DNA from: an uncultured Verrucomicrobia subdivision 3 bacterium
GTDB taxonomy: Bacteria > Verrucomicrobiota > Verrucomicrobiia > Limisphaerales > UBA11358
Reading direction: 5' to 3'
NCBI GenBank assembly: GCA_903870815.1
Contig: CAIQEI010000032.1
Coordinates: 1-54,286 of the forward strand
DNA length: 54,286 nt
A program made the translations under genes and the position numbers. This document shows positions 1 through 54,286 of this stretch, one piece after another; within the stretch, counting starts at the first letter, position 1; every line of letters starts with the position of its first letter. A model generated the notes under the pieces. That model was not told where the DNA came from. It ran no database searches and saw only the letters and a list, made by a program, of their open reading frames with translations.

Positions 1-32
1 CCACTGACCCGCTGAACCTTCGACGCGGTTTC

Positions 33-143
33 GTCCAACCCGGGAATGCAATTAACCTGAAGTGAAGCGGCGGAACATCCTCACTTATACCATATCTCGC
101 TCCGCTTCACTTCAGGTTAACTACATTCCTTCTGCTGTTAGAC
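33..143 (-). repeat. Long imperfect palindrome with integron attC-like ends
   Basis: Perfect 19-bp inverted arms TTAACCTGAAGTGAAGCGG (52-70) and CCGCTTCACTTCAGGTTAA (102-120), extendable by GGAATG/CATTCC. On the minus strand it starts GTCTAAC (RYYYAAC, 143-137) and ends GTTGGAC (GTTRRRY, 39-33), just after the stop of the 166-681 ORF. Spacer lengths are atypical for attC. Confidence 0.6.
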
Positions 144-165
144 AGCGTGGTTAGTGACATTCTCA

Positions 166-681
166 TCACGTCTTCAATTCTCTCCGTCTCCGCAACTCAG
201 CCGCAAAAGCTCTGGCCTCGGCAAAAAGCTCGTCGGTGTGCTTCCCCGGATTCCACTCAAACTCGGCAACGGTGCGAACACGTGCCTGCTTTAGTGAAAA
301 CGATCTGAAACACGACAACGCTCGCTCCGATACAACCAACTGCTTGTCTCGCAAGCCAAAATCATCTCGCTCCGCTTCGCCCGTAATTTGTAGCCAACGA
401 AATGACGGTAGCTTACGGTTTGGAAATAGCTCACGAAATTGTGAGGAGCAACTGACCTCAACGTCTGTCAGCTCAAAACCTGAAAAACTCTCTGCCTGCA
501 ATGCTGCGGCGACCTGCTCCGTGCAAATATAAACAGGATGAGTCGTGAGCAAATCATCACCTAACCAACCATCGAACTGATAATGTAGATGCTTAATCCG
601 CAACGGCTCTACCGAACGGTCAACAGCGATGTTGTCGCCCCAACCGCCTGCAACTTCTGGTTCTATGACATGAAATTGCAT
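166..681 (-). CDS. Hypothetical protein, possibly an orphan polymorphic-toxin immunity protein; gene-cassette-like
   Basis: ORF with EPEVAGGWG...YQFDGWLGDDLL...VVSERAL motifs that I associate with immunity-type cassette proteins. AT-richer than the backbone. Start moved to ATG 681, 15 nt downstream of a GTTAGAC core site. Confidence 0.7.
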   Translation of the reverse strand: MQFHVIEPEVAGGWGDNIAVDRSVEPLRIKHLHYQFDGWLGDDLLTTHPVYICTEQVAAALQAESFSGFELTDVEVSCSSQFRELFPNRKLPSFRWLQITGEAERDDFGLRDKQLVVSERALSCFRSFSLKQARVRTVAEFEWNPGKHTDELFAEARAFAAELRRRRELKT

Positions 682-695
682 GACGTGTGAACGGT

Positions 696-702
696 GTCTA
701 AC
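696..702 (-). other. Integron-type core site GTTAGAC at the 5' end of the cassette
   Basis: GTTRRRY match immediately upstream of the ATG, complementary to the GTCTAAC inverse core after the gene. Confidence 0.5.
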
Positions 703-881
703 ATTCATATTCACCGGAACTCAGCCACTCCGGCTTTAGGCTAGATTTCTGTTGGCTCATGTAGCCATCTTTATCCTGACCCGTCAGCGTGTCAAACTCA
801 TTTTCAACGGGTTACGCCTCTAGCCAGACGGTGCAAAACCCATTTCCATGCGGCATTTCTTCGTTGTATAACAGTCCGACA

Positions 882-904
882 AAAGCCGAACTGAGTTCGG
901 CTTT
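882..904. terminator. Short hairpin, possible bidirectional terminator or operator
   Basis: AAAGCCGAAC-TGA-GTTCGGCTTT perfect inverted repeat with A and T flanks. Confidence 0.4.
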
Positions 905-1105
905 AGCCAGACTATTAAATGGCGACATCCTCACCATCGCCGCGCTCAAAACTGTCGCCGCAGTTTTCGTCAACCCCGCCTCCTATCGGTGATGCGCCGA
1001 AACTCAAGCCGGCACGGATGACGTCGGCGGCGGCGGCGTTGACTTCAGTTTGTTCTCGTAATCTTCCAGCGATGGCGCGATGACGATGGCTTTCCGGGCG
1101 TAGGC

Positions 1106-2296
1106 GTGATGAATGGCGGTGCTACTGTGCCCCAGCGCGGCCTGCGCAAAGCGTTCGGGCACCCCCGGAAGCTTGCGGATACGTTTGCCGTGGATCCCAA
1201 TGACAAGAGCCGCACGGTGCACGTCGGCCCGTGGGGCGAGTTGATTAGCCGCAACATCATCCTCGAACGGCCGGCGGAACTGGTGACGGCCGAAGCAACC
1301 ACTTTGGGGCCAGAAACTTGGACGTTCAAGGGCATGAAACCCGAGGCCGTCAATCTTTTGTTGGCCAAAGCGGGTCTCAACCCCCAGCAAATCACCAGTT
1401 TGTTCAAGCCGGGGTCGGTCCAGGAGGATGGCGCCAACACGGTTCTCAAACCCTCCCCCGAATTTGTCGAGTCGCTGGATGCCCGAACGCGCCTCCAATT
1501 TTACACGGGCTTGGCTGGCTTGGGCGTGAACGAGCATTTGGATTCCCCCCTGTTTTTCCCGGCCAAAACCATTGAGTCCATCTACACGGATGAAAAGCTG
1601 CCACCGGAGGACGTCGCGAGTTTGAGGAAACTGGTTTATCAGAATGGCGAGGTTACCCTGCTGGCGAACTACCAGACGCTGATGGAACTGATGCCCACGG
1701 CTAAGCGGCGCGTGGACATGGCGCGGGCGCTTTCGCGGCAGCCGGCGGTATTTGCCGGACTGAGCATCAAGCCGGAGACAGACATTGATAAGATTGCTGC
1801 CTACTGGGGAAGGCTGGACGGCGTGCGCTTCAATGACATCCGTCCGATGCTGGAGGCCCTCGCCCGATTGCCCGAAGGCGGGAACATCAGCCTGTTTTAC
1901 CTGCTGCCCAAATTTGCCCGCGACCGTCTTTACACCTTCCCGCTGCCGCCCCAGCCGGGTGATCCCTACATGGACTGCAATTGGACCACCTATAATTTCC
2001 TGAATGAAGCAACCAACGGAAAACTGGCCAACGCCACCAACCTGGTTGATTTTCTGAATCAAAATTTTTATGCCGTCCAAACCCCTTCCGTTTGCGGCGA
2101 TATCCTGCTCGTGATGAATGACGAGCAAACCCAGATCCTGCACTCGGCGGTTTTTCTGGCTGATGACCTCGTTTTCACTAAAAACGGCGGGGGCATTAAC
2201 CAGCCCTGGATGATAATGCACATACCCGACCTGCTGGACGTTTATCATGGCACCAAGCCGGTCAAGGTGGTTTACATGCGCGAGAAGACAAATTGA
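1106..2296 (+). CDS. Hypothetical protein with C-terminal papain-like/NlpC-P60-type Cys-His motif
   Basis: 396-aa ORF with host-like codon use. C-terminal MDCNWTTYNF...GDILLV...HSAVFLADDLVFTKNG resembles a Cys-His papain-fold core. Start uncertain. Confidence 0.65.
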   Translation: MMNGGATVPQRGLRKAFGHPRKLADTFAVDPNDKSRTVHVGPWGELISRNIILERPAELVTAEATTLGPETWTFKGMKPEAVNLLLAKAGLNPQQITSLFKPGSVQEDGANTVLKPSPEFVESLDARTRLQFYTGLAGLGVNEHLDSPLFFPAKTIESIYTDEKLPPEDVASLRKLVYQNGEVTLLANYQTLMELMPTAKRRVDMARALSRQPAVFAGLSIKPETDIDKIAAYWGRLDGVRFNDIRPMLEALARLPEGGNISLFYLLPKFARDRLYTFPLPPQPGDPYMDCNWTTYNFLNEATNGKLANATNLVDFLNQNFYAVQTPSVCGDILLVMNDEQTQILHSAVFLADDLVFTKNGGGINQPWMIMHIPDLLDVYHGTKPVKVVYMREKTN

Positions 2297-2415
2297 ACCC
2301 TCCTTGCGCCGAGGGATCAGTTGTACTACGCGATTGACATATTTGAGCCAGCTTGGCTTCATGAAAAAAGTTCAGCCGCAACCGCCGTCAAAATTTATTC
2401 TCCTGAGGACAAAAT

Positions 2416-2670
2416 ATGGCATTTTTAATATCGTTATTGGCAACCGGGGGGTTGATTATCTGGGCCATCCGGACTAAAAAATATTGTCAGGCGTTGTTTG
2501 TCTTTGTGGCGTTAATTGGCATCGTTTCGTTCCTGGCGGGCACATGGTATTTTAGCAATAACGACGCTTTTCCGGGGGCGCTGCTTATGGCGATCGGCGT
2601 CATGGCATTGCTGGGAACCGCCGTGGCCGTGAAACTATTATACTTCCGGACCGACAAGCCGGCCGCCTAG
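2416..2670 (+). CDS. Small membrane protein (about 3 TM)
   Basis: 84-aa hydrophobic ORF with GAGGA RBS-like motif upstream. Confidence 0.6.
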   Translation: MAFLISLLATGGLIIWAIRTKKYCQALFVFVALIGIVSFLAGTWYFSNNDAFPGALLMAIGVMALLGTAVAVKLLYFRTDKPAA

Positions 2671-2801
2671 CTTTTTGCCTCGCAATAAAATTTCCAAAAC
2701 GGCCAGTCTTTTCTCGCCGGCCCGGTAGCCTCATTCACGTCTAATTTCCTTTTCTTCAACCGTATTGCCGTTATGCTGTCGCGCTCTGATTTATTGATTA
2801 A

Positions 2802-4592
2802 ATGGACGCCGCACACATACGCAATTTCAGCATCATCGCCCACATTGACCACGGCAAGACGACGCTTTCCGACCGGCTGCTGCACATGACCGGCACCATC
2901 GCCACGCGCGACATGTCGGATCAACTGCTCGACGCGATGGATTTGGAGCGCGAGCGCGGCATCACCATCAAGGCGCATCCGGTCACGATGCTTTACACCG
3001 CCAAGAACGGCGAGACCTACGAGCTGAACCTTATCGACACGCCCGGCCATGTGGATTTTGCCTATGAAGTGTCGCGCAGCCTGAGCGCATGTGAAGGCGC
3101 GCTGCTCGTAATTGACGCGGCGCAGGGGGTTGAGGCGCAGACGGTGGCGAATTATCATCTCGCGGCGAAGTTGAACCTCACGATCATCCCTGTCATCAAC
3201 AAGATTGACCTCGGCCACGCGGATGTGCCCCAGGCGAAACGGCAGCTGGAGGATGTGCTGGCCATTCCCGCCGAGTGGGCCATTCCTTGCAGCGCCAAGC
3301 AGGGCATCGGCATCCAGGACATCCTGGAGGCCATCATCGAGCGCGTGCCGCCGCCGAAGCCGACGGGCGAACAAAGCTTGCAGGCGCTGGCGTTCGATTC
3401 ATATTTCGACACCTATAAGGGCGTGGTGACGCACGTACGCGTCTTCAACGGGGAATTGAAAGCCGGCCAGCAGGTGAAGCTTTTGCATTCCGGCAAAAAC
3501 GTCGAGGTCAAGGAAGTTGGCAGTTTCAATCCGAAACCTTACATCCGCGAGAAGCTGGAAGTCGGCGAGACGGGTTATTTTACAGCGAACATCAAGTCCG
3601 CGTCCGAGGTGAAGATGGGCGACACCATCACCGATGCGCGCAATCCTTCCAGCGTGCTGCCGGGCTTCAAGGAGATTCATCCGATGGTGTTCAGCGGGAT
3701 TTATCCCATCAACACGGCGGACTACGAGCAGTTGAAGCAGTCCATGGGCAAGCTCAAACTCAACGATTCCGCCTTCGTCTATTCGTCCGAAACATCCGTC
3801 GCGCTGGGCTTCGGCTTCCGCTGCGGCTTCCTGGGCCTTTTGCATCTGGAGATTGTGCAGGAGCGGCTGCGGCGCGAATACGACATGGACATCATCGCCA
3901 CCTATCCGAGCGTGGTCTACAAGGTCTATCTGTCCGACGGCACAATGAAGGAAATTGACAACCCCGCCTTCCTGCCGGACGTCACCTATATCGCCCGGAT
4001 CGAGGAGCCGATGGTGAAGGCCTTCGTCATCTGCCCGAACGAAAACATCGGCGACATGATGGCGCTGATTTCCGAGAAGCGCGGCAGCGTGGACCACACC
4101 GAAACTTTGGATTCCCGGCGCGTCATGCTCACGTCGCTGATTCCGCTGAACGAGATCCTCATTGATTTCCATGACCGCATCAAGAGCATCACGCGCGGTT
4201 TCGGTTCCATGGATTACGAGCCGGATAAATACGCCGAGAGCGACATGGTGAAGCTGGATTTGCTGGTGAACACCGAACCGATGGATGCCTTTTCGTGCAT
4301 CGTGCACCGGACGAAGGCGGAGGGCAGGGGACGGGTGCTGGCTGAGAAGCTCAAGGAAGTCATCCCGCGCCAGCAGTTCCAGGTGAAGATCCAGGCCGCC
4401 ATCGGCGGCAAGATTGTCGCGTCCGAGGTCATCAGCGCCTTCCGCAAGGACGTGACGGCGAAATGCTACGGCGGCGACGTCTCGCGCAAGCGCAAGCTTC
4501 TGGAAAAGCAGAAGGAAGGCAAAAAACGCATGAAATCCATCGGCAATGTGAACATCCCGCAGGAAGCCTTCATCGAAGTGCTGAAAGCCTGA
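2802..4592 (+). CDS. lepA: Elongation factor 4 (GTPase LepA)
   Basis: IRNFSIIAHIDHGKTTL, DTPGHVDF, NKID, GFRCGFLGLLH, KCYGGDVSRKRKLLEKQKEGKKRMK. Confidence 0.99.
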   Translation: MDAAHIRNFSIIAHIDHGKTTLSDRLLHMTGTIATRDMSDQLLDAMDLERERGITIKAHPVTMLYTAKNGETYELNLIDTPGHVDFAYEVSRSLSACEGALLVIDAAQGVEAQTVANYHLAAKLNLTIIPVINKIDLGHADVPQAKRQLEDVLAIPAEWAIPCSAKQGIGIQDILEAIIERVPPPKPTGEQSLQALAFDSYFDTYKGVVTHVRVFNGELKAGQQVKLLHSGKNVEVKEVGSFNPKPYIREKLEVGETGYFTANIKSASEVKMGDTITDARNPSSVLPGFKEIHPMVFSGIYPINTADYEQLKQSMGKLKLNDSAFVYSSETSVALGFGFRCGFLGLLHLEIVQERLRREYDMDIIATYPSVVYKVYLSDGTMKEIDNPAFLPDVTYIARIEEPMVKAFVICPNENIGDMMALISEKRGSVDHTETLDSRRVMLTSLIPLNEILIDFHDRIKSITRGFGSMDYEPDKYAESDMVKLDLLVNTEPMDAFSCIVHRTKAEGRGRVLAEKLKEVIPRQQFQVKIQAAIGGKIVASEVISAFRKDVTAKCYGGDVSRKRKLLEKQKEGKKRMKSIGNVNIPQEAFIEVLKA

Positions 4593-4604
4593 CCCCTCCT
4601 CATT

Positions 4605-4802
4605 ATGACCAAGAACAAATGGTATCGGGCACTGGGATTTGTGATGGTTCCGCTGGGACTCTTCCTGACCGTCGCCGCCTTCATGGCCCAAGGCAAGCCC
4701 GTCAACGGAATTCCTTGGGTCAAAATCGGACCCGTGGGTCTGATGTTGATCATCGGCGGCATCGGCCTCCTGTTTCTCCCGAACAAGATCAAATTCAAGT
4801 AA
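4605..4802 (+). CDS. Small 2-TM membrane protein
   Basis: 65 aa with two hydrophobic segments and basic termini, 12 nt after the lepA stop, host-like codons. Confidence 0.65.
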   Translation: MTKNKWYRALGFVMVPLGLFLTVAAFMAQGKPVNGIPWVKIGPVGLMLIIGGIGLLFLPNKIKFK

Positions 4803-5100
4803 ACGGACTGAAACCGGACTGATTGATTTTTTGCAGTTGGTTCAACCTCGACTCACTTGATTTACCCGGCCGCTTGGGCCGCGCAAGCAGGGCAGGGGGC
4901 CAGTTATTTCGCCGTGCTTCAGACTGTGTCCTATCCGCATGATTAAGCGTTGTTTCAGCGGACCCGGCGGCCGGTCGCACAATGGGCACGGCAACGGATA
5001 TTTTGAAAACTAAACTTGATTTCACTATTCCCAATGAACCATTTAGGTGGAATCTTGTCTTTTATTCGATATTTGAAATTCGTATTTTGAAATCAACAAC

Positions 5101-6354
5101 ATGAGATTACGCTGGTTCATTTCCAAGACCGTTCGCGAGGCGTGCGCGGTGAAAAAACATTACCGCCGGCTGCTCCAGGCGCAGCGCGACTTGCTTTCGC
5201 CGCCGGCCATCGCGGCGGTGCAGTTGAAACTGGACGAGCTTGAGACGGTCCTGGGCGAGGGGGACACGGGCAAAATTCGCGTCAAGGCGGAGGAATTGCA
5301 GTCCGCCGCCGAGAAATGGATCAAACCGTATCCGAATGCCGCCTGGCGCGAAAACGTGGAGGTGTTGCTCGTGGCACTGGCCGTGGCGATGGCCATCCGG
5401 ACTTTTTTCCTCCAGCCTTTCAAGATTCCCACCGGCTCGATGCAGCCGACGCTGTTTGGGGTCACGTCGGTGCCGGATTTCACCAAGATCAATTACTGGC
5501 AGGAGGACAAGCTGAAGGAGCGCTCGGAGCTTTTTGAGCAGATTAAATTGCGCGATGCCATCCAGATTCCGACCGGCTGGGCGCGGGTGAAGGAGTGGCT
5601 GCACGGAAATTCCTACATCCGCGTTGTTGCGCAGGCGGATGGGATGGTTGATTCCGTCAGTCCACCGGTCAAATTTCTGATCTTCAACATCAAGCAAAGC
5701 CTCACCATCGGTGGGGTGGAGCATACCCTCTGGTTTCCGCCGGATTTTGGTGAGCAAGCGCTGGTAAAGCGCGCCGGATTGGATCCGACCCGCGTTTATC
5801 ATGCCGGCGACGAGGTGCTGAAGATGAAGGTCAGCGCCGGGGACCATCTGTTTGTGGACCGGCTGGCGTTCAATTTCCGTAAGCCGAAGCGGGGCGAAAT
5901 TGTGGTGTTTGAGACCAAAGGCATTGATCATCCTCAGATGCCGCAGGACCAGTTTTACATCAAACGGCTGGTGGTTTTGCCAAATGAAAAGGTTCAGATC
6001 GGCGATGACCGGCACCTGATCATTAACGGTGAGCGGCTTGACGCCGGAACGCCGCACTTCGAGCGGGTTTATGGGTTCGATCCCAGCCAGCCGCCGCACG
6101 AAAGCCAATTCTCCGGTCATGTGAACGGCACGGTGGCCACGAAGTTCGGGCTTTACCCGAATCTCGCCCCGAATTTCCCCGACGCCGCGACCGTCTATGA
6201 CAACGACGGCGAACGCTATATGGTGATGGGCGACAACACCTGCAACAGTTTCGATTCGCGTGCGTGGGGCAGTTTTCCCGCACAGAACGTCATCGGAAAA
6301 TCATTTTTTGTTTATTGGCCATTGACCGATCGGTTTGGCTGGGGCAACCGGTGA
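5101..6354 (+). CDS. lepB: Signal peptidase I with N-terminal extension and large insertion
   Basis: PTGSMQPTL (catalytic Ser), YIKRLV (catalytic Lys), MGDNTCNSFDSRAWG. Follows lepA. Confidence 0.93.
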   Translation: MRLRWFISKTVREACAVKKHYRRLLQAQRDLLSPPAIAAVQLKLDELETVLGEGDTGKIRVKAEELQSAAEKWIKPYPNAAWRENVEVLLVALAVAMAIRTFFLQPFKIPTGSMQPTLFGVTSVPDFTKINYWQEDKLKERSELFEQIKLRDAIQIPTGWARVKEWLHGNSYIRVVAQADGMVDSVSPPVKFLIFNIKQSLTIGGVEHTLWFPPDFGEQALVKRAGLDPTRVYHAGDEVLKMKVSAGDHLFVDRLAFNFRKPKRGEIVVFETKGIDHPQMPQDQFYIKRLVVLPNEKVQIGDDRHLIINGERLDAGTPHFERVYGFDPSQPPHESQFSGHVNGTVATKFGLYPNLAPNFPDAATVYDNDGERYMVMGDNTCNSFDSRAWGSFPAQNVIGKSFFVYWPLTDRFGWGNR

Positions 6355-6372
6355 TCTATTGCTAAATTGGAA

Positions 6373-7149
6373 ATGAAAGAGACGGTTTTCATCACGGGCG
6401 CATCCTCCGGCATTGGGCTGGAGCTGGCTAGGTGTTTTGCCGCGGAAAAGTCCACCCTCATCCTTGTTGCGCGCAGCGCGGCGGCGTTGGAAGCGCTCGC
6501 CGCCGAACTCCGCGGCCAACACCAAATTGAAGTCCACGTTATCACGGCGGATTTGGCGCAGCCGGAGTCGCCGCAGCGGGTTGTGGACGAATTGAAGGGC
6601 AGGGGAATCATGGTGGACGTGCTAGTCAACAACGCCGGTTTCGGATTGCATGGAAGCTTCGCGGAACTTCCCCTCGCCCGTCAGCTGGAAATCATCCAGG
6701 TCAATGTCGCGTCGCTCGTCGCGCTGACCGGCCTTTTTTTGCCGGCCATGGTCGAGCGCCGGCGCGGTGGCATACTAAACGTCGGTTCCGTGGCGGGATT
6801 TCTGCCCGGACCCAACATGGCGATTTATTATGCCAGCAAGGCCTTCGTCCAGTCGTTCAGCGAGGCGCTTTTCGAGGAGTTGCGCGGCACGGGCGTCAGC
6901 GTCACCAATCTTTGCCCCGGACCGACGGAATCGAATTTTTTCAAAGTTGCCCGCGGCCATCGCAGCCGGGAATTGCAGATCGCCAAGATGTCCACGGATG
7001 AAGTTGCCCGCGCTGGTCACCGCGCCTTCCGTACCGGGCAATGCGTAAAGGTGCCCGGGACCAAAAACCGGCTATTGGTGCAATTACCTAGAATCCTTCC
7101 CCGAATGGTCGTCCGACGATCCGTAGCCAAATACAACAAGTTAAAATGA
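6373..7149 (+). CDS. Short-chain dehydrogenase/reductase (DltE-like)
   Basis: TGASSGIG, NNAGFG, YYASK (YxxxK), PGPT. Confidence 0.95.
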   Translation: MKETVFITGASSGIGLELARCFAAEKSTLILVARSAAALEALAAELRGQHQIEVHVITADLAQPESPQRVVDELKGRGIMVDVLVNNAGFGLHGSFAELPLARQLEIIQVNVASLVALTGLFLPAMVERRRGGILNVGSVAGFLPGPNMAIYYASKAFVQSFSEALFEELRGTGVSVTNLCPGPTESNFFKVARGHRSRELQIAKMSTDEVARAGHRAFRTGQCVKVPGTKNRLLVQLPRILPRMVVRRSVAKYNKLK

Positions 7150-7231
7150 CTTAAACCGCCTAAACGACAATTTTAAATGCTATTAAATATAGATGCACAA
7201 TGTTTGTTATATTTAATCAATTTCCCTTGTC

Positions 7232-8689
7232 TCACGCTACAATCGCCGGCTTGCAGCATTTCTCGTAAACGTTCAGATAATTATGAACGGTCTGGTCCCA
7301 GGAAAAATCAGCTTTCATCGCGTTGCGCCGGCAGATTTGGAACAACTTCGCCTGACCATACAAAACCAGCGCCTTGCGAATCGCCTTGGCCAGCGAGCGC
7401 GAGGTGTATTCAAAAAACTTGATGCCGGTTGCCAGCCGGGGGTTTTGCGTCCAATCGATGACGCTGTCGTCGAGTCCACCGGTGGCGCGGACAATCGGAA
7501 TGGTCCCATACCGGAGGCTGTACATCTGGTTCAGGCCGCACGGCTCGAATCGCGACGGCATCAGGAAGAAATCACAACCGGCCTCAATCCGGTGCGCCAG
7601 CGTCTCATCGTATCCAAAATGAACGGCGACTTTTCCGGGAAATTGCCGGGCTAGGTCACGATAGCCGCGCTCGTATTCCGGCGAGCCGCTGCCCAGCAGC
7701 ACAAACTGCAGGTTGCCATTCAGCATTTCCGACAATGCGCCAAGCTGGATGTCCACGCCTTTTTGTTCCGCCAAGCGGGAAATGGTGCCAAAGAGCGGGA
7801 TGGATTCATTGACGGGCAATCCGAGATCTTTTTGCAGCTTCCGCTTGTTGAAGTTTTTTCCCGCCATGCGCCCGATGGTATACGGCTTGGGCAGGTGCGG
7901 ATTCCGGTTGGTGTTCCATTCGCCGTAGTCAACGCCGTTCAGAATGCCGATCAGGTTCTTTTGCCGCTGGCGCAATAAACCGTCGAGTCCGCAGCCGAGT
8001 TCCTCGGTGGTGATTTCGCGGGCGTAGCGTGGGCTGACAGTGGTGATAACATCCGCGTAAGCGATGCCGGCTTTCAGGCAGTTTAACAGACCGAAAAACT
8101 CCACCCCCTCGGTGTGGAACAGGTGTTCCGGCAGGTTGGTCAAGGCGAACGCCGCTTCCGGGAACACGCCCTGATAGGCCAGGTTGTGGATGGTCAGGCA
8201 GGTTGGCGGTGGATTCCCCCACCCTTCCGTTTTCTGCTGCAAGATCAGGGCCGGCACGAGGCCCACCTGCCAATCGTGTACGTGGACGACGTCCGGCCGC
8301 CATGGCAGATAGCGCGCCAGATGGGCGACGCATTTGGAGAAAAAGATAAAGCGCTCAGCGTTGTCCGCGTAGCTGAAATGGTTCTCCTGGTAAATTCCGG
8401 CGCGGTCAAAATATCCGGGCTGATCCACAAAATAGATCTTCAGCCCCCGCGCCACATCCAGTTCCCATAATTCCGCCTGAATGTGCTCCAGGCCCATTGG
8501 CAGGTCGAACTGCCAGTCGACCTTGCGCAGTGCCGGAAACTTCTCGCGAATGCCGCGGTAAAGCGGGGTGACGACCCGCGCCTCGTGTCCAGCGTTCGCC
8601 AGTGCCACCGCCAGTGCGCCGACCATGTCCGCCAGGCCGCCCGTCTTCGAATACGGATAGACTTCGCCGCTGGCGAGAAGAATATTCAT
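7232..8689 (-). CDS. glgA: Glycogen synthase (GT5)
   Basis: KTGGLAD, HVHDWQ, TIHNLAYQG, SRLAEQKG, PSRFEPCGLNQMY. Confidence 0.97.
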   Translation of the reverse strand: MNILLASGEVYPYSKTGGLADMVGALAVALANAGHEARVVTPLYRGIREKFPALRKVDWQFDLPMGLEHIQAELWELDVARGLKIYFVDQPGYFDRAGIYQENHFSYADNAERFIFFSKCVAHLARYLPWRPDVVHVHDWQVGLVPALILQQKTEGWGNPPPTCLTIHNLAYQGVFPEAAFALTNLPEHLFHTEGVEFFGLLNCLKAGIAYADVITTVSPRYAREITTEELGCGLDGLLRQRQKNLIGILNGVDYGEWNTNRNPHLPKPYTIGRMAGKNFNKRKLQKDLGLPVNESIPLFGTISRLAEQKGVDIQLGALSEMLNGNLQFVLLGSGSPEYERGYRDLARQFPGKVAVHFGYDETLAHRIEAGCDFFLMPSRFEPCGLNQMYSLRYGTIPIVRATGGLDDSVIDWTQNPRLATGIKFFEYTSRSLAKAIRKALVLYGQAKLFQICRRNAMKADFSWDQTVHNYLNVYEKCCKPAIVA

Positions 8690-8747
8690 TTTGTTAAGTG
8701 GTTGAATCGATGCTCAGTGCCGATTTAACCAATCTCAATTCAACCTT

Positions 8748-10046
8748 TCAACGAATCACGTCCGTTTTCAAATACGGCTGCAGCGCCTCGGGTACCTTTA
8801 CGCTCCCGTCGGTCTGCTGGTGGGTTTCGATGAGCGCCACAAACAGCCGCGCCAGCGCCGTGCCGCTGCCGTTAAGAATATGCGGGAATTTATTTTCGCC
8901 GGTCTCGGTCTTGAAACGTAAATTCATCCGGCGCGATTGAAAATCTTCGCAGTTGGAGCAGCTCGAAACTTCGAGATAGCTCCCCTGCCCCGGCGCCCAG
9001 ACCTCGATGTCGTAGGTCTTGGCGCTCCCGAAACCCATGTCGCCGGTGCAAAGCAGGATGACGCGGTAATGCAAGCCGAGCAGTTGCAGAACTTTTTCGG
9101 CGTTCGCCACCATCTGCTCCAGTTCGTCATAGCCATGCTCCGGCTTGACGATTTTGATCAATTCCACCTTGTCGAACTGGTGGACCCGGATCATGCCGCG
9201 CGTGCCGACGCCCGCCGCGCCCGCCTCGCCGCGGAAACACGGCGTGTAGGCGCAATATTTCACCGGCAACTGTTTCTCTGGCAGGATTTCCTCGCGATGA
9301 ATATTCGCCACCGGCGTCTCCGCCGTGGGGATGAGATACAATTTGCCCAGCTCCTCCGCCCGGCCGCCTTCGGCCACGCCGTAATACTGGTCCTTGAATT
9401 TGGGGAACTGCCCCACGCCGACCATGCACTGTTCGCCGACCATGAACGGCGGCGAGACTTCCGTGTAGCCGTGCTGGGAGTTGTGCAAATCGAGCAGGAA
9501 GGAGATCAACGCCCGCTCCAGCCGCGCGCCCCAGTTGGTGTAGAGCAGGAACCCGCTGCCCGAAAGCTTTGCCGCCCGCGCGAAATCCACCAGCTTGAGC
9601 GACTCGCACAATTCCACGTGCGATTTGGGTTTGAAGGCGTAACTCGCCTTCTCGCCATGGGTTCGGATCTCCGGGTTTTCCTCCGCGCTTTTTCCCAACA
9701 CCACCGATTCGTGGGGGAGATTTGGCAATTGCAGCATCAGTTCGTCGCGCGCCGCCTCGGCCGCCGCCGCCGCCTTGTCGAGCGTGGCGATCTGGTCGCC
9801 CAAATCCTTAGTCTCGGCTTTCTTGGCTTCGGCCTCCGCGAGCTTCTTCTGGCCCATCAGCGCGCCAATCTCCTTGGAGACGCGGTTGCGCTGGGATTTC
9901 AACGTCTCCACTTCGGCCAGGGATTTCCGGCGCTGTTCGTCGAGCTTGAGGATTTCATCAATTTTCGTCTCGTCCCCGGCCCCGCGCGTAGCGAGGCGTT
10001 CGCGGACAAACCCGGTCTTTTCGCGGATCAATTTGATATCGAGCAC
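8748..10046 (-). CDS. serS: Seryl-tRNA synthetase
   Basis: N-terminal coiled-coil arm, LIPTAET, FRGEAG, RVHQFDKVE, EVSSCSNCEDFQSRR, LNGSGTA. GTG start. Confidence 0.99.
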   Translation of the reverse strand: MLDIKLIREKTGFVRERLATRGAGDETKIDEILKLDEQRRKSLAEVETLKSQRNRVSKEIGALMGQKKLAEAEAKKAETKDLGDQIATLDKAAAAAEAARDELMLQLPNLPHESVVLGKSAEENPEIRTHGEKASYAFKPKSHVELCESLKLVDFARAAKLSGSGFLLYTNWGARLERALISFLLDLHNSQHGYTEVSPPFMVGEQCMVGVGQFPKFKDQYYGVAEGGRAEELGKLYLIPTAETPVANIHREEILPEKQLPVKYCAYTPCFRGEAGAAGVGTRGMIRVHQFDKVELIKIVKPEHGYDELEQMVANAEKVLQLLGLHYRVILLCTGDMGFGSAKTYDIEVWAPGQGSYLEVSSCSNCEDFQSRRMNLRFKTETGENKFPHILNGSGTALARLFVALIETHQQTDGSVKVPEALQPYLKTDVIR

Positions 10047-10104
10047 GGCCTACTTTAAGAAACGGGCTTTATCGCGGCAAGCCGATTGGGTCTAATATCC
10101 GCGG

Positions 10105-10455
10105 ATGAAATTGCCGGAAAAGCTCAAATCGATCTTCCGCGCCCCGCGGCTGACCAAGGCCCGGATGATCGTGGCCATGGCCATGGCCATGGCGGCGGAC
10201 GGATTGCAACTTCTCCTCGGGCCACTCGGCTGGGTCGTCATTGACCAGGCCATTGATTGCGTGGCCATGGTTTTGATCACGTGGGTCATCGGTTTCCACA
10301 TTCTTCTTCTGCCGACATTTGTGGTGGAACTCATTCCCGTTCTGGAAGACCTGCCGACCTGGACCGCCTGCACGGCGGCGGTCATCGCCCTCCGCAAACG
10401 CGAGCAGCGAATTCAACCACCGCCGCCGCCGTCCAAGCCAGCCATTGATGTTTGA
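10105..10455 (+). CDS. Hypothetical membrane protein with Pro-rich tail
   Basis: 116-aa hydrophobic ORF with ELIPVLEDLPTWT motif, divergent from serS. Confidence 0.7.
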   Translation: MKLPEKLKSIFRAPRLTKARMIVAMAMAMAADGLQLLLGPLGWVVIDQAIDCVAMVLITWVIGFHILLLPTFVVELIPVLEDLPTWTACTAAVIALRKREQRIQPPPPPSKPAIDV

Positions 10456-10582
10456 TTTTAGCAGAAATCCAGAGCGTTGATCATTAAAACCGTCCAATTG
10501 GAATGCGCCCGACTCCACCGGCAGATTGATCCGCGCAAATCTGATTGAAATGCCGCCCTGCACGCGGCACATTGTTCTGGCT

Positions 10583-11134
10583 ATGCAATCTGTTTTTACC
10601 GGCCCGGTTTATGTCGTGCGCGACAACATTGACACCGACCAGATCATCTCCGCGCAATTCCTGAACCTCGTGCCCACCATCCCCGAGGAATACGAGAAGC
10701 TCGGCAGCTACGCCCTCGACGGTTTGCCCAAATCCCTGTATCCCGTCCGCTACGTCAAGGAAGGCCAGCTCGACAGCGATTATCCCATCGTCGTCGGCGG
10801 GAAGAATTTCGGCTGCGGCAGCTCGCGCGAACACGCACCCATCGCCATGGGCTCAGCCAACTGCGAGCTCGTGCTCGCAGAAAGCTTCGCCCGCATCTTC
10901 TTCCGCAACTGCGTCGCCACCGGCGAACTCTATCCGTGCGAAATCACAGAGCGCCTCTGCGACGTCCTAAAGACCGGCGACATCGTGACCGTGGATCTCG
11001 ACGCCGCGACGGTCACCGCGAAGGCCACGGGCAAGGTTTATCATTTCAAGCCGCTCGGCGACGTGCGCCCGGTGGTGGATGCCGGCGGCATTTTCAATTA
11101 CGCCCGCCAGAGCGGAATGATCGCGGCGAAGTAA
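10583..11134 (+). CDS. leuD: 3-isopropylmalate dehydratase small subunit (aconitase swivel domain)
   Basis: [37 protein letters not shown]. Start placed at ATG 10583. Confidence 0.9.
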
Positions 11135-11219
11135 ACCTTCCGCCACTTTGGGGCTGCGCCTTGGCCTAGTCTGGTGCGGGATTGGTACCGACGGACAGTG
11201 CAGGCTAGCGGAATTGATT

Positions 11220-12053
11220 ATGGGCGAAATAAAAATACCGGGCATCATCCATCAAGAACCATTATTGGTGGCCGCCGGCGTATCCAAACTTTCCAAGGTT
11301 GAGTTTGCCAGGATTCCCGGATCGGCGCTGCTGAAAGAACCGCAGAATTTCTGGGATGAGAACTTTATTGCGAATGAAGCCCGCATGCTGGCGGGCGCCA
11401 CGCATCCCCGGATCCGGCAAATAATGGCTTATGACGCCGCTTCGCATCATCTCTTTCTGAGATATATCGAGGCCTTGACTCTGAATGAGTTGGTGCTGGC
11501 GGGGGTCACCCGAAAGGAACCCGGCCGAACCCTTAAAATCCTGCAATGCGTGGCGGAGACGGTGGCGGATATTCACGCCGGCATCCTTTGCGAGCAGCCA
11601 ATCGTCCATAATGACTTGAAGAGCATGAACGTGCTGGTGCCCGCTGCCCGGCCGGCGGAAGCGATCCTGATCGATTTTTCACACTCTTATTTTTCCGGTC
11701 AACTGCCGCCCTTCATTGCGGACAAGAACCAAAACCCGGTCGGCACGGCCAAATATATGTCGCCCGAAAAATGGGCGGGCGATTACACGAATGGTTTCAA
11801 AAGCGATGTCTTCGCCTTCGGTGTCATGGCCTATTATGCTCACACCGGCCGGCATCCCTTTGACGGCGACAACGCCCGGCTCGAACAACAAATTCGGGAA
11901 GTGACGCCGCCCTCGCCGATTCAGGCGGGATTCGATGTCCCCCGCATCATCTCCGCCGCCATCATGGCGTGCCTGGAGAAAAAACCGGAAAAACGGCCCG
12001 CCATGGAAAACGTCGCCTGGTCATACGCGGAAGCCGCCAGCCTGGGTTCATAG
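11220..12053 (+). CDS. Stand-alone Hanks-type Ser/Thr protein kinase
   Basis: HNDLKSMN catalytic loop, DFS (DFG position), GTAKYMSPE, SDVFAFG, CLEKKPEKRP. Start placed at ATG 11220. Confidence 0.88.
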   Translation: MGEIKIPGIIHQEPLLVAAGVSKLSKVEFARIPGSALLKEPQNFWDENFIANEARMLAGATHPRIRQIMAYDAASHHLFLRYIEALTLNELVLAGVTRKEPGRTLKILQCVAETVADIHAGILCEQPIVHNDLKSMNVLVPAARPAEAILIDFSHSYFSGQLPPFIADKNQNPVGTAKYMSPEKWAGDYTNGFKSDVFAFGVMAYYAHTGRHPFDGDNARLEQQIREVTPPSPIQAGFDVPRIISAAIMACLEKKPEKRPAMENVAWSYAEAASLGS

Positions 12054-12085
12054 GGAAATACGCTGCCGTCTTCGCCTTGCCTGGA

Positions 12086-12391
12086 CTAATCCGCCGCCGG
12101 ATTGGCGGCCGCAACCGTCGCCAGCTTGGGGCGATGCAGCACCATCACGTTGCCAACGCGCATGATTAAATGGCTGGCCGTTTTCTCCGCCAGCAGGGGC
12201 GCGAGGGTTTTCTTCTCCTCCTTGAATTCGGCGAACTTGATTTTTACCAGTTCGTGCCGGTCCAGTTCGTCGGCAACCGTGCGGACAAAGCCGTCGCTCA
12301 GACCGGCCTTGCCGACTTTGAGACTGGGTTCCATCAGCTGCGCCGCCGCTTTGAATTTGCGGATTTGCGGATTGGTCAGGGGTTCAAGCAT
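12086..12391 (-). CDS. yhbY: YhbY/CRM-domain RNA-binding protein
   Basis: LKVGKAGLSD, ELDRHELVKIK, RVGNVMVLHR. Start placed at ATG 12391. Confidence 0.9.
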   Translation of the reverse strand: MLEPLTNPQIRKFKAAAQLMEPSLKVGKAGLSDGFVRTVADELDRHELVKIKFAEFKEEKKTLAPLLAEKTASHLIMRVGNVMVLHRPKLATVAAANPAAD

Positions 12392-12443
12392 GCGTGCCCA
12401 GTCTAAATTCTCCCCGCCAAAACGCCAGCACAACGGCGGTCAA

Positions 12444-13019
12444 TCAGCCGTTGCTCCACGCGGCCAGTTCCTCGCGGAGTTGCTCCACGGGCAGGCCCAC
12501 GACGTTGCTGTAGGAGCCGGAGATTTCGGAGATGATGAATTCGCCGCGATCCTGAATCGCGTAGGCACCCGCCTTGTCCAGCGGCTGGATGTGCGCCAGA
12601 TAGTCGCGGATCTGAGGCGCAGTTAGCGGATGAAACAACACGTCGGTGCTAGCCGCAAAAATCCGCTCGCGATGGCGGCGAAGATGGATCAGGCAGACAC
12701 CGGTCACGACCTGATGATGGCGGCCCTGCAGCCGCGCCAGCATCCGGCGCGCTTCGGCGAGGTTGCGCGGTTTGCCGAGGATTTCATTGTCGAGAAACAC
12801 CAGCGTGTCCGCGCCGACCACGAGCGCGTCGGGAATTTTCTTGGCGACCGCCCGGGCCTTGCGATGGGCGTTGAGCTGGCAGATTTCCAGCGGTGAAAGG
12901 TGTTCGTGGGCGACTTCGGGCGCGTCCGCGGGCAGTACCTGGAACTTCACCGGCAGCAGCTTCAACAGCGCCGCGCGGCGGGGTGAGGCCGATGCCAGAA
13001 TGAGCGGCGGCAATTTCAC
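12444..13019 (-). CDS. maf: Maf-family nucleoside triphosphate pyrophosphatase
   Basis: LILASASPRR, GADTLV, ILGKP, DKAGAYAIQ, NVVGLP. Confidence 0.96.
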   Translation of the reverse strand: MKLPPLILASASPRRAALLKLLPVKFQVLPADAPEVAHEHLSPLEICQLNAHRKARAVAKKIPDALVVGADTLVFLDNEILGKPRNLAEARRMLARLQGRHHQVVTGVCLIHLRRHRERIFAASTDVLFHPLTAPQIRDYLAHIQPLDKAGAYAIQDRGEFIISEISGSYSNVVGLPVEQLREELAAWSNG

Positions 13020-13104
13020 GTTGTCATTCTAGCGGAATGCGCCGGTTTGTCGAGCGCGGGAAAATGGGCGTGCGTTGGCCGCTCTTTTCGGCTAATTCAT
13101 CGCC

Positions 13105-13644
13105 ATGGAAATTCACCGGCGACCGGTCAATCTTGCGCTCATCGGCTTCATGGGCACGGGCAAAACCTCCGTGGGCCGGCACGCCGCCGAACTGCTCGGC
13201 TTCGAATTTCTGGACACCGACGAACTCATCCAGGCGCGCACCGGCCGCACCATTGGGGACATTTTTGCCAAGGATGGCGAACCCGCGTTCCGGGCGCTGG
13301 AGCGGCAGGTGGTCCAGGAGCTTTCCGCGCGTGAAAAGACGATGATCGCCACCGGCGGTGGGCTGCCGACGCACCCGGAAAATCTCGCGGCCTTGAAATC
13401 CTTCGCCCTCGTCATCTGCCTCTGGGCGTCGCCGGAAAAAATCTGGGAGCGCGTCCGCAACCAGTCCCACCGTCCCCTGCTCCACGATGCCGACCCACAG
13501 AAAAAAATCCGCGAGTTGCTGGCCGCGCGCGAACCGTTTTACAAGCAGGCGGATGTGTTGATCAACACCGATCTCCGCTCCGTCCGCGAGGCCGCGCAGC
13601 AGGTGGTTTTGCAGTTCAAGCTCGCCACCCGTCACCGACGATGA
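13105..13644 (+). CDS. aroK: Shikimate kinase
   Basis: GFMGTGKTSVG, GEPAFRALE, ATGGG, RPLL. Confidence 0.96.
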   Translation: MEIHRRPVNLALIGFMGTGKTSVGRHAAELLGFEFLDTDELIQARTGRTIGDIFAKDGEPAFRALERQVVQELSAREKTMIATGGGLPTHPENLAALKSFALVICLWASPEKIWERVRNQSHRPLLHDADPQKKIRELLAAREPFYKQADVLINTDLRSVREAAQQVVLQFKLATRHRR

Positions 13645-14663
13645 AAGCCGCCCTCCGTCAGCGCGCGGCGGAGCTGGGCTTTGACGACTGCCGCTTCACC
13701 ACCGCCGCCCCGCCCGCAAGCGCGGAAAAGTTCTCCGGCTGGCTGGCCGAAAAACACCACGGGGAAATGAACTGGCTGGAGCGCAACGCCGATAAGCGGA
13801 TGGACCCACAAAAAGTTCTACCCGGCGCCAATAGCGTCATTGCACTGGCGGTCAGTTATCAAACCGAAAACCCATCTGCTATCTGCCATCTGCCATCTGC
13901 CGGCATCATCGCCCGCTACGCCCGTTATACCGATTATCACGACGTGCTCGGCGAGCGGCTGAAAAAGCTCACGCAATTTGTGAATGAACTGGGCGGTGCA
14001 GAGACGAGATCGCTCTGGTATGTGGATACCGGGCCGGTGCTGGAACGCGACTTCTCCCAGCGCGCCGGTCTGGGCTTCGTAGGCAAGCATACCAACGTCA
14101 TCAGCCGCCGGCTGGGCAACTGGATTTTTCTCGCCGAAATACTGACCACGCTCGAACTCGAACCGGACGCGCCGGAGAAAAATCATTGCGGCAGTTGTGC
14201 CCGCTGCCTTACCGCCTGCCCCACGCAGGCCATCACCGCGCCCTTCCAACTGGATGCGCGCAAGTGCATTTCCTACCTCACCATTGAATTGAAAGGATCC
14301 ATCCCGGTTGAATTTCGGCCGGCCATCGGCAACCGCATCTACGGCTGCGATGACTGCCTGGCGGTTTGCCCTTGGAACCGGTTCGCCCGCGAAGGAAATT
14401 TGATGAAGCCGCACGGGCGCGCGGATTTGGCTGCCCCAGACCTGATTGATTTGTTGCAACTGGACGACGCCGGGTTCAAGGCACGCTTTGCCGGCACGCC
14501 GATGCTGCGGACGAAACGTCGCGGCCTGTTGCGCAACGTCTGCGTGGCCCTTGGCAACGTCGGTGATGCCACCGCCCTGCCCGCCTTGGAAAAAGCCGCA
14601 CGCGACCCCGAGCCGCTGATCGCCGAACACGCGCGCTGGGCCATCGGGCAAATTCGGCTCTGA
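13641..14663 (+). CDS. queG: Epoxyqueuosine reductase QueG
   Basis: ARYA...DYH, VDTGPVLER, CGSCARCLTACPT, CISYLTIE, GCDDCLAVCPWN, C-terminal HEAT repeat. ATGA overlap with aroK. Confidence 0.96.
   Translation: MKAALRQRAAELGFDDCRFTTAAPPASAEKFSGWLAEKHHGEMNWLERNADKRMDPQKVLPGANSVIALAVSYQTENPSAICHLPSAGIIARYARYTDYHDVLGERLKKLTQFVNELGGAETRSLWYVDTGPVLERDFSQRAGLGFVGKHTNVISRRLGNWIFLAEILTTLELEPDAPEKNHCGSCARCLTACPTQAITAPFQLDARKCISYLTIELKGSIPVEFRPAIGNRIYGCDDCLAVCPWNRFAREGNLMKPHGRADLAAPDLIDLLQLDDAGFKARFAGTPMLRTKRRGLLRNVCVALGNVGDATALPALEKAARDPEPLIAEHARWAIGQIRL
13872..13899 (+). repeat. Four tandem heptamers (CCATCTG) inside queG
   Basis: CCATCTG-CTATCTG-CCATCTG-CCATCTG, translated in frame as PSAICHLPSA. 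Confidence 0.8.
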
Positions 14664-14755
14664 AACATCACTCGAATTCCTGGCATTTTGTTGGATAAAG
14701 CAGCGATAATTTACTGGCAAAGACTTGGGGCAGTTGATTAATATTCCCTTGTCAG

Positions 14756-15907
14756 ATGGAATTTAAAAACCCTATTTGCTTCATGCGCAGGAACATTTTA
14801 TTCACGGCGGCGATTCCGGTCTTTTCCCTGGTCTTGCTGGCTCCGCTTTCCGGCTGCAAAAAGGCGGAGGCACCGGTCGCCGGGCCGCCCACTGTGCAGG
14901 TCACTCCGATTGTGCAACAGGATGTGCCGATTTATGGCGAGTCGGTCGGCACGTTGCAGGCGGATGTGAACGCGACGATTTCCGCGCAGGTGAGCGGTTA
15001 TCTGGTCAGCCGCAATTATGTGGAAGGCAGTTCGGTGACGAACGGTCAGGTGCTGTTCCAGATTGATGACCGCACCTACAAGGCGGCGCTGGATCAGGCG
15101 GAGGCCAAGGTTGCCAAGACCTCGATGGACGTCGAACGTTACACGCCGCTGGCCAAGACGCAGGCCATCAGCCAGCAGGAACTCGACGACGCTATCCAGT
15201 CCAACGCTGCCGCCATGGCAGCCGCCGAAGCGGCGCGGCTCAATTATCAATTCTGCCAAATCCTTTCGCCGGTGGATGGCGTGGCTGGCCTGGCGCAGGC
15301 GCAGGTCGGCAATCTGGTCGGGCCCGGTTCCGGCGCGCTGACCACGGTGCAATCGGTGGATCCCATCCGGGTCTATTTTTCCGTGTCCCAGCAACTGATG
15401 TCACAGCTCATGGAGCAGCGTATCGCGGCGGGCGGGAGAATTAATTCGCCCAGCGGAGCCGCGCTGGAGCTAACCCTGGCGTCCGGCACGGTTTATCCCC
15501 GTCAGGGAAAAGTTCGTTTTGCGGATAATCAAGTGGACGTGAAAACCGGCACCATCCGCGTGGTCGGCGAATTTGAAAATCCCGACCGGCTGCTCGTGCC
15601 CGGCATGTTCGTGCGCGTGCGCGCGCTGGTGGGCGTCGAAAAAAACGCCCTGCTCGTGCCGCAGCGCGCCGTGGCGGACCTGCAGGGCCGCAATCTCGTC
15701 GCCATCGTCGGCGCGGACAACAAGGTCAGCATCCGGCCGGTGATTACGGGCGCACGCGTGGGTGAGTTGTGGGTCGTCACCGGGAACGTGCGCGCCGGTG
15801 ACCAGGTGGTGGCCGAGGGCATCCAGAAATTGCGCGAAGGCGTGGAAGTTCACCCGACTCCCTATGAGGCCGCCGGTGGCGCGAACGGGTCCACCGCCGC
15901 CGAATGA
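14756..15907 (+). CDS. RND efflux periplasmic adaptor (MFP), lipoprotein
   Basis: Lipobox LSGC, ISAQVSGYL, LFQID, SPVDG, LVPGMFVRV. Start could be ATG 14783. Confidence 0.94.
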   Translation: MEFKNPICFMRRNILFTAAIPVFSLVLLAPLSGCKKAEAPVAGPPTVQVTPIVQQDVPIYGESVGTLQADVNATISAQVSGYLVSRNYVEGSSVTNGQVLFQIDDRTYKAALDQAEAKVAKTSMDVERYTPLAKTQAISQQELDDAIQSNAAAMAAAEAARLNYQFCQILSPVDGVAGLAQAQVGNLVGPGSGALTTVQSVDPIRVYFSVSQQLMSQLMEQRIAAGGRINSPSGAALELTLASGTVYPRQGKVRFADNQVDVKTGTIRVVGEFENPDRLLVPGMFVRVRALVGVEKNALLVPQRAVADLQGRNLVAIVGADNKVSIRPVITGARVGELWVVTGNVRAGDQVVAEGIQKLREGVEVHPTPYEAAGGANGSTAAE

Positions 15908-15930
15908 GCCGTCACCACGGTTTTTAAGTC

Positions 15931-18900
15931 ATGTCGAAATTTTTCATCAACCGGCCCATCGTCGCGATGGTGATTTCCATTTTGATGGTGATCATCGGCC
16001 TGGTGGCGATGTCCGGTTTACCCATCGCGCAATTTCCCAATATCGCCGATCCGCAGGTGCAGGTGAAGGCGACGTATCCCGGCGCCGACGCGCGCACCGT
16101 GGACCAGTCCGTCGCGACGCCCATCGAGCAGCAGATGTCCGGCGTGGACAACATGGAATACATGTATTCGCTCAACGCGAATAACGGCCAGTCCACGTTG
16201 ACGGTGGATTTCAACATCAAGACCGATCCCAACACCGACCAGATTCTGGCGCAGATGCGGTCCAGCCAGGCGAACTCGCAATTGCCCAGCGCCGTGATCA
16301 ACCAGGGCGTCACCGTGCAGAAATCCACCGCCGCGCCGCTGATCATGTTCGCGCTCTACTCGCCGGGCAACACCTACGACGGCGTCTTTCTCGCCAACTA
16401 CGCGGTCATCAACATCAACGACCAGATGACGCGCGTGCCGGGCATCGCCAGCGTGTCGGTTTTCGGCGCTGGCAACTATGCCATCCGCCTGTGGATTCGC
16501 CCGGACCGCCTCGCCCAAATGGGCGTGACCGTGCCCGAAATCATCAACGCCATCCAGGCGCAGAACACGGTGAATCCGGCCGGCCAGATCGGCGGCGAAC
16601 CGGTGCCGCCCGGACAGTCGTTCACCTATGCAGTGCGTTCGCAAGGGCGCTTGGAGACGCCGGAGCAATTTGGCGACATCGTGCTGCGCGCGGCGCCCGG
16701 CGGCTCGATTTTGCGGGTGAAAGATGTCGCGCGCATCGAGCTGGGCGCGCAAAATTATAACATGAAGGCGCGGCTGAACGGCCGGCCTTCCGCGCTCATC
16801 GCCCTCTATCAGCTGCCCGATTCCAACGCCGTGGACGCCGCCAACAAGGCCAAGGCGCTCATGGCGAAGTTGAAGGCGGATTTCCCGCCGGACATGGATT
16901 ACGTCGTGGCGCTCGACACGACCCTCGCCGTGACGGCGGGTATGAAGGAAATTGAGCACACGCTCGTCGAGGCCATCATCCTCGTCATCATCGTCGTCTT
17001 CATTTTCCTGCAAGGCTGGCGCGCGACGTTGATTCCGCTGCTGGCGGTGCCCGTGTCTCTCGTCGGCACGTTCGCGCTGTTTCCGTTGTTCGGGTTTTCC
17101 ATCAACACGCTGTCGCTCTTCGGTCTCGTCCTGGCCATCGGCTTGGTCGTGGACGACGCCATTGTCGTCGTCGAAGCCGTGGAACATCACATCGAAAAAG
17201 GCCTGTCGCCCAGGGATGCGGCGTTAAAGGCGATGTTCGAGGTCTCCGGCCCGGTCATGGCCATCGCCATCATTCTCGCCGCGGTGTTCGTGCCGACGGC
17301 GTTCATTCCCGGCATCACGGGCCGGCTCTATCAGCAATTCGCGGTCACCATTGCGGTATCGGTGGTCATCTCGGCCTTCAATGCGCTGACGCTCTCGCCG
17401 GCGCTGGCGGCGCTGCTGCTCCGCCCCAAAGTTCGCGGCACCGGCCCGGTGCAAAAGTTTTACGACTGGTTCAATAAATGGTTTGGCCGCGCCACGGATG
17501 GTTATGTCGGCATCTGCCGCGTACTCATCCGGAAAAGTTCCGTGTCGCTCCTGATTTTGCTTGGCATGACGGTGCTGGCCGGCCTGTTTGGCAAATGGAT
17601 TCCGACCAGTTTCCTGCCCAATGAAGATCAGGGCTACATTTATGCCGGCGTCCAATTGCCGGATGCCGCGTCCGCCCAGCGCACAGACGCCGTGATGCGG
17701 CAGGCGGAGGACATCCTGAAAAACACCCCGGGCGTGAAATATTATTCCTCGGTGATCGGCTACAGCATGTTGAGCGGCGTGCAGAACACCTACAGCGGCT
17801 TTTTTTTCATCACTCTCGAAGACTGGGACAAGCGCACCGCCCCGGCGGAGAAATTGCGGGCCATCATGATGCGCCTCAACCGGGAGATGGCCCAAATCCC
17901 CGGCGCCGTCGGCTTTGCCTTTTTGCCGCCGGCCATTCCCGGGGTCGGCACCTCGGGCGGGGCGACTTTTATCTTGGAAGATCGCGTCGGTAAAGGCGGG
18001 TCATTTCTGGCCGACAACCTGCAAAAATTCCTCGCGGCCGCGCGCCGGCGGCCGGAGTTGACGGGCATTTTCACCACCGCCCTGCCCTCCGTGCCGCAGG
18101 TTTATGTGGATGTGGACCGCGACCAGGTGCTCCAGCAGGGCGTGAAATTGCAGGACGTTTACCAGACCATGCAATGTTTCATGGGCGGCGCCTTCGTGAA
18201 TTATTTCAACCGGTTCGGCCGCCAGTGGCAGGTGTATGTGCAGGCCGAGGGCGACTACCGCAATAACGCCCAGAATCTCGGCCAGTTTTATGTGCTGAAC
18301 AACACCAACCAGATGGTCCCCCTAGGCGCGGTCACGCGCGTGCGCTCGACCACGGGACCGGAATTCACCATGCGCTACAATCTGCACGAAGCCGCGCAGA
18401 TCAACGCCTCGGCCAAGCCCGGGTACAGCTCCGCGCAGGCGATGAAGGCGCTGGAGGAAGTCTTCACCGAAACCATGCCGCCGGGCATGGGCTACGATTA
18501 CCTCGGCATGAGCTACCAGGAAAAGAAGGCGCAGCAGGGCGTCTCGCCGATGGTTATTTTCGGCTTCTCGCTCTTGTGCGTGTTCCTGATTCTGGCGGCG
18601 CAATACGAAAGCTGGACCCTGCCGTTCAGTGTGCTGCTCGGCACCCCCATCGCCGTCTTCGGCGCCTTTGCCGCGCTGCTGGTCGCGCATTTTGAAAACA
18701 ATGTCTATGCCCAGATCGGGCTGGTGATGCTCATCGGGCTCTCGGCCAAGAACGCCATTCTCATCGTCGAATTCGCCAAGATGAGCTACGAGCAGGGCCA
18801 GCCGCTGATGGAAGCCGCGCTGGCCGGCGCCAAACTGCGCCTGCGGCCGATTTTGATGACCAGTTTTGCGTTCATCCTCGGCTGCGTGCCGCTGGCGCGC

Positions 18901-19101
18901 GCGAGCGGTGCGGGGGCGATGTCGCGCCGGGTCATGGGCTTTGCGGTGATCGGCGGCATGGCGGCGGCGAGTTTTATTGCCATCTTTCTGATTCCGGTCA
19001 CGTTTTATGTCGTTGAGAAAATCGGCGGCAAAAAACCCGCGCCGGCGGCCCCGCCCGAAACAAAGCCCGCCGCCGGTACGGCGCCGTCGGAAAACCACTG
19101 A
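15931..19101 (+). CDS. RND efflux permease, HAE1/AcrB family
   Basis: MSKFFINRPI, VVDDAIVVVE, SAKNAILIVE, RLRPILMTS; 1056 aa. Confidence 0.97.
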   Translation: MSKFFINRPIVAMVISILMVIIGLVAMSGLPIAQFPNIADPQVQVKATYPGADARTVDQSVATPIEQQMSGVDNMEYMYSLNANNGQSTLTVDFNIKTDPNTDQILAQMRSSQANSQLPSAVINQGVTVQKSTAAPLIMFALYSPGNTYDGVFLANYAVININDQMTRVPGIASVSVFGAGNYAIRLWIRPDRLAQMGVTVPEIINAIQAQNTVNPAGQIGGEPVPPGQSFTYAVRSQGRLETPEQFGDIVLRAAPGGSILRVKDVARIELGAQNYNMKARLNGRPSALIALYQLPDSNAVDAANKAKALMAKLKADFPPDMDYVVALDTTLAVTAGMKEIEHTLVEAIILVIIVVFIFLQGWRATLIPLLAVPVSLVGTFALFPLFGFSINTLSLFGLVLAIGLVVDDAIVVVEAVEHHIEKGLSPRDAALKAMFEVSGPVMAIAIILAAVFVPTAFIPGITGRLYQQFAVTIAVSVVISAFNALTLSPALAALLLRPKVRGTGPVQKFYDWFNKWFGRATDGYVGICRVLIRKSSVSLLILLGMTVLAGLFGKWIPTSFLPNEDQGYIYAGVQLPDAASAQRTDAVMRQAEDILKNTPGVKYYSSVIGYSMLSGVQNTYSGFFFITLEDWDKRTAPAEKLRAIMMRLNREMAQIPGAVGFAFLPPAIPGVGTSGGATFILEDRVGKGGSFLADNLQKFLAAARRRPELTGIFTTALPSVPQVYVDVDRDQVLQQGVKLQDVYQTMQCFMGGAFVNYFNRFGRQWQVYVQAEGDYRNNAQNLGQFYVLNNTNQMVPLGAVTRVRSTTGPEFTMRYNLHEAAQINASAKPGYSSAQAMKALEEVFTETMPPGMGYDYLGMSYQEKKAQQGVSPMVIFGFSLLCVFLILAAQYESWTLPFSVLLGTPIAVFGAFAALLVAHFENNVYAQIGLVMLIGLSAKNAILIVEFAKMSYEQGQPLMEAALAGAKLRLRPILMTSFAFILGCVPLARASGAGAMSRRVMGFAVIGGMAAASFIAIFLIPVTFYVVEKIGGKKPAPAAPPETKPAAGTAPSENH

Positions 19102-19103
19102 AC

Positions 19104-20519
19104 ATGAACGCGCGTTTAATCTTTCGCCGCTGGACCTGGATGCTGGCGCTGCCGCTGGTCGTCGCCGGCTGCGCCGTGGGGCCGAATTATCAGCGCCCCG
19201 CCGTGATGACGCCGGCGACCTTTCGTTTCGCGGACGGATCGGCCACCAATTCCTTCGGCGATTTATCGTGGTGGCAGGTGTTCAAAGATCCCTGCCTGCA
19301 AAATCTCATCGGCACCGCGCTCACGAACAACTACGACCTCCAGCAGGCTGTCGCGCGCGTCGAACTGGCGCGTAACCAGTCCGCCGCCGGCAACTCGGCG
19401 TTTTTCCCGCAGATCGGCTACAGCGGCGATATCGGCCGCGGCCAAAACGCGGTTTACAATACCCCAACCAGCCTGAATGGGCGCACGACCAGTTCCGCCC
19501 AGCTCACCCTGGGCGTCGCCTGGGAAATTGATTTCTGGGGCCGTATCCGCCGTTCCAGCGAGGCTTCCCGCGCGCAATTTCTCGCCACGGATGCCGCCCG
19601 CCGCGGCGTCACCATCACGCTGGTGAGCCAGGTGGCCGCGACTTATTTTCAATTGCTCGAACTTGATCAGGAACTGGCCATCCAGCGCGCCGCCACCAAC
19701 GCCTACGCCGGCAGCTACCGGATTTTCCACGACCGCCTGGTCAACGGCGTCGCCTCCAAGCTGGAGACCGATCGCGCCGCCGCCGCGCTGGCCAATGCCG
19801 CCGCCATCATCCCGCAACTGGAAATTCAGATTGCCACGGCGGAAAACCAGTTGAGCGTTTTGCTCGGTCAAAATCCCGGTCCGATCCTCCGCGGTACGCT
19901 GGCCAACCCGCCGCAACCCGCGGCCGAAATTCCCGCCGGTCTGCCCAGTGATTTGTTGCGCCGCCGGCCGGACGTGGTCGCCGCCGAGGAATCCCTGATC
20001 GCCGCCAACGCGAACATCGGCGTGAGCGTCGCAAATTTCTTCCCGCAGATCGGGCTCACCACGTTGCTCGGCCGGGCCAGCCCGGAACTCTCCCAATTCA
20101 CCGGCGGCTCGGGAAATTTGTGGGACCTCGGCGGCACGCTGTCCGGCCCCGTCTTTCAAGGCGGCAAATTGCGCGCCCAATATCGCGGGGCCCAGGCGCA
20201 GTTTGTTGAGGCTCGGGCCGCCTATCAGCAGAGCGTGCTGACGGCGTTTGCGGAAGTGGCCAACGCCCTGATCACGCGGCAGCAGCTGGCCGAGGAATTT
20301 GTCTATGACGGGCAGGCCGTGGTGGCGCTGGAATCCTCGGTGGATTTGGCCACGCAGCGTTACCTGAACGGCAAATCAAGTTACTACGAAGTCCTGCAGG
20401 CCCAGCAGGAGCTTTATCCCACCCAGCGCGCCCTGGTCCAGACCCAAGTGGGCGAATTCATCGCCGTCGTCCAGCTCTACCAAGCCCTTGGCGGCGGCTG
20501 GCAAACCGCCCCGAAATAA
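19104..20519 (+). CDS. RND outer-membrane factor lipoprotein (NodT/OprM type)
   Basis: VAGC lipobox followed by AVGPNY, WEIDFWG, LLRRRPDV, LYQALGGGW. Confidence 0.96.
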   Translation: MNARLIFRRWTWMLALPLVVAGCAVGPNYQRPAVMTPATFRFADGSATNSFGDLSWWQVFKDPCLQNLIGTALTNNYDLQQAVARVELARNQSAAGNSAFFPQIGYSGDIGRGQNAVYNTPTSLNGRTTSSAQLTLGVAWEIDFWGRIRRSSEASRAQFLATDAARRGVTITLVSQVAATYFQLLELDQELAIQRAATNAYAGSYRIFHDRLVNGVASKLETDRAAAALANAAAIIPQLEIQIATAENQLSVLLGQNPGPILRGTLANPPQPAAEIPAGLPSDLLRRRPDVVAAEESLIAANANIGVSVANFFPQIGLTTLLGRASPELSQFTGGSGNLWDLGGTLSGPVFQGGKLRAQYRGAQAQFVEARAAYQQSVLTAFAEVANALITRQQLAEEFVYDGQAVVALESSVDLATQRYLNGKSSYYEVLQAQQELYPTQRALVQTQVGEFIAVVQLYQALGGGWQTAPK

Positions 20520-20583
20520 ACCGGATTGCAAAACCTTCCACCGGCTTCACCGCACGCCTAAAGCGATTGATTTGATCTTCCAT

Positions 20584-20610
20584 CGGAGGGACGAGTTCCA
20601 CGAGTCCCCA
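20584..20610 (+). repeat. REP-like short repeat, copy 1
   Basis: CGGAGGGACGAGTTCCACGAGTCCCCA is 26/27 identical to the reverse complement of 46392-46418. Confidence 0.8.
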
Positions 20611-20650
20611 TTCATAATAAACGTCTTTCCGAATCCAAACAGGTCATAAT

Positions 20651-20920
20651 TTAACCCGGCTGCGTCCATCCACAATGCGGACATAGCTTGGAATCCGCGG
20701 GAATACGCCGACTGCACGAACAGCACAGAATTCCAGCCTCCGCAACCATCTCTCCAGTCACTAGCGGATGCGCTCGCTCTGAAGCATCTGCTAAACGTTC
20801 GTGTGCCCGCATCGCTCGCCAGCCGACAATCATCCAAAAAATGCCCGATGCTACTCCAAACAATCCGAGTAATACGGCAAAGACTTCTAATCCTGGGCCA
20901 TTGCTTGTTGTTATGTGCAT
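20651..20920 (-). CDS. Small membrane protein with C-terminal zinc ribbon; cassette-like
   Basis: One TM segment, then CCSC...CPHCG. Start placed at ATG 20920, about 20 nt after a degenerate core site GCTAGGC. Confidence 0.65.
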   Translation of the reverse strand: MHITTSNGPGLEVFAVLLGLFGVASGIFWMIVGWRAMRAHERLADASERAHPLVTGEMVAEAGILCCSCSRRIPADSKLCPHCGWTQPG

Positions 20921-20940
20921 AAATTGTATGGTGCAAGGTG

Positions 20941-21029
20941 GCCTAGCAAAAACCGCCACCAACACGCGACATTAACTGTGGAACTGCCAGCGCCAATGGC
21001 GGTTCCGGCGGCGGATATTGTTTCGTGGC
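20941..21029 (-). other. Degenerate attC-like site
   Basis: Lies between two small co-oriented ORFs. Shares CATTGGyGCkGkCA and GTTmAyGyCGC blocks with 21249-21332 and ends GCTAGGC. Confidence 0.45.
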
Positions 21030-21039
21030 TTGATGTTTT

Positions 21040-21195
21040 TCAAAGCTTGTTGTCTCTATTTTCCAAAGTTCTGGCGATTCGTTCCAACGCGCTGACAATG
21101 CGACTTAAAAGGTGGAAGAAATAAAATGTAAGAACAATCAAGCCACCGTAAATGAGGAAAACAAATAAAACCCCGATAATGCCACCCGATGTCAT
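21040..21195 (-). CDS. 51-aa membrane microprotein; cassette-like
   Basis: Translated by hand (below ORF-track cutoff): MTSGGIIGVLFVFLIYGGLIVLTFYFFHLLSRIVSALERIARTLENRDNKL. Confidence 0.6.
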   Translation of the reverse strand: MTSGGIIGVLFVFLIYGGLIVLTFYFFHLLSRIVSALERIARTLENRDNKL

Positions 21196-21248
21196 AATAT
21201 ATACCTTTTTGTTGTGTGTTGTGGTTTAGTTATGTGCGTGCGCTTGCT

Positions 21249-21332
21249 GTCTAATAGAGAAGTCACCTTTGACCTGCGGCGTGAACCGCGACAGCGAGAA
21301 TGACCGCACCAATGATGATTCTGCCGTTGGCC
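21249..21332 (-). other. Degenerate attC-like site
   Basis: Minus strand GGCCAAC...CATTGGTGCGGTCATTCTCGCTGTCGCGGTTCACGCCGC...ATTAGAC; both ends are one mismatch from the RYYYAAC/GTTRRRY consensus. Confidence 0.5.
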
Positions 21333-21510
21333 TGATGGGTTCATTGGCTCGACTTTATTGCCGGGGTTTATCGGATTCAAGGCTTATTTGACCGGCGCCG
21401 TAAGTCAGCCCGTCTTCGCCCAATAGGCGGTCTGTCTGTCGACCGGTATCGCGCTTTTTCTCATTTTTCAGCTACCGCTTCCCGAAGTTATTGTTTCCTG
21501 GTACTTCTCT

Positions 21511-23394
21511 TTACCAGCCGCCCCCTCCTCCGCCACCGCCTCCGCCGCCTGATGAGCCGCCGCCGCCGCCCCCACCGCCGCCGCCGCCCCCACCGGAACT
21601 CGAACCCGGCGCGGTCGAGGCCGAGGAAATGGCCCCGGCCAGCGAACTGCTGAACGCCGTGGCGAAACCCGCCGTGGTCGCATGATTCCAGGAATCACCG
21701 GAATACCATGCCGGAGTATAATGGCTTTGGCCGGGCGCGGTTCCGGCCGCCGCGAGCACGCCCGCAAATTGTTCCGACCATTTTTGTTCGACGCTGAGCG
21801 CCAGCGCATAGGGCAGGAACATTTCAAACAACTGTGGCGTGCGTTCCGGCGGGTTTTCCAGGTTGAGCCGGTCTTTTTCCGCCACGCTGAGATACATTTT
21901 GAAACCCTCGATTTCGTCCATGATTTTCCGCCCATCGGGCGTGTAGGCCTTTAGCAGAAAATGAAAGATGCCGGCGAGAGCGCCCAAGGCCAGTGGCAGG
22001 CAGACCAGCAAAACGGGCAATTGAAAATATCTCATCGCCGCGCCGGCGGCAAACAAGGCAACCCCGCCCAGCAACACCCGTAACACCCAATGCATCCGGT
22101 GGCCGAGGGCGATGAATAGCAGTGGCGCGAAAAAACAAATGCCGGCGAGAATTGCCATCGGTACAGGCTGGGCTGAATCCAGAAACATCGCCGCGAGGCT
22201 GGCGATGCCGAGAAGGATCCCGAAACAGCTGTAAGCGAAATTGTGCTTGAAGAACCGGCCTTGGATTTGCTCGGCCAGTGACTCGCGCAGTTTATTCTGC
22301 GCGGATTGCAATGTGGCGTAATCCTCCTGCCGCAAGGTGAGCGGCAATCCGTCGCCGACCAGCTCGCGGCGGACGCTGTCCTCGGCGGCGGAGATTTCCG
22401 CGTGTGCCTGCGGCACCGGCAGCAGGGTGTAAGTCCGCTTGCTGAAAATCCCCCCTTTGCGCTCAATGATCTTGATCGCGCCTTTGACGGCCAGGTTCAT
22501 GACCGTGGCGGTGAAGGTTTTGTTGTCGTAGCCCATGCGCCAGAGATAGCGGACGGCCGCCGGTGAAAAATCCGCTGGCGGCGCGTAGCGCGGAATGATG
22601 ACACCCCGGCGCGGATCTCGCCCGACCATTTTCCACGCCGTTAAGTAATAGAGCAGGACCACCAGGCAACCGGCGGCGCAAAGCGCCAGGCCGCGATTGT
22701 CTTTCAGTATGTTCAGCAGCTTCGTGAAAGCCGGGGGTGGCGTGACAAATCCCTTCGGCCATTCTACGACGATAGTCAGACCCTCCGCGGGCCAGAGCCG
22801 TCGCGTGGTGGCGAAACTGGCGCGGTCATTCAGGTTGGTGACGGTAAAGTCGCGGCCGCGGGCGCCTTGCGGGCCCGTGTAGGCCGTCAGGTTTTTGACC
22901 GTCGCGCCGGCTGGTAAAATCACCGTGGCGTTTACGCGGTTCATCGGAAAATTCCAGCCGTTGCCGGTCACGTTCCAGTAGAGCTCGTCGTGGTCGGAAA
23001 AAAATCCGAGCTGCCGGTCTGTCGTGTAGGTCAATTGATAAGTATGGACGCCGGGATTGACCTCTGCGGCGGCCGAGCCGATGTAAACGCGCGTGCCGTT
23101 CTCGCGGTCGGCGAGGTGATAATCCTCGGGCTGGCCGTCACAAATAACCTGCTGCACCGCAAAACCGGTCTTGATCCGCAGTCCGCCGGTCGATGCGTAG
23201 AGCTGCGGAAAATCGCGATAGATGCCGTGTCGGATCTGGACGCCTCCGGCCTGCACCTGGATGGTTTCCGTGACGCTCAAGGCGCCGTTGGCCCGTATCT
23301 CGATCCGGCTATCGAACTGGTAAATTTGCTCCGGCTCATCCGCGCGACCGGCCGCCGCGACGAGCAAAACCAGGGTGGTGAACAGGCGCTTCAT
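21511..23394 (-). CDS. DUF2207-family membrane protein with Gly-rich tail
   Basis: Signal peptide, GIYRDFP, DELYWNVTGNGW, LPYALAL, terminal GGGGGGGW. ATGA overlap with lemA. Confidence 0.92.
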   Translation of the reverse strand: MKRLFTTLVLLVAAAGRADEPEQIYQFDSRIEIRANGALSVTETIQVQAGGVQIRHGIYRDFPQLYASTGGLRIKTGFAVQQVICDGQPEDYHLADRENGTRVYIGSAAAEVNPGVHTYQLTYTTDRQLGFFSDHDELYWNVTGNGWNFPMNRVNATVILPAGATVKNLTAYTGPQGARGRDFTVTNLNDRASFATTRRLWPAEGLTIVVEWPKGFVTPPPAFTKLLNILKDNRGLALCAAGCLVVLLYYLTAWKMVGRDPRRGVIIPRYAPPADFSPAAVRYLWRMGYDNKTFTATVMNLAVKGAIKIIERKGGIFSKRTYTLLPVPQAHAEISAAEDSVRRELVGDGLPLTLRQEDYATLQSAQNKLRESLAEQIQGRFFKHNFAYSCFGILLGIASLAAMFLDSAQPVPMAILAGICFFAPLLFIALGHRMHWVLRVLLGGVALFAAGAAMRYFQLPVLLVCLPLALGALAGIFHFLLKAYTPDGRKIMDEIEGFKMYLSVAEKDRLNLENPPERTPQLFEMFLPYALALSVEQKWSEQFAGVLAAAGTAPGQSHYTPAWYSGDSWNHATTAGFATAFSSSLAGAISSASTAPGSSSGGGGGGGGGGGGGSSGGGGGGGGGGGW

Positions 23395-23963
23395 AGTTTC
23401 ACCTCCGGCGCGTTGCGTTCGGTGGCGGTTTCAATTTCAAAAAATTCCGCCGGGTGGAATTTGAAACCGCGCGCCACCAACAAGCTGGGGAAGGTTTGGA
23501 CGAGGTTGTTCAAGTCGCGTGCGGAGCCGTTGTAATAGCGGCGGGCGAACTGGATGTCGTTTTCCACCTCCACCAGCGTGGCGCTCAATTGCCGGAAGTT
23601 TTGGTCGGCCTTGAGGTCGGGGTACCCCTCAGCCACCGCAAACAGGGAGCGTAGATTTTGCGTCAGGCCATTTTCCGCAGCGGCGGTGCCGGGAATTCCC
23701 TGCGCCGTTTGCGCCGCGCTGCGCTCGCGGGCTACGGCTTCCAGGACGTTTTGCTCATGGCTGCGATAGCCTTTGACGCATTCGACCAGGTTGGGAATCA
23801 GGTCATGCCGGCGTTTCAACTGCACATCCACACCGCTCCACGCCTCGCGCAACTGGTTTTGGAGCGCTACCAGCCGGTTATAAACCCAGCCTGCATAAAT
23901 CAGCGCCAATGCCAGAACCCCGCCAATGCCGGCGACCAGCATCAATCCCTCGCGTGAATTCAT
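23391..23963 (-). CDS. lemA: LemA family protein
   Basis: YNRLV, WSGVDVQLKRRHDLIPNLVE, YPDLKADQNF, ARRYYN. Start is 23963 or 23942. Confidence 0.95.
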   Translation of the reverse strand: MNSREGLMLVAGIGGVLALALIYAGWVYNRLVALQNQLREAWSGVDVQLKRRHDLIPNLVECVKGYRSHEQNVLEAVARERSAAQTAQGIPGTAAAENGLTQNLRSLFAVAEGYPDLKADQNFRQLSATLVEVENDIQFARRYYNGSARDLNNLVQTFPSLLVARGFKFHPAEFFEIETATERNAPEVKL

Positions 23964-24257
23964 CCGTGGATTAAAGGAAAAACCATCCGACAATTCAAGC
24001 TTCAAACTTTGATGGCTCGTTGTGAAGAAGTACACCCAGGCTCTCTTCAAAAGCGCTTGTTCATCCGAGTGCCTTTCGTTTTATTATTGCAAGCGGATTG
24101 AACAAGACTAAAATCACGAAATGAGCCTGTTGCCATTCTTCAGGCCAGCATATTTTGCCATAAACTGCGCAGGCCTTACGAACCCGCCGTCAATACCAGT
24201 ACAGACGCTATGTAGGCGTATTAACGGAACTACCTGGATGCAAATAATTGAAAAACT

Positions 24258-25685
24258 ATGAACCGGCTTCTGGCTATATTCTTAGCTTTATCTTTAGCTC
24301 TTTCAGCGGACGGGTATTCCACCCCTCCTATTCAACATAATCCTTGGACGACTAATTCAGCAGCAAATCTACCCGCCCCATCAACTGTACTCACCGCTGG
24401 CCAAATAGCTAGAGTGGATACCAGTTTGTTTGCCAGCAATAACATAAACTTGCAGGCTATGATTAATTCCCTTCCAGCGGCGACAAAAACCCCGCTCCCT
24501 GGAGGTGGTACGATTGAGCTGGGCAAAGGTGTTTTCTATACCTCCTCAGGCAACCTGTTTACCGGCAGTGGCGGTCAGGCGTTACGCATCATCGGCCAAG
24601 GAATCAACCAGACTTATTTGGTGTTCACAAACCCGGGCGACGGTTTAACGGTAAATGGCACTCTTCCCTACAACACGTCGCTTGAATTAAAAGACATCAC
24701 CGTAGCCGCGAGTTACGATACCGCCAATTTCTTGATAGTAAACCACAGCACATCGGTCACGACTTTTAAAGAGGCGTGCTTCGCCTACTGGCCAGCTTTG
24801 TTGTGTCAAAGCCTTCCTTTGAATGTATGTGCCTACGGTAGCGCCGCAGCCACACTGTTGTGTGGTGTTAATTTGGCAGACTCAGAAGGATTGCTTGACA
24901 CCTTTGAGGACTGCTATTTCACCTCGTTAGGTGCGGGTGTAAGGGTGAACAATGACCATTTGCGAATGATAAACTGCCAATTCACGGCCGTCGGGGTCGC
25001 GCAGGACGCAATGTATTTTTATACAGGCGGTTATGGCGGCGCTTTACCGCCAGACCCCAGAGCTGCCAGTTTGCTCACCAACAACTGGGTGACTGTCGGA
25101 ATACCAGACCTTAATGCCAGAGCCTGCATTACGGTGACGGGAGGGTTTGATGATGATGAGTTTTACGGTTGCTACTTTGTATTTTCTCACGCAATTATCC
25201 TGCTTGACCGCTCCCCCATCACTTCGGGTTACATGGGGCATGAGGTCTTCGCCGGTGGGCACATTGAAGGGTTGGTTTATCGCACCATTGTCGCCAGCAA
25301 CACTCCCAATTGTCCCGCAAGTTTATCGGGCGGTACAATTCAGTTCGTTAATTGCGACAATTTTAATTATTCGGCTTATGGCGCGGACGCTGACCAGATT
25401 GCGACTTGGGGTCAAATAACCGGCGGTGGGAAGGTTGCATATTCCACTGCCACCGCACCCAATGTGTTTGAACAAAACAGTAAAAACAATCTGTCATACG
25501 ATTTTTATGCTGGTGGCACTAAAGTGCTGTCGCTATCCAACAACACTGTGGTCATACCAAACCTCGTTGCAAATGAAATCAATATAAATGCTCCTACATC
25601 TTCCCCTCCAGCTTCAATTTCATCTTTTAAGGGTGGTATAACTATCACAAACAACGGCGTGGTTTATCACATTCCGATATATTAA
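24258..25685 (+). CDS. Secreted pectate-lyase-like beta-helix / tailspike-like protein
   Basis: Signal peptide; LQAMIN...GGGTIELGKGVFY...LRIIGQG beta-helix cap motif; Asn/Thr/Gly-rich body; AT-rich codon use. Confidence 0.6.
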   Translation: MNRLLAIFLALSLALSADGYSTPPIQHNPWTTNSAANLPAPSTVLTAGQIARVDTSLFASNNINLQAMINSLPAATKTPLPGGGTIELGKGVFYTSSGNLFTGSGGQALRIIGQGINQTYLVFTNPGDGLTVNGTLPYNTSLELKDITVAASYDTANFLIVNHSTSVTTFKEACFAYWPALLCQSLPLNVCAYGSAAATLLCGVNLADSEGLLDTFEDCYFTSLGAGVRVNNDHLRMINCQFTAVGVAQDAMYFYTGGYGGALPPDPRAASLLTNNWVTVGIPDLNARACITVTGGFDDDEFYGCYFVFSHAIILLDRSPITSGYMGHEVFAGGHIEGLVYRTIVASNTPNCPASLSGGTIQFVNCDNFNYSAYGADADQIATWGQITGGGKVAYSTATAPNVFEQNSKNNLSYDFYAGGTKVLSLSNNTVVIPNLVANEININAPTSSPPASISSFKGGITITNNGVVYHIPIY

Positions 25686-26095
25686 ATGCCACACTTCCCC
25701 ACAATCCTTCCGCATTTAGCTTTCTGCTGGTGGCAATAATGGTGCTGGCTATGGGACTGCGGATGAATCTTGATTGTGAGAATGCGAATGGTTAGCATTG
25801 GCGCATCTTCGAACTGACTGCATTTCTGTTCTTAACTACCGACGGTCTCAAGAAATTCTTGCCGTAAAGGGTCCGTCAATGCACTCACTTCATGCCTGCC
25901 AAAGCAACCTCGTCCTCTTTCCAGTTCTGCCAAGTCGGGTTACCGAAACTGCTTAGCATGTGCGAATCGTAAATGCAGGTTTCCAAACGAGCTTGAAATT
26001 TGAAGACTAGAGGCGAATAATTGCCCAGAGAATCCGATTTATCGCCTTCCAACTCTGCGTCTCTGCGTTTGATGCCGTGTCTGCTTGAATGCCGG

Positions 26096-26701
26096 CTATT
26101 CCGGCATTTTCAGCAACTGCAGCCCGCTCATCGGCTGTGGGCTCGCGCCGAGACCGGCCCTTACTTTTTTAACATCGTCGCCTGTCACCGGGCCGGCGTT
26201 GTTGCCCCAACTGCTTCGGATGTAGGTCAGCGTGGCGGCCAGATCTTCATCCGGCAACGCTGCCCCCATCGCGGCCATCGCCAGTCCCCAGTCCTGGCCT
26301 TTGACCCGGATAGGCCCGTTGAGGCCAGCCAGCGGTATGTGGATCAGCCGGTTGACGCCCGCGCAATTAACCATTTCTGACCCCGCCAGCGGCGGTGCCT
26401 GCCCGGGTTTGCCCAAACCATCGGTCCCGTGGCAGATGCCGCAAACGGCTTCGTAAGTCCTCTTTCCGCGCGCCAGCGCCGCCGCCGCCCCGGACTGCGG
26501 CTGGTAGGCGTCCAATTTTTCCGCGCTATAATAGGGCGAATAAACCTTGGCGTTGAACCAGCCGCCGTGCAGGTCGAAATAATAGCCGCCGAGAAAAAGC
26601 AGCAGGAGCGTGGTGACGATGATCCACATCGGCGCGGCCGAACGCGTGGCGGTCGGTTCACCGGTAGTCGGGAGGGAACAGGCTTTGGTTTCGTCGCTCA
26701 T
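26096..26701 (-). CDS. Membrane-anchored monoheme cytochrome c
   Basis: N-terminal TM, CGICH, PPLAGS, Met-ligand region AMAAM, TYIRSSWGN. Confidence 0.92.
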   Translation of the reverse strand: MSDETKACSLPTTGEPTATRSAAPMWIIVTTLLLLFLGGYYFDLHGGWFNAKVYSPYYSAEKLDAYQPQSGAAAALARGKRTYEAVCGICHGTDGLGKPGQAPPLAGSEMVNCAGVNRLIHIPLAGLNGPIRVKGQDWGLAMAAMGAALPDEDLAATLTYIRSSWGNNAGPVTGDDVKKVRAGLGASPQPMSGLQLLKMPE

Positions 26702-26704
26702 CGC

Positions 26705-27589
26705 TTATTTCGTGGCCGCGAGCGGGGTGAACGGCGCTTCGTAAAGCGGCACGTTGGCCTTGAGGCTCAATAGATAGGCGGCAAGTTCCTTCGCCTCCGG
26801 CTTCGGCACCACTTCGTAGCCGGCTTCGGCGGCAAATTCCTTGGGCAGCGTCAAAGCCTCGGGCGAGGCTTCACCGTTGATCTTCGGGCGGACTTCAAAG
26901 AGAAACTTGAAGGACGGCATGGTCGACCCCGGCGTGATGGATTTCGGCGCGTAAAGATGCTGCAACTGCCAGCGGGCATCTGGCGCGCGGACGCCGATGT
27001 TCGCGAGGTCAGGTCCCGCGCGCAGGCTGCCGAGCTGAACCGGCTGGTCGTAAAGATAATCCGCTGCGACGCTCAGGCGCGAACCCCAGCCGCGCGTGAT
27101 ATCCGGGCCAGTGGCGACGATCCGCGTCTCGGAATTGACGCCGGCGGCCTTAAGGCGGTCGCCCATCTCCGAGGCGATGTCCTTGTCGGTGCAAACCAGC
27201 AGCGCCTTGGGCACTCCTCCGTTCCAGCCCTTGAGATTGTCGCTCATGGCGTTGGTGTAATCTGCCAGTTCCGGCAGCACAAACAGCGATTTGGCGAAAG
27301 CCGTGAATTCATCCGGCTTGTGCGTGCCCAGGTCGGTCAAGGTGACTTCAAAGGCCGCCCCGTCCTGGCGGACCTGTTCCGTGTGGCACGCGGCGCAGCC
27401 ATAGGCCCGATACACCTGCAAGCCGAGCGTGGCGGCGCCGGTGCGCTGCAGCGGCCAGTTGTCGGTGGATTGCAGAACCACGGTCTGCTTTGCGCCGCCG
27501 AGCTGCAGCGTGGGCGCGAGCACAAATCCGCACCACGAAGCGCCGAGCGCTACCAGGGTGGCGATAAAGATTGAGATGCCGCTTTTCAT
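26705..27589 (-). CDS. cbb3 oxidase subunit II (CcoO/FixO)-like cytochrome c with inserted domain
   Basis: N-terminal TM, GCAACHTEQVR, GPDLANIG, HLYAP...GSTMPSF; about 80-aa insertion after the heme motif. Confidence 0.85.
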   Translation of the reverse strand: MKSGISIFIATLVALGASWCGFVLAPTLQLGGAKQTVVLQSTDNWPLQRTGAATLGLQVYRAYGCAACHTEQVRQDGAAFEVTLTDLGTHKPDEFTAFAKSLFVLPELADYTNAMSDNLKGWNGGVPKALLVCTDKDIASEMGDRLKAAGVNSETRIVATGPDITRGWGSRLSVAADYLYDQPVQLGSLRAGPDLANIGVRAPDARWQLQHLYAPKSITPGSTMPSFKFLFEVRPKINGEASPEALTLPKEFAAEAGYEVVPKPEAKELAAYLLSLKANVPLYEAPFTPLAATK

Positions 27590-29049
27590 GATTTCACCTC
27601 CCCTGCTCCGCTCCGGAGTGTCACCGGGGCCGTCTCAAGCGGCGACTTGATATAGGCAATGACCGTCTTGGCCAGACCGAGCTTCCACTGAATGGTCATG
27701 ATCAGTATGTTCGCGGCGAACAGCAGCGCGCCGAGCAGGATCAATAGCTGGCCGGTGGTGCTGATGCGCAGAAATTTCAAGGCCGCGGAATTGACCTCGG
27801 CGAAGGGAACCGTAGCATCCGCTAGCTTCCCGCCTTGCGCCATGCCGGCGAGCACCAGCGGCACGACCAGCAGCAGCACGCCGGCGGTGCCCAGCCAGGA
27901 ATGCAGCCGTACGGCTTTTGGCAGCGGCAGCGGCTTGCCCATCACCGCCGGCAGCAGCTCATAAACCGCGCCGAACAGGATCATCGCCGTGAACCCGAGC
28001 AGTTGCAGTTGCGTCTGGGCGGTGCCGAACCAGGTGAACTCCAGGATGCGGCTGTATTGCGGACACGCGGCCGAGACGTAAAGAACGCCCGAAATGATGA
28101 AGCACAGCACGCCAAACCTGATGAAGCAGAATGGCCCGCCTTTGCATGCAACGCCGGCCCCGCAAACTGTCTTCCAGGTGACGATCGTGATCGCCAGCAA
28201 TGGCAACAGCGTCAGCGCCGCCGCTACGCTGCTCAACACCGGCAGCCACGCCGGCACCGGCGCGCTTTGCGGTATTCCGCACCAGGTGCCGAAGAAAATA
28301 AGCGTGAGAAAGGCGAACAGCACGTAACCCGAATTGGCGAGCGGCCGGCCGGCGATTTTCGGCAGGAAGTAAAATGCGGTTCCGATGCCCATCAGCGCCA
28401 GCCACACAAAGACCAGGTTGTTCGCAAACCACCAGGCGATGATCGGCTGCACCACGCCGCGCGGCACTTGATTGGAATTCAAAAAAAGATTGGCCGTCGA
28501 ATAGATCCACGGGAACCAGAGCAACGCCGCCAGCAGGAACCAGTGCGAGGGATACAGCGGGTTTTCCTTGCGCCAGCCAAACGTGGCCGCCGCCGAAACC
28601 GCGATCAGCAGGAACGCCGCGAAGAGGAGTACCGCCGCCGCCCGCGGATATTCCAGCCAGGTGTGACCGGTGCTATCGCCCAGCAGAATGCCGGCCGTGC
28701 CCACGAAGACGCCGAGATGCCAGAGGTTCGCCGCGACCACCGGTACGAGCGGCAGCGCGAGCGGTGACCGGCTCAACCGCGCAAATATCCACAGTGCCAC
28801 GCCCAGCGCCGCCGGGATGCAGAATCCGTAGAGCACGGCGTCATTCGCCGCCGGTGCCACGCGGCCGTAGGTGAACAGCGGACAGCCGCCCAGAAAATCC
28901 GGCGCGTGAAATTTGATGCCGGCGATGAGGCCGAGCCCCAGCCCGACCACCAGCCAGACCGCCGCGCCGCCAAACAGCGCCAGCAGCGGCACGCGCAACG
29001 AGGCTTCAAGTTCGTTCGGGCGGGAAGTTGTGTTCTCGGTCGGGTTCAT
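27586..29049 (-). CDS. cbb3 oxidase subunit I (CcoN)-like 12-TM protein lacking the metal-ligand histidines
   Basis: CcoN framework retained (TYGRV.P, WLEYP, LYPSHWF, WWF.NN, FYFLPK, FTW, LLGF, HSWL) but His ligand positions are substituted. Confidence 0.85.
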   Translation of the reverse strand: MNPTENTTSRPNELEASLRVPLLALFGGAAVWLVVGLGLGLIAGIKFHAPDFLGGCPLFTYGRVAPAANDAVLYGFCIPAALGVALWIFARLSRSPLALPLVPVVAANLWHLGVFVGTAGILLGDSTGHTWLEYPRAAAVLLFAAFLLIAVSAAATFGWRKENPLYPSHWFLLAALLWFPWIYSTANLFLNSNQVPRGVVQPIIAWWFANNLVFVWLALMGIGTAFYFLPKIAGRPLANSGYVLFAFLTLIFFGTWCGIPQSAPVPAWLPVLSSVAAALTLLPLLAITIVTWKTVCGAGVACKGGPFCFIRFGVLCFIISGVLYVSAACPQYSRILEFTWFGTAQTQLQLLGFTAMILFGAVYELLPAVMGKPLPLPKAVRLHSWLGTAGVLLLVVPLVLAGMAQGGKLADATVPFAEVNSAALKFLRISTTGQLLILLGALLFAANILIMTIQWKLGLAKTVIAYIKSPLETAPVTLRSGAGEVKS

Positions 29050-29399
29050 TCGAAAGATTCGGCCTTCACCGGCGCCAGCGATTTCTCCACGCGCTCATTT
29101 AAGTCGGCGCGCGCGGCGGCGGGATTCCGCCCTCTCTGCGCCGCCAGTTGCATCGCGGTTTCGATCGGCAGCCGCACGATGCCGCGCTGGGCGTCAATGA
29201 TCGCCGGCCGGTTCAGGCAATTTTCCTCCTCCGCGAGGATTTCAGCCAGCGCCTTGGTGCGCGCGGCGGCGGGATCGGCGTCAATGGCTGGAACGGGCAA
29301 GGTCAGCTTCACGGCGACGGTCACCGCGGCGAACAGCACGCTGGCAATGAGCAGCCCGATCGCTGCCCCGGACGCGCGGTTGATGGTTTGATAATTCAT
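29046..29399 (-). CDS. ActG-like single-TM subunit of alternative complex III
   Basis: ATGA overlaps on both sides; IDAQRGIVRLPIETAMQL matches the D...G.VRIPI..AM motif of ActG-type subunits. Confidence 0.7.
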   Translation of the reverse strand: MNYQTINRASGAAIGLLIASVLFAAVTVAVKLTLPVPAIDADPAAARTKALAEILAEEENCLNRPAIIDAQRGIVRLPIETAMQLAAQRGRNPAAARADLNERVEKSLAPVKAESFE

Positions 29400-30646
29400 C
29401 GGGCACCTCCGGCGTTGGCTTCTGTCAGGTCGCGCACGGTGTTTTGACTCACGCCCATCGCTTCCAGCAGGCGCGGGTCGCGCTGCGGATACGGCGGATG
29501 CGCGTTGAACTTCTTCAGAAAAACCTTTGCCAGCAGTCCGCCCATGAACATCAGGCAGCCGATGGGCAGCCAGACCCACTTGAAATGATAGCCATAGGGA
29601 TGCAGCGCCGGGAAAATGTTGAAGCCCAGGTCCAGCGCGTGCATCAGCCCGATCCACAGGCAGACGGGTATGATGACCTTGAAATTCATCTTCACTTTCT
29701 CCGGCAGCAGCACGAAGAACGGGATGAAGAAATGGCCGAAAATCAAAACCAGGCTCAAGCCCCACCAGTTGCCGCGTTCCCGGATGAGATACCAGAAGGT
29801 CTCCTCCGGCATGTTGGCGTTCCATACCACAAAGTATTGGGCGAACTCTGTGTAAGCAGAGAACAGCGTGAACCCGAGCAGCAGCACGCCGAGGAAATAA
29901 AAATAGTTCCGCTTCATGACCGGCGCGATGATGCGCTGGCGAACCAAAACCGCCGCGATGACGTAGACCGTGGCCAGTCCGATCCACGCGCAATCGGAGA
30001 AGAAATAAACGCCGTAGATGCAGGAAAACCACTGGTAAGACGTCGCGTTCATCCACAATACGCCGGAATACGTCAGCGTCAGCGCATACGCCACGATCCC
30101 CCAGCCGGAATAGAACCGCAGCTTGCGCGTGCAGTCAGCCGCTCCGGTTTCATCCTGTTTCAGCGACCAGCGGCTCAACTGTGATGAGAGCAGCCACCAG
30201 ATCCCGAAGAATAGCGCCGAGGCTGCCCAGAAACCGGCGGTGGTGAACACCGGCAGCTTGGCCGCCACTAGATTGTTCGTGGCGGAATCCAGCGTCATCC
30301 ACTGGTAAATCTTCGGCCCGAGCAGGCCGATCGGCAAGAACAAAATGGCCAACCACGGGAACAATAACGTCGCAAGGTGCTCGCAAAACCGGCGGATACC
30401 GACCGACCAGCCGGCGTCCGTCAGATGATGCACCATCACCAGAAACAACGCGCCCAGGGCGAGGCTGTAATAGAACATGAACGCCAGCAGCCAGGAAAAA
30501 CCGAATTCATGCAGGTCGTTCCGCTGGTAACTCAGCGCCGCGCCGATGGCGCACAAAATGCCACCGACGACCATCAGGCGGGCCGGCAGCTTCCGCCAGC
30601 GGGACAGGTCCAGCGGCGGCGGCAGATGAGTGGTGTCGTGACTCAT
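29396..30646 (-). CDS. actF: Alternative complex III subunit ActF (membrane)
   Basis: About 10 TM; AGWSVGIRRFCE, WFSCIYG, FAQYFVVWNANMPEET; position in the act cluster. Confidence 0.88.
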   Translation of the reverse strand: MSHDTTHLPPPLDLSRWRKLPARLMVVGGILCAIGAALSYQRNDLHEFGFSWLLAFMFYYSLALGALFLVMVHHLTDAGWSVGIRRFCEHLATLLFPWLAILFLPIGLLGPKIYQWMTLDSATNNLVAAKLPVFTTAGFWAASALFFGIWWLLSSQLSRWSLKQDETGAADCTRKLRFYSGWGIVAYALTLTYSGVLWMNATSYQWFSCIYGVYFFSDCAWIGLATVYVIAAVLVRQRIIAPVMKRNYFYFLGVLLLGFTLFSAYTEFAQYFVVWNANMPEETFWYLIRERGNWWGLSLVLIFGHFFIPFFVLLPEKVKMNFKVIIPVCLWIGLMHALDLGFNIFPALHPYGYHFKWVWLPIGCLMFMGGLLAKVFLKKFNAHPPYPQRDPRLLEAMGVSQNTVRDLTEANAGGAR

Positions 30647-30647
30647 A

Positions 30648-31301
30648 TTATTTCAGGGCGGCGGACTGCTCCGCCGTCAAATCGTTGGTCGTTCCCAGCC
30701 AGCTTAATTGCAGCGCGCGCAGATAGGCGATCACCGCCCAGCGGTCCTCCGTCGGCAGCAGCGGGCCGGCGGCGCCCATCAGGCCCTTGCCGTAGCTGAC
30801 CGTGTTGAAGATCTCGCCGTCCGTCATCTCGACGATGCGCTGGTCGTGCAGGTTCGCCACCGCCGCCATGACGCCGATTTTCTTCGTGATGCCGTTGCCG
30901 TTGCCCAGCCGTCCGTGGCATGGCGCGCAATAAATATCAAACCGTTCGCGTCCGCGCTGGAGCAACGCTTCGTTCACGGCCAGCGGGTTCGTCTCAATAA
31001 AGTTGGTCATGCCGGCAACCCGGCCCGTGTTCACCGGCGAATCTTCAAAGCGGTAAACGCTGCCATTCGCCGTCTCGATCGGCTGGCTGCGCGCTACTGT
31101 GCCGGCGGGGGGCAACTGTGAGCTGAGGCCGTTCGTGAAAAAACGGAACGGCTCCTGCGGCCGCAATTTCGCCTGGCGGTCCATGTCGGGAAACAGCTCA
31201 AACGGCGGCTGGCGCATCATCCGGCCCTGCAAACCGAGCATCCCGAACAACGCCGCGCCGATGGCTGCGCCAATCAATAAAATGGAGACGTAATAGCGCA
31301 T
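30648..31301 (-). CDS. actE: Alternative complex III subunit ActE (monoheme cytochrome c)
   Basis: FPDMDRQAKLRPQ, PAGTVAR, RGRERFDIYCAPCHG, GKGLM, DRWAVIAYLRALQ. Start at ATG 31301 (TAATG overlap with actD). Confidence 0.9.
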   Translation of the reverse strand: MRYYVSILLIGAAIGAALFGMLGLQGRMMRQPPFELFPDMDRQAKLRPQEPFRFFTNGLSSQLPPAGTVARSQPIETANGSVYRFEDSPVNTGRVAGMTNFIETNPLAVNEALLQRGRERFDIYCAPCHGRLGNGNGITKKIGVMAAVANLHDQRIVEMTDGEIFNTVSYGKGLMGAAGPLLPTEDRWAVIAYLRALQLSWLGTTNDLTAEQSAALK

Positions 31302-31840
31302 TAGTCGTGGTCCTCCACCAGGGCGACGTGTGCGCCGCCGATCCCTTCCAGCAATTTCCGGGTCTCCGTGGCGCAAAACTTTTCATCCTGCGCGCCGATG
31401 ACCAGTATGAACTTGTCGCGCGAGACGAGGTCAAACCGCTTGTGGTCCAAGAGCGGATGATGCAGGCGCGGGAGCTGGTTGAGGCCGAGCATTCCCACGA
31501 GCGCGCCGATCGCCCCGCCCATTATGAGCATGATGTAGGACGGCACAAACGTCATCGGCACGCTGAACATCGGCTTGCCGCCCACGATGAGCGGATAATC
31601 AAACGCGTTCGTGAACCAGAGCAGGCCGACCACCGAGGCAAAAGCGCCCGCGCCCATCGCGAGCGAGACCCAGCCCACCAGCGAATTGCCCAGTTGCATC
31701 ACCTGGTCCATGCCGTGAACCGGGAACGGCGTGAATGCGTCCCAGCGGCGGTACCCGGCGTCGCGGACTTTTTTCGCCGCGCGCAAAATGGCCGCGGGCG
31801 AATCAAATTCCGCGCTGATCCCGTAAAGCTTTTCACTCAT
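31301..31840 (-). CDS. actD: Alternative complex III subunit ActD (DUF3341)
   Basis: AEFDSP, DAFTPFPVHG, DYPLIVGGKP, LPRLHHP. Confidence 0.92.
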   Translation of the reverse strand: MSEKLYGISAEFDSPAAILRAAKKVRDAGYRRWDAFTPFPVHGMDQVMQLGNSLVGWVSLAMGAGAFASVVGLLWFTNAFDYPLIVGGKPMFSVPMTFVPSYIMLIMGGAIGALVGMLGLNQLPRLHHPLLDHKRFDLVSRDKFILVIGAQDEKFCATETRKLLEGIGGAHVALVEDHD

Positions 31841-33272
31841 GGCCGGCCCCCTTTGTTGCGCCGCCCAGCGGATGATGCGGGTCGGCTTCGGGCATGACCC
31901 CCTTCACTTCGGAGATGGCGATGACCGGCAGGAATTTCACGAACAGCAGATAGAGCATGAAAAACGCACCCAGCGTGCCGACGTATAGGCCGATGTCCCA
32001 GATCGTCGGCATGTATTTTCCCCAGTTCGCCGGCAGAAAATCCTGGTACAGCGAGCCGACCACGATCACAAAGCGTTCGCTCCACATGCCGATGTTGATC
32101 AGCAGGCCGATCACAAAGAGCGCCCACAGATTGGACCGGATTTTTTTGAACCAGAGCAGTTGCGTCACGCAGACGTTGATGCCGATCAAAATCCAGCCCA
32201 TCACCATGTAGGTATGCCCGAAGAGCCGGTGCCCGAACACCCAGCGTTCATACGGGTCGCCGCTGTACCAGGCGATGAAAAACTCCATCATGTAGATGTA
32301 GTCAATGATCAGGCCGCTGACCAAAGCCAGCTTCGCCACCGTGGCGATGTGGCTTTTGGTGATGATGTTTTCGAGGTTACACAGCTTGCGCAGCGGAATC
32401 AGCAGCACCAGCATCATGCCGAAGCCGCAGAACACCGCGCCGATGACGAAGTAGAGCGGGAATATCGTCGCGTGCCAGCCCGCAATCTGCGCGGTGCAGA
32501 AGTCGAGACCGACGATGGAACTCACCGTGAACACCAGCAGCGTGCACAGGCCGCACAGCACCACGTAGGCCTTTTCATAGTTATGCCACTGCCGCGCCGA
32601 ACCCGTCCAGCCCATCGCAAGAAAAGTGAAAATGGTTTTGCGGATGCGCGTGGTCGAGCGGTCGCGCAGGACGGCAAAATCCGGAATCATCCCCATGAAC
32701 CAAAACAGAGACGAGACCACGAGATAAGTGTTCACTGCAAACACGTCCCACATCAGCGGCGATTTGAATTGCGGCCATAGGCCGTTTGAATTCGGCACCG
32801 GAAACATGAACCAGTCGAACCAGGCGCGGCCGACGTGAATGGCCGGATACAATCCCGCCATCATCACGGAAAAAACCGTCATCGCCTCGGCCATGCGGCC
32901 GATGGTGGTGCGCCAGTGCTGTTTGGTCAGAAATAGCAGCGCCGAGATCAGCGTGCCCGCGTGCGCGACGCCAACCCACCAGATGAAGTTGACGATATCC
33001 AGGCCCCACATCACTGGATGGTTATTTCCCCAGACGCCGACGCCTGTGAACACCTGATAAAACAGACAGACCGGGAAAATGACCGTGGCCGCAAAGGCCG
33101 CCGGCAGAAATACAATCCACCACCAGAGCGGCGTCTTCGCCTCGGCAAACGCGGACAACTTGTCCGTCAGCCAGCCAAGTCCCTGGTTGCCTTCAACCAC
33201 GGGTGCGCGACCCAGCTCCGCCGGCGGCGCGAGCCGTTTCAATTCTTCAAGATTGGTCACGGAGTCAGCCAT
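31833..33272 (-). CDS. actC: Alternative complex III subunit ActC (NrfD/PsrC family)
   Basis: [62 protein letters not shown]. Confidence 0.94.
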
Positions 33273-36200
33273 TAGCTGGTTCCTTTCTTGGTCAGGCTGC
33301 CGTTTTCATATTCCTCGGTGCTGAAGGGATCATGATAATCCGGCATATGCGGATTCGGATTGCGGATCCGCGCCAGGTACGTCGTGCGCGGCTTAGTGAG
33401 CAAATCCGCGAGCACGGAATAATTCTGCGGCAGCAATTTCAATTTCGACACCGAGCTGTCGGGGTCGCTGACATCGCCAAAAGTGATCGCTCCCGCCGGA
33501 CACGCCTGCTGGCACGCGGTCTTCGGCACCGTTCCCGCCGCCTCTGATAGCCGCACGTGGTCGCTCGCGCCCGCCTTCGCTTTCTGCGCAATCTTCGCGT
33601 GCTCGATGCGCTGCGTGCAATAGGTGCACTTCTCCATGACGCCGCGCATGCGCACCGTTACGTCGGGATTCTTTGAGAGCTTAATCAGGTCCCATTCGTC
33701 TTCCGAGCGCATCCCGCTGTTCGGATCCTTCCACCAGCGCAGCAAATCCCATTCGCCATCCGTCTTGTGCGTTAGCGTGGTTGAATAGATCGTCCCCTTC
33801 AGCTCGGTCAATGGCCGCTTGTTGAAATCTAGATAATTGAAGCGCCGGACCTTGTACGGGCAGTTGTTTGAGCAATAGCGCGTGCCGATGCAACGGTTAT
33901 ACGCCATGACGTTCAAACCTTCCTGGTCATGGACGGTCGCGTTCACGGGGCAGACGCTTTCGCACGGCGCCGCTTCGCATTGCTGGCACAGCATTGGCTG
34001 GTTGACTGCCTGCACGTCGTCAATCCATTCCGCAAACTGCTGCTTCTCGTCGGTCTGGTTTTCGTCCGACCGGGGATCAAAGATGCTTGGATTATTTTTC
34101 CGCTTCGGATCGCTGGTGTAATAGCGGTCAATGCGCATCCAATGCATCTCCCGGCCGCGCTTCACCTGGTCTTTTCCGACGATCGGAATGTTGTTCTCGC
34201 TCTGGCACGCGACCACGCAGGTCCCGCACCCGACACAGGCGTTCAAGTCCACGGTCATGCCCCACTGGTGCAATGCCGTCTTCTTCGCCTCGTCGAGCGG
34301 GTTCGGATACAGCGACTGAACCACCGGCGGTTCGACGCCATGAAATTTTTCCTGGGCGAACGTCGGTTCCTTGATGAACTCGTCGAGGTTCGCCTCGCGC
34401 ACCGCCGGCCGGCCTTCCATACTCCAATGATGCTGCGTGCAGGCAAGTGTATAAGTCTCGCCGGTCTTTTTGATCGTCGCGCCGGTCTCGATATATTTGC
34501 CGAAAAAAATCTTGTAGGCGTTGAAGCCGACGCCAGTGCCGACGCGTCCGGCTTTCTCGCGACCGTAACCCAGCGCGAGGCCGAGCGAATAATCCGCCAT
34601 GCCCGGCTGCGTCCAGATCGGACCGGAAACGGTTTTGCCGTTCAAAGAAATTTCGACGATGTCGCCATTCGCCACGCCAATATCACGCGCCGTCTTGCGG
34701 CTGATGAGCACGGCGTTATCCCACGTCATCTTCGTGATCGGATCCGGCAACTCCTGCATCCAGCCGTTGTTTGCGTAACGCCCGTCGTCCAACTTCGCGT
34801 CGCGATAGAAAATTACTTCAAAGCCATTCGCTGAAGGTGGGGAATAGCTTTTAATGAATGGAGCCTCGATGGCCTTTCCATTATCATTCGTCGGCACGGC
34901 CTTTGCTGATTGCACATAACCAGCAAACAAAAACTTCTTCCAGTTTTCATCCGTGTCGCCAAAACCCGAACGGACAATTTCGTAGGCGCTGGTTTGTGAT
35001 TCACCAGCAATGCGCGCGATAAATTCAAGTTCGTTTAAGCCGCCAAAGAGCGGTTGGATAAGCGGCTGCACCGGAACCATCGATCCATCGCTCGTGATTG
35101 CATCGCCCCATGATTCTAAATAGTGCGTTGCTGGAAAATTCCATTTGGATTTTTCCGTTGTTTCGTCCTCATAGTAACCGAGGCGAACAACGGATTTTGC
35201 TTTCGATGACCAGTTCAGATTATAAGCTGGGTTGCCGCCAAGAATGATCAGCGTATCAATTGAATCGCTGTCGAGATTCTTCAAATCCGCGCCTGCAATT
35301 TCCGCCGGTTGAGACAAATAGACGCTTCCATTAGCATTGAGCGAACTCGGCATCAGGTCGATTGTATTACCAAAAGCACCGAGTGCTGAATTAATTGCCA
35401 ATGCGAGTAAATGAACTTCAAGCGGTTGACGCTGGCCGGTAACGACCAAGGCATTTCCGGGATTTGCAGCTAAATCTTTAGCGCATTCGGAAATCCATTT
35501 TGCATCCAGACCGGCTGGCACGGTGACTGGTGCTGATTTAGCTTGCGGAAGTGTCAACCCAAAGACCTCAAGAGAAATTGCTTGTGCAATCTGGCCAATC
35601 AAACTTGCGGCAACACGCAGCCGGTGATCCGCGCTCGCGCCGGTGAGCGTGAACAACGATTCCACCGCGTAAAGCCGGCTCATCCCCTCGCCTGCCTTGC
35701 GGCCGGCGGCAAATTTGCGGATGTGATTATGGCTGTCATCCTCGCCGCCGAGAAAATCGCAGTCCAGCGACAGAATGACCTTTGCCTTGTCGAAATGGAA
35801 CACCGGCTTCACCGGCCGGCCGAACGCCTGCGTCGCCGCGCGCTGGTGGATGCCGGAATCAATCGCATCGTAGGTGAACCATTGCGACTTCGGGAATTTG
35901 TCCGCAATGATTTTTTGCAGCCGCGCGCGAGATGGCGAAGTGCTGCTTTCGGCGAGGAAAGCCAGTCCTTCGCCGGATTTCGCCGCAAACTTCTTCGATA
36001 GCTCGTCAAGGAACCCCAAGGCTTCTTCGCGCGAAACGACTTTGCCATCATGCTTGAAATGCCGCGCGCGGTCGGGATCGTAAAGGTCCAGGATCGATGC
36101 CTGCGCGTAGCGGTCGGTGCTCCCGTTGCTGCCGGGATAAAGTGAATTGCCTTCGATTTTGACCGGCCGGCCTTCGTAAGATTTGACAACCAATGGAATC

Positions 36201-36523
36201 GCGCCGGTGCGCGTGGGCATGGCGGTCGCAAAATACTGCGCGTCGCCATACGTATAATTCTCCGGCTGCTTGCCGTAAGGTTCGAGCTTCTCTTCCGGCC
36301 GGCGGCAGCCTGCGCCGAGCGTCGCGATGCCGGCAAAGGCAAACGACGCCGACATGATTTTCAGGAAATTGCGGCGGCTCTGGCCGTCCTCCACCATCTC
36401 GCTGGCGCCGACGGGAAATTCGCGATGCAGCCAGTCCTTGAACTCCGGCGTATCCGCCAGTTCATCCAAGCTCCGCCAGTAGCGCTTGCCAGTTGCTGAA
36501 TTTGATGTTGGCGAATGGTTCAT
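33272..36523 (-). CDS. actB: Alternative complex III subunit ActB (molybdopterin-oxidoreductase-like plus Fe-S domains, Tat-exported lipoprotein)
   Basis: YWRSLDEL, SRRNFLK twin-Arg, AGC; CVGCGTCVVAC, CQQC...PCESVCP, CIGTRYCSNNCP, CTYC...ACQQACP. Confidence 0.95.
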   Translation of the reverse strand: MNHSPTSNSATGKRYWRSLDELADTPEFKDWLHREFPVGASEMVEDGQSRRNFLKIMSASFAFAGIATLGAGCRRPEEKLEPYGKQPENYTYGDAQYFATAMPTRTGAIPLVVKSYEGRPVKIEGNSLYPGSNGSTDRYAQASILDLYDPDRARHFKHDGKVVSREEALGFLDELSKKFAAKSGEGLAFLAESSTSPSRARLQKIIADKFPKSQWFTYDAIDSGIHQRAATQAFGRPVKPVFHFDKAKVILSLDCDFLGGEDDSHNHIRKFAAGRKAGEGMSRLYAVESLFTLTGASADHRLRVAASLIGQIAQAISLEVFGLTLPQAKSAPVTVPAGLDAKWISECAKDLAANPGNALVVTGQRQPLEVHLLALAINSALGAFGNTIDLMPSSLNANGSVYLSQPAEIAGADLKNLDSDSIDTLIILGGNPAYNLNWSSKAKSVVRLGYYEDETTEKSKWNFPATHYLESWGDAITSDGSMVPVQPLIQPLFGGLNELEFIARIAGESQTSAYEIVRSGFGDTDENWKKFLFAGYVQSAKAVPTNDNGKAIEAPFIKSYSPPSANGFEVIFYRDAKLDDGRYANNGWMQELPDPITKMTWDNAVLISRKTARDIGVANGDIVEISLNGKTVSGPIWTQPGMADYSLGLALGYGREKAGRVGTGVGFNAYKIFFGKYIETGATIKKTGETYTLACTQHHWSMEGRPAVREANLDEFIKEPTFAQEKFHGVEPPVVQSLYPNPLDEAKKTALHQWGMTVDLNACVGCGTCVVACQSENNIPIVGKDQVKRGREMHWMRIDRYYTSDPKRKNNPSIFDPRSDENQTDEKQQFAEWIDDVQAVNQPMLCQQCEAAPCESVCPVNATVHDQEGLNVMAYNRCIGTRYCSNNCPYKVRRFNYLDFNKRPLTELKGTIYSTTLTHKTDGEWDLLRWWKDPNSGMRSEDEWDLIKLSKNPDVTVRMRGVMEKCTYCTQRIEHAKIAQKAKAGASDHVRLSEAAGTVPKTACQQACPAGAITFGDVSDPDSSVSKLKLLPQNYSVLADLLTKPRTTYLARIRNPNPHMPDYHDPFSTEEYENGSLTKKGTS

Positions 36524-36542
36524 GCTAGGGCGGCAGCGGAAA

Positions 36543-36641
36543 ATTTACGATTTACGATATACGATTTACGAGCCACAAAAGAATCCACGCAGCGTCCGGC
36601 AAGGGACAGCTCTCGTAAATCGTATATCGTATATCGTAAAT
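36543..36641. repeat. Inverted pair of 4x heptamer arrays forming a long hairpin
   Basis: (ATTTACG/ATATACG)x4+AG at 36543-36572 and its reverse complement at 36612-36641 (29/30 match), 39-nt loop. Confidence 0.9.
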
Positions 36642-36655
36642 ACATATGCATGTGG

Positions 36656-37318
36656 TTAGCGATGGCACGCCGAGCAGCTTTGCAGTGATTCAACTTTCCA
36701 GTCGTGCACAAACTTTTTCCCGTTCACCTCCTGCAAATGTTCGGCTTCGGCGGCGTTCGTGCTCCACTGCCAGCCGAGATCCGTGACTTTGCTTGGTGGA
36801 CGAATATTGGCCGCGGGATCGCGATGGCAATCCAGGCAGAAACTCATGCTCATGGACTTGACCTCGCGCACTTCGTCCATCTGGTCCACGCGCCCGTGGC
36901 AGGCCACGCAACTGATGCCGCGCGTGACATGGACCGAGTGGTTGAAATAAACGTAGTCCGGCACGATATGCACCTGCACCCACGGCACTGGCGTGTTGTT
37001 CGCCGCGCTGTCGCGGATGATTTGCAGCCGCGGATCATCCTTCAGCACCTGGTTATGGCAGTTCATGCAGGTGGACGCGCCGGGAAGATTCGAGAACCAG
37101 GATTTTTCCACCCCGTTGTGGCAATAGCGGCAGTCCACGCCGAGCTGGCCCGCATGGATTTTGTGCGAAAACGGCACCGGCTGCACCGGCTGGTAGCCGG
37201 CGCGGGTGTACTTGGGCGTGAGATAATACGTCACGCCCGCCGCCACGCCGCCGCCGGCCAGGCCCGCTCCGATCAAGAGCACCAGCGGCAAACTGTTTGT
37301 CCACTTCGGAAAAATCAC
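36656..37318 (-). CDS. actA: Alternative complex III subunit ActA (pentaheme cytochrome c)
   Basis: N-terminal TM, QPVPFSHKIH; five CxxCH (CRYCH, CMNCH, CVACH, CLDCH, CSACH). GTG start. Confidence 0.94.
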   Translation of the reverse strand: MIFPKWTNSLPLVLLIGAGLAGGGVAAGVTYYLTPKYTRAGYQPVQPVPFSHKIHAGQLGVDCRYCHNGVEKSWFSNLPGASTCMNCHNQVLKDDPRLQIIRDSAANNTPVPWVQVHIVPDYVYFNHSVHVTRGISCVACHGRVDQMDEVREVKSMSMSFCLDCHRDPAANIRPPSKVTDLGWQWSTNAAEAEHLQEVNGKKFVHDWKVESLQSCSACHR

Positions 37319-37420
37319 TGCGTTCTTAAAATTAAATCCGCTACCAGTTAAAAGTCGTTCGGCTAACCGCGAAATTGAGGCCGTGTTTTAACAACTGCCC
37401 GCCGCCTTCGCAAGAATAGT

Positions 37421-37438
37421 TTGTGAAATATTTCACGT
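37421..37438. promoter_or_regulatory. Rex-like (or CRP-family) operator upstream of the act operon
   Basis: TTGTGAA-ATAT-TTCACGT versus Rex consensus TTGTGAA-N4-TTCACAA; about 100 bp upstream of actA. Confidence 0.55.
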
Positions 37439-37588
37439 GGAAACACGCCGGAAGGTCACGGATAGAACGGAAAAGCCAAACTTGTCGTTGCAAGCGGAAG
37501 AATTCCCCAGGTGCAGGAATTCCAGCTTGGGTTTGTGTCAGGTAGGTGCCAGGTAAACAAGCCAAAACACGAAAACCCAAACAAAAGG

Positions 37589-37666
37589 TGGTCGGAGCGA
37601 CAGGATTCGAACCTGCGACTTCGTGGACCCAAACCACGCGCTCTAGCCAGGCTGAGCTACGCTCCG
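37589..37666 (-). tRNA. tRNA-Pro(UGG)
   Basis: CGGAGCGTAGCTCAGCCTGGCTAGAGCGCGTGGTTTGGGTCCACGAAGTCGCAGGTTCGAATCCTGTCGCTCCGACCA: cloverleaf, TGG anticodon, GTTCGA T-loop, encoded CCA. Confidence 0.97.
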
Positions 37667-37978
37667 ATACAGTAACGGGAACCCTGCGTCCCGCATGGTG
37701 CGGTCAGTTGACGGTTGCCATCGCTCGGAGCAATTCAGGCCGCCACAAACCGTGGATCATGATTTTGCCCGGTTCCATTTGAAGGGCAAGCTGATTTGAT
37801 GGAATCCCGATATCGTACTTTACACTATTCTGGAGCGGCTTCGATCCGTTGCCCGCAGACGCTTTGAAGACGCTTGCGCATCGCGGCGGACTTGGCACCA
37901 TCGTGGACGCTGAAGGTGGCGATTTCTAAACGTCTTGAACCGCCAACCTGACCGCCAAACACAGGAACATTAACCCGT

Positions 37979-39622
37979 ATGTCATCCACTCTGAAACCAC
38001 TCACCCGCCGTCCCGCCTGGAAAGCCCTGGCAGTTCACCAGAAAAAAATCAAGGGACGACATCTCCGCGAACTGTTTGCCGCCGATCCTAAACGCGGCGA
38101 ACGCCTGACCGCCGAGGCCGCCGGACTGTTTCTCGATTACTCAAAAAACCGGGTTTCCGCCGAAACGCTCAAGTTGCTCCAGCGTCTGGCGACAGAGTCC
38201 GGCCTGCGCCAGCGCATCGATGCGATGTTTGCCGGCGATAAAATCAATATCACCGAAAATCGTGCGGTGCTGCACGTCGCGCTGCGCGCCCCCAAAGGCG
38301 CGACGATTCTCGTGGACGGCAAGAATGTGGTGCCGGAGGTTCATGCCGTGCTCGACAAGATGGTGGCGTTTGCCGACCGGGTTCGCAGCGGCCGATGGCT
38401 GGGCCACACCGGCAAACGCATCCGCAACGTCGTCAATATCGGCATCGGCGGCTCGGATCTCGGGCCGGTGATGGCTTACGAGGCTTTGAAGTTTTACAGC
38501 GACCGCAATCTGACCTTCCGTTTCGTGTCCAATGTGGACGGTGCGGACTTCGTGGAGGCAGTCCACGACCTCAACCCGGCGGAAACACTGTTCATCGTTT
38601 CATCCAAAACCTTCACCACGCAGGAGACCATGACCAACGCCCAAAGCGCGCGTGGCTGGCTGCTGAAGGGCCTCGGCGGAAGCACCAAGGCGGTGGCGAA
38701 ACATTTCGTGGCGGTCTCGACGAATGCGGAAAAAGTGTCCGCTTTCGGCATTGATACGGCGAACATGTTCGGCTTCTGGGATTGGGTCGGCGGGCGCTAC
38801 TCGATGGATTCGGCCATCGGACTTTCTACCATGCTGGCGGTCGGCCCGAAAAGTTTTCGCGCGATGCTGGCCGGTTTCCACGCGATGGACGAGCATTTCC
38901 GGACCGCGCCGTTTGCGAAAAATCTGCCGGTGCTCATGGCGCTGCTCTCGGTCTGGAACAACAATTTCCTCGGCGCGGAAACCGTGGCGGTGCTGCCTTA
39001 CGAAAATTATCTCAAACGTTTTCCCGCATACCTCCAGCAATTGACCATGGAAAGCAACGGCAAGCACGTGACGCTCGCCGGCAAAGCGGTGGATTACCAA
39101 ACTAGCCCGATTTATTGGGGGGAGCCGGGCACGAACGGCCAGCATTCGTTCTACCAACTTATTCATCAAGGGACACGACTCATCCCGTGCGACTTCATCG
39201 CTTTTGCGCACGCGCTCACGCCGTTGGGACGGCATCACGACATTTTGCTGGCGAATGTATTCGCGCAGGCCGAGGCGCTCGCGTTCGGCAAGACCCCCGC
39301 CGAAGTGAAGGCCGAAGGCACGGCGGATTGGCTAGTGCCGCACCGCGTGTTCGAGGGCAACCGGCCCTCGAACACGATTCTCGCCGAACGGCTCACCCCG
39401 GAAATTCTCGGGGCGCTCGTGGCCCTTTACGAACACATCGTATTCACCCAGGGCGCGATCTGGGACGTGAATCCGTTCGATCAATGGGGAGTGGAATTGG
39501 GCAAGGCGCTGGCGCAGCGGATTGTTCCCGAACTCGAGAGCCGGTCGTCGCCCAACCTTAAGCACGACAGCTCCACCAACCATCTCATCCGGCGCTACCG
39601 GAAAATGAAGTCATCGCGCTAA
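37979..39622 (+). CDS. pgi: Glucose-6-phosphate isomerase
   Basis: [42 protein letters not shown]. Confidence 0.99.
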
Positions 39623-39645
39623 TTTGCCATCAACTAAAGAGCCCC

Positions 39646-40332
39646 ATGAAGTGTGAAGTATTTGCCGATGCGGCGGCGGTGGCCAGGGCGGCGGCTGGCA
39701 TCATTGCGGTGGAAGCGCGCGCGTCGGTCGCGGCGCGCGGGCGATTTGTCATCGCCGTCAGCGGCGGCAAAACCCCGTGGCAGATGCTGCGAGCACTCGC
39801 AAATGAGGAAGTGCCATGGGAAAATGTCCACGTGGTGCAGGTGGACGAACGTGTTGCGCCCGCCGGCGATCCCGAACGTAATCTGACACATCTGCGCGAG
39901 AGCCTGTTGTCCCACGCGCCGCTAACTCCCGGCCAGATCTATGCGATGCCGGTGGAAGACCCGGATCTGGAAACCGCCGCCGCGAATTACACCCGCACCT
40001 TGCAGTCCATCGCCGGTTTGCCGCCCATCCTGGATTTGGCGCACCTTGGCCTGGGCCCGGATGGGCATACGGCTTCGTTGATTCCGAACGACCCGGTATT
40101 GAACGTCACCGACCGGGATGTCGCCCTGACCGGCATTTATCAAAATCGGCGACGGATGACGCTGACGTATCCCCTGCTCAACCGCTCCCGACGGATCCTG
40201 TGGCTGGTAACTGGCTCGGAAAAAGTTGAAATGCTGGCCCGGCTCCGCCGCGGTGATGTTTCAATTCCTGCCGGACGGATCCGTCAGGACGTTGCTCTCG
40301 TTCTGGCCGACCGGCCGGCGGCGGGAAAATAA
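39646..40332 (+). CDS. pgl: 6-phosphogluconolactonase
   Basis: SGGKTP, DERV, LGLGPDGHTASL, RMTLT; follows pgi. Confidence 0.93.
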   Translation: MKCEVFADAAAVARAAAGIIAVEARASVAARGRFVIAVSGGKTPWQMLRALANEEVPWENVHVVQVDERVAPAGDPERNLTHLRESLLSHAPLTPGQIYAMPVEDPDLETAAANYTRTLQSIAGLPPILDLAHLGLGPDGHTASLIPNDPVLNVTDRDVALTGIYQNRRRMTLTYPLLNRSRRILWLVTGSEKVEMLARLRRGDVSIPAGRIRQDVALVLADRPAAGK

Positions 40333-40408
40333 TATCCGCCGAACGCGGCTCAGTTTCTCGACCCAAATCCTACTCGACGCCTCCGCCATTCACGGTTAGT
40401 TTTCCGTC

Positions 40409-41659
40409 ATGTCAATGGAATCGCTCGGAACGCCAGCGGATAATCCGCGCAAGAAAATCAACCTCCGCCGGCCCGATGTCATGGAGGCCGTGCAGGCGCA
40501 GGTGCTGTCGCATTACCGCAGTGAAATTGTCGAAAGCATCCGCGCCAACGGCGGCGTTCTTACCGCCGATGGCCTGACCGTGAAGCTCGCGAAGGAATTT
40601 GGCTTCTGCTACGGCGTCGAGCGCGCCATCGATCTCGCCTACGCTGCGCGCAAGTATTTCTCCGATGTCGCGCCGCATATCCCGATTTATCTGCTCGGCG
40701 AAATTATCCACAACCCGGAGGTCAACGACCAGATCCGCAACATGGGGATCAAGATCATTTCGCCCAAGCCGACCGATGAGGAGCTGTCGCTCCTGCAATC
40801 CGGCGATGTCGTCATCATTCCGGCCTTCGGCACCGAGGTCGGCACGCGCAAAAAGCTGGAGGCCATCGGCTGCGAAATGGTGGACACCACCTGCGGCGAC
40901 GTGATGAGCGTCTGGAAACGCGTCCGCCAATACTCCAAGGAGCACGTCACCAGCATCATCCACGGCAAAGCCAAGCACGAGGAGACCAAGGCGACCACGT
41001 CGCAGGCACGCGCTTACGGCAGCGGCCATTATCTGGTCGTGTTCAACCTTGCGGAAACCGATTACGTCTGCAACTACATCCTGCACGGCGGCGACAAGCA
41101 CGAGTTTTTGAAAAAGTTTGACGGCGCGTATTCCGCCGGATTCGACCCCGATCTGCATCTGCAGGCGGTCGGCGTGGCCAACCAGACCACGATGCTCCGC
41201 GGCGAAACCGAGGAAGTGCAGCGCCGGTTCAAGGCCGTCATGGAAAAGAAATATGGCGCGGACAAGATCGCCCAGCATTTCCGCTTCTTCGACACCATTT
41301 GCGGCGCGACCCAGGACCGGCAGGACGCCCTGGAAAAAATGCTGCTGACGCCGCCGAACCTGCTCATCGTCATCGGCGGGTACAATTCCTCCAACACCTC
41401 GCATTTGGCGGAGATGGGCGAATCCAAGCTGCCGACCTACTTCATCAAGAACGCCGCCATGATGGAATCCACCTCGGTCATCCGGCATTACGACCAACAT
41501 AAAAAGCAGGAAGTGGTGACGCAGGCGTGGCTGCCCTCCGGCAACCTCACCGTCGGCATCACCGCCGGCGCGAGCTGCCCGAACAATCTGATTGAGGACA
41601 CCATCCGCCGCCTGTTCGAACTGCGCGGCATCTCCGTGCAGGAGCTGCTGAAGAAGTAA
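40409..41659 (+). CDS. ispH: 4-hydroxy-3-methylbut-2-enyl diphosphate reductase
   Basis: FGFCYGVERA, IIHNP, DTTC, HEET, NQTT, TICGATQDRQ, SSNT, TAGASCP. Confidence 0.96.
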   Translation: MSMESLGTPADNPRKKINLRRPDVMEAVQAQVLSHYRSEIVESIRANGGVLTADGLTVKLAKEFGFCYGVERAIDLAYAARKYFSDVAPHIPIYLLGEIIHNPEVNDQIRNMGIKIISPKPTDEELSLLQSGDVVIIPAFGTEVGTRKKLEAIGCEMVDTTCGDVMSVWKRVRQYSKEHVTSIIHGKAKHEETKATTSQARAYGSGHYLVVFNLAETDYVCNYILHGGDKHEFLKKFDGAYSAGFDPDLHLQAVGVANQTTMLRGETEEVQRRFKAVMEKKYGADKIAQHFRFFDTICGATQDRQDALEKMLLTPPNLLIVIGGYNSSNTSHLAEMGESKLPTYFIKNAAMMESTSVIRHYDQHKKQEVVTQAWLPSGNLTVGITAGASCPNNLIEDTIRRLFELRGISVQELLKK

Positions 41660-41671
41660 TTCGTTTCCGTC

Positions 41672-42829
41672 ATGCCGCGCACCCGTCAGGAACTCGAACT
41701 ACTCGAACGCCAGTCGCTCGCGCCGTACGCCCAATTCAGCGCCGACACGCGCGGCCGCAAACACGACGAGCCGCCCCCCGTCTGGCGCACGGAATACCAG
41801 CGCGACCGCGACCGCGTCATCCACTCGCGCGCCTTCCGCCGGCTGGAGTACAAGACGCAGGTATTTCTCAACGGCACTGGCGACCACCTTCGCACCCGTC
41901 TCACGCACACCATTGAAGTTGCCGCCGGCGCCCGTAATATCTCCAGTGCCCTCCGCCTCAACACCGACCTGGCCGAATCCATCGCGCTGGCCCACGACCT
42001 GGGTCATTCACCCTTCGGCCACAAGGGCGAGACCGTGCTGGCCCGCCTGATGCGGGGCCACGGCGGGTTCGAGCATAATCTTCACAGCCTCCGGATCGTC
42101 GAGGAACTGGAGGAAAAATATCCCGGCTTTCCCGGCTTGAATCTTTCGTGGGAAGTGCTCGAAGGCCTGGCGAAACACCAGACCGCCTACGATCACCCCG
42201 ACCGGCGCAAGGGTTTTGACGCCAAGAACACTTCCCTCGAAGCGCAAGTTGCTAACCTGGCGGATGAAATCGCCTATTACAGCCACGACCTTGATGACGG
42301 CCTCGACTCCGGTCTGCTCCAGGAAAGTCAACTGGCCAAGAACGTCGAGGTTTGGGCGCAAGCCGCGCATACGGTAAAAAAGGATCACCGGGTGCTGCCG
42401 GAAGAATGCCGGCGGTATTACACGATCCGCACCATCATTGATTTGCAGATCCGCGACGTGGTGGAAAACAGTGAGCAACTGATCCAAGCCGCCGGCGTCA
42501 AGTCCGCCGACGACGTGCGGCGTCACCCCGGGGCCTTGATTCAATACAGCCCCGCGCGCCGCAAGCTGAACCTGCAACTGCGCGATTACCTTTACAAAAA
42601 CCTTTATTACAACCCCATCGTGCACCGGCCGAACGTACGCGCGGTGAAAATGCTCAAGCTGCTGTTCAAACATTTTCTCGCGCACCCGAAGGAGATCGGC
42701 GACAGCTCCCGGCGGCGCCTGAAAAAGACCGGCCTGCACCGCGCCGTCTGCGATTACCTCGCCGGCATGACCGACCGTTACGTCATGCTCGAATACGCGC
42801 GCATCTTCGGCAAAAATATTGAAGTTTGA
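41672..42829 (+). CDS. dgt: Deoxyguanosinetriphosphate triphosphohydrolase-like HD protein
   Basis: RDRDRVIHSRAFRRL, RTRLTHT, AHDLGHSPFGH, ADEIAY, DYLAGMTD. Confidence 0.95.
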   Translation: MPRTRQELELLERQSLAPYAQFSADTRGRKHDEPPPVWRTEYQRDRDRVIHSRAFRRLEYKTQVFLNGTGDHLRTRLTHTIEVAAGARNISSALRLNTDLAESIALAHDLGHSPFGHKGETVLARLMRGHGGFEHNLHSLRIVEELEEKYPGFPGLNLSWEVLEGLAKHQTAYDHPDRRKGFDAKNTSLEAQVANLADEIAYYSHDLDDGLDSGLLQESQLAKNVEVWAQAAHTVKKDHRVLPEECRRYYTIRTIIDLQIRDVVENSEQLIQAAGVKSADDVRRHPGALIQYSPARRKLNLQLRDYLYKNLYYNPIVHRPNVRAVKMLKLLFKHFLAHPKEIGDSSRRRLKKTGLHRAVCDYLAGMTDRYVMLEYARIFGKNIEV

Positions 42830-42832
42830 ATT

Positions 42833-44932
42833 ATGCGTCACTCCTCCATCAGCCTTTGCCTTATGGCCACCATGCTCTTCACTGCAGCCGAGGCCAGCGG
42901 GAAACCCACGACACTCGCGAAATTCCAAAAGTCCGCCGCCAAATTTGGTTCCGTCGTCACCATCCCGACGTTTGAGACCACCACGAACGGAGTCGTCGCC
43001 ACCGTGGCCCAGACCATCGCCGAAGGCAACGCCGCGCTCGACCGCATCGGCCGGCTGACGGCGGCTCAGGTGAATTTCACCAACACCTTCATCGCGCTGG
43101 ACGATGTCAATTTCCATATCGGCCGGGCCTCCGACCGGCTGGGGCTGATTGAGCAGACCAGCACCAATGCCGACGTGCGCGACGCCGCCACCGACGCCAT
43201 CAAGCAGCTATCCGAATGGGCGGTTGGCATTGACTATCGCGCGGACGTCTATCTCGCGCTGAAAACGTTTGCCGCCACGCAGCCGCCGTTGACCGGCGAA
43301 GACAAGAAACTGCTCGACGACACCCTGCGCGATTATCGCCGGGCCGGATTGGATTTGCCCCAGGAGCAGCGCGATGCCGTGGAAAAGCTCCGCAAAGAAC
43401 TGACCGCGCTCGAAACGGATTTTGAGAACAACGTCACCAAGGCCACTCAGCCGCTGAAATTCACCAAAGCGGAATTGGCTGGCGTCCCGGACGCCTTTCT
43501 CACCCAGCAAGGCATCAAGACCGGCGACGACGAATACACCCTCAAGGCCAACATCACGTTCCATTACATCATGGTCGAAGACAACGCCAGTCTCGAGGCC
43601 ACGCGCCGGCGCATGATGACCGCGCAATGCAATCTCGCCCGCACGGCGAACATTCCCCTGCTCCAGAAAATCCTCGTCCGCCGCGATGAACTTGCCCACC
43701 AGCTCGGCTACGCCAGCTACGCCGATTACGCCACCGAGACGCGCATGGTCAAGAACGCGGCGACGGCTATCAACTTCCTGCAAAACCTCAAAACCGGCTT
43801 GCAGCCCAAATACGACCTCGAACTGAAGGAATTCCGGGATTTGAAAATCGCCGAGACCGGCGACACCAACGCCATCATCAACGCCTGGGACTGGCGCTAT
43901 TACGCCAACCAGCTCAAGAAGACGAAATACAACGTGGACGCCGAGCAGCTGCGCGTTTATTTCCCATATCAAAACGTGCTGGAAGGGATGTTCAAGATCT
44001 ATCAGCGCATCTTCGGGCTGAAATTCGAGCGCGTCGAGCCGCCCTATAAATGGATCGACGACCTCCAGCTTTACACCGTTTCCGACGCCAAGACCGGCGA
44101 ACCGATGGGCCTGTTCTATCTCGACATGTTCCCGCGCGACGGCAAATACAATCACTTCGCCCAGTTCGGCATCATCGAGGGCAAACTGCTGCCGGACGGC
44201 CGGTACCAGCGCCCCGTCTGCTGCCTCGTCTGCAATTTCCCGCCGCCCCAGCCGGGCAAACCCTCCCTGCTTTCGCACGACGAGGTCGAGACCATCTTCC
44301 ACGAGTTCGGCCACGCCATGCACACCATCCTGACGCGCGCCAAATACTCGCGCTTCGCCGGCACCAGCGTCCCGCAGGATTTTGTCGAGGCGCCGTCCCA
44401 GATGCTGGAGAACTGGCCGTGGGACAAGAAAGTGTTGGACAGCTTCGCCGCCGATTACCGCGACCCCAAGAAGAAGATTCCGGCGGATGTCCTCGCCCAG
44501 TTGAAGACTGCGCGATTTGCGACCGAGGCCACCCGCTATCGCCGGCAGCTTTCCTTCGGCCTGATGGATCTCACCCTGCACACGCAAATCCACGCGACCA
44601 ACGCCGACGACGTGGTGCCGCTTTCGAATGAAATCTTGAGCGACGTTTCCTTTCCTGTGCCGCCGGATACTGCCTTCGTGGCCTACTTCGGCCACATCAT
44701 CGGCTACGGCGCGGGCTACTATGGCTACGCCTGGGCCGACGCCATTGCGGCGGACATGGCCACCGTGTTCGAGCAATCGCCGGACGGCTTCTTTGACCAA
44801 ATCACCGGCCTGCGGATGCGGAATGAGATTTACGCCGTTGGCGACTCCCGGGATATCAACGTCTCCATCGAGAAATTCCTGGGCCGCCCCCGTTCGCTCG
44901 ACCCCTTCCTCAAGCGCATCGGTGTGAAATAA
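42833..44932 (+). CDS. M3A zinc oligopeptidase (thimet-oligopeptidase-like) with signal peptide
   Basis: FHEFGHAMH, DFVEAPSQMLENW, YYGYAWA; N-terminal hydrophobic leader. Confidence 0.95.
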   Translation: MRHSSISLCLMATMLFTAAEASGKPTTLAKFQKSAAKFGSVVTIPTFETTTNGVVATVAQTIAEGNAALDRIGRLTAAQVNFTNTFIALDDVNFHIGRASDRLGLIEQTSTNADVRDAATDAIKQLSEWAVGIDYRADVYLALKTFAATQPPLTGEDKKLLDDTLRDYRRAGLDLPQEQRDAVEKLRKELTALETDFENNVTKATQPLKFTKAELAGVPDAFLTQQGIKTGDDEYTLKANITFHYIMVEDNASLEATRRRMMTAQCNLARTANIPLLQKILVRRDELAHQLGYASYADYATETRMVKNAATAINFLQNLKTGLQPKYDLELKEFRDLKIAETGDTNAIINAWDWRYYANQLKKTKYNVDAEQLRVYFPYQNVLEGMFKIYQRIFGLKFERVEPPYKWIDDLQLYTVSDAKTGEPMGLFYLDMFPRDGKYNHFAQFGIIEGKLLPDGRYQRPVCCLVCNFPPPQPGKPSLLSHDEVETIFHEFGHAMHTILTRAKYSRFAGTSVPQDFVEAPSQMLENWPWDKKVLDSFAADYRDPKKKIPADVLAQLKTARFATEATRYRRQLSFGLMDLTLHTQIHATNADDVVPLSNEILSDVSFPVPPDTAFVAYFGHIIGYGAGYYGYAWADAIAADMATVFEQSPDGFFDQITGLRMRNEIYAVGDSRDINVSIEKFLGRPRSLDPFLKRIGVK

Positions 44933-45115
44933 CCGCGCGCCGTCCGCGCGGCGAATTGACCAAGCTTCGCGAACCGAAACAGCCCGGCTTGGGGAGTCTC
45001 AATTAAGCCAGAGAGCTTCTTTCGGGGGACGTTAATCGGAAAAGAAAGCTTTTCTGGCAGGAATGCTTTTTCCTATTAAACTATCGTGCTTGATAGATGT
45101 TAGGCGGCATCATGG

Positions 45116-45469
45116 TCAGCCTGCGGGATGAATGGTGAACACGATGCCCGCCTCCTTGCAAATCTTCTTCAAGTCATCCAAATCAGCGGCCAACGCCACT
45201 GACTCCCCACTACACGTCGGCCACCAATCCAAGGTCGAACCACGCGGCAAGCCTTTGAGAAGGGTCTTGAGCGCCCCAGGAGACTTGCATACGGTCTCGC
45301 CACCTCGAATGGCACTCGTGCCACCGAAGATGAATACCCACTCAGGACGCTCCGGCTTTGACTCGTAAACACGGCCCACCGAGAGTGAATACTTGTCTGG
45401 CGGAACTACGTCGGCGGCCAGAACCCACAACGCAAACGTGATGAATAGCAGAGCAATGATTCTTTTCAT
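45116..45469 (-). CDS. Small secreted hypothetical protein (cassette gene)
   Basis: MKRIIALLFITFALWVLA signal peptide; start placed at ATG 45469. Confidence 0.7.
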   Translation of the reverse strand: MKRIIALLFITFALWVLAADVVPPDKYSLSVGRVYESKPERPEWVFIFGGTSAIRGGETVCKSPGALKTLLKGLPRGSTLDWWPTCSGESVALAADLDDLKKICKEAGIVFTIHPAG

Positions 45470-45511
45470 GTTAGTATGACACATCACTTGCATATTTCTT
45501 AGAGGCTTCAT

Positions 45512-45606
45512 GCCTCCCAATAATGAGCCACGCTGGGCCTGTGATGCCGCCCGCGAGCGCGGACTTCAAAGTGTCAGCTGGTGATGGCTTCATTATCTTG
45601 TTGAAC
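45512..45606 (-). other. Degenerate attC-like site overlapping the upstream stop codon
   Basis: Begins GTTCAAC (RYYYAAC), contains GAAGCCA...TGGCTCA inverted boxes, ends in degenerate GGGAGGC. Confidence 0.45.
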
Positions 45607-46026
45607 GTCTGGTTTATCATCATCTGATTTTGTTGGTGATTTTGGGATAATATCTTTGACGAACCAACTAACTATCCGGTCAGCATATCGAAGGCAATAA
45701 ATGGCCAGGGCAATGTGCATCGCAACGCGCACCAATATCATCTTTGAATGAATCGTGAACACTGCATAAGGTCTGTCAGGTATCAAATACTCTACAAAAT
45801 AACTAGCATCAATGACGGCATAAAAGAACAGCCAAAGCGCCTGCAAGCGGATAAAGAAAATAGCGAACTGCCTGAAAGTCATCCGCTCCCAAAATCGCTC
45901 CTCTGCTGGCGAAATGATATGACCTAACGCCTCTGGTGAAGTGCTAACAAAAGCATCGGTGCTGCATGACGGGCAACTCATCGCCTGATCGGGACTCTCT
46001 AGACCACAATTTGCGCATTTTTTCAT
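45574..46026 (-). CDS. Zinc-ribbon plus 2-TM hypothetical protein (cassette gene)
   Basis: N-terminal CANC...CPSC followed by two hydrophobic segments. Confidence 0.72.
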   Translation of the reverse strand: MKKCANCGLESPDQAMSCPSCSTDAFVSTSPEALGHIISPAEERFWERMTFRQFAIFFIRLQALWLFFYAVIDASYFVEYLIPDRPYAVFTIHSKMILVRVAMHIALAIYCLRYADRIVSWFVKDIIPKSPTKSDDDKPDVQQDNEAITS

Positions 46027-46159
46027 AAATGTTTGAAGTCGCCTAACAGGTATTGTCTTGAATTTCTGCGCCCTATCCCAGCCGCATCATTGAGACCAGT
46101 TTAAAATTGCAAGTTCCATTTGTACAGCTAATAACGACGCGATGAGCCCAAAGATTTCG

Positions 46160-46418
46160 CTTCACCAAAGGCTGAATCCGCCGTGGGAAGAAACGAGGAT
46201 TGAGGATGGATGATTGATGATGGCAGCGGCTTCGTCGCCCGCTCTTGATTTGTAGGAGCCGAGGTGACGAGGCTCATTTTAATACCATTGCCGGTTTTTA
46301 ATTTGAGCCTCCTAACGGCGGCTTCTGCATCCGGTCCGGCCCCCCGTCGGGGGTCCGCTATCGCCTTGATTCTTAGTTCGCTTCCAAATGTTGGGGACTC
46401 GCGGAACTCGTCCCTCCG
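46160..46418. repeat. Mosaic of REP-like and heptamer repeats
   Basis: Heptamers GAGGATT/GAGGATG/GATGATT/GATGATG (about 46195-46222); GTAG-led element 46252-46275 with inverted partner 46305-46328 (18/24); GC hairpin at about 46337-46357; copy 2 of the 27-mer at 46392-46418. Confidence 0.7.
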
Positions 46419-46665
46419 GTGCGGGCGGGAATTGGTCCCGGCATTCCGGAAACGCATCCAAGCCAGTCGGCAGTACGGCCGTGTGTCTCGGAATTACCTC
46501 TGAATAGTCTGGCAATCCTACCGAGTTGCTGGGAATTGCCGCCGACTTCACAGGCTTTGCTGCCAAGCACTCCGGCAATACCTGCGAGCCGGTCAGCAGT
46601 GCGTCTGAAGTGCCCGGTAGTATTACCGAGCCCATCAGACACACTGATATGCATCTAATCTTCAT
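46312..46665 (-). other. ORF of degenerate 7-aa (21-nt) repeats; coding status uncertain
   Basis: GSVILPG/TSDALLT/GSQVLPE/CLAAKPV/KSAAIPS/NSVGLPD/YSEVIPR/HTAVLPT/GLDAFPE/CRDQFPP; the C-terminal part reads through REP-like DNA. Confidence 0.5.
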
Positions 46666-46696
46666 CTCTGCGAAGCTAATCTATGCCGATGATTTG

Positions 46697-46718
46697 GAAT
46701 GATAATTGCTTATCATTC
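46697..46718. promoter_or_regulatory. AT-rich operator-like palindrome in a divergent intergenic region
   Basis: GAATGATAA-TTGC-TTATCATTC, a perfect 9-4-9 inverted repeat. Confidence 0.55.
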
Positions 46719-46779
46719 GTTGTCTAAAGAATAAGCTAGCCGGCCAGAAATTCCGGAAAAGCCCAACATTATATGGCCT

Positions 46780-47457
46780 ATGAACAGTATCAAGTTCCTA
46801 CCCAAACGGCAGATTGATGTGTTGAATTACGGTGCGCACGTGCATGAAACGCTGGCGGCGGCTGGTTTTGACCCGGCGGCGCTCAGTTTGACGCCGGCGG
46901 ATGTCACGGAGCTGGGCACGCTGGTGTCTGACTGTCAAACGGCGCACGATGCCGTGAACGCGGCGAAACTGGACTTGCAATCCAAAATCAAGAATCTGAG
47001 CGCGCCCGGCGGTGCGCATGCGCGTTTGACGGGCAAGTTGCGCGGCATCGCCAGGAGCGCCCGTTCTTCGCCGGCTTCGGCGGGAATACTGGCGACTATC
47101 GGCCTCAGCCCCTACAAGGCTGGTCGCACGCCCCGGACAGCCCCGGCGGAGCCGCCGGATTTCACCGTCACCGGAGTGAAACCCGGCAGCGTGCAGGTGA
47201 GTTTTCGGATGGGTGGCACGGCGCGTCCGCGCGCCCGGGCGGAGCATACCACGGGTGTGCAGATCGCGGTGATGGACGGCGCGACCGCCCGGATGGATAA
47301 CGAGGCGGACACGGCGTGGAACGTTTTTGTCTCGCACAGTCCGGCGACTTTGGATGCCACGCAGATGCCGCGGCAGGTACGGTTGTATGCGCGCTGGATC
47401 ACGCGGCGCGGACACACCGGTCCGTGGTCGTTGCCGCTGTCGGTTTCGGTGATCTGA
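46780..47457 (+). CDS. Hypothetical protein, helical N-terminus plus Ig/FN3-like C-terminus
   Basis: 225 aa, no signal peptide; amphipathic helices, Pro linker, beta-rich C-terminus ending YARWITRRGHTGPWS. Confidence 0.8.
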   Translation: MNSIKFLPKRQIDVLNYGAHVHETLAAAGFDPAALSLTPADVTELGTLVSDCQTAHDAVNAAKLDLQSKIKNLSAPGGAHARLTGKLRGIARSARSSPASAGILATIGLSPYKAGRTPRTAPAEPPDFTVTGVKPGSVQVSFRMGGTARPRARAEHTTGVQIAVMDGATARMDNEADTAWNVFVSHSPATLDATQMPRQVRLYARWITRRGHTGPWSLPLSVSVI

Positions 47458-47608
47458 CTTCGCCCATCTCCCATCGGACCGCGAAATCGCCAAGGCGCCA
47501 GAGTGACGCGGAGCGGGGCACGGGCGCAGCTTGAGGCAACCGTATTACTCTACCGCGCAATATCCCGCTTTTCACGGCGGGCCGGCTGGCTTAGGCTGGT
47601 GAAAAGGA

Positions 47609-49036
47609 TTGGATTTGAACGACGCAACCCAAACCCGCCGCTGGCCGCGCCAGATCAAATACATCATCGGCAACGAGGCGTGCGAACGCTTTAGCTATTA
47701 CGGCATGACCGGCATTCTCGCCGGCTACATCAGCGGCCAGCTCACCGCCGGCGGCCTGGGCAAGAGCGAAGATTACGCCACGACCATCATCGCGCTGTTC
47801 AAGTCGTTCAATTATTTCACGCCGCTGCTCGGCGCGTGGCTCTCGGACAAACTCATCGGGCGCTACCGGACGATTTTCTGGGTGTCGCTGTTTTACTGCG
47901 CGGGGCACGGCACGCTGGCGTGCAGTGATTTTTTCAGCGGCCAGGGCAAGCTGAACTGCCTCTTCATCGGCCTGACGCTGATCGCGCTCGGCTCGGGCGG
48001 CATCAAGCCGTGCGTCTCGGCGTTCATGGGGGAACAGTTCACGCCCGATCAGTCGCACCTGATGCAGAAGGCCTACGGCGCGTTTTACTGGGCGATCAAC
48101 TTCGGCTCATTCTTCTCGTTCATCGTGGTGCCGTGGGTGAAGGATCATCACGGCTATAGCCCGGCCTTCGCGGTGCCGGGGATTTTTATGGCCATCGCCA
48201 CCTACATTTTCTGGCGCGGCAAAAAATATTACACCTTCGTGCCGACCAACCGGGAGAAGCGTCACGCGGGCTTTTTCCAGGTATTTTTCACCGCGCTAAC
48301 CATCAAGCGCGGGCCGGGCCAAACGTTTTGGGACGCCGCCCGCGCGCGGTTCTCTGAGAACGAAGTGGCCGCCGCGCGCTCGGTGCCGCCCATCCTGTTC
48401 GTGTTCGCGACGATCCCGATGTTCTGGGCGCTCTATGACCAGGGCAATTCGACGTGGGTGTTGCAGGGGCTAAAAATGTCGCACGTAAATTTCCTCGGCC
48501 TCGATGTCGGCGCGGAGCAGATGCAATCGCTGAATCCCCTGCTCATCATGTTGTTCGTGCCCATCTTCACGCTGTGGCTGTATCCGGCGATGGGCCGCTT
48601 TGCCGCGCCGCTCAAGCGGATGAGCTACGGGCTGTTTCTCGCGTCCGCTTCCTTCGTGGTGGTGGCGCTGCTGCAACAACGCATCTCGGCCGGCGCGCAT
48701 TTGAGCATCCTGTGGCAAACGTGGCCTTACATCATCATCACGGCCGCCGAGGTGCTGGTCTCGGCGACGGGGCTGGAGTTCGCCTTCCGCGAGGCCGCGC
48801 CGGAGATGAAGAGTTTGATCATGAGTTTCTGGCTGCTCACAGTCGCCGCCGGCAACCTCTTCGTGGCGCTCCTGACCAAGTTTTTATCGCATCCCGGCGC
48901 GAACTCCGACGATGCCTCCGTGAGCACCGGACGTTTTCTGCTCTACGCGGTCATGATGTTTGGCGTGGCCATCGTCTTCAGCCTCATCGCCGGCAAATAT
49001 CACTACCGCGACCGGTCGGCGGCGGAGGGGAAATGA
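47609..49036 (+). CDS. POT/PTR-family proton-dependent oligopeptide transporter (MFS)
   Basis: EACERFSYYG (ExxERFxYY), GSGGIKPCVS, FYWAINFGS, QSLNP. TTG start. Confidence 0.95.
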   Translation: MDLNDATQTRRWPRQIKYIIGNEACERFSYYGMTGILAGYISGQLTAGGLGKSEDYATTIIALFKSFNYFTPLLGAWLSDKLIGRYRTIFWVSLFYCAGHGTLACSDFFSGQGKLNCLFIGLTLIALGSGGIKPCVSAFMGEQFTPDQSHLMQKAYGAFYWAINFGSFFSFIVVPWVKDHHGYSPAFAVPGIFMAIATYIFWRGKKYYTFVPTNREKRHAGFFQVFFTALTIKRGPGQTFWDAARARFSENEVAAARSVPPILFVFATIPMFWALYDQGNSTWVLQGLKMSHVNFLGLDVGAEQMQSLNPLLIMLFVPIFTLWLYPAMGRFAAPLKRMSYGLFLASASFVVVALLQQRISAGAHLSILWQTWPYIIITAAEVLVSATGLEFAFREAAPEMKSLIMSFWLLTVAAGNLFVALLTKFLSHPGANSDDASVSTGRFLLYAVMMFGVAIVFSLIAGKYHYRDRSAAEGK

Positions 49037-49099
49037 CGGCATTGTTGACCCAGCAAAATCAATCTGGACAGTCACGGGCGACGTGAATAGGGTGGCCGC

Positions 49100-49378
49100 A
49101 TGAAATCACGGATCCTTTACCACATACTAAACATCCTTTCGGTGATTTGCGGGCTGGGGTCGTTTCTCGCCTTCTTCGGAATGGTTGGACTCATTCATGA
49201 TCGCGGCTTCAGCGGCGGAGTCTTGGAAGCTGCGTTGCTATCGTTCGGATTATTTGCCGGTGCCGTCATTCTATACGCGCTTTGGGACTCCGGCACCCGG
49301 TTGATCCGCATCGAGGAGGGCCAGCGGCGTTTGATGCGTGACCTGCCAAAAGGCAATGAAGATAAACCGGACGCCTGA
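49100..49378 (+). CDS. Small 2-TM membrane protein
   Basis: 92 aa, two hydrophobic helices followed by RLIRIEE. Confidence 0.6.
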   Translation: MKSRILYHILNILSVICGLGSFLAFFGMVGLIHDRGFSGGVLEAALLSFGLFAGAVILYALWDSGTRLIRIEEGQRRLMRDLPKGNEDKPDA

Positions 49379-49412
49379 TTTCAGTCGGACCGGCAAACTG
49401 GATTCATCTTCC

Positions 49413-49766
49413 ATGTACGAGCATCACACCAAACCGCTGTTGCCGCGCAAGGTCTTTTACCGGCGCATCGTGGATCACGCGCTGCTCGGTGCGGCCGTCA
49501 TCGCCGTTTCGCTCGGCATCGGGATGACCGGCTATCACGAGTTCGAAGGTTTGCCGTGGGTGGACGCTTTCGTGAACGCCGCGATGATTCTTTCTGGGAT
49601 GGGGCCGGTCGCCACGCTGCAGACCAATGGCGGTAAAATCTTCGCCGGCTGCTATGCGCTTTTTAGCGGCCTCGCGCTGATCGCCATTCTGGGCATCATC
49701 TTTGCGCCGGTCATCCACCGCTTCCTCCACAAGTTTCATCTGGAAAACGAGGGGCGCAAGCCATAG
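49413..49766 (+). CDS. Small 2-TM protein with K+-channel-like pore topology
   Basis: TM - WVDAFVNAAMILSGMGP - TM. Start placed at ATG 49413. Confidence 0.75.
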   Translation: MYEHHTKPLLPRKVFYRRIVDHALLGAAVIAVSLGIGMTGYHEFEGLPWVDAFVNAAMILSGMGPVATLQTNGGKIFAGCYALFSGLALIAILGIIFAPVIHRFLHKFHLENEGRKP

Positions 49767-49823
49767 CCGGTTGCTTTTTGAATCTGTTTTACGCGTTGCG
49801 CGCGGCCCGCTATCCTGCGCGCG

Positions 49824-50678
49824 ATGAACACCGCTTTCACCAAATACCACGCGCTGGGCAACGACTACATTGTCATCCACCCGAAAGATCTGCCCGCGCC
49901 GCTCACCACAGAACAGGTCCGGACGATCTGTCACCGCAATTTCGGCGTCGGCTCGGACGGCATCCTGCTCGGTCCCCTGCCCTCGACGACGGCCAAGTGC
50001 GCGCTGAAGATTTACAATCCGGATGGCAGCATCGCCGAGAAAAGCGGCAACGGCCTGCGCATCTTCTCGCGCTTTCTCTGGGACTCAAAACTGGTCGGCA
50101 ACGAGGAGTTCGCCATCCAGACCGACGGCGGACTCGTCCGCTCCACCATTCTTGACGGCGGCCGGAGCGTGCGCGTGGAGATGGGTCGGGTGAGCTTTGA
50201 CAGTACCAAGATTCCCGTGGCGGGAGCGGCGCGCGAAGTCATCAATGAAAAGATCTCCGTCGGCGGACGCGAGTTCACCTATTGCACGGCGACCATCGGC
50301 AATCCGCATTGCGTCCTGCCGCTGCCTGAAATCAACGCGAAGCTGGCGCACGAATACGGGCCGCTGCTGGAGACGCACGCAAATTTCCCGCGCAAGACGA
50401 ACGTGCAGTTCCTGAAGGTCCTCGACCGCGCCAACATCCAGATCGAGATCTGGGAGCGCGGCGCGGGTTACACGCTGGCGAGCGGCAGCAGCAGCAGCGC
50501 TTCGGCGGCGGTGGCGCACAAGCTCGGCCTGGTGGACAACAACGTCACCGTGCATTGCCCCGGCGGCGATATCCAAATCGAAATCCGCGCCGGATTTGAC
50601 ATCCTGATGACCGGCAGCGTGACGCGTGTGGCCGAAGGCGTCATCTGCCCGGAAATATTTTCGGTGAAACTGGCGTGA
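49824..50678 (+). CDS. dapF: Diaminopimelate epimerase family protein (Ser/Ser active site)
   Basis: KYHALGNDY, GVGSDG, NPDGS.AEKSGNGLR, GNPHCV, TNVQF, WERGAGYTLASGSS. Confidence 0.9.
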   Translation: MNTAFTKYHALGNDYIVIHPKDLPAPLTTEQVRTICHRNFGVGSDGILLGPLPSTTAKCALKIYNPDGSIAEKSGNGLRIFSRFLWDSKLVGNEEFAIQTDGGLVRSTILDGGRSVRVEMGRVSFDSTKIPVAGAAREVINEKISVGGREFTYCTATIGNPHCVLPLPEINAKLAHEYGPLLETHANFPRKTNVQFLKVLDRANIQIEIWERGAGYTLASGSSSSASAAVAHKLGLVDNNVTVHCPGGDIQIEIRAGFDILMTGSVTRVAEGVICPEIFSVKLA

Positions 50679-50746
50679 CCAATAATCCTGCCGACCAGTG
50701 CGCAGCCTCCTGCGTTGCCCTTCTGGCCAGCGGGTGCGGCAATTGA

Positions 50747-51241
50747 TTATTTGGAGAGCGGTTGGAGCAGGATATCCCCGGCGTTCAGCACCGGATCACT
50801 GCCATCCGGCAGGTTGGTGAAGCTGCCCGTGCTGAAATTGGTCTGGCACGTAATATAGCCGGGGGCTTGAAACGAAAGCCGCACCGACCACCAAGTGCTG
50901 CGGCGGAAGAGGGTCATATATTGCTGGCCCGGCACCAGAAAACTTCCGTCGGCACCGGTCGTCTCGGGCCGGTCTTGCTGCAACATTTGCGCGCCTTTGG
51001 CCGGAGCGCCGGCGTTGGCAGCCTGCCCCGGCACCACGCGGATGACCCGGACGCCGGCCAGCGGCTGATGCGTGTCCGCCGCGACCACCCGCCCGTTGAT
51101 TTCCGGCTGAACGCAGCTGGATGGGCCAAAGGATTGGCAACCGACCAAGCCCAGCAGGCTGAGAAATAATCCAATCAAGCCCGCCCGTTTCGCGGGCTGG
51201 GGCGGTTGGCTACGAAACTTCCGGGAGATTTTTAGCGACAT
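50747..51241 (-). CDS. Lipoprotein with carboxypeptidase-regulatory-like (prealbumin) fold
   Basis: Lipobox LVGC; GRVVAADTHQPLAGVRV...TGADGSF...APGY. Confidence 0.75.
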   Translation of the reverse strand: MSLKISRKFRSQPPQPAKRAGLIGLFLSLLGLVGCQSFGPSSCVQPEINGRVVAADTHQPLAGVRVIRVVPGQAANAGAPAKGAQMLQQDRPETTGADGSFLVPGQQYMTLFRRSTWWSVRLSFQAPGYITCQTNFSTGSFTNLPDGSDPVLNAGDILLQPLSK

Positions 51242-51415
51242 TGATTTAGGGGCGCGCCGGGCTGCGGATTATTCCACACACCGGCGTTGCCTGGGTTTCT
51301 GTTTATTCAATTTACGACCAACTTACACACTTCTTTGCCTGACCGGTTCGACGGCCAATCCGCGAGTAGTTTAAATGGCGTCGCCTCTTCACAGTTATTC
51401 CTGCCGGGATTGAAC

Positions 51416-52708
51416 TTACATCCGGCTCCGGGGTCGGACCGGCTGTTTTTTTAGTTCGGCCACGATGCGATCCACTTCGGGGATGGCATGGGCGAAGTAT
51501 TGCTTAAAGCCGCGGCAGAGATAGTTCAGCCCCGGTTCGCCGGTAGGCGTGCGAATGATGCGGTTCTTCGGGCATTCGCCCCAGCAGTCCGTGAGATAGG
51601 CGCATTGCCGGCAATACTGCGGCAAGGTCTCGTTTTTGGCATAGCCGAATTTCACCTGGGTCCGGGAAAACACCTGGCTGTCCAGCGCCTGGTCCTTGAG
51701 ATTGCCCACGCGATACTCCGGATAAACATAGTGGTCGCAGGAATAAACGCTGCCGTCGTGCTCCACCGCCAGGCCTTTGCCGCAAAATTCACCGTAGATG
51801 CAAATCTGCGAACCCAGGCCCATGTGCTGCGAAACCAGCGTCTCGAAATGATTGATCAGAATTTTGCCGAAGTCATTCCGTCGCCATTCATCAAACACCT
51901 TGCAGAGGAAATAGCCCCAATCGTCCGGATCCACCGTCCAGTCCGTCACGATGGAATTCGGATGGTCGGGCCGGGCCTCGGGATCGCCGTCTTTCGGCAG
52001 GGCGGCGTTGTCCCACTTATGCGGCGCGGTTTTCTCGAAGCCCTTGTATTCCACAATGGGAATGAACTGCATGTAAGTGGAACCGACCTCGTTGCGGAGA
52101 AAGCGATAGACATCCAGCGGCTTCCGGGCGTTGTAGCGGTTGACGCAGGTCAGGGTGTTGAACGGGATGCCATAGCGCTGGAACAGCTTCGCCGTGCTAA
52201 AAACCTTGTCAAACGTGGGCTTCCCGCCCTTCGTGACGCGATACTTGTCGTGGATTTCCTTCGGCCCGTCAATGCTCAAGCCGACGAGAAACCGATTGGC
52301 CTTGAGGAACTCGCACCATTCCTCGTTGATCAACGTGCCGTTGGTCTGGAGGTCGTTCTGGATGGTCTGGAACGGCTTGGCGTATTTTTTCTCCAGCGCA
52401 ACGACTTTGCGGAAGAAATCCAGGCCCATCAACGTCGGCTCGCCGCCCTGCCAGGAAAACACCACCTCCGGGCCCGTCACGCCGGCAATGTATTGCTGGA
52501 TGAATTTCTCCAGCACTTCATCGGACATCCGGCCGGTGCCGGGACCGCCGGGCAGCGTCTCCTTGCTCAGATAAAAACAGTAGCTGCAATCCAGGTTGCA
52601 GGTGGAACCGCTGGGCTTGGCCATGACATGGAACCGCCGGCGCGCCTGGTTGCCCAGTAACAGGGGCGCGTCATATTTGTCCGTCATGCGGTCGGGGGCA
52701 GTTTTCAT
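51416..52708 (-). CDS. Anaerobic sulfatase maturase (radical SAM/SPASM)
   Basis: KPSGSTCNLDCSYCFY, WQGGEPTL, LQTNGTL, YSCDHYV, CRQC...CWGECPKNR...NYLC. Start uncertain (52687-52738). Confidence 0.93.
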   Translation of the reverse strand: MKTAPDRMTDKYDAPLLLGNQARRRFHVMAKPSGSTCNLDCSYCFYLSKETLPGGPGTGRMSDEVLEKFIQQYIAGVTGPEVVFSWQGGEPTLMGLDFFRKVVALEKKYAKPFQTIQNDLQTNGTLINEEWCEFLKANRFLVGLSIDGPKEIHDKYRVTKGGKPTFDKVFSTAKLFQRYGIPFNTLTCVNRYNARKPLDVYRFLRNEVGSTYMQFIPIVEYKGFEKTAPHKWDNAALPKDGDPEARPDHPNSIVTDWTVDPDDWGYFLCKVFDEWRRNDFGKILINHFETLVSQHMGLGSQICIYGEFCGKGLAVEHDGSVYSCDHYVYPEYRVGNLKDQALDSQVFSRTQVKFGYAKNETLPQYCRQCAYLTDCWGECPKNRIIRTPTGEPGLNYLCRGFKQYFAHAIPEVDRIVAELKKQPVRPRSRM

Positions 52709-53125
52709 CGGGGATGCCTGGCCAAATGATGGGGTCATTCGGCCCGGATGCCGTCAGTTAAGCCATCGGGCGCAATACAAGTAAAGACTTTTCACATGTC
52801 CGATCTCGCCACGCTACCGGAGTCGAAGGTGCGACCGGCCTATTGGCTGGAGCGCGTGGCGGAACAGGTTGGCAAAAATTACCCTCCGCCAAAATGACCT
52901 GGTTCTGCCAGGGGATATGACATGGCGACAACGAAAATCACAGATTTCTAATCCCTGCCCTCGTGACGGGAAAAGTTCTTCGAAGGTTTGCTGGAAAGGT
53001 CAAGGGCTGGAAGTCCAATCCCAACATGTGGGGCGACTGACACCGATGCGGAGAATATTTTCCCGAAACCGCGTGCGTCGGCCGAAACCTTCTCATATCA
53101 TACCCCCCCGTTGGTTTAAACCTTT

Positions 53126-54286
53126 ATGTCTGCACAAATTGATCAGACTCCGCCAGCCATAGCGCCGGTCGCCACCAAGCGCAACGACCTTGAAATCAAG
53201 GATGCCCATCTCATTTTCGAATCCATCTGGCGGGAATTGGAGGCGGAATTTGGCCGCGAACACCTGCGTTTCCCCAAGGAGATCATCCTGCTTGGGGGCG
53301 CACCAGGTGCCGGCAAAGGAACCAACACCGCCTTCATCGCCAAGGTGCGGGGCTTGACTTGCCAGCCGATCGTGATCAGTTCGCTGCTCAATTCGACGGA
53401 AGCCCGGGCGTTGAAAAATACCGGCACCATGGTCGGTGACCGGGATGTGATCGGGCTGGTATTGCGGGAACTGCTCCGCTCGGAATATCATGACGGGGTC
53501 ATTCTGGATGGTTTCCCGCGCACCCATGTTCAGGTCGAGTGCTTGAAACTGCTGGTGGACAAAATGCACGCGCTGCGCCGCGAATTTTACCACACCCCGT
53601 TAAGCATTCATTTTCGCCAGCCCACGATCCACATCATGGTGCTCTTCGTGGACGAAAAGGAATCCGTGGCCCGCCAGCTCAAACGCGGACGCGAAACCAA
53701 AGCCCTCATCGAATCCCCAACGCGGACAGCCAACCGCCCGCTGCCCGAAGACCGTCCGACCGATCACGATGAAGCGCTAGCCAGCCGGCGCTACCGCGTA
53801 TTCAAGGAGCAAACCTGGGAGGCCTTGCAGTCCTTGAAGGAGATTTTTCATTACCACTTCATCAACGCCCAGGGCCCGGTGGCGGAAGTTGAGGCCAACA
53901 TCCTGAACGAACTGGAATACCAAAGCACGTTGGAGCTCGACCCGCGCACCGTGGACCGCCTCCGAGGCGTGCCCGTGGCCAGCCAGATCATCATCCACGC
54001 CCGGCAGGAATTGGTGAAACGGCTCGATGGCTATGAACTCGAACACGGACCGCTGTTCGCCCGGGTGGTCGCTTTCATTGAAGAAAAAATCCTACCAATC
54101 GTGTTGCGGCACGCGATTTCCGGCACCGCGCATATTAACACGGAAGCCAGTCTTTTGGATGATCGCCAGGCGCTGGCCATGCTGATCGATGTGTTTTCGG
54201 AACGAGGCTATCACGCCGACGTGGATATTCACCGGATCGAAATTCCGGATCACGTCGACCTCGCAACCGGCAAAGTGACTTGCCGG
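53126..54286 (+). CDS. Adenylate-kinase-family protein, long form; truncated by the window end
   Basis: Not in the ORF track because there is no stop in the window. Hand translation: MSAQIDQ...FPKEIILLGGAPGAGKGTN...ILDGFPRT. Confidence 0.88.
   Translation, partial: MSAQIDQTPPAIAPVATKRNDLEIKDAHLIFESIWRELEAEFGREHLRFPKEIILLGGAPGAGKGTNTAFIAKVRGLTCQPIVISSLLNSTEARALKNTGTMVGDRDVIGLVLRELLRSEYHDGVILDGFPRTHVQVECLKLLVDKMHALRREFYHTPLSIHFRQPTIHIMVLFVDEKESVARQLKRGRETKALIESPTRTANRPLPEDRPTDHDEALASRRYRVFKEQTWEALQSLKEIFHYHFINAQGPVAEVEANILNELEYQSTLELDPRTVDRLRGVPVASQIIIHARQELVKRLDGYELEHGPLFARVVAFIEEKILPIVLRHAISGTAHINTEASLLDDRQALAMLIDVFSERGYHADVDIHRIEIPDHVDLATGKVTCR

Follow-up and report, generated by a model that had tools for sequence, protein, structure and literature searches.

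The window analysed here is a stretch of 54,286 nucleotides from an uncultured Verrucomicrobia subdivision 3 bacterium of the Limisphaerales. Its region 26096-37318 carries on the minus strand ten co-oriented, tightly coupled ORFs that run from 37318 to 26096 in the order actABCDEF, a 117-aa one-helix protein (G), a CcoN homologue (N), a CcoO homologue (O) and a membrane-anchored monoheme cytochrome c (cyc). The features are the following:

36656..37318, minus strand: actA, membrane-anchored pentaheme cytochrome c with one N-terminal hydrophobic helix and five CxxCH motifs (Pfam cytochrome c7/c3)
33272..36523, minus strand: actB, TAT-exported protein with a molybdopterin-oxidoreductase-like domain and a 4Fe-4S domain (TIGR04519, QrcB/QrcC-like, Fer4)
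31833..33272, minus strand: actC, NrfD-like quinol-binding membrane subunit (PF03916; 6f0k_C, E 1.2e-146; 6btm_C, E 3.2e-136)
31301..31840, minus strand: actD (PF11821 ActD, E 4e-53)
30648..31376 as the listed ORF, minus strand: actE, monoheme cytochrome c (PF13442; one CxxCH, at residue 150)
29396..30646, minus strand: actF, second NrfD-like membrane subunit (6f0k_F, E 2.7e-56; 6lod_F; 6btm_F)
29046..29399, minus strand: G, 117-aa one-helix protein with a conserved periplasmic motif G-x-V-R-L-P-I-x-x-A (position and topology)
27586..29049, minus strand: N, CcoN homologue with neither the six His ligands nor the cross-linked Tyr (alignment to 3mk7_A, AF2, Foldseek, dN/dS)
26705..27589, minus strand: O, monoheme CcoO homologue with an N-terminal helix (PF02433 FixO, E 1.5e-20; CAACH; M224; 6xkw_o, 3mk7_B)
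27113..27358, minus strand: insertion of about 80 residues in O (residues 78-159), predicted small alpha/beta domain (alignment, AF2)
26096..26701, minus strand: cyc, membrane-anchored monoheme cytochrome c in the place of CcoP (PF00034/PF13442)

The initial annotation had described an operon of ten mostly overlapping or abutting genes, and the ORF coordinates confirm it. ActA and ActB are separated by a 132-nt spacer, ActB/ActC and ActC/ActD overlap by 1 and 8 nt, ActE/ActF and O/cyc are spaced by 1 and 3 nt, and the ActF/G, G/N and N/O junctions are 4-nt overlaps. ActD and ActE overlap by 1 nt provided that ActE begins at ATG 31301, which is probably its true start, the listed TTG at 31376 being too early. 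The ORF that faces the operon end (24258-25685, plus strand) had no Pfam match. The actA to actF calls of the same annotation held in Pfam and NCBIfam and against solved chains of alternative complex III (ACIII): the TAT-variant signal TIGR04519 lies at residues 13-55 of ActB, ActC and ActF match chains of 6f0k, 6lod, 8k9e and 6btm, and all four sets of components by which we recognized an ACIII (ActA; ActB; ActC with ActF; ActD with ActE) were found in the operon. The label actG-like given to G comes solely from its position after actF and its single-helix topology. No match to G was found in Pfam, NCBIfam or the PDB (no solved chain at E<=10; the ActG chain is described as unmodelled in 6f0k, PMC5928083) and its matches in the Atlas search were unnamed Verrucomicrobiota clusters only. 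G sits between actF and N in the 80 Limisphaerales loci fetched, is also present in some loci with a catalytic CcoN and in some Methylacidiphilum loci, and has a dN/dS of 0.13-0.45.

A residue by residue alignment of N to subunit I of the P. stutzeri cbb3 oxidase (3mk7_A) revealed that all six His ligands are replaced (H60 by A68, H207 by N210, H257 by P260, H258 by Q261, H345 by Q345 and H347 by Q347), as is the cross-linked Tyr (Y251 by G254). The earlier claim that this heme-copper subunit cannot bind its cofactors is thus borne out for the canonical ligands. N scored 118.9 bits with COX1 and 110.8 bits with the ccoN model TIGR00780, the cut-off of which is 583.15. It is predicted to have the 12-helix CcoN fold (AF2 pLDDT 91.4), and Foldseek placed the model on 3mk7_A with a TM of 0.85/0.89 and an rmsd of 2.3. 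Compared with the canonical cbb3 oxidases of P. stutzeri (3MK7) and R. capsulatus (6XKW), N shares the subunit I fold (TM 0.85-0.89, rmsd 2.1-2.6) but only 22-23% identity and none of the ligands of heme b, heme b3 and CuB. We propose that subunit I of this lineage has lost these three cofactors and is incapable of O2 or NO reduction and of heme-copper proton pumping.

The His/Tyr loss is shared by 120 of 120 homologues (64-100% identity to N), save one His at one column, and at least 118 of them agree at 110 positions of N. The reading frame of N is intact in all 80 Limisphaerales loci, the family comprises 317 clusters at E<=1e-30, and dN/dS was 0.063-0.274 for N (NG86, 14 non-overlapping pairs), compared with 0.035-0.187 for ActA (NG86, 6 pairs). 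Strain-specific decay, the alternative considered in the initial annotation, is contradicted by this family-wide loss and by the purifying selection on N, which (omega about 0.13) matches that on redox subunits in strength, so that the role of N may be more specific than anchoring. Among 138 degenerate sequences, 39 positions reach a conservation of 85% or more, and all 39 carry the majority residue of 12 catalytic relatives from the same clade; the degenerate forms appear to have gained no new active site. The equivalents of R65, N70, E130, Y226, S277, Y317, G324, W385, R430 and G434 are invariant in catalytic forms and relaxed in degenerate ones. None of the 138 sequences has retained the CuB His triad, and none the Tyr. 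Three of them (L116, P0162 and P0205) keep both heme-b ligands, so some members may carry one heme, and the term cofactor-less applies to the lineage of the window and not to the whole family.

A survey of act neighbourhoods, as the initial annotation had suggested, found the actF-G-N order in 80/80 Limisphaerales loci, six ligand columns devoid of His in 79/80 (one His in the remaining locus), O after N in 78/80 (the other two end at contig edges) and the full set of ten genes in 51/80. At the class level, act genes lie upstream of N in 39 of the 40 loci with flanks, the 40th ending at a contig edge. In other families of Verrucomicrobiia the CcoN at the same operon position is intact in 41/71 sampled genomes and degenerate in 30/71, Methylacidiphilum being among the carriers of the degenerate form. 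Orthologues with intact ligands are absent from the 80 Limisphaerales loci and present in other families. The tree placed N in one clade with the ACIII-linked catalytic CcoN proteins, with a support of 99-100 against canonical cbb3; the window's N is 31-38% identical to these relatives. Since the intact form occupies the same position in 41 genomes, the module is descended from a functional cbb3 oxidase linked to ACIII, whose genes have been reported for Opitutaceae (Refojo 2010, as cited in PMC8498564). That oxidase shares with the window the position after actF and the set of CcoN, monoheme CcoO and monoheme anchored cytochrome c, but it keeps the six His and the Tyr and is accompanied by CcoG in 5/5 genomes tested, whereas the lineage of the window has none of these.

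Both downstream cytochromes retain their CxxCH, as the initial annotation had claimed, and its claim of a retained Met ligand also stood for O. The latter has CAACH at residue 65 and the Met of a TMPSF motif (M224, invariant in the alignment), matches the CcoO chains 6xkw_o and 3mk7_B, and thus shares with canonical cbb3 the CcoO core. Its insertion is missing from solved CcoO and from the Methylacidiphilum protein. AF2 predicted it as b-a-a-b-a-b with pLDDT 72-86 within a poor whole-protein model (62.8), and its best fold matches, ClpS and the L7/L12 C-terminal domain, are middling (Z 7.3-7.9). The single CxxCH of cyc (CGICH) is located at residue 87, after one N-terminal helix. Canonical cbb3 has the diheme CcoP in this place; the monoheme cyc also occurs in the catalytic ACIII-linked relatives, so this trait separates the whole ACIII-linked clade from canonical cbb3. 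One CxxCH was counted in O in 75/75 complete Limisphaerales ORFs and 19/19 ACIII-linked class-level ORFs, and in cyc in 64/64 and 19/19, respectively; both motifs are retained whether N is intact or degenerate. The cyc gene was found in 69/80 Limisphaerales loci and is lacking in 6 of the 75 whose DNA runs on past CcoO, so not every locus could provide a two-heme wire.

Concerning the true terminal oxidases, which the initial annotation had supposed to be encoded elsewhere, the genome of the window has an aa3-type cluster on another contig (ctaB-coxI-coxIII-x-coxII on C17, the coxII without CxxCH) and a cytochrome bd (C176). Of the other genomes with a degenerate N, 5/5 tested have at least one strong COX1 match. 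No A-type oxidase gene was found within the fetched flank in 79/80 Limisphaerales loci, the exception (L066) having it about 2.5 kb downstream. In Methylacidiphilum the aa3-type genes lie directly downstream. A-type cox genes directly follow cyc in 4/9 degenerate loci (L114, L115, L128 and L130) versus 1/10 catalytic loci (L132), a comparison of few and partly related genomes in which L114 and L115 belong to one genus. CcoG (TIGR02745) was above the cut-off in every one of the five genomes with a catalytic ACIII-linked N, but it was not found in the window's genome (G000, 96% complete), nor in G279, G048 and G216. In G237, the one degenerate-N genome with CcoG, a canonical C-type gene distinct from N lies about 2 kb from CcoG. 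Judging from its gene content, the window's genome would need no cbb3 biogenesis.

The reading that we favour, and consider somewhat probable, is that N, which stems from an ACIII-linked cbb3 oxidase, now acts as a pseudo-oxidase scaffold and holds c-type hemes through which electrons would leave ACIII. The operon would encode the quinol:cytochrome c oxidoreductase ACIII together with a three-subunit module of cbb3 descent that is joined to it. In this module N would persist as a folded 12-helix membrane protein with a structural job, carrying the monoheme O and usually also cyc beside ACIII. Electrons would pass from menaquinol through the FeS clusters of ActB and the hemes of ActA to ActE, and from there to the hemes of O and cyc, which may deliver them to the aa3-type oxidase or to other periplasmic reductases. 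That the module binds ACIII, serves as a scaffold and passes electrons on in this direction is what we infer from the operon structure and the conservation pattern. The known ACIII-aa3 and ACIII-caa3 supercomplexes offer a precedent (PMC5928083, PMC8552683). Those of F. johnsoniae (6BTM) and R. marinus (6F0K) have actABCDEF with the same cofactor motifs as the window; their oxidase genes are described as often following the act cluster, and their ActA/ActE hemes as passing electrons to the oxidase with no soluble carrier (PMC5928083, PMC8552683). They contain no heme-copper pseudo-subunit, whereas in the window a cofactor-less C-type subunit I and two c-type cytochromes are interposed in the gene order. 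As the Flavobacterium and Rhodothermus complexes reach aa3/caa3 without such a module in these accounts (PMC8552683, PMC5928083), the relay would be unnecessary in principle.

Alternatively, N, O and cyc might form a membrane-anchored cytochrome c complex of their own. N would be the anchor for O and cyc, and the complex would only share a promoter with ACIII and diffuse freely as a general electron shuttle to oxidases or periplasmic reductases. The retained heme motifs of O and cyc would suit such a shuttle, as would the oxidase genes elsewhere in most loci, the approximately 7 kb between actF and N in a Methylacidiphilum-like genome (L115) and the nos cluster reported within the ACIII cluster of M. 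caldifontis (preprint 10.1101/2024.01.15.574570). We regard it as unlikely because the 4-nt overlaps along actF/G/N/O and the co-linearity in 80/80 loci suggest stoichiometric co-assembly, and because the catalytic ancestors occupy the same operon position. N could also be an ion-translocating or conformationally coupled module driven by ACIII, like the antiporter-like subunits of complex I. That a protein of 12 helices is under strong purifying selection is compatible with this, but the equivalents of E130, Y226, S277, Y317 and R430, which we take to line the cbb3 proton path or to hold heme propionates, are among the residues relaxed in degenerate forms, and no conserved polar residue is specific to these forms. 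Although whether and how ACIII pumps is described as unsettled (PMC8498564, PMC5928083), such a role for N is improbable. A shade more improbable is that non-canonical ligands in N still hold a redox cofactor, which would make N a new kind of oxidoreductase. H48 and H383 are present in 96/126 and 88/126 cluster representatives, and the three members with both heme-b His could be cited in its favour. However, H48 and H383 are just as common in the catalytic relatives and are hence not replacements, the former ligand columns are hypervariable among the 126 representatives, and the complete loss of the CuB site and the missing CcoG also speak against it. Finally, that N is a functionless relic on its way to loss, every catalytic residue being gone, can practically be dismissed in view of its dN/dS (0.06-0.27 in the 14 pairs), its intact frames and clusters and its 110 near-invariant positions.

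ActB domain B1 and the core proteins of mitochondrial complex III are cofactor-less homologues of enzymes that became structural subunits and, like N, they are cases in which, within an electron-transfer complex, an enzyme fold outlasts the catalytic centre. For ActB B1 the homology is to the catalytic subunits of CISM proteins (PMC5928083). Our literature search found no cofactor-less structural homologue in the heme-copper superfamily; gNOR has been called the first family with even one active-site His replaced (PMC11214002). We see an even chance that the whole of the following holds: that this is the first cofactor-less heme-copper family, in which a dead CcoN lives on as a structural subunit that an ACIII-cytochrome c (-aa3) assembly cannot do without, and that it arose in Verrucomicrobiota from a working ACIII-linked cbb3, possibly several times.

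As to novelty, the succession of ACIII and 'cbb3' genes has already been published for verrucomicrobial methanotrophs and Opitutaceae, where it is read as a functional oxidase (PMC8498564, PMC6688271), and what appears to be new is the ligand loss, since our literature search found no paper noting it in this CcoN homologue. The label that NCBI, JGI and UniRef give to such proteins is 'cbb3-type cytochrome c oxidase subunit I'. The Methylacidiphilum and Limisphaera papers count cbb3 as a terminal oxidase and tie it to low-oxygen growth (PMC6688271, PMC8498564, PMC13608581, 10.1101/2024.01.15.574570), and in Methylacidiphilum the module is counted as a high-affinity cbb3 oxidase. Databases and papers thus probably count an O2-reducing enzyme where the genes do no more than provide two cytochromes with a membrane scaffold. 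With 30/71 sampled carriers outside Limisphaerales and all 80 Limisphaerales loci fetched, the misannotation would reach a large part of Verrucomicrobiota. If subunit I lacks the metal centre, inferences of high-affinity respiration need revision, and the lone 'high-affinity cbb3 oxidase' counted in Methylacidiphilum and Limisphaerales would reduce no oxygen. The electron exit of ACIII and its binding partners are described as still open (PMC8552683), and a conserved heme-bearing module tied to the act operon would be a concrete candidate for this exit route. One clade contains intact forms, forms that have kept only the heme-b ligands and forms with complete decay, which may represent a natural series from enzyme to structural subunit.

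The operon at 26096-37318 consists of ten minus-strand ORFs that follow each other almost without spacing from 37318 to 26096. The first six encode alternative complex III (ACIII) and the last four are called here G, N, O and cyc:

actA, 36656-37318 (-), five CxxCH motifs
actB, 33272-36523 (-), TAT-variant signal, molybdopterin-oxidoreductase-like domain and 4Fe-4S domain
actC, 31833-33272 (-), NrfD-like, matches solved ACIII chain 6f0k_C at 1.2e-146
actD, 31301-31840 (-), PF11821 at 4e-53
actE, 30648-31376 (-), one CxxCH, start probably the ATG at 31301
actF, 29396-30646 (-), matches solved ACIII chain 6f0k_F at 2.7e-56
G, 29046-29399 (-), 117 aa with one helix
N, 27586-29049 (-), CcoN homologue
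O, 26705-27589 (-), CcoO homologue
cyc, 26096-26701 (-), monoheme cytochrome c with an N-terminal helix

These coordinates agree with the co-oriented and mostly abutting or overlapping genes described in the initial annotation. The actF/G, G/N and N/O pairs overlap by 4 nt, and actA/actB is the sole separated pair (132 nt). Promoter and terminator scans of 25500-38100 returned 6 promoter-like sites versus 4.6 expected and 21 terminator-like sites versus 15.9 expected, neither above chance, so it is gene spacing alone that argues for co-transcription. A search for public sequencing runs containing the sequence listed none of RNA and one of unknown kind, with 0.27 of the words. The genome carries one act cluster. 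Upstream of the operon lies an unrelated phosphoglucose isomerase gene on the opposite strand, and downstream a convergent 475-aa ORF (24258-25685, +) without a family match in Pfam. The stretch around this ORF has 47.5% G+C versus about 60% in its surroundings and may be foreign DNA. G had no match in Pfam, NCBIfam or PDB, and only unnamed Verrucomicrobiota clusters in the Atlas; a predicted complex of N and G scored 0.01 versus a mark of 0.32, which gives no verdict either way.

Residues 30-456 of N were aligned with HMMER to the P. stutzeri CcoN chain 3mk7_A, whose ligands we take to be numbered H60, H207, H257, H258, H345 and H347, with the cross-linked tyrosine at Y251. The six histidines fall on A68, N210, P260, Q261, Q345 and Q347 of N, and the tyrosine on G254. 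The columns can be read in the alignment itself, where the target shows HTN, GHN, PHH and GHVH. The claim that this heme-copper subunit cannot bind the canonical cofactors is thus borne out. The ccoN equivalog model, with a cut-off of 583, gave N 110.8 bits. Its AlphaFold2 model, built from a 30-row alignment, was confident (pLDDT 91.4, pTM 0.91) and its best structural matches were CcoN chains (3mk7_A: TM 0.85/0.89, rmsd 2.3, 456 columns), with NorB and A/B-type subunits I ranking well below. The fold of N is intact and its chemistry is gone; it is very probably not an oxidase.

With N as query, a word-indexed search at E<=1e-5 found 1051 proteins, the top 120 of which are 64-100% identical to N, all about 480 aa long, and in many cases named 'cbb3-type cytochrome c oxidase subunit I' in their sources; the six ligand columns of these 120 contain one His in total, and 110 positions of N are conserved in at least 118 of them. 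Among 50%-identity representatives, searched exhaustively, 1472 clusters matched at E<=1e-3, of which 317 reached E<=1e-30. When the query was aligned with 125 of the best 150 representatives (440-560 aa kept), the ligand columns of the resulting 126 rows were hypervariable and the full set was present in only 2. Scanning one genome per species yielded 80 loci (49-82% identity), nearly all of them in MAGs that carry the label Verrucomicrobia subdivision 3, Limisphaerales or Verrucomicrobiia; the six columns lack His entirely in 79 loci and contain a single one in the other. Strain-specific decay of N is ruled out by these 80 loci and by the best 120 homologues.

Selection on the module was estimated as dN/dS (NG86) in 14 non-overlapping close pairs, taken closest first from 73 candidates. 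The ranges were 0.063-0.274 for N, 0.073-0.284 for O and 0.126-0.454 for G (14 pairs each), 0.058-0.247 for cyc (9 pairs) and 0.035-0.187 for ActA (6 pairs); ActE was left out of the comparison because some of its values are distorted by start-codon choice. Purifying selection on N is therefore as strong as on the redox subunits, which rules out that N is a relic gene.

Gene order was conserved as well. The actF-G-N string occurs in the window's order in all 80 loci, O comes next in 78 (the other two are contig ends) and all ten genes are present in 51. The cyc gene was found in 69 loci, in five its place is cut off by the contig end, and in six (L039, L049, L062, L073, L075 and L078) it is truly missing, with DNA continuing past O, so some lineages can dispense with the third module subunit. 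Thirteen loci (L046, L047, L051, L052, L054, L061, L065, L079, L086, L102, L104, L108 and L111) bear the titles Bifidobacteriaceae, Bifidobacterium, Methylomirabilota, Aquilonibacter or Sulfotelmatobacter and hold a verrucomicrobial act-N-O operon at 49-65% identity; their labels look wrong or their bins mixed.

The heme motifs of the two downstream cytochromes are kept, as had been claimed from the single sequence. One CxxCH is present in O in all 75 complete Limisphaerales ORFs and all 19 ACIII-linked ORFs from other Verrucomicrobiia families, and in cyc in 64 of 64 and 19 of 19, respectively; the Met of the O TMPSF motif does not vary across 12 aligned rows. Residues 78-159 of O (window 27113-27358) belong to a 60-90-residue insertion between CxxCH and the G-x-D-I-x-R-G-W-G motif, found in Limisphaerales and neither in the Methylacidiphilum protein nor in solved CcoO. 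The insertion is predicted to form a small b-a-a-b-a-b domain, which alone is well modelled within the CcoO model. Its best matches in a fold search, ClpS and the L7/L12 C-terminal domain (Z 7.3-7.9), score no higher than common arrangements can. The insertion could be a docking surface.

Concerning the origin of N, 301 genomes spread over the phylum were searched and 91 had a match at E<=1e-20. The scores formed one group of 160-293 bits (30-38% identity) and another of 75-116 bits, often in frames of 700-860 aa, as canonical and fused CcoN(O) would be expected to give. Ligand columns were read in 71 genomes, namely the 160-293-bit group plus a small group of 2.2-2.4-Mb genomes, the window's own being excluded. 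The full set of six His and Tyr is present in 41 and N is degenerate in 30; act genes lie upstream in 39 of the 40 loci whose flanks were fetched, the 40th being truncated by its contig end. Intact ligands in close relatives had been named as a sign of strain decay: no full set occurs in the Limisphaerales loci, and full sets do occur, at the same operon slot, in 41 of these genomes of other families. In trees from which the ligand columns were removed (FastTree, 157 rows; IQ-TREE quick, 71 rows), the ACIII-linked sequences form one clade versus seven canonical CcoN of the same phylum, with support of 99 and 100, respectively. This clade, with catalytic members behind actF, indicates that N descends from a working cbb3-like oxidase already placed there. 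Each tree needs 4 changes of state, 3 of them forced by well-supported branches, yet an AU test, for a group named after the tree had been seen, did not reject a single clade of all 52 degenerate rows (lnL 40.4 lower, p 0.203), so that one loss or several both stand.

Not one of 138 degenerate rows retains all three CuB His, and the Tyr is gone from every row. Both heme-b His are kept in three (L116, P0162 and P0205), which have lost the CuB and heme-b3 ligands and, to judge by sequence, may be half-way stages or 'heme b only' intermediates. Loci L005 and L006 were grouped with L116 as having this same pattern. Conservation reaches at least 85% of the 138 rows at 39 positions, for the most part W, G, P, R or F, and at all 39 the same residue is the majority one in 12 catalytic clade members; no conserved polar residue peculiar to degenerate N was found in this comparison. 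A further ten positions, outside the six ligand columns and the Tyr column, never vary in catalytic and canonical proteins and are free to vary in degenerate ones. Several of these presumably hold heme propionates or line the cbb3 proton path.

The window's genome (96% complete, 176 contigs) does encode true terminal oxidases elsewhere, a point the initial annotation had proposed to check. The single strong COX1 (437 bits) is part of a ctaB-coxI-coxIII-x-coxII cluster on contig C17; a cytochrome bd is encoded as well. The CoxII of the cox cluster lacks CxxCH, which makes the oxidase aa3-type and dependent on a cytochrome c donor. Other strong COX1 genes were present in five of five degenerate-N genomes tested. 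A-type cox genes directly follow cyc on the same strand in 4 of 9 degenerate loci from other Verrucomicrobiia families (L114, L115, L128 and L130) and in 1 of 10 catalytic ones (L132); in the Limisphaerales set of 80, the fetched flanks showed such genes nearby only in L066. The cbb3 maturation factor CcoG scored above cut-off in five of five tested genomes with catalytic ACIII-linked N, and a search of the window's genome and of three other degenerate-N genomes (G279, G048 and G216) gave no match. Another of these, G237, encodes CcoG about 2 kb from a separate canonical C-type gene, a fused CcoN(O)-type frame of 817 aa (contig C1, 840640-845353), and in this genome the canonical gene and a degenerate ACIII-linked N coexist. 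The window's genome also encodes, on contig C21 (15497-16078; locus L135 7168-8088, minus), a membrane-anchored protein of 306 aa that contains two cytochrome c domains, the first half 57% identical to cyc, adjoining a thioredoxin-like protein; it is a candidate for another electron carrier.

The degenerate form is present in cultured methanotrophs. At locus L114, N matches NCBI's 'cytochrome oxidase [Methylacidiphilum kamchatkense Kam1]' in full and shares 72% identity with 'cbb3-type cytochrome c oxidase subunit I [Ca. M. infernorum]'. An independent alignment with 9g6b_A put S, E, S, S, H, F and V in the seven columns, leaving one CuB His and no other ligand, and the M. infernorum protein has the same pattern. 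The locus reads actA-F, a G-like ORF, N, O, cyc and, 135 nt further on, coxI-coxIII-coxII. In the Methylacidiphilum-like locus L115 (genome G132), about 7 kb are inserted between actF (about 18150) and N (about 10835); a nos (N2O reductase) cluster has been described inside the ACIII cluster of M. caldifontis IT6 (10.1101/2024.01.15.574570).

The arrangement had been thought possibly undescribed. ACIII genes co-located with cbb3-type oxidase genes, and tied to low-oxygen growth, are in print in the Kam1 genome paper (PMC6688271) and in a FEMS review (PMC8498564), which cites Refojo 2010 for a C-type oxidase beside ACIII only in these methanotrophs and Opitutaceae. Strain IT6 is credited with 'one cbb3 (high-affinity TO)', whose transcripts did not differ between oxic and anoxic conditions (10.1101/2024.01.15.574570); this points towards co-variation of N, O and cyc with actA-F instead of with oxygen, which would support the reading favoured below. 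For Limisphaera, a cbb3-type oxidase is listed in a 2026 paper (PMC13608581). The literature searches retrieved no paper that mentions the ligand loss itself, and older bioenergetics papers (Refojo 2010, Sousa 2012, Ducluzeau 2008, Buschmann 2010) could contain a comment on a ligand-less CcoN; a superfamily survey in PNAS presents gNOR as the first member with one active-site His replaced (PMC11214002). We infer that the 'cbb3' of these papers is this N gene, because it is said to adjoin the ACIII genes, because the identical protein bears that name and because G279 has no other C-type match. The phylum-wide search gave 1 C-type candidate in G279, and its five COX1 matches fit the count of 2 aa3, 2 ba3 and 1 cbb3 given for a sister strain.

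ACIII is described as handing electrons from the ActA/ActE hemes directly to a bound aa3 or caa3 oxidase (PMC5928083, PMC8552683). The partner encoded after actF in Verrucomicrobiia is cbb3-like, and an anchored monoheme cytochrome stands where canonical cbb3 has CcoP. We propose that ACIII and this cbb3-like enzyme form a supercomplex and that the catalytic centre of subunit I would have decayed in lineages that had come to rely on other oxidases to reduce oxygen. N would be retained because the complex needs it as a platform for CcoO and cyc, and perhaps also for the stability of ACIII itself, and the two c-type hemes of O and cyc would let electrons leave ACIII for the aa3 oxidase or other periplasmic acceptors. 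The main rival reading, that N, O and cyc are a free-standing anchored cytochrome complex, would leave the shared operon as their only tie to ACIII, and we consider it rather unlikely. That dead CcoN is a scaffold holding c-type hemes as the electron exit of ACIII is, taken as a whole, the reading we favour with some reserve. Ligand loss, intact fold, selection, synteny, kept heme motifs and separate oxidases are observed; contact with ACIII, the role as scaffold and the electron route are inferred. The observation in the initial annotation was correct and its interpretation sensible; to it are added that the pseudo-module is a large, old, selected family, that catalytic sisters hold the same operon slot and that papers and databases count the dead form as a functional high-affinity oxidase, cultured methanotrophs included. 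The clustering of ACIII with an oxidase, or their supercomplex, was already known; the pseudo-oxidase version departs from it and can be tested in existing cultures.

Follow-up and report, generated by a model that had tools for sequence, protein, structure and literature searches.

The presence of ccoN is commonly used as a marker for high-affinity, microaerobic respiration. Genome papers that deal with Limisphaera or with methanotrophs of the Verrucomicrobia contain passages that list cbb3 among the terminal oxidases and tie it to low-O2 growth (PMC13608581, PMC8498564, PMC6688271, 10.1101/2024.01.15.574570). CcoN/FixN is the catalytic subunit I of cbb3-type (C-family) haem-copper oxidases; in Pseudomonas stutzeri (3MK7/5DJQ) and Pseudomonas aeruginosa (8SMR) these subunits have a 12-TM fold, and a CcoO-type monohaem subunit comes next to them. 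In Flavobacterium johnsoniae and Rhodothermus marinus, ACIII instead forms supercomplexes with caa3 oxidases (excerpts of PMC5928083 and PMC8552683; Sun et al. 2018, as cited in PMC8498564). According to these excerpts, the ACIII genes adjoin the oxidase genes, electrons are thought to pass from the ACIII haems to membrane-bound haem c at the oxidase, and this haem c is part of the A-type oxidase itself. Another comparable system is the canonical ACIII-linked cbb3 of other Verrucomicrobiae, with the gene order ActABCDEF, CcoN, CcoO, cytochrome c; together with the related Gemmatales cbb3 it is the nearest lineage in CcoN trees to the genes described here.

We analysed 54,286 nucleotides from an uncultured Verrucomicrobia subdivision 3 bacterium (contig CAIQEI010000032.1; "the window" denotes this whole stretch). 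The window carries a string of ten genes, ActABCDEF, a small ORF, a CcoN-like gene, a CcoO-like gene and a c552-like cytochrome c gene, of which the CcoN-like gene is the eighth:

36656..37318, minus strand: ActA-like multihaem cytochrome c (NCBIfam QrcA-like, 82.7 bits)
33272..36523, minus strand: ActB, with a molybdopterin-oxidoreductase-like domain, a 4Fe-4S domain and a Tat-type N-terminus (Fer4 families; QrcC/QrcB-like matches; TIGR04519)
31833..33272, minus strand: ActC, NrfD-like quinol-interacting membrane subunit (Pfam NrfD, 55.6 bits)
31301..31840, minus strand: ActD (Pfam ActD PF11821, 180 bits)
30648..31376, minus strand: ActE-like monohaem cytochrome c, 242 aa (Pfam Cytochrome_CBB3, 46.5 bits)
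29396..30646, minus strand: ActF-like ACIII membrane subunit, 416 aa (named from operon position)
29046..29393, minus strand: small conserved ORF, 115 aa, one predicted TM helix (found by tblastn in 80/80 related loci)
27586..29049, minus strand: CcoN-like protein, 487 aa (Pfam COX1, 118.9 bits; alignment to 3mk7_A; 12-TM fold)
26705..27589, minus strand: CcoO-like monohaem cytochrome c, 294 aa (Pfam FixO, 74.1 bits, residues 171-236)
26096..26701, minus strand: membrane-anchored cytochrome c with a single haem, 201 aa, of the type of c552 and of the C-terminal domain of NirK (Pfam Cytochrom_C, Cytochrome_CBB3)

The ten-gene order was kept in 80/80 Limisphaerales loci, as far as contigs extend, and among 20 diverse loci from the class 18 share it, so that the CcoN-like gene belongs to the ACIII operon, in one conserved string with ActABCDEF. 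In 79 of the 80 loci ActF, which matched no Pfam or NCBIfam family, preceded the CcoN-like gene. The small ORF sat between the two in every matched locus (80/80); it had no Pfam match and no family, and its look-alikes in the Atlas were unnamed Verrucomicrobiota clusters. No RNA run was found to contain 26096-31376; one run of unknown kind shares 0.27 of its sequence words.

Both cytochromes downstream of the CcoN-like gene retain their haem-c sites. An N-terminal TM helix anchors the CcoO-like protein, which carries a CxxCH motif (C65, C68, H69) and a Met ligand (Met224-Pro225), as aligned to 6xkw_o and 3mk7_B; an insert of ~85-95 aa separates the haem motif from the FixO core. C65, C68, H69, M224 and P225 were invariant in 27/27 aligned CcoO-like sequences. 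The gene adjoining CcoN therefore still encodes a CcoO with a haem c site, as in a cbb3 operon. The last gene of the string, by contrast, encodes a monohaem c552-like protein and not a dihaem CcoP; its PDB matches were to Cu nitrite reductase, in the cytochrome c domain (E 8e-20), and to Thermus c552 (E 3e-14).

The CcoN-like protein scored 118.9 bits against COX1 (PF00115; gathering score 34.8), which places it in the haem-copper oxidase subunit I superfamily, and its best PDB-chain match was P. stutzeri CcoN (3mk7_A, E 2.4e-23, phmmer), a protein of similar length. It reached only 110.8 bits against the ccoN equivalog TIGR00780 (cut-off 583.15). The phmmer alignment, from whose printed form the 3mk7_A residue numbers were counted, shows that all seven cofactor-site residues are replaced. 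In the solved chain H60 and H347 ligate low-spin haem b and H345 is the proximal ligand of high-spin haem b3; they correspond to A68, Q347 and Q345, respectively. The CuB trio (H207, H257, H258) corresponds to N210, P260 and Q261, and Y251, which is cross-linked to one of the CuB ligands, to G254. The seven MAFFT columns are the correct ones, because they read HHYHHHH in the annotated Rhizobium binae ccoN, in Paraburkholderia CcoN and in 118/118 Gemmatales-type CcoN. A first-pass annotation had proposed a full-length CcoN homologue without the six His and the Tyr and with an unbroken frame; this alignment and the ORF itself (27586-29049, ATG start, 487 aa, no internal stops) bear it out. The motifs it quoted for the CcoN-like protein begin at residues 62, 206, 254 and 338; the canonical form of the last, given as HVHSGALGW, is HVHAGALGW in the solved chain.

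No other His stands in for the lost ligands, the outcome that the first-pass annotation had said would refute it. The five His that it pointed to are residues 48, 111, 129, 169 and 383, and the ligand-bearing segments as delimited in the AF2 model, namely TM2 (61-93), TM6 (200-233), TM7 (240-254) with its loop to 267, and TM10 (340-370), contain no His. H48 and H383 were considered as substitutes and set aside, since His also stands there in canonical relatives with the full ligand set. Every haem- and copper-holding residue being gone, the protein is almost certainly not an oxidase. Outside the seven sites, T130 pairs with E122 of the solved chain, and R63, E133 (paired with E125) and H383, all conserved in canonical CcoN, are retained.

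We then asked how the gene is evolving. The frame was intact in 79/79 complete Limisphaerales orthologues, none of which had a His at the six ligand sites; counted by locus it was intact in 78 of 80, the other two being cut by contig ends. Class-wide dN/dS rose to 0.51-0.56, at saturated dS, and only low-dS pairs were therefore used. Over 141 pairs with dS<0.8 the median dN/dS of the CcoN-like gene was 0.204, similar to that of ActF (0.193), with CcoO-like at 0.213, cytochrome c at 0.235 and ActC at 0.105; one close pair reached 0.76. The gene is under purifying selection. Constraint on the degenerate copies is clearly relaxed: in close pairs the canonical form gave a dN/dS of 0.023-0.028 (n=2) against a degenerate median of 0.22 (n=9), and dN relative to ActF was 1.71 for degenerate copies (216 pairs) versus 0.56 for canonical ones (30 pairs). 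The first-pass suggestion that selection maintains the fold and that the gene is not decaying was upheld by these data and by the structural model described below.

A census over 94 Verrucomicrobiae genomes gave 96 CcoN genes in ACIII regions, 50 of them canonical (HHYHHHH) and 46 degenerate. All 96 had a CcoO-like gene with CxxCH, and in 93 of these loci ActF was directly upstream. A search of representatives returned 317 clusters of the family at 50% identity (E<1e-30). In the ActF, ActC and ActB trees degenerate and canonical copies interleave, and by identity a degenerate copy is closest to canonical members of the family it belongs to (in one example, 61% vs 42%). FastTree trees of CcoN gave a single degenerate clade with 2 changes. 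We distrust this clade because of its long branches, because of the interleaving and the identities just given, and because of the shift under LG+C20, where the degenerate trio of one family (f6) fell inside canonical f6, on a stem of 0.47 compared with about 0.1 for canonical neighbours. The trees of the neighbouring genes and the mixture-model tree of CcoN indicate at least three independent losses of the ligands, and perhaps 9-12. The gene was retained in each of several lineages with independent loss, and such repeated loss with retention under selection would point to a structural need within the ACIII assembly. The first-pass annotation had mentioned neither the setting in an ACIII operon nor the partner cytochromes with their haem sites, the size of the family or the recurrence of the loss.

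The AF2 model of the CcoN-like protein had a pLDDT of 95.3 and a pTM of 0.93. Foldseek ranked CcoN on top, followed by NOR and A/B-type subunit I, and aligned the model to 8smr_E, 9g6b_A and 3mk7_A with TM 0.85-0.89 and rmsd 2.0-2.4 A. When modelled with the CcoO-like protein, the pair reached an ipSAE of 0.88, compared with 0.00 for the best control, at a mark attained by 58/80 solved complexes and 2/110 mismatched pairs. The runs had at least 95% of contacts in common and a partner pLDDT of at least 81. This pass attests to likeness only and may be memory, since cbb3 complexes have already been solved. In the model the TM helix and the haem domain of the CcoO-like protein dock on the same face as in CcoN. 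Residues retained in degenerate copies were not significantly enriched at the CcoO interface (17/58 versus 15/83 of the lost ones; Fisher p 0.15).

We propose that the protein is a non-catalytic CcoN descendant from an ACIII-linked cbb3 oxidase that docks c-type cytochromes as an electron-exit wire, and we put the probability of this reading at roughly 60%. The protein would bind no haem b, haem b3 or CuB, and would hence reduce neither O2 nor NO. What would keep it in place is docking: its body of 12 helices would still bind the CcoO-like haem-c subunit in the membrane and, probably, the c552-like cytochrome as well as ACIII. ACIII would oxidise menaquinol, ActA/ActE would pass electrons to the CcoO-like and c552-like haems, and the electrons would then reach a separate terminal oxidase, here presumably an aa3-type enzyme without its own cytochrome c domain. 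The gene has thus probably been retained for a scaffolding role in the membrane, serving the two haem-c proteins at the end of the ACIII operon. The molybdopterin-free ActB domain of ACIII, of a different fold from CcoN, is likewise a catalytic fold kept structurally after cofactor loss.

The strongest competitor, which we still regard as improbable, holds that the emptied cavities have gained a ligand-binding or conducting role that adds a function to ACIII, for example as a pocket for lipid or quinone, or as an Asn/Gln-lined path for water or ions. Within Limisphaerales the replacements are indeed conserved and polar, A68 in 79/79, N210 in 64/79 (Asp in 9), P260 in most, Q345 in 62/79 and Q347 in 77/79, and R63, E133 and H383 are retained. 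Across 127 representatives of the wider family, however, the seven positions vary freely; position 68 is A in 64, F in 14, Q in 11 and S in 11, and position 345 is L in 40, Q in 21 and R in 14. The degenerate copies have also lost 83 of the 181 positions conserved in canonical CcoN, and TM7-TM9 are the least conserved part, the polar residues that canonical relatives keep in TM6-TM9 having been lost. Among the roles offered in the first-pass annotation, a scaffold fits best. Conservation is lowest in TM7-TM9 and in the polar residues that canonical copies conserve there, which speaks against ion conduction along the former proton path. The conserved polar N210, Q345 and Q347 of Limisphaerales are not explained by a pure scaffold.

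Much less probable is that a redox cofactor is held by non-His ligands and that the protein is still some kind of reductase. Databases do name the family "cbb3-type cytochrome c oxidase subunit I", and the partner cytochromes are intact, as expected were electrons still entering the CcoN-like protein. The six ligand positions, however, hold Ala, Asn, Pro, Gln, Gln and Gln, with no His, Met, Cys, Tyr or Lys among them, and they vary among relatives; furthermore, FixS/CcoS and FixH/CcoH, the two of the ccoGHIS set that were searched for, were not found in this 96%-complete genome. That the gene is a functionless relic, decaying and not yet lost, is slightly less probable still: degenerate copies do evolve faster than canonical ones (dN relative to ActF 1.71 vs 0.56) and the f6 trio has a long stem (0.47 vs about 0.1), but we reject a pseudogene on the intact frames and a dN/dS of about 0.2, and the 317 clusters and the retention in every one of several independent-loss lineages likewise oppose it.

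Returning to the scaffold reading, the source genome offers a candidate acceptor for the electrons, an aa3-type oxidase with an A-type COX1 accompanied by CtaB and COX3. The genome also encodes cytochrome bd, and the only FixO found is that of the window. COX2 has the CuA motif and lacks CxxCH, so the arrangement differs from the ACIII-caa3 systems as described in the excerpts cited above: there the A-type oxidase carries the haem c itself, whereas here the haem-c proteins would hang on a dead C-family subunit. The aa3 genes of the source genome lie on a different contig from the ACIII operon, and COX1 was within 10 kb downstream in only 2/80 Limisphaerales loci. Among the diverse loci, A-type COX1/COX3 directly followed the cytochrome c gene in 5/11 degenerate ones. 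Degenerate loci are not alone in this adjacency, since it was also seen in 2/8 canonical-type loci.

We advance only tentatively, as a doubtful extension, the idea that Verrucomicrobiae have repeatedly (perhaps at least 9 times) turned CcoN into a cofactor-free adaptor, retained each time together with its haem-c partners and bridging ACIII and aa3 in a three-part supercomplex. If it were true, the "high-affinity cbb3 oxidase" of many Verrucomicrobia, acidophilic methanotrophs included, would not exist as an oxidase. Independently of this extension, the family would be a case of a haem-copper oxidase core kept under selection without any cofactor, the loss having occurred more than once. If about half of the ACIII-linked copies (46/96) are unable to bind cofactors, low-O2 inferences need gene-by-gene checks. 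Among the papers covered by full-text search, none was found to describe a ligand-less CcoN. In pmoA-bearing methanotroph genomes aa3 genes directly follow the degenerate module, and the degenerate gene stands in the order ACIII, small ORF, CcoN-like, CcoO-like, cytochrome c, COX1, COX3, COX4, COX2.

The first-pass annotation had described a full-length CcoN homologue that has lost its haem and CuB ligands, and this protein is encoded by the following ORF:

27586-29049 (-): CcoN-like ORF, 487 aa, ATG start, no internal stops

Residues 24-435 matched Pfam COX1 (118.9 bits), and the closest solved relative was CcoN of the Pseudomonas stutzeri cbb3 oxidase (3mk7_A, E 2.4e-23). With the 3mk7_A residues counted from the alignment itself, H60, H207, Y251 and H257 were aligned to A68, N210, G254 and P260 of the query, and H258, H345 and H347 to Q261, Q345 and Q347. 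In the 3MK7 literature, these seven are the ligands of haem b, CuB and haem b3 together with the cross-link Tyr. The choice of columns was controlled with a MAFFT alignment, which had HHYHHHH, the canonical state of six His and the Tyr, at the same seven columns in an annotated Rhizobium binae ccoN, a Paraburkholderia CcoN and all 118 Gemmatales-type CcoN. The query has five His in all (48, 111, 129, 169 and 383), none of which lies in the ligand-bearing helices of its AlphaFold2 (AF2) model (TM2, 61-93; TM6, 200-233; TM7 and loop, 240-267; TM10, 340-370). Canonical relatives with the full set of six ligands have His at the positions of H48 and H383 too, so neither is a replacement ligand. With the seven sites substituted and no other His in their place, the ligand loss proposed earlier stands, and loss of catalysis is, at the sequence level, close to shown. 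Our preferred reading, to which we assign a probability of roughly 0.6, is that the CcoN-like protein is a cofactor-free scaffold fixing haem c at alternative complex III (ACIII), with electrons leaving to another oxidase.

The fold is retained, as had also been proposed. The AF2 model, built from a 147-row family alignment, had a mean pLDDT of 95.3, a pTM of 0.93 and twelve long helices. The top-ranked Foldseek matches in the PDB were CcoN chains (8smr_E, 9g6b_A and 3mk7_A; TM 0.85-0.89, rmsd 2.0-2.4 Å, ~450 columns), followed by NorB and A/B-type subunit I. For relatives, one genome per species was scanned, 470 of 598 pattern matches were confirmed and the best 80 loci were used; all were MAGs, titled mostly as Verrucomicrobia subdivision 3, Limisphaerales or Verrucomicrobiia, with some other or evidently wrong labels. 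The gene was complete in 78 of these loci and truncated by contig ends in the remaining two, and the six ligand sites were without His in 79/79 sequences (78 complete genes and the query). More widely, at least 1051 homologues were found at E ≤ 0.001 among 8000 candidates scored, and 317 clusters (50% identity) had E < 1e-30. Residues were tallied in 127 sequences of 430-560 aa, the number left by this length filter from a set of 151 (the query and the 150 best representatives). Seventy-eight of them lacked His at all six sites, 37 retained a single His, 8 retained two, 1 three and another (an Opitutales protein) four, and 2 had all six and the Tyr. Residues at the seven sites varied freely across the family. 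One alternative, that the emptied cavities have gained a new site for a ligand or ions, perhaps formed by the Asn and Gln residues of the query, sits uneasily with this variation.

A search of the phylum gave a match at E ≤ 1e-10 in 121 of 401 genomes, and a census within the same class comprised 96 CcoN regions from 94 genomes. ActF lay directly upstream of CcoN in 93/96 regions, and a CcoO-like gene with CxxCH was present in 96/96. Fifty regions carried HHYHHHH and 46 were degenerate, lacking the full ligand set, with both states found within family f6 (22 canonical, 4 degenerate) and family f7 (13 canonical, 23 degenerate). A FastTree tree of CcoN required 2 state changes, a history that we distrust because the tree joins long branches. 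The ActF tree (92 rows), which matches the family codes, gave 12 changes, of which well-supported branches forced no fewer than 9, and the ActC (17 rows) and ActB (16 rows) trees gave 5 each. Degenerate copies shared most identity with the canonical members of the family they belong to, for example 61% versus 42% to the best degenerate copy of another family at locus L091, 52% versus 42% at L111 and 51% versus 40% at L089. An LG+C20 tree of CcoN nested the degenerate f6 trio within canonical f6 and forced 3 changes. We concluded that the ligands were lost independently at least three times, and probably more often. The partial states observed (HHAQYHH, HNSQRYH, HHGQHFI and HSAQKFI) are compatible with, without proving, an order in which CuB and the Tyr went before the haem ligands.

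A second, weaker match to CcoN (70-90 bits) also occurs in many Verrucomicrobiota genomes (e.g. G351:C133 and G330:C60), but not in that of the window; the open frames concerned, 720-860 aa long, probably encode fused CcoN-CcoO oxidases. A canonical CcoN is encoded on a plasmid of Paraburkholderia fungorum (NZ_CP099624.1, 7713-12878), where CcoO, cytochrome c and a P-type ATPase follow it, and similar CcoN occur on Ralstonia megaplasmids. The plasmid copy is 46-52% identical to Gemmatales CcoN and only ~30% to rhizobial FixN; this type is a separate cbb3 lineage that crosses phyla.

Conservation was compared between 48 canonical ACIII-linked copies (two copies without an ACIII link being excluded) and the 46 degenerate ones. 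Among 181 positions at least 90% conserved in the canonical set, 58 were kept and 83 lost in the degenerate copies. The loss was greatest in TM7, TM8 and TM9 (conservation ratios 0.52-0.58) and smallest in the periplasmic loops (0.68-1.01). Among the lost positions were the ligands, numerous polar residues in TM6-TM9 and E130, the counterpart of E122 in the solved chain; those kept were chiefly Gly, Pro and Trp, with R63, R91, K231, R368, H383 and E133. This pattern of substitution argues that the body and periplasmic face are preserved and the proton path is not. A cryptic redox function is improbable, the six ligand sites of the query being Ala, Asn, Pro and Gln.

The CcoN protein evolves faster once the ligands are lost. 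Its dN relative to ActF was 1.71 in degenerate pairs (n = 216) versus 0.56 in canonical pairs (n = 30), and among close pairs (dS < 0.5), which are few and kin, the median dN/dS was 0.22 for the nine degenerate pairs, against 0.023-0.028 for the two canonical ones. Across orthologues, a comparison that the first-pass annotation had called for, the median dN/dS of the CcoN-like gene was 0.204, not near 1 (Nei-Gojobori, 141 pairs with dS < 0.8, HSPs with < 80% query coverage excluded). In the same pairs, the values were 0.105 for ActC, 0.157 for ActB, 0.193 for ActF, 0.213 for the CcoO-like gene, 0.235 for the cytochrome c and 0.270 for the small 115-aa ORF. The gene is thus subject to purifying selection comparable to that on the neighbouring operon genes, and a drifting relic, which the faster evolution alone might suggest, is an improbable account of it.

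The CcoN-like gene occupies the eighth position in a run of ten co-directional genes: ActA, ActB, ActC, ActD, ActE, ActF-like, the 115-aa ORF, CcoN-like, CcoO-like and a 201-aa cytochrome c. Gene order was identical in all of the best 80 loci to the extent of each contig, with the small ORF and the CcoN-like gene present in 80, ActF in 79, the CcoO-like gene in 78 and the cytochrome c in 64. Aligned to solved CcoO, the CcoO-like protein retains its haem-c site and the region of the Met ligand, and C65, C68, H69, M224 and P225 were invariant in 27/27 aligned sequences. The 201-aa cytochrome is TM-anchored and monohaem, and resembles Thermus c552 and the cytochrome c domain of Cu nitrite reductases most closely. 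The window's genome (96% complete) also encodes cytochrome bd, a second COX1 of A type (437.7 bits) adjoining COX3 and a gene resembling haem O synthase, and a COX2 with a CuA-type motif and without CxxCH; no FixO besides the CcoO-like protein, and neither FixS/CcoS nor FixH/CcoH, was found in it. When the CcoN-like and CcoO-like proteins were modelled as a complex, the ipSAE was 0.88 (best control 0.00), a mark also reached by 58/80 solved complexes and 2/110 mismatched pairs, with at least 95% of contacts agreeing between runs and a partner pLDDT of at least 81. Since solved cbb3 complexes exist, the model shows likeness rather than binding: as modelled, the pair still looks like CcoN-CcoO. 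Retained residues were not significantly enriched at the modelled CcoO interface (17/58 kept versus 15/83 lost, p 0.15). As a scaffold, the CcoN-like protein would hold the CcoO-like haem c, and probably also the c552-like cytochrome, at ACIII, and menaquinol electrons would exit the complex through these haems to another oxidase.

In this order, the CcoO-like protein of the operon (26705-27589 (-) in the window) has an insert of ~85-95 aa (residues ~76-170) between CxxCH and the FixO core, which matched no family. In most other families the protein is 210-240 aa long and lacks the insert, and locus L005 has most of it deleted. The 115-aa ORF (29046-29393 (-)) has one TM helix and separates ActF from the CcoN-like gene in 80/80 best loci; it matched no family, its Atlas look-alikes being unnamed Verrucomicrobiota clusters, and a pmoA-bearing genome has a 123-aa ORF at the equivalent position (L104:8579-8950). 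The ActD and ActE frames as listed overlap by 76 bases (31301-31376), and ActE may in fact start further downstream.

A-type COX1 and COX3 directly follow the cytochrome c gene in 5/11 degenerate and 2/8 canonical diverse loci, and lie 4-5 kb downstream in 2 of the best 80 Limisphaerales loci. Three or four copies of pmoA are present in each of four genomes (2.2-2.4 Mb) belonging to a single genus, and the sole CcoN homologue of each reads SESSHFV at the seven sites. These copies scored ~50 bits on PF00115, that of G132 being absent among the matches listed, and one copy scored 28.5 bits against solved CcoN 9g6b_A. One of the four genomes (G279) contains the string ACIII, small ORF, CcoN-like, CcoO-like, cytochrome c, COX1, COX3, COX4 and COX2. 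This agrees with the arrangement described in papers on Methylacidiphilum, with 'cbb3' and aa3 genes beside ACIII and 'cbb3' regarded as the high-affinity oxidase (PMC8498564, PMC6688271, 10.1101/2024.01.15.574570), and we infer that the four genomes belong to this genus. Papers on related organisms likewise treat the gene as an oxidase (PMC8498564, PMC6688271, PMC13608581, 10.1101/2024.01.15.574570). Full-text searches returned no description of a ligand-less CcoN; a remark in older work on ACIII operons or cbb3 evolution is possible. As far as we have seen, the recurrent ligand loss, the coexistence of canonical and degenerate copies within families and the joining of the degenerate form to aa3 genes in pmoA-bearing methanotroph genomes are new.

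Directly downstream of the operon, GC content falls to 0.475 at 24001-26000, versus ~0.60-0.63 in the flanking windows, and this stretch may be a foreign insertion. It contains the following ORF:

24258-25685 (+): 475-aa ORF, no Pfam family

At 21511-23394 (-) and 23391-24050 (-), a LemA family gene precedes one for a DUF2207 membrane protein, the latter protein with a long terminal Gly/Ser run, GSSSGGGGGGGGGGGGGSSGGGGGGGGGGGW.
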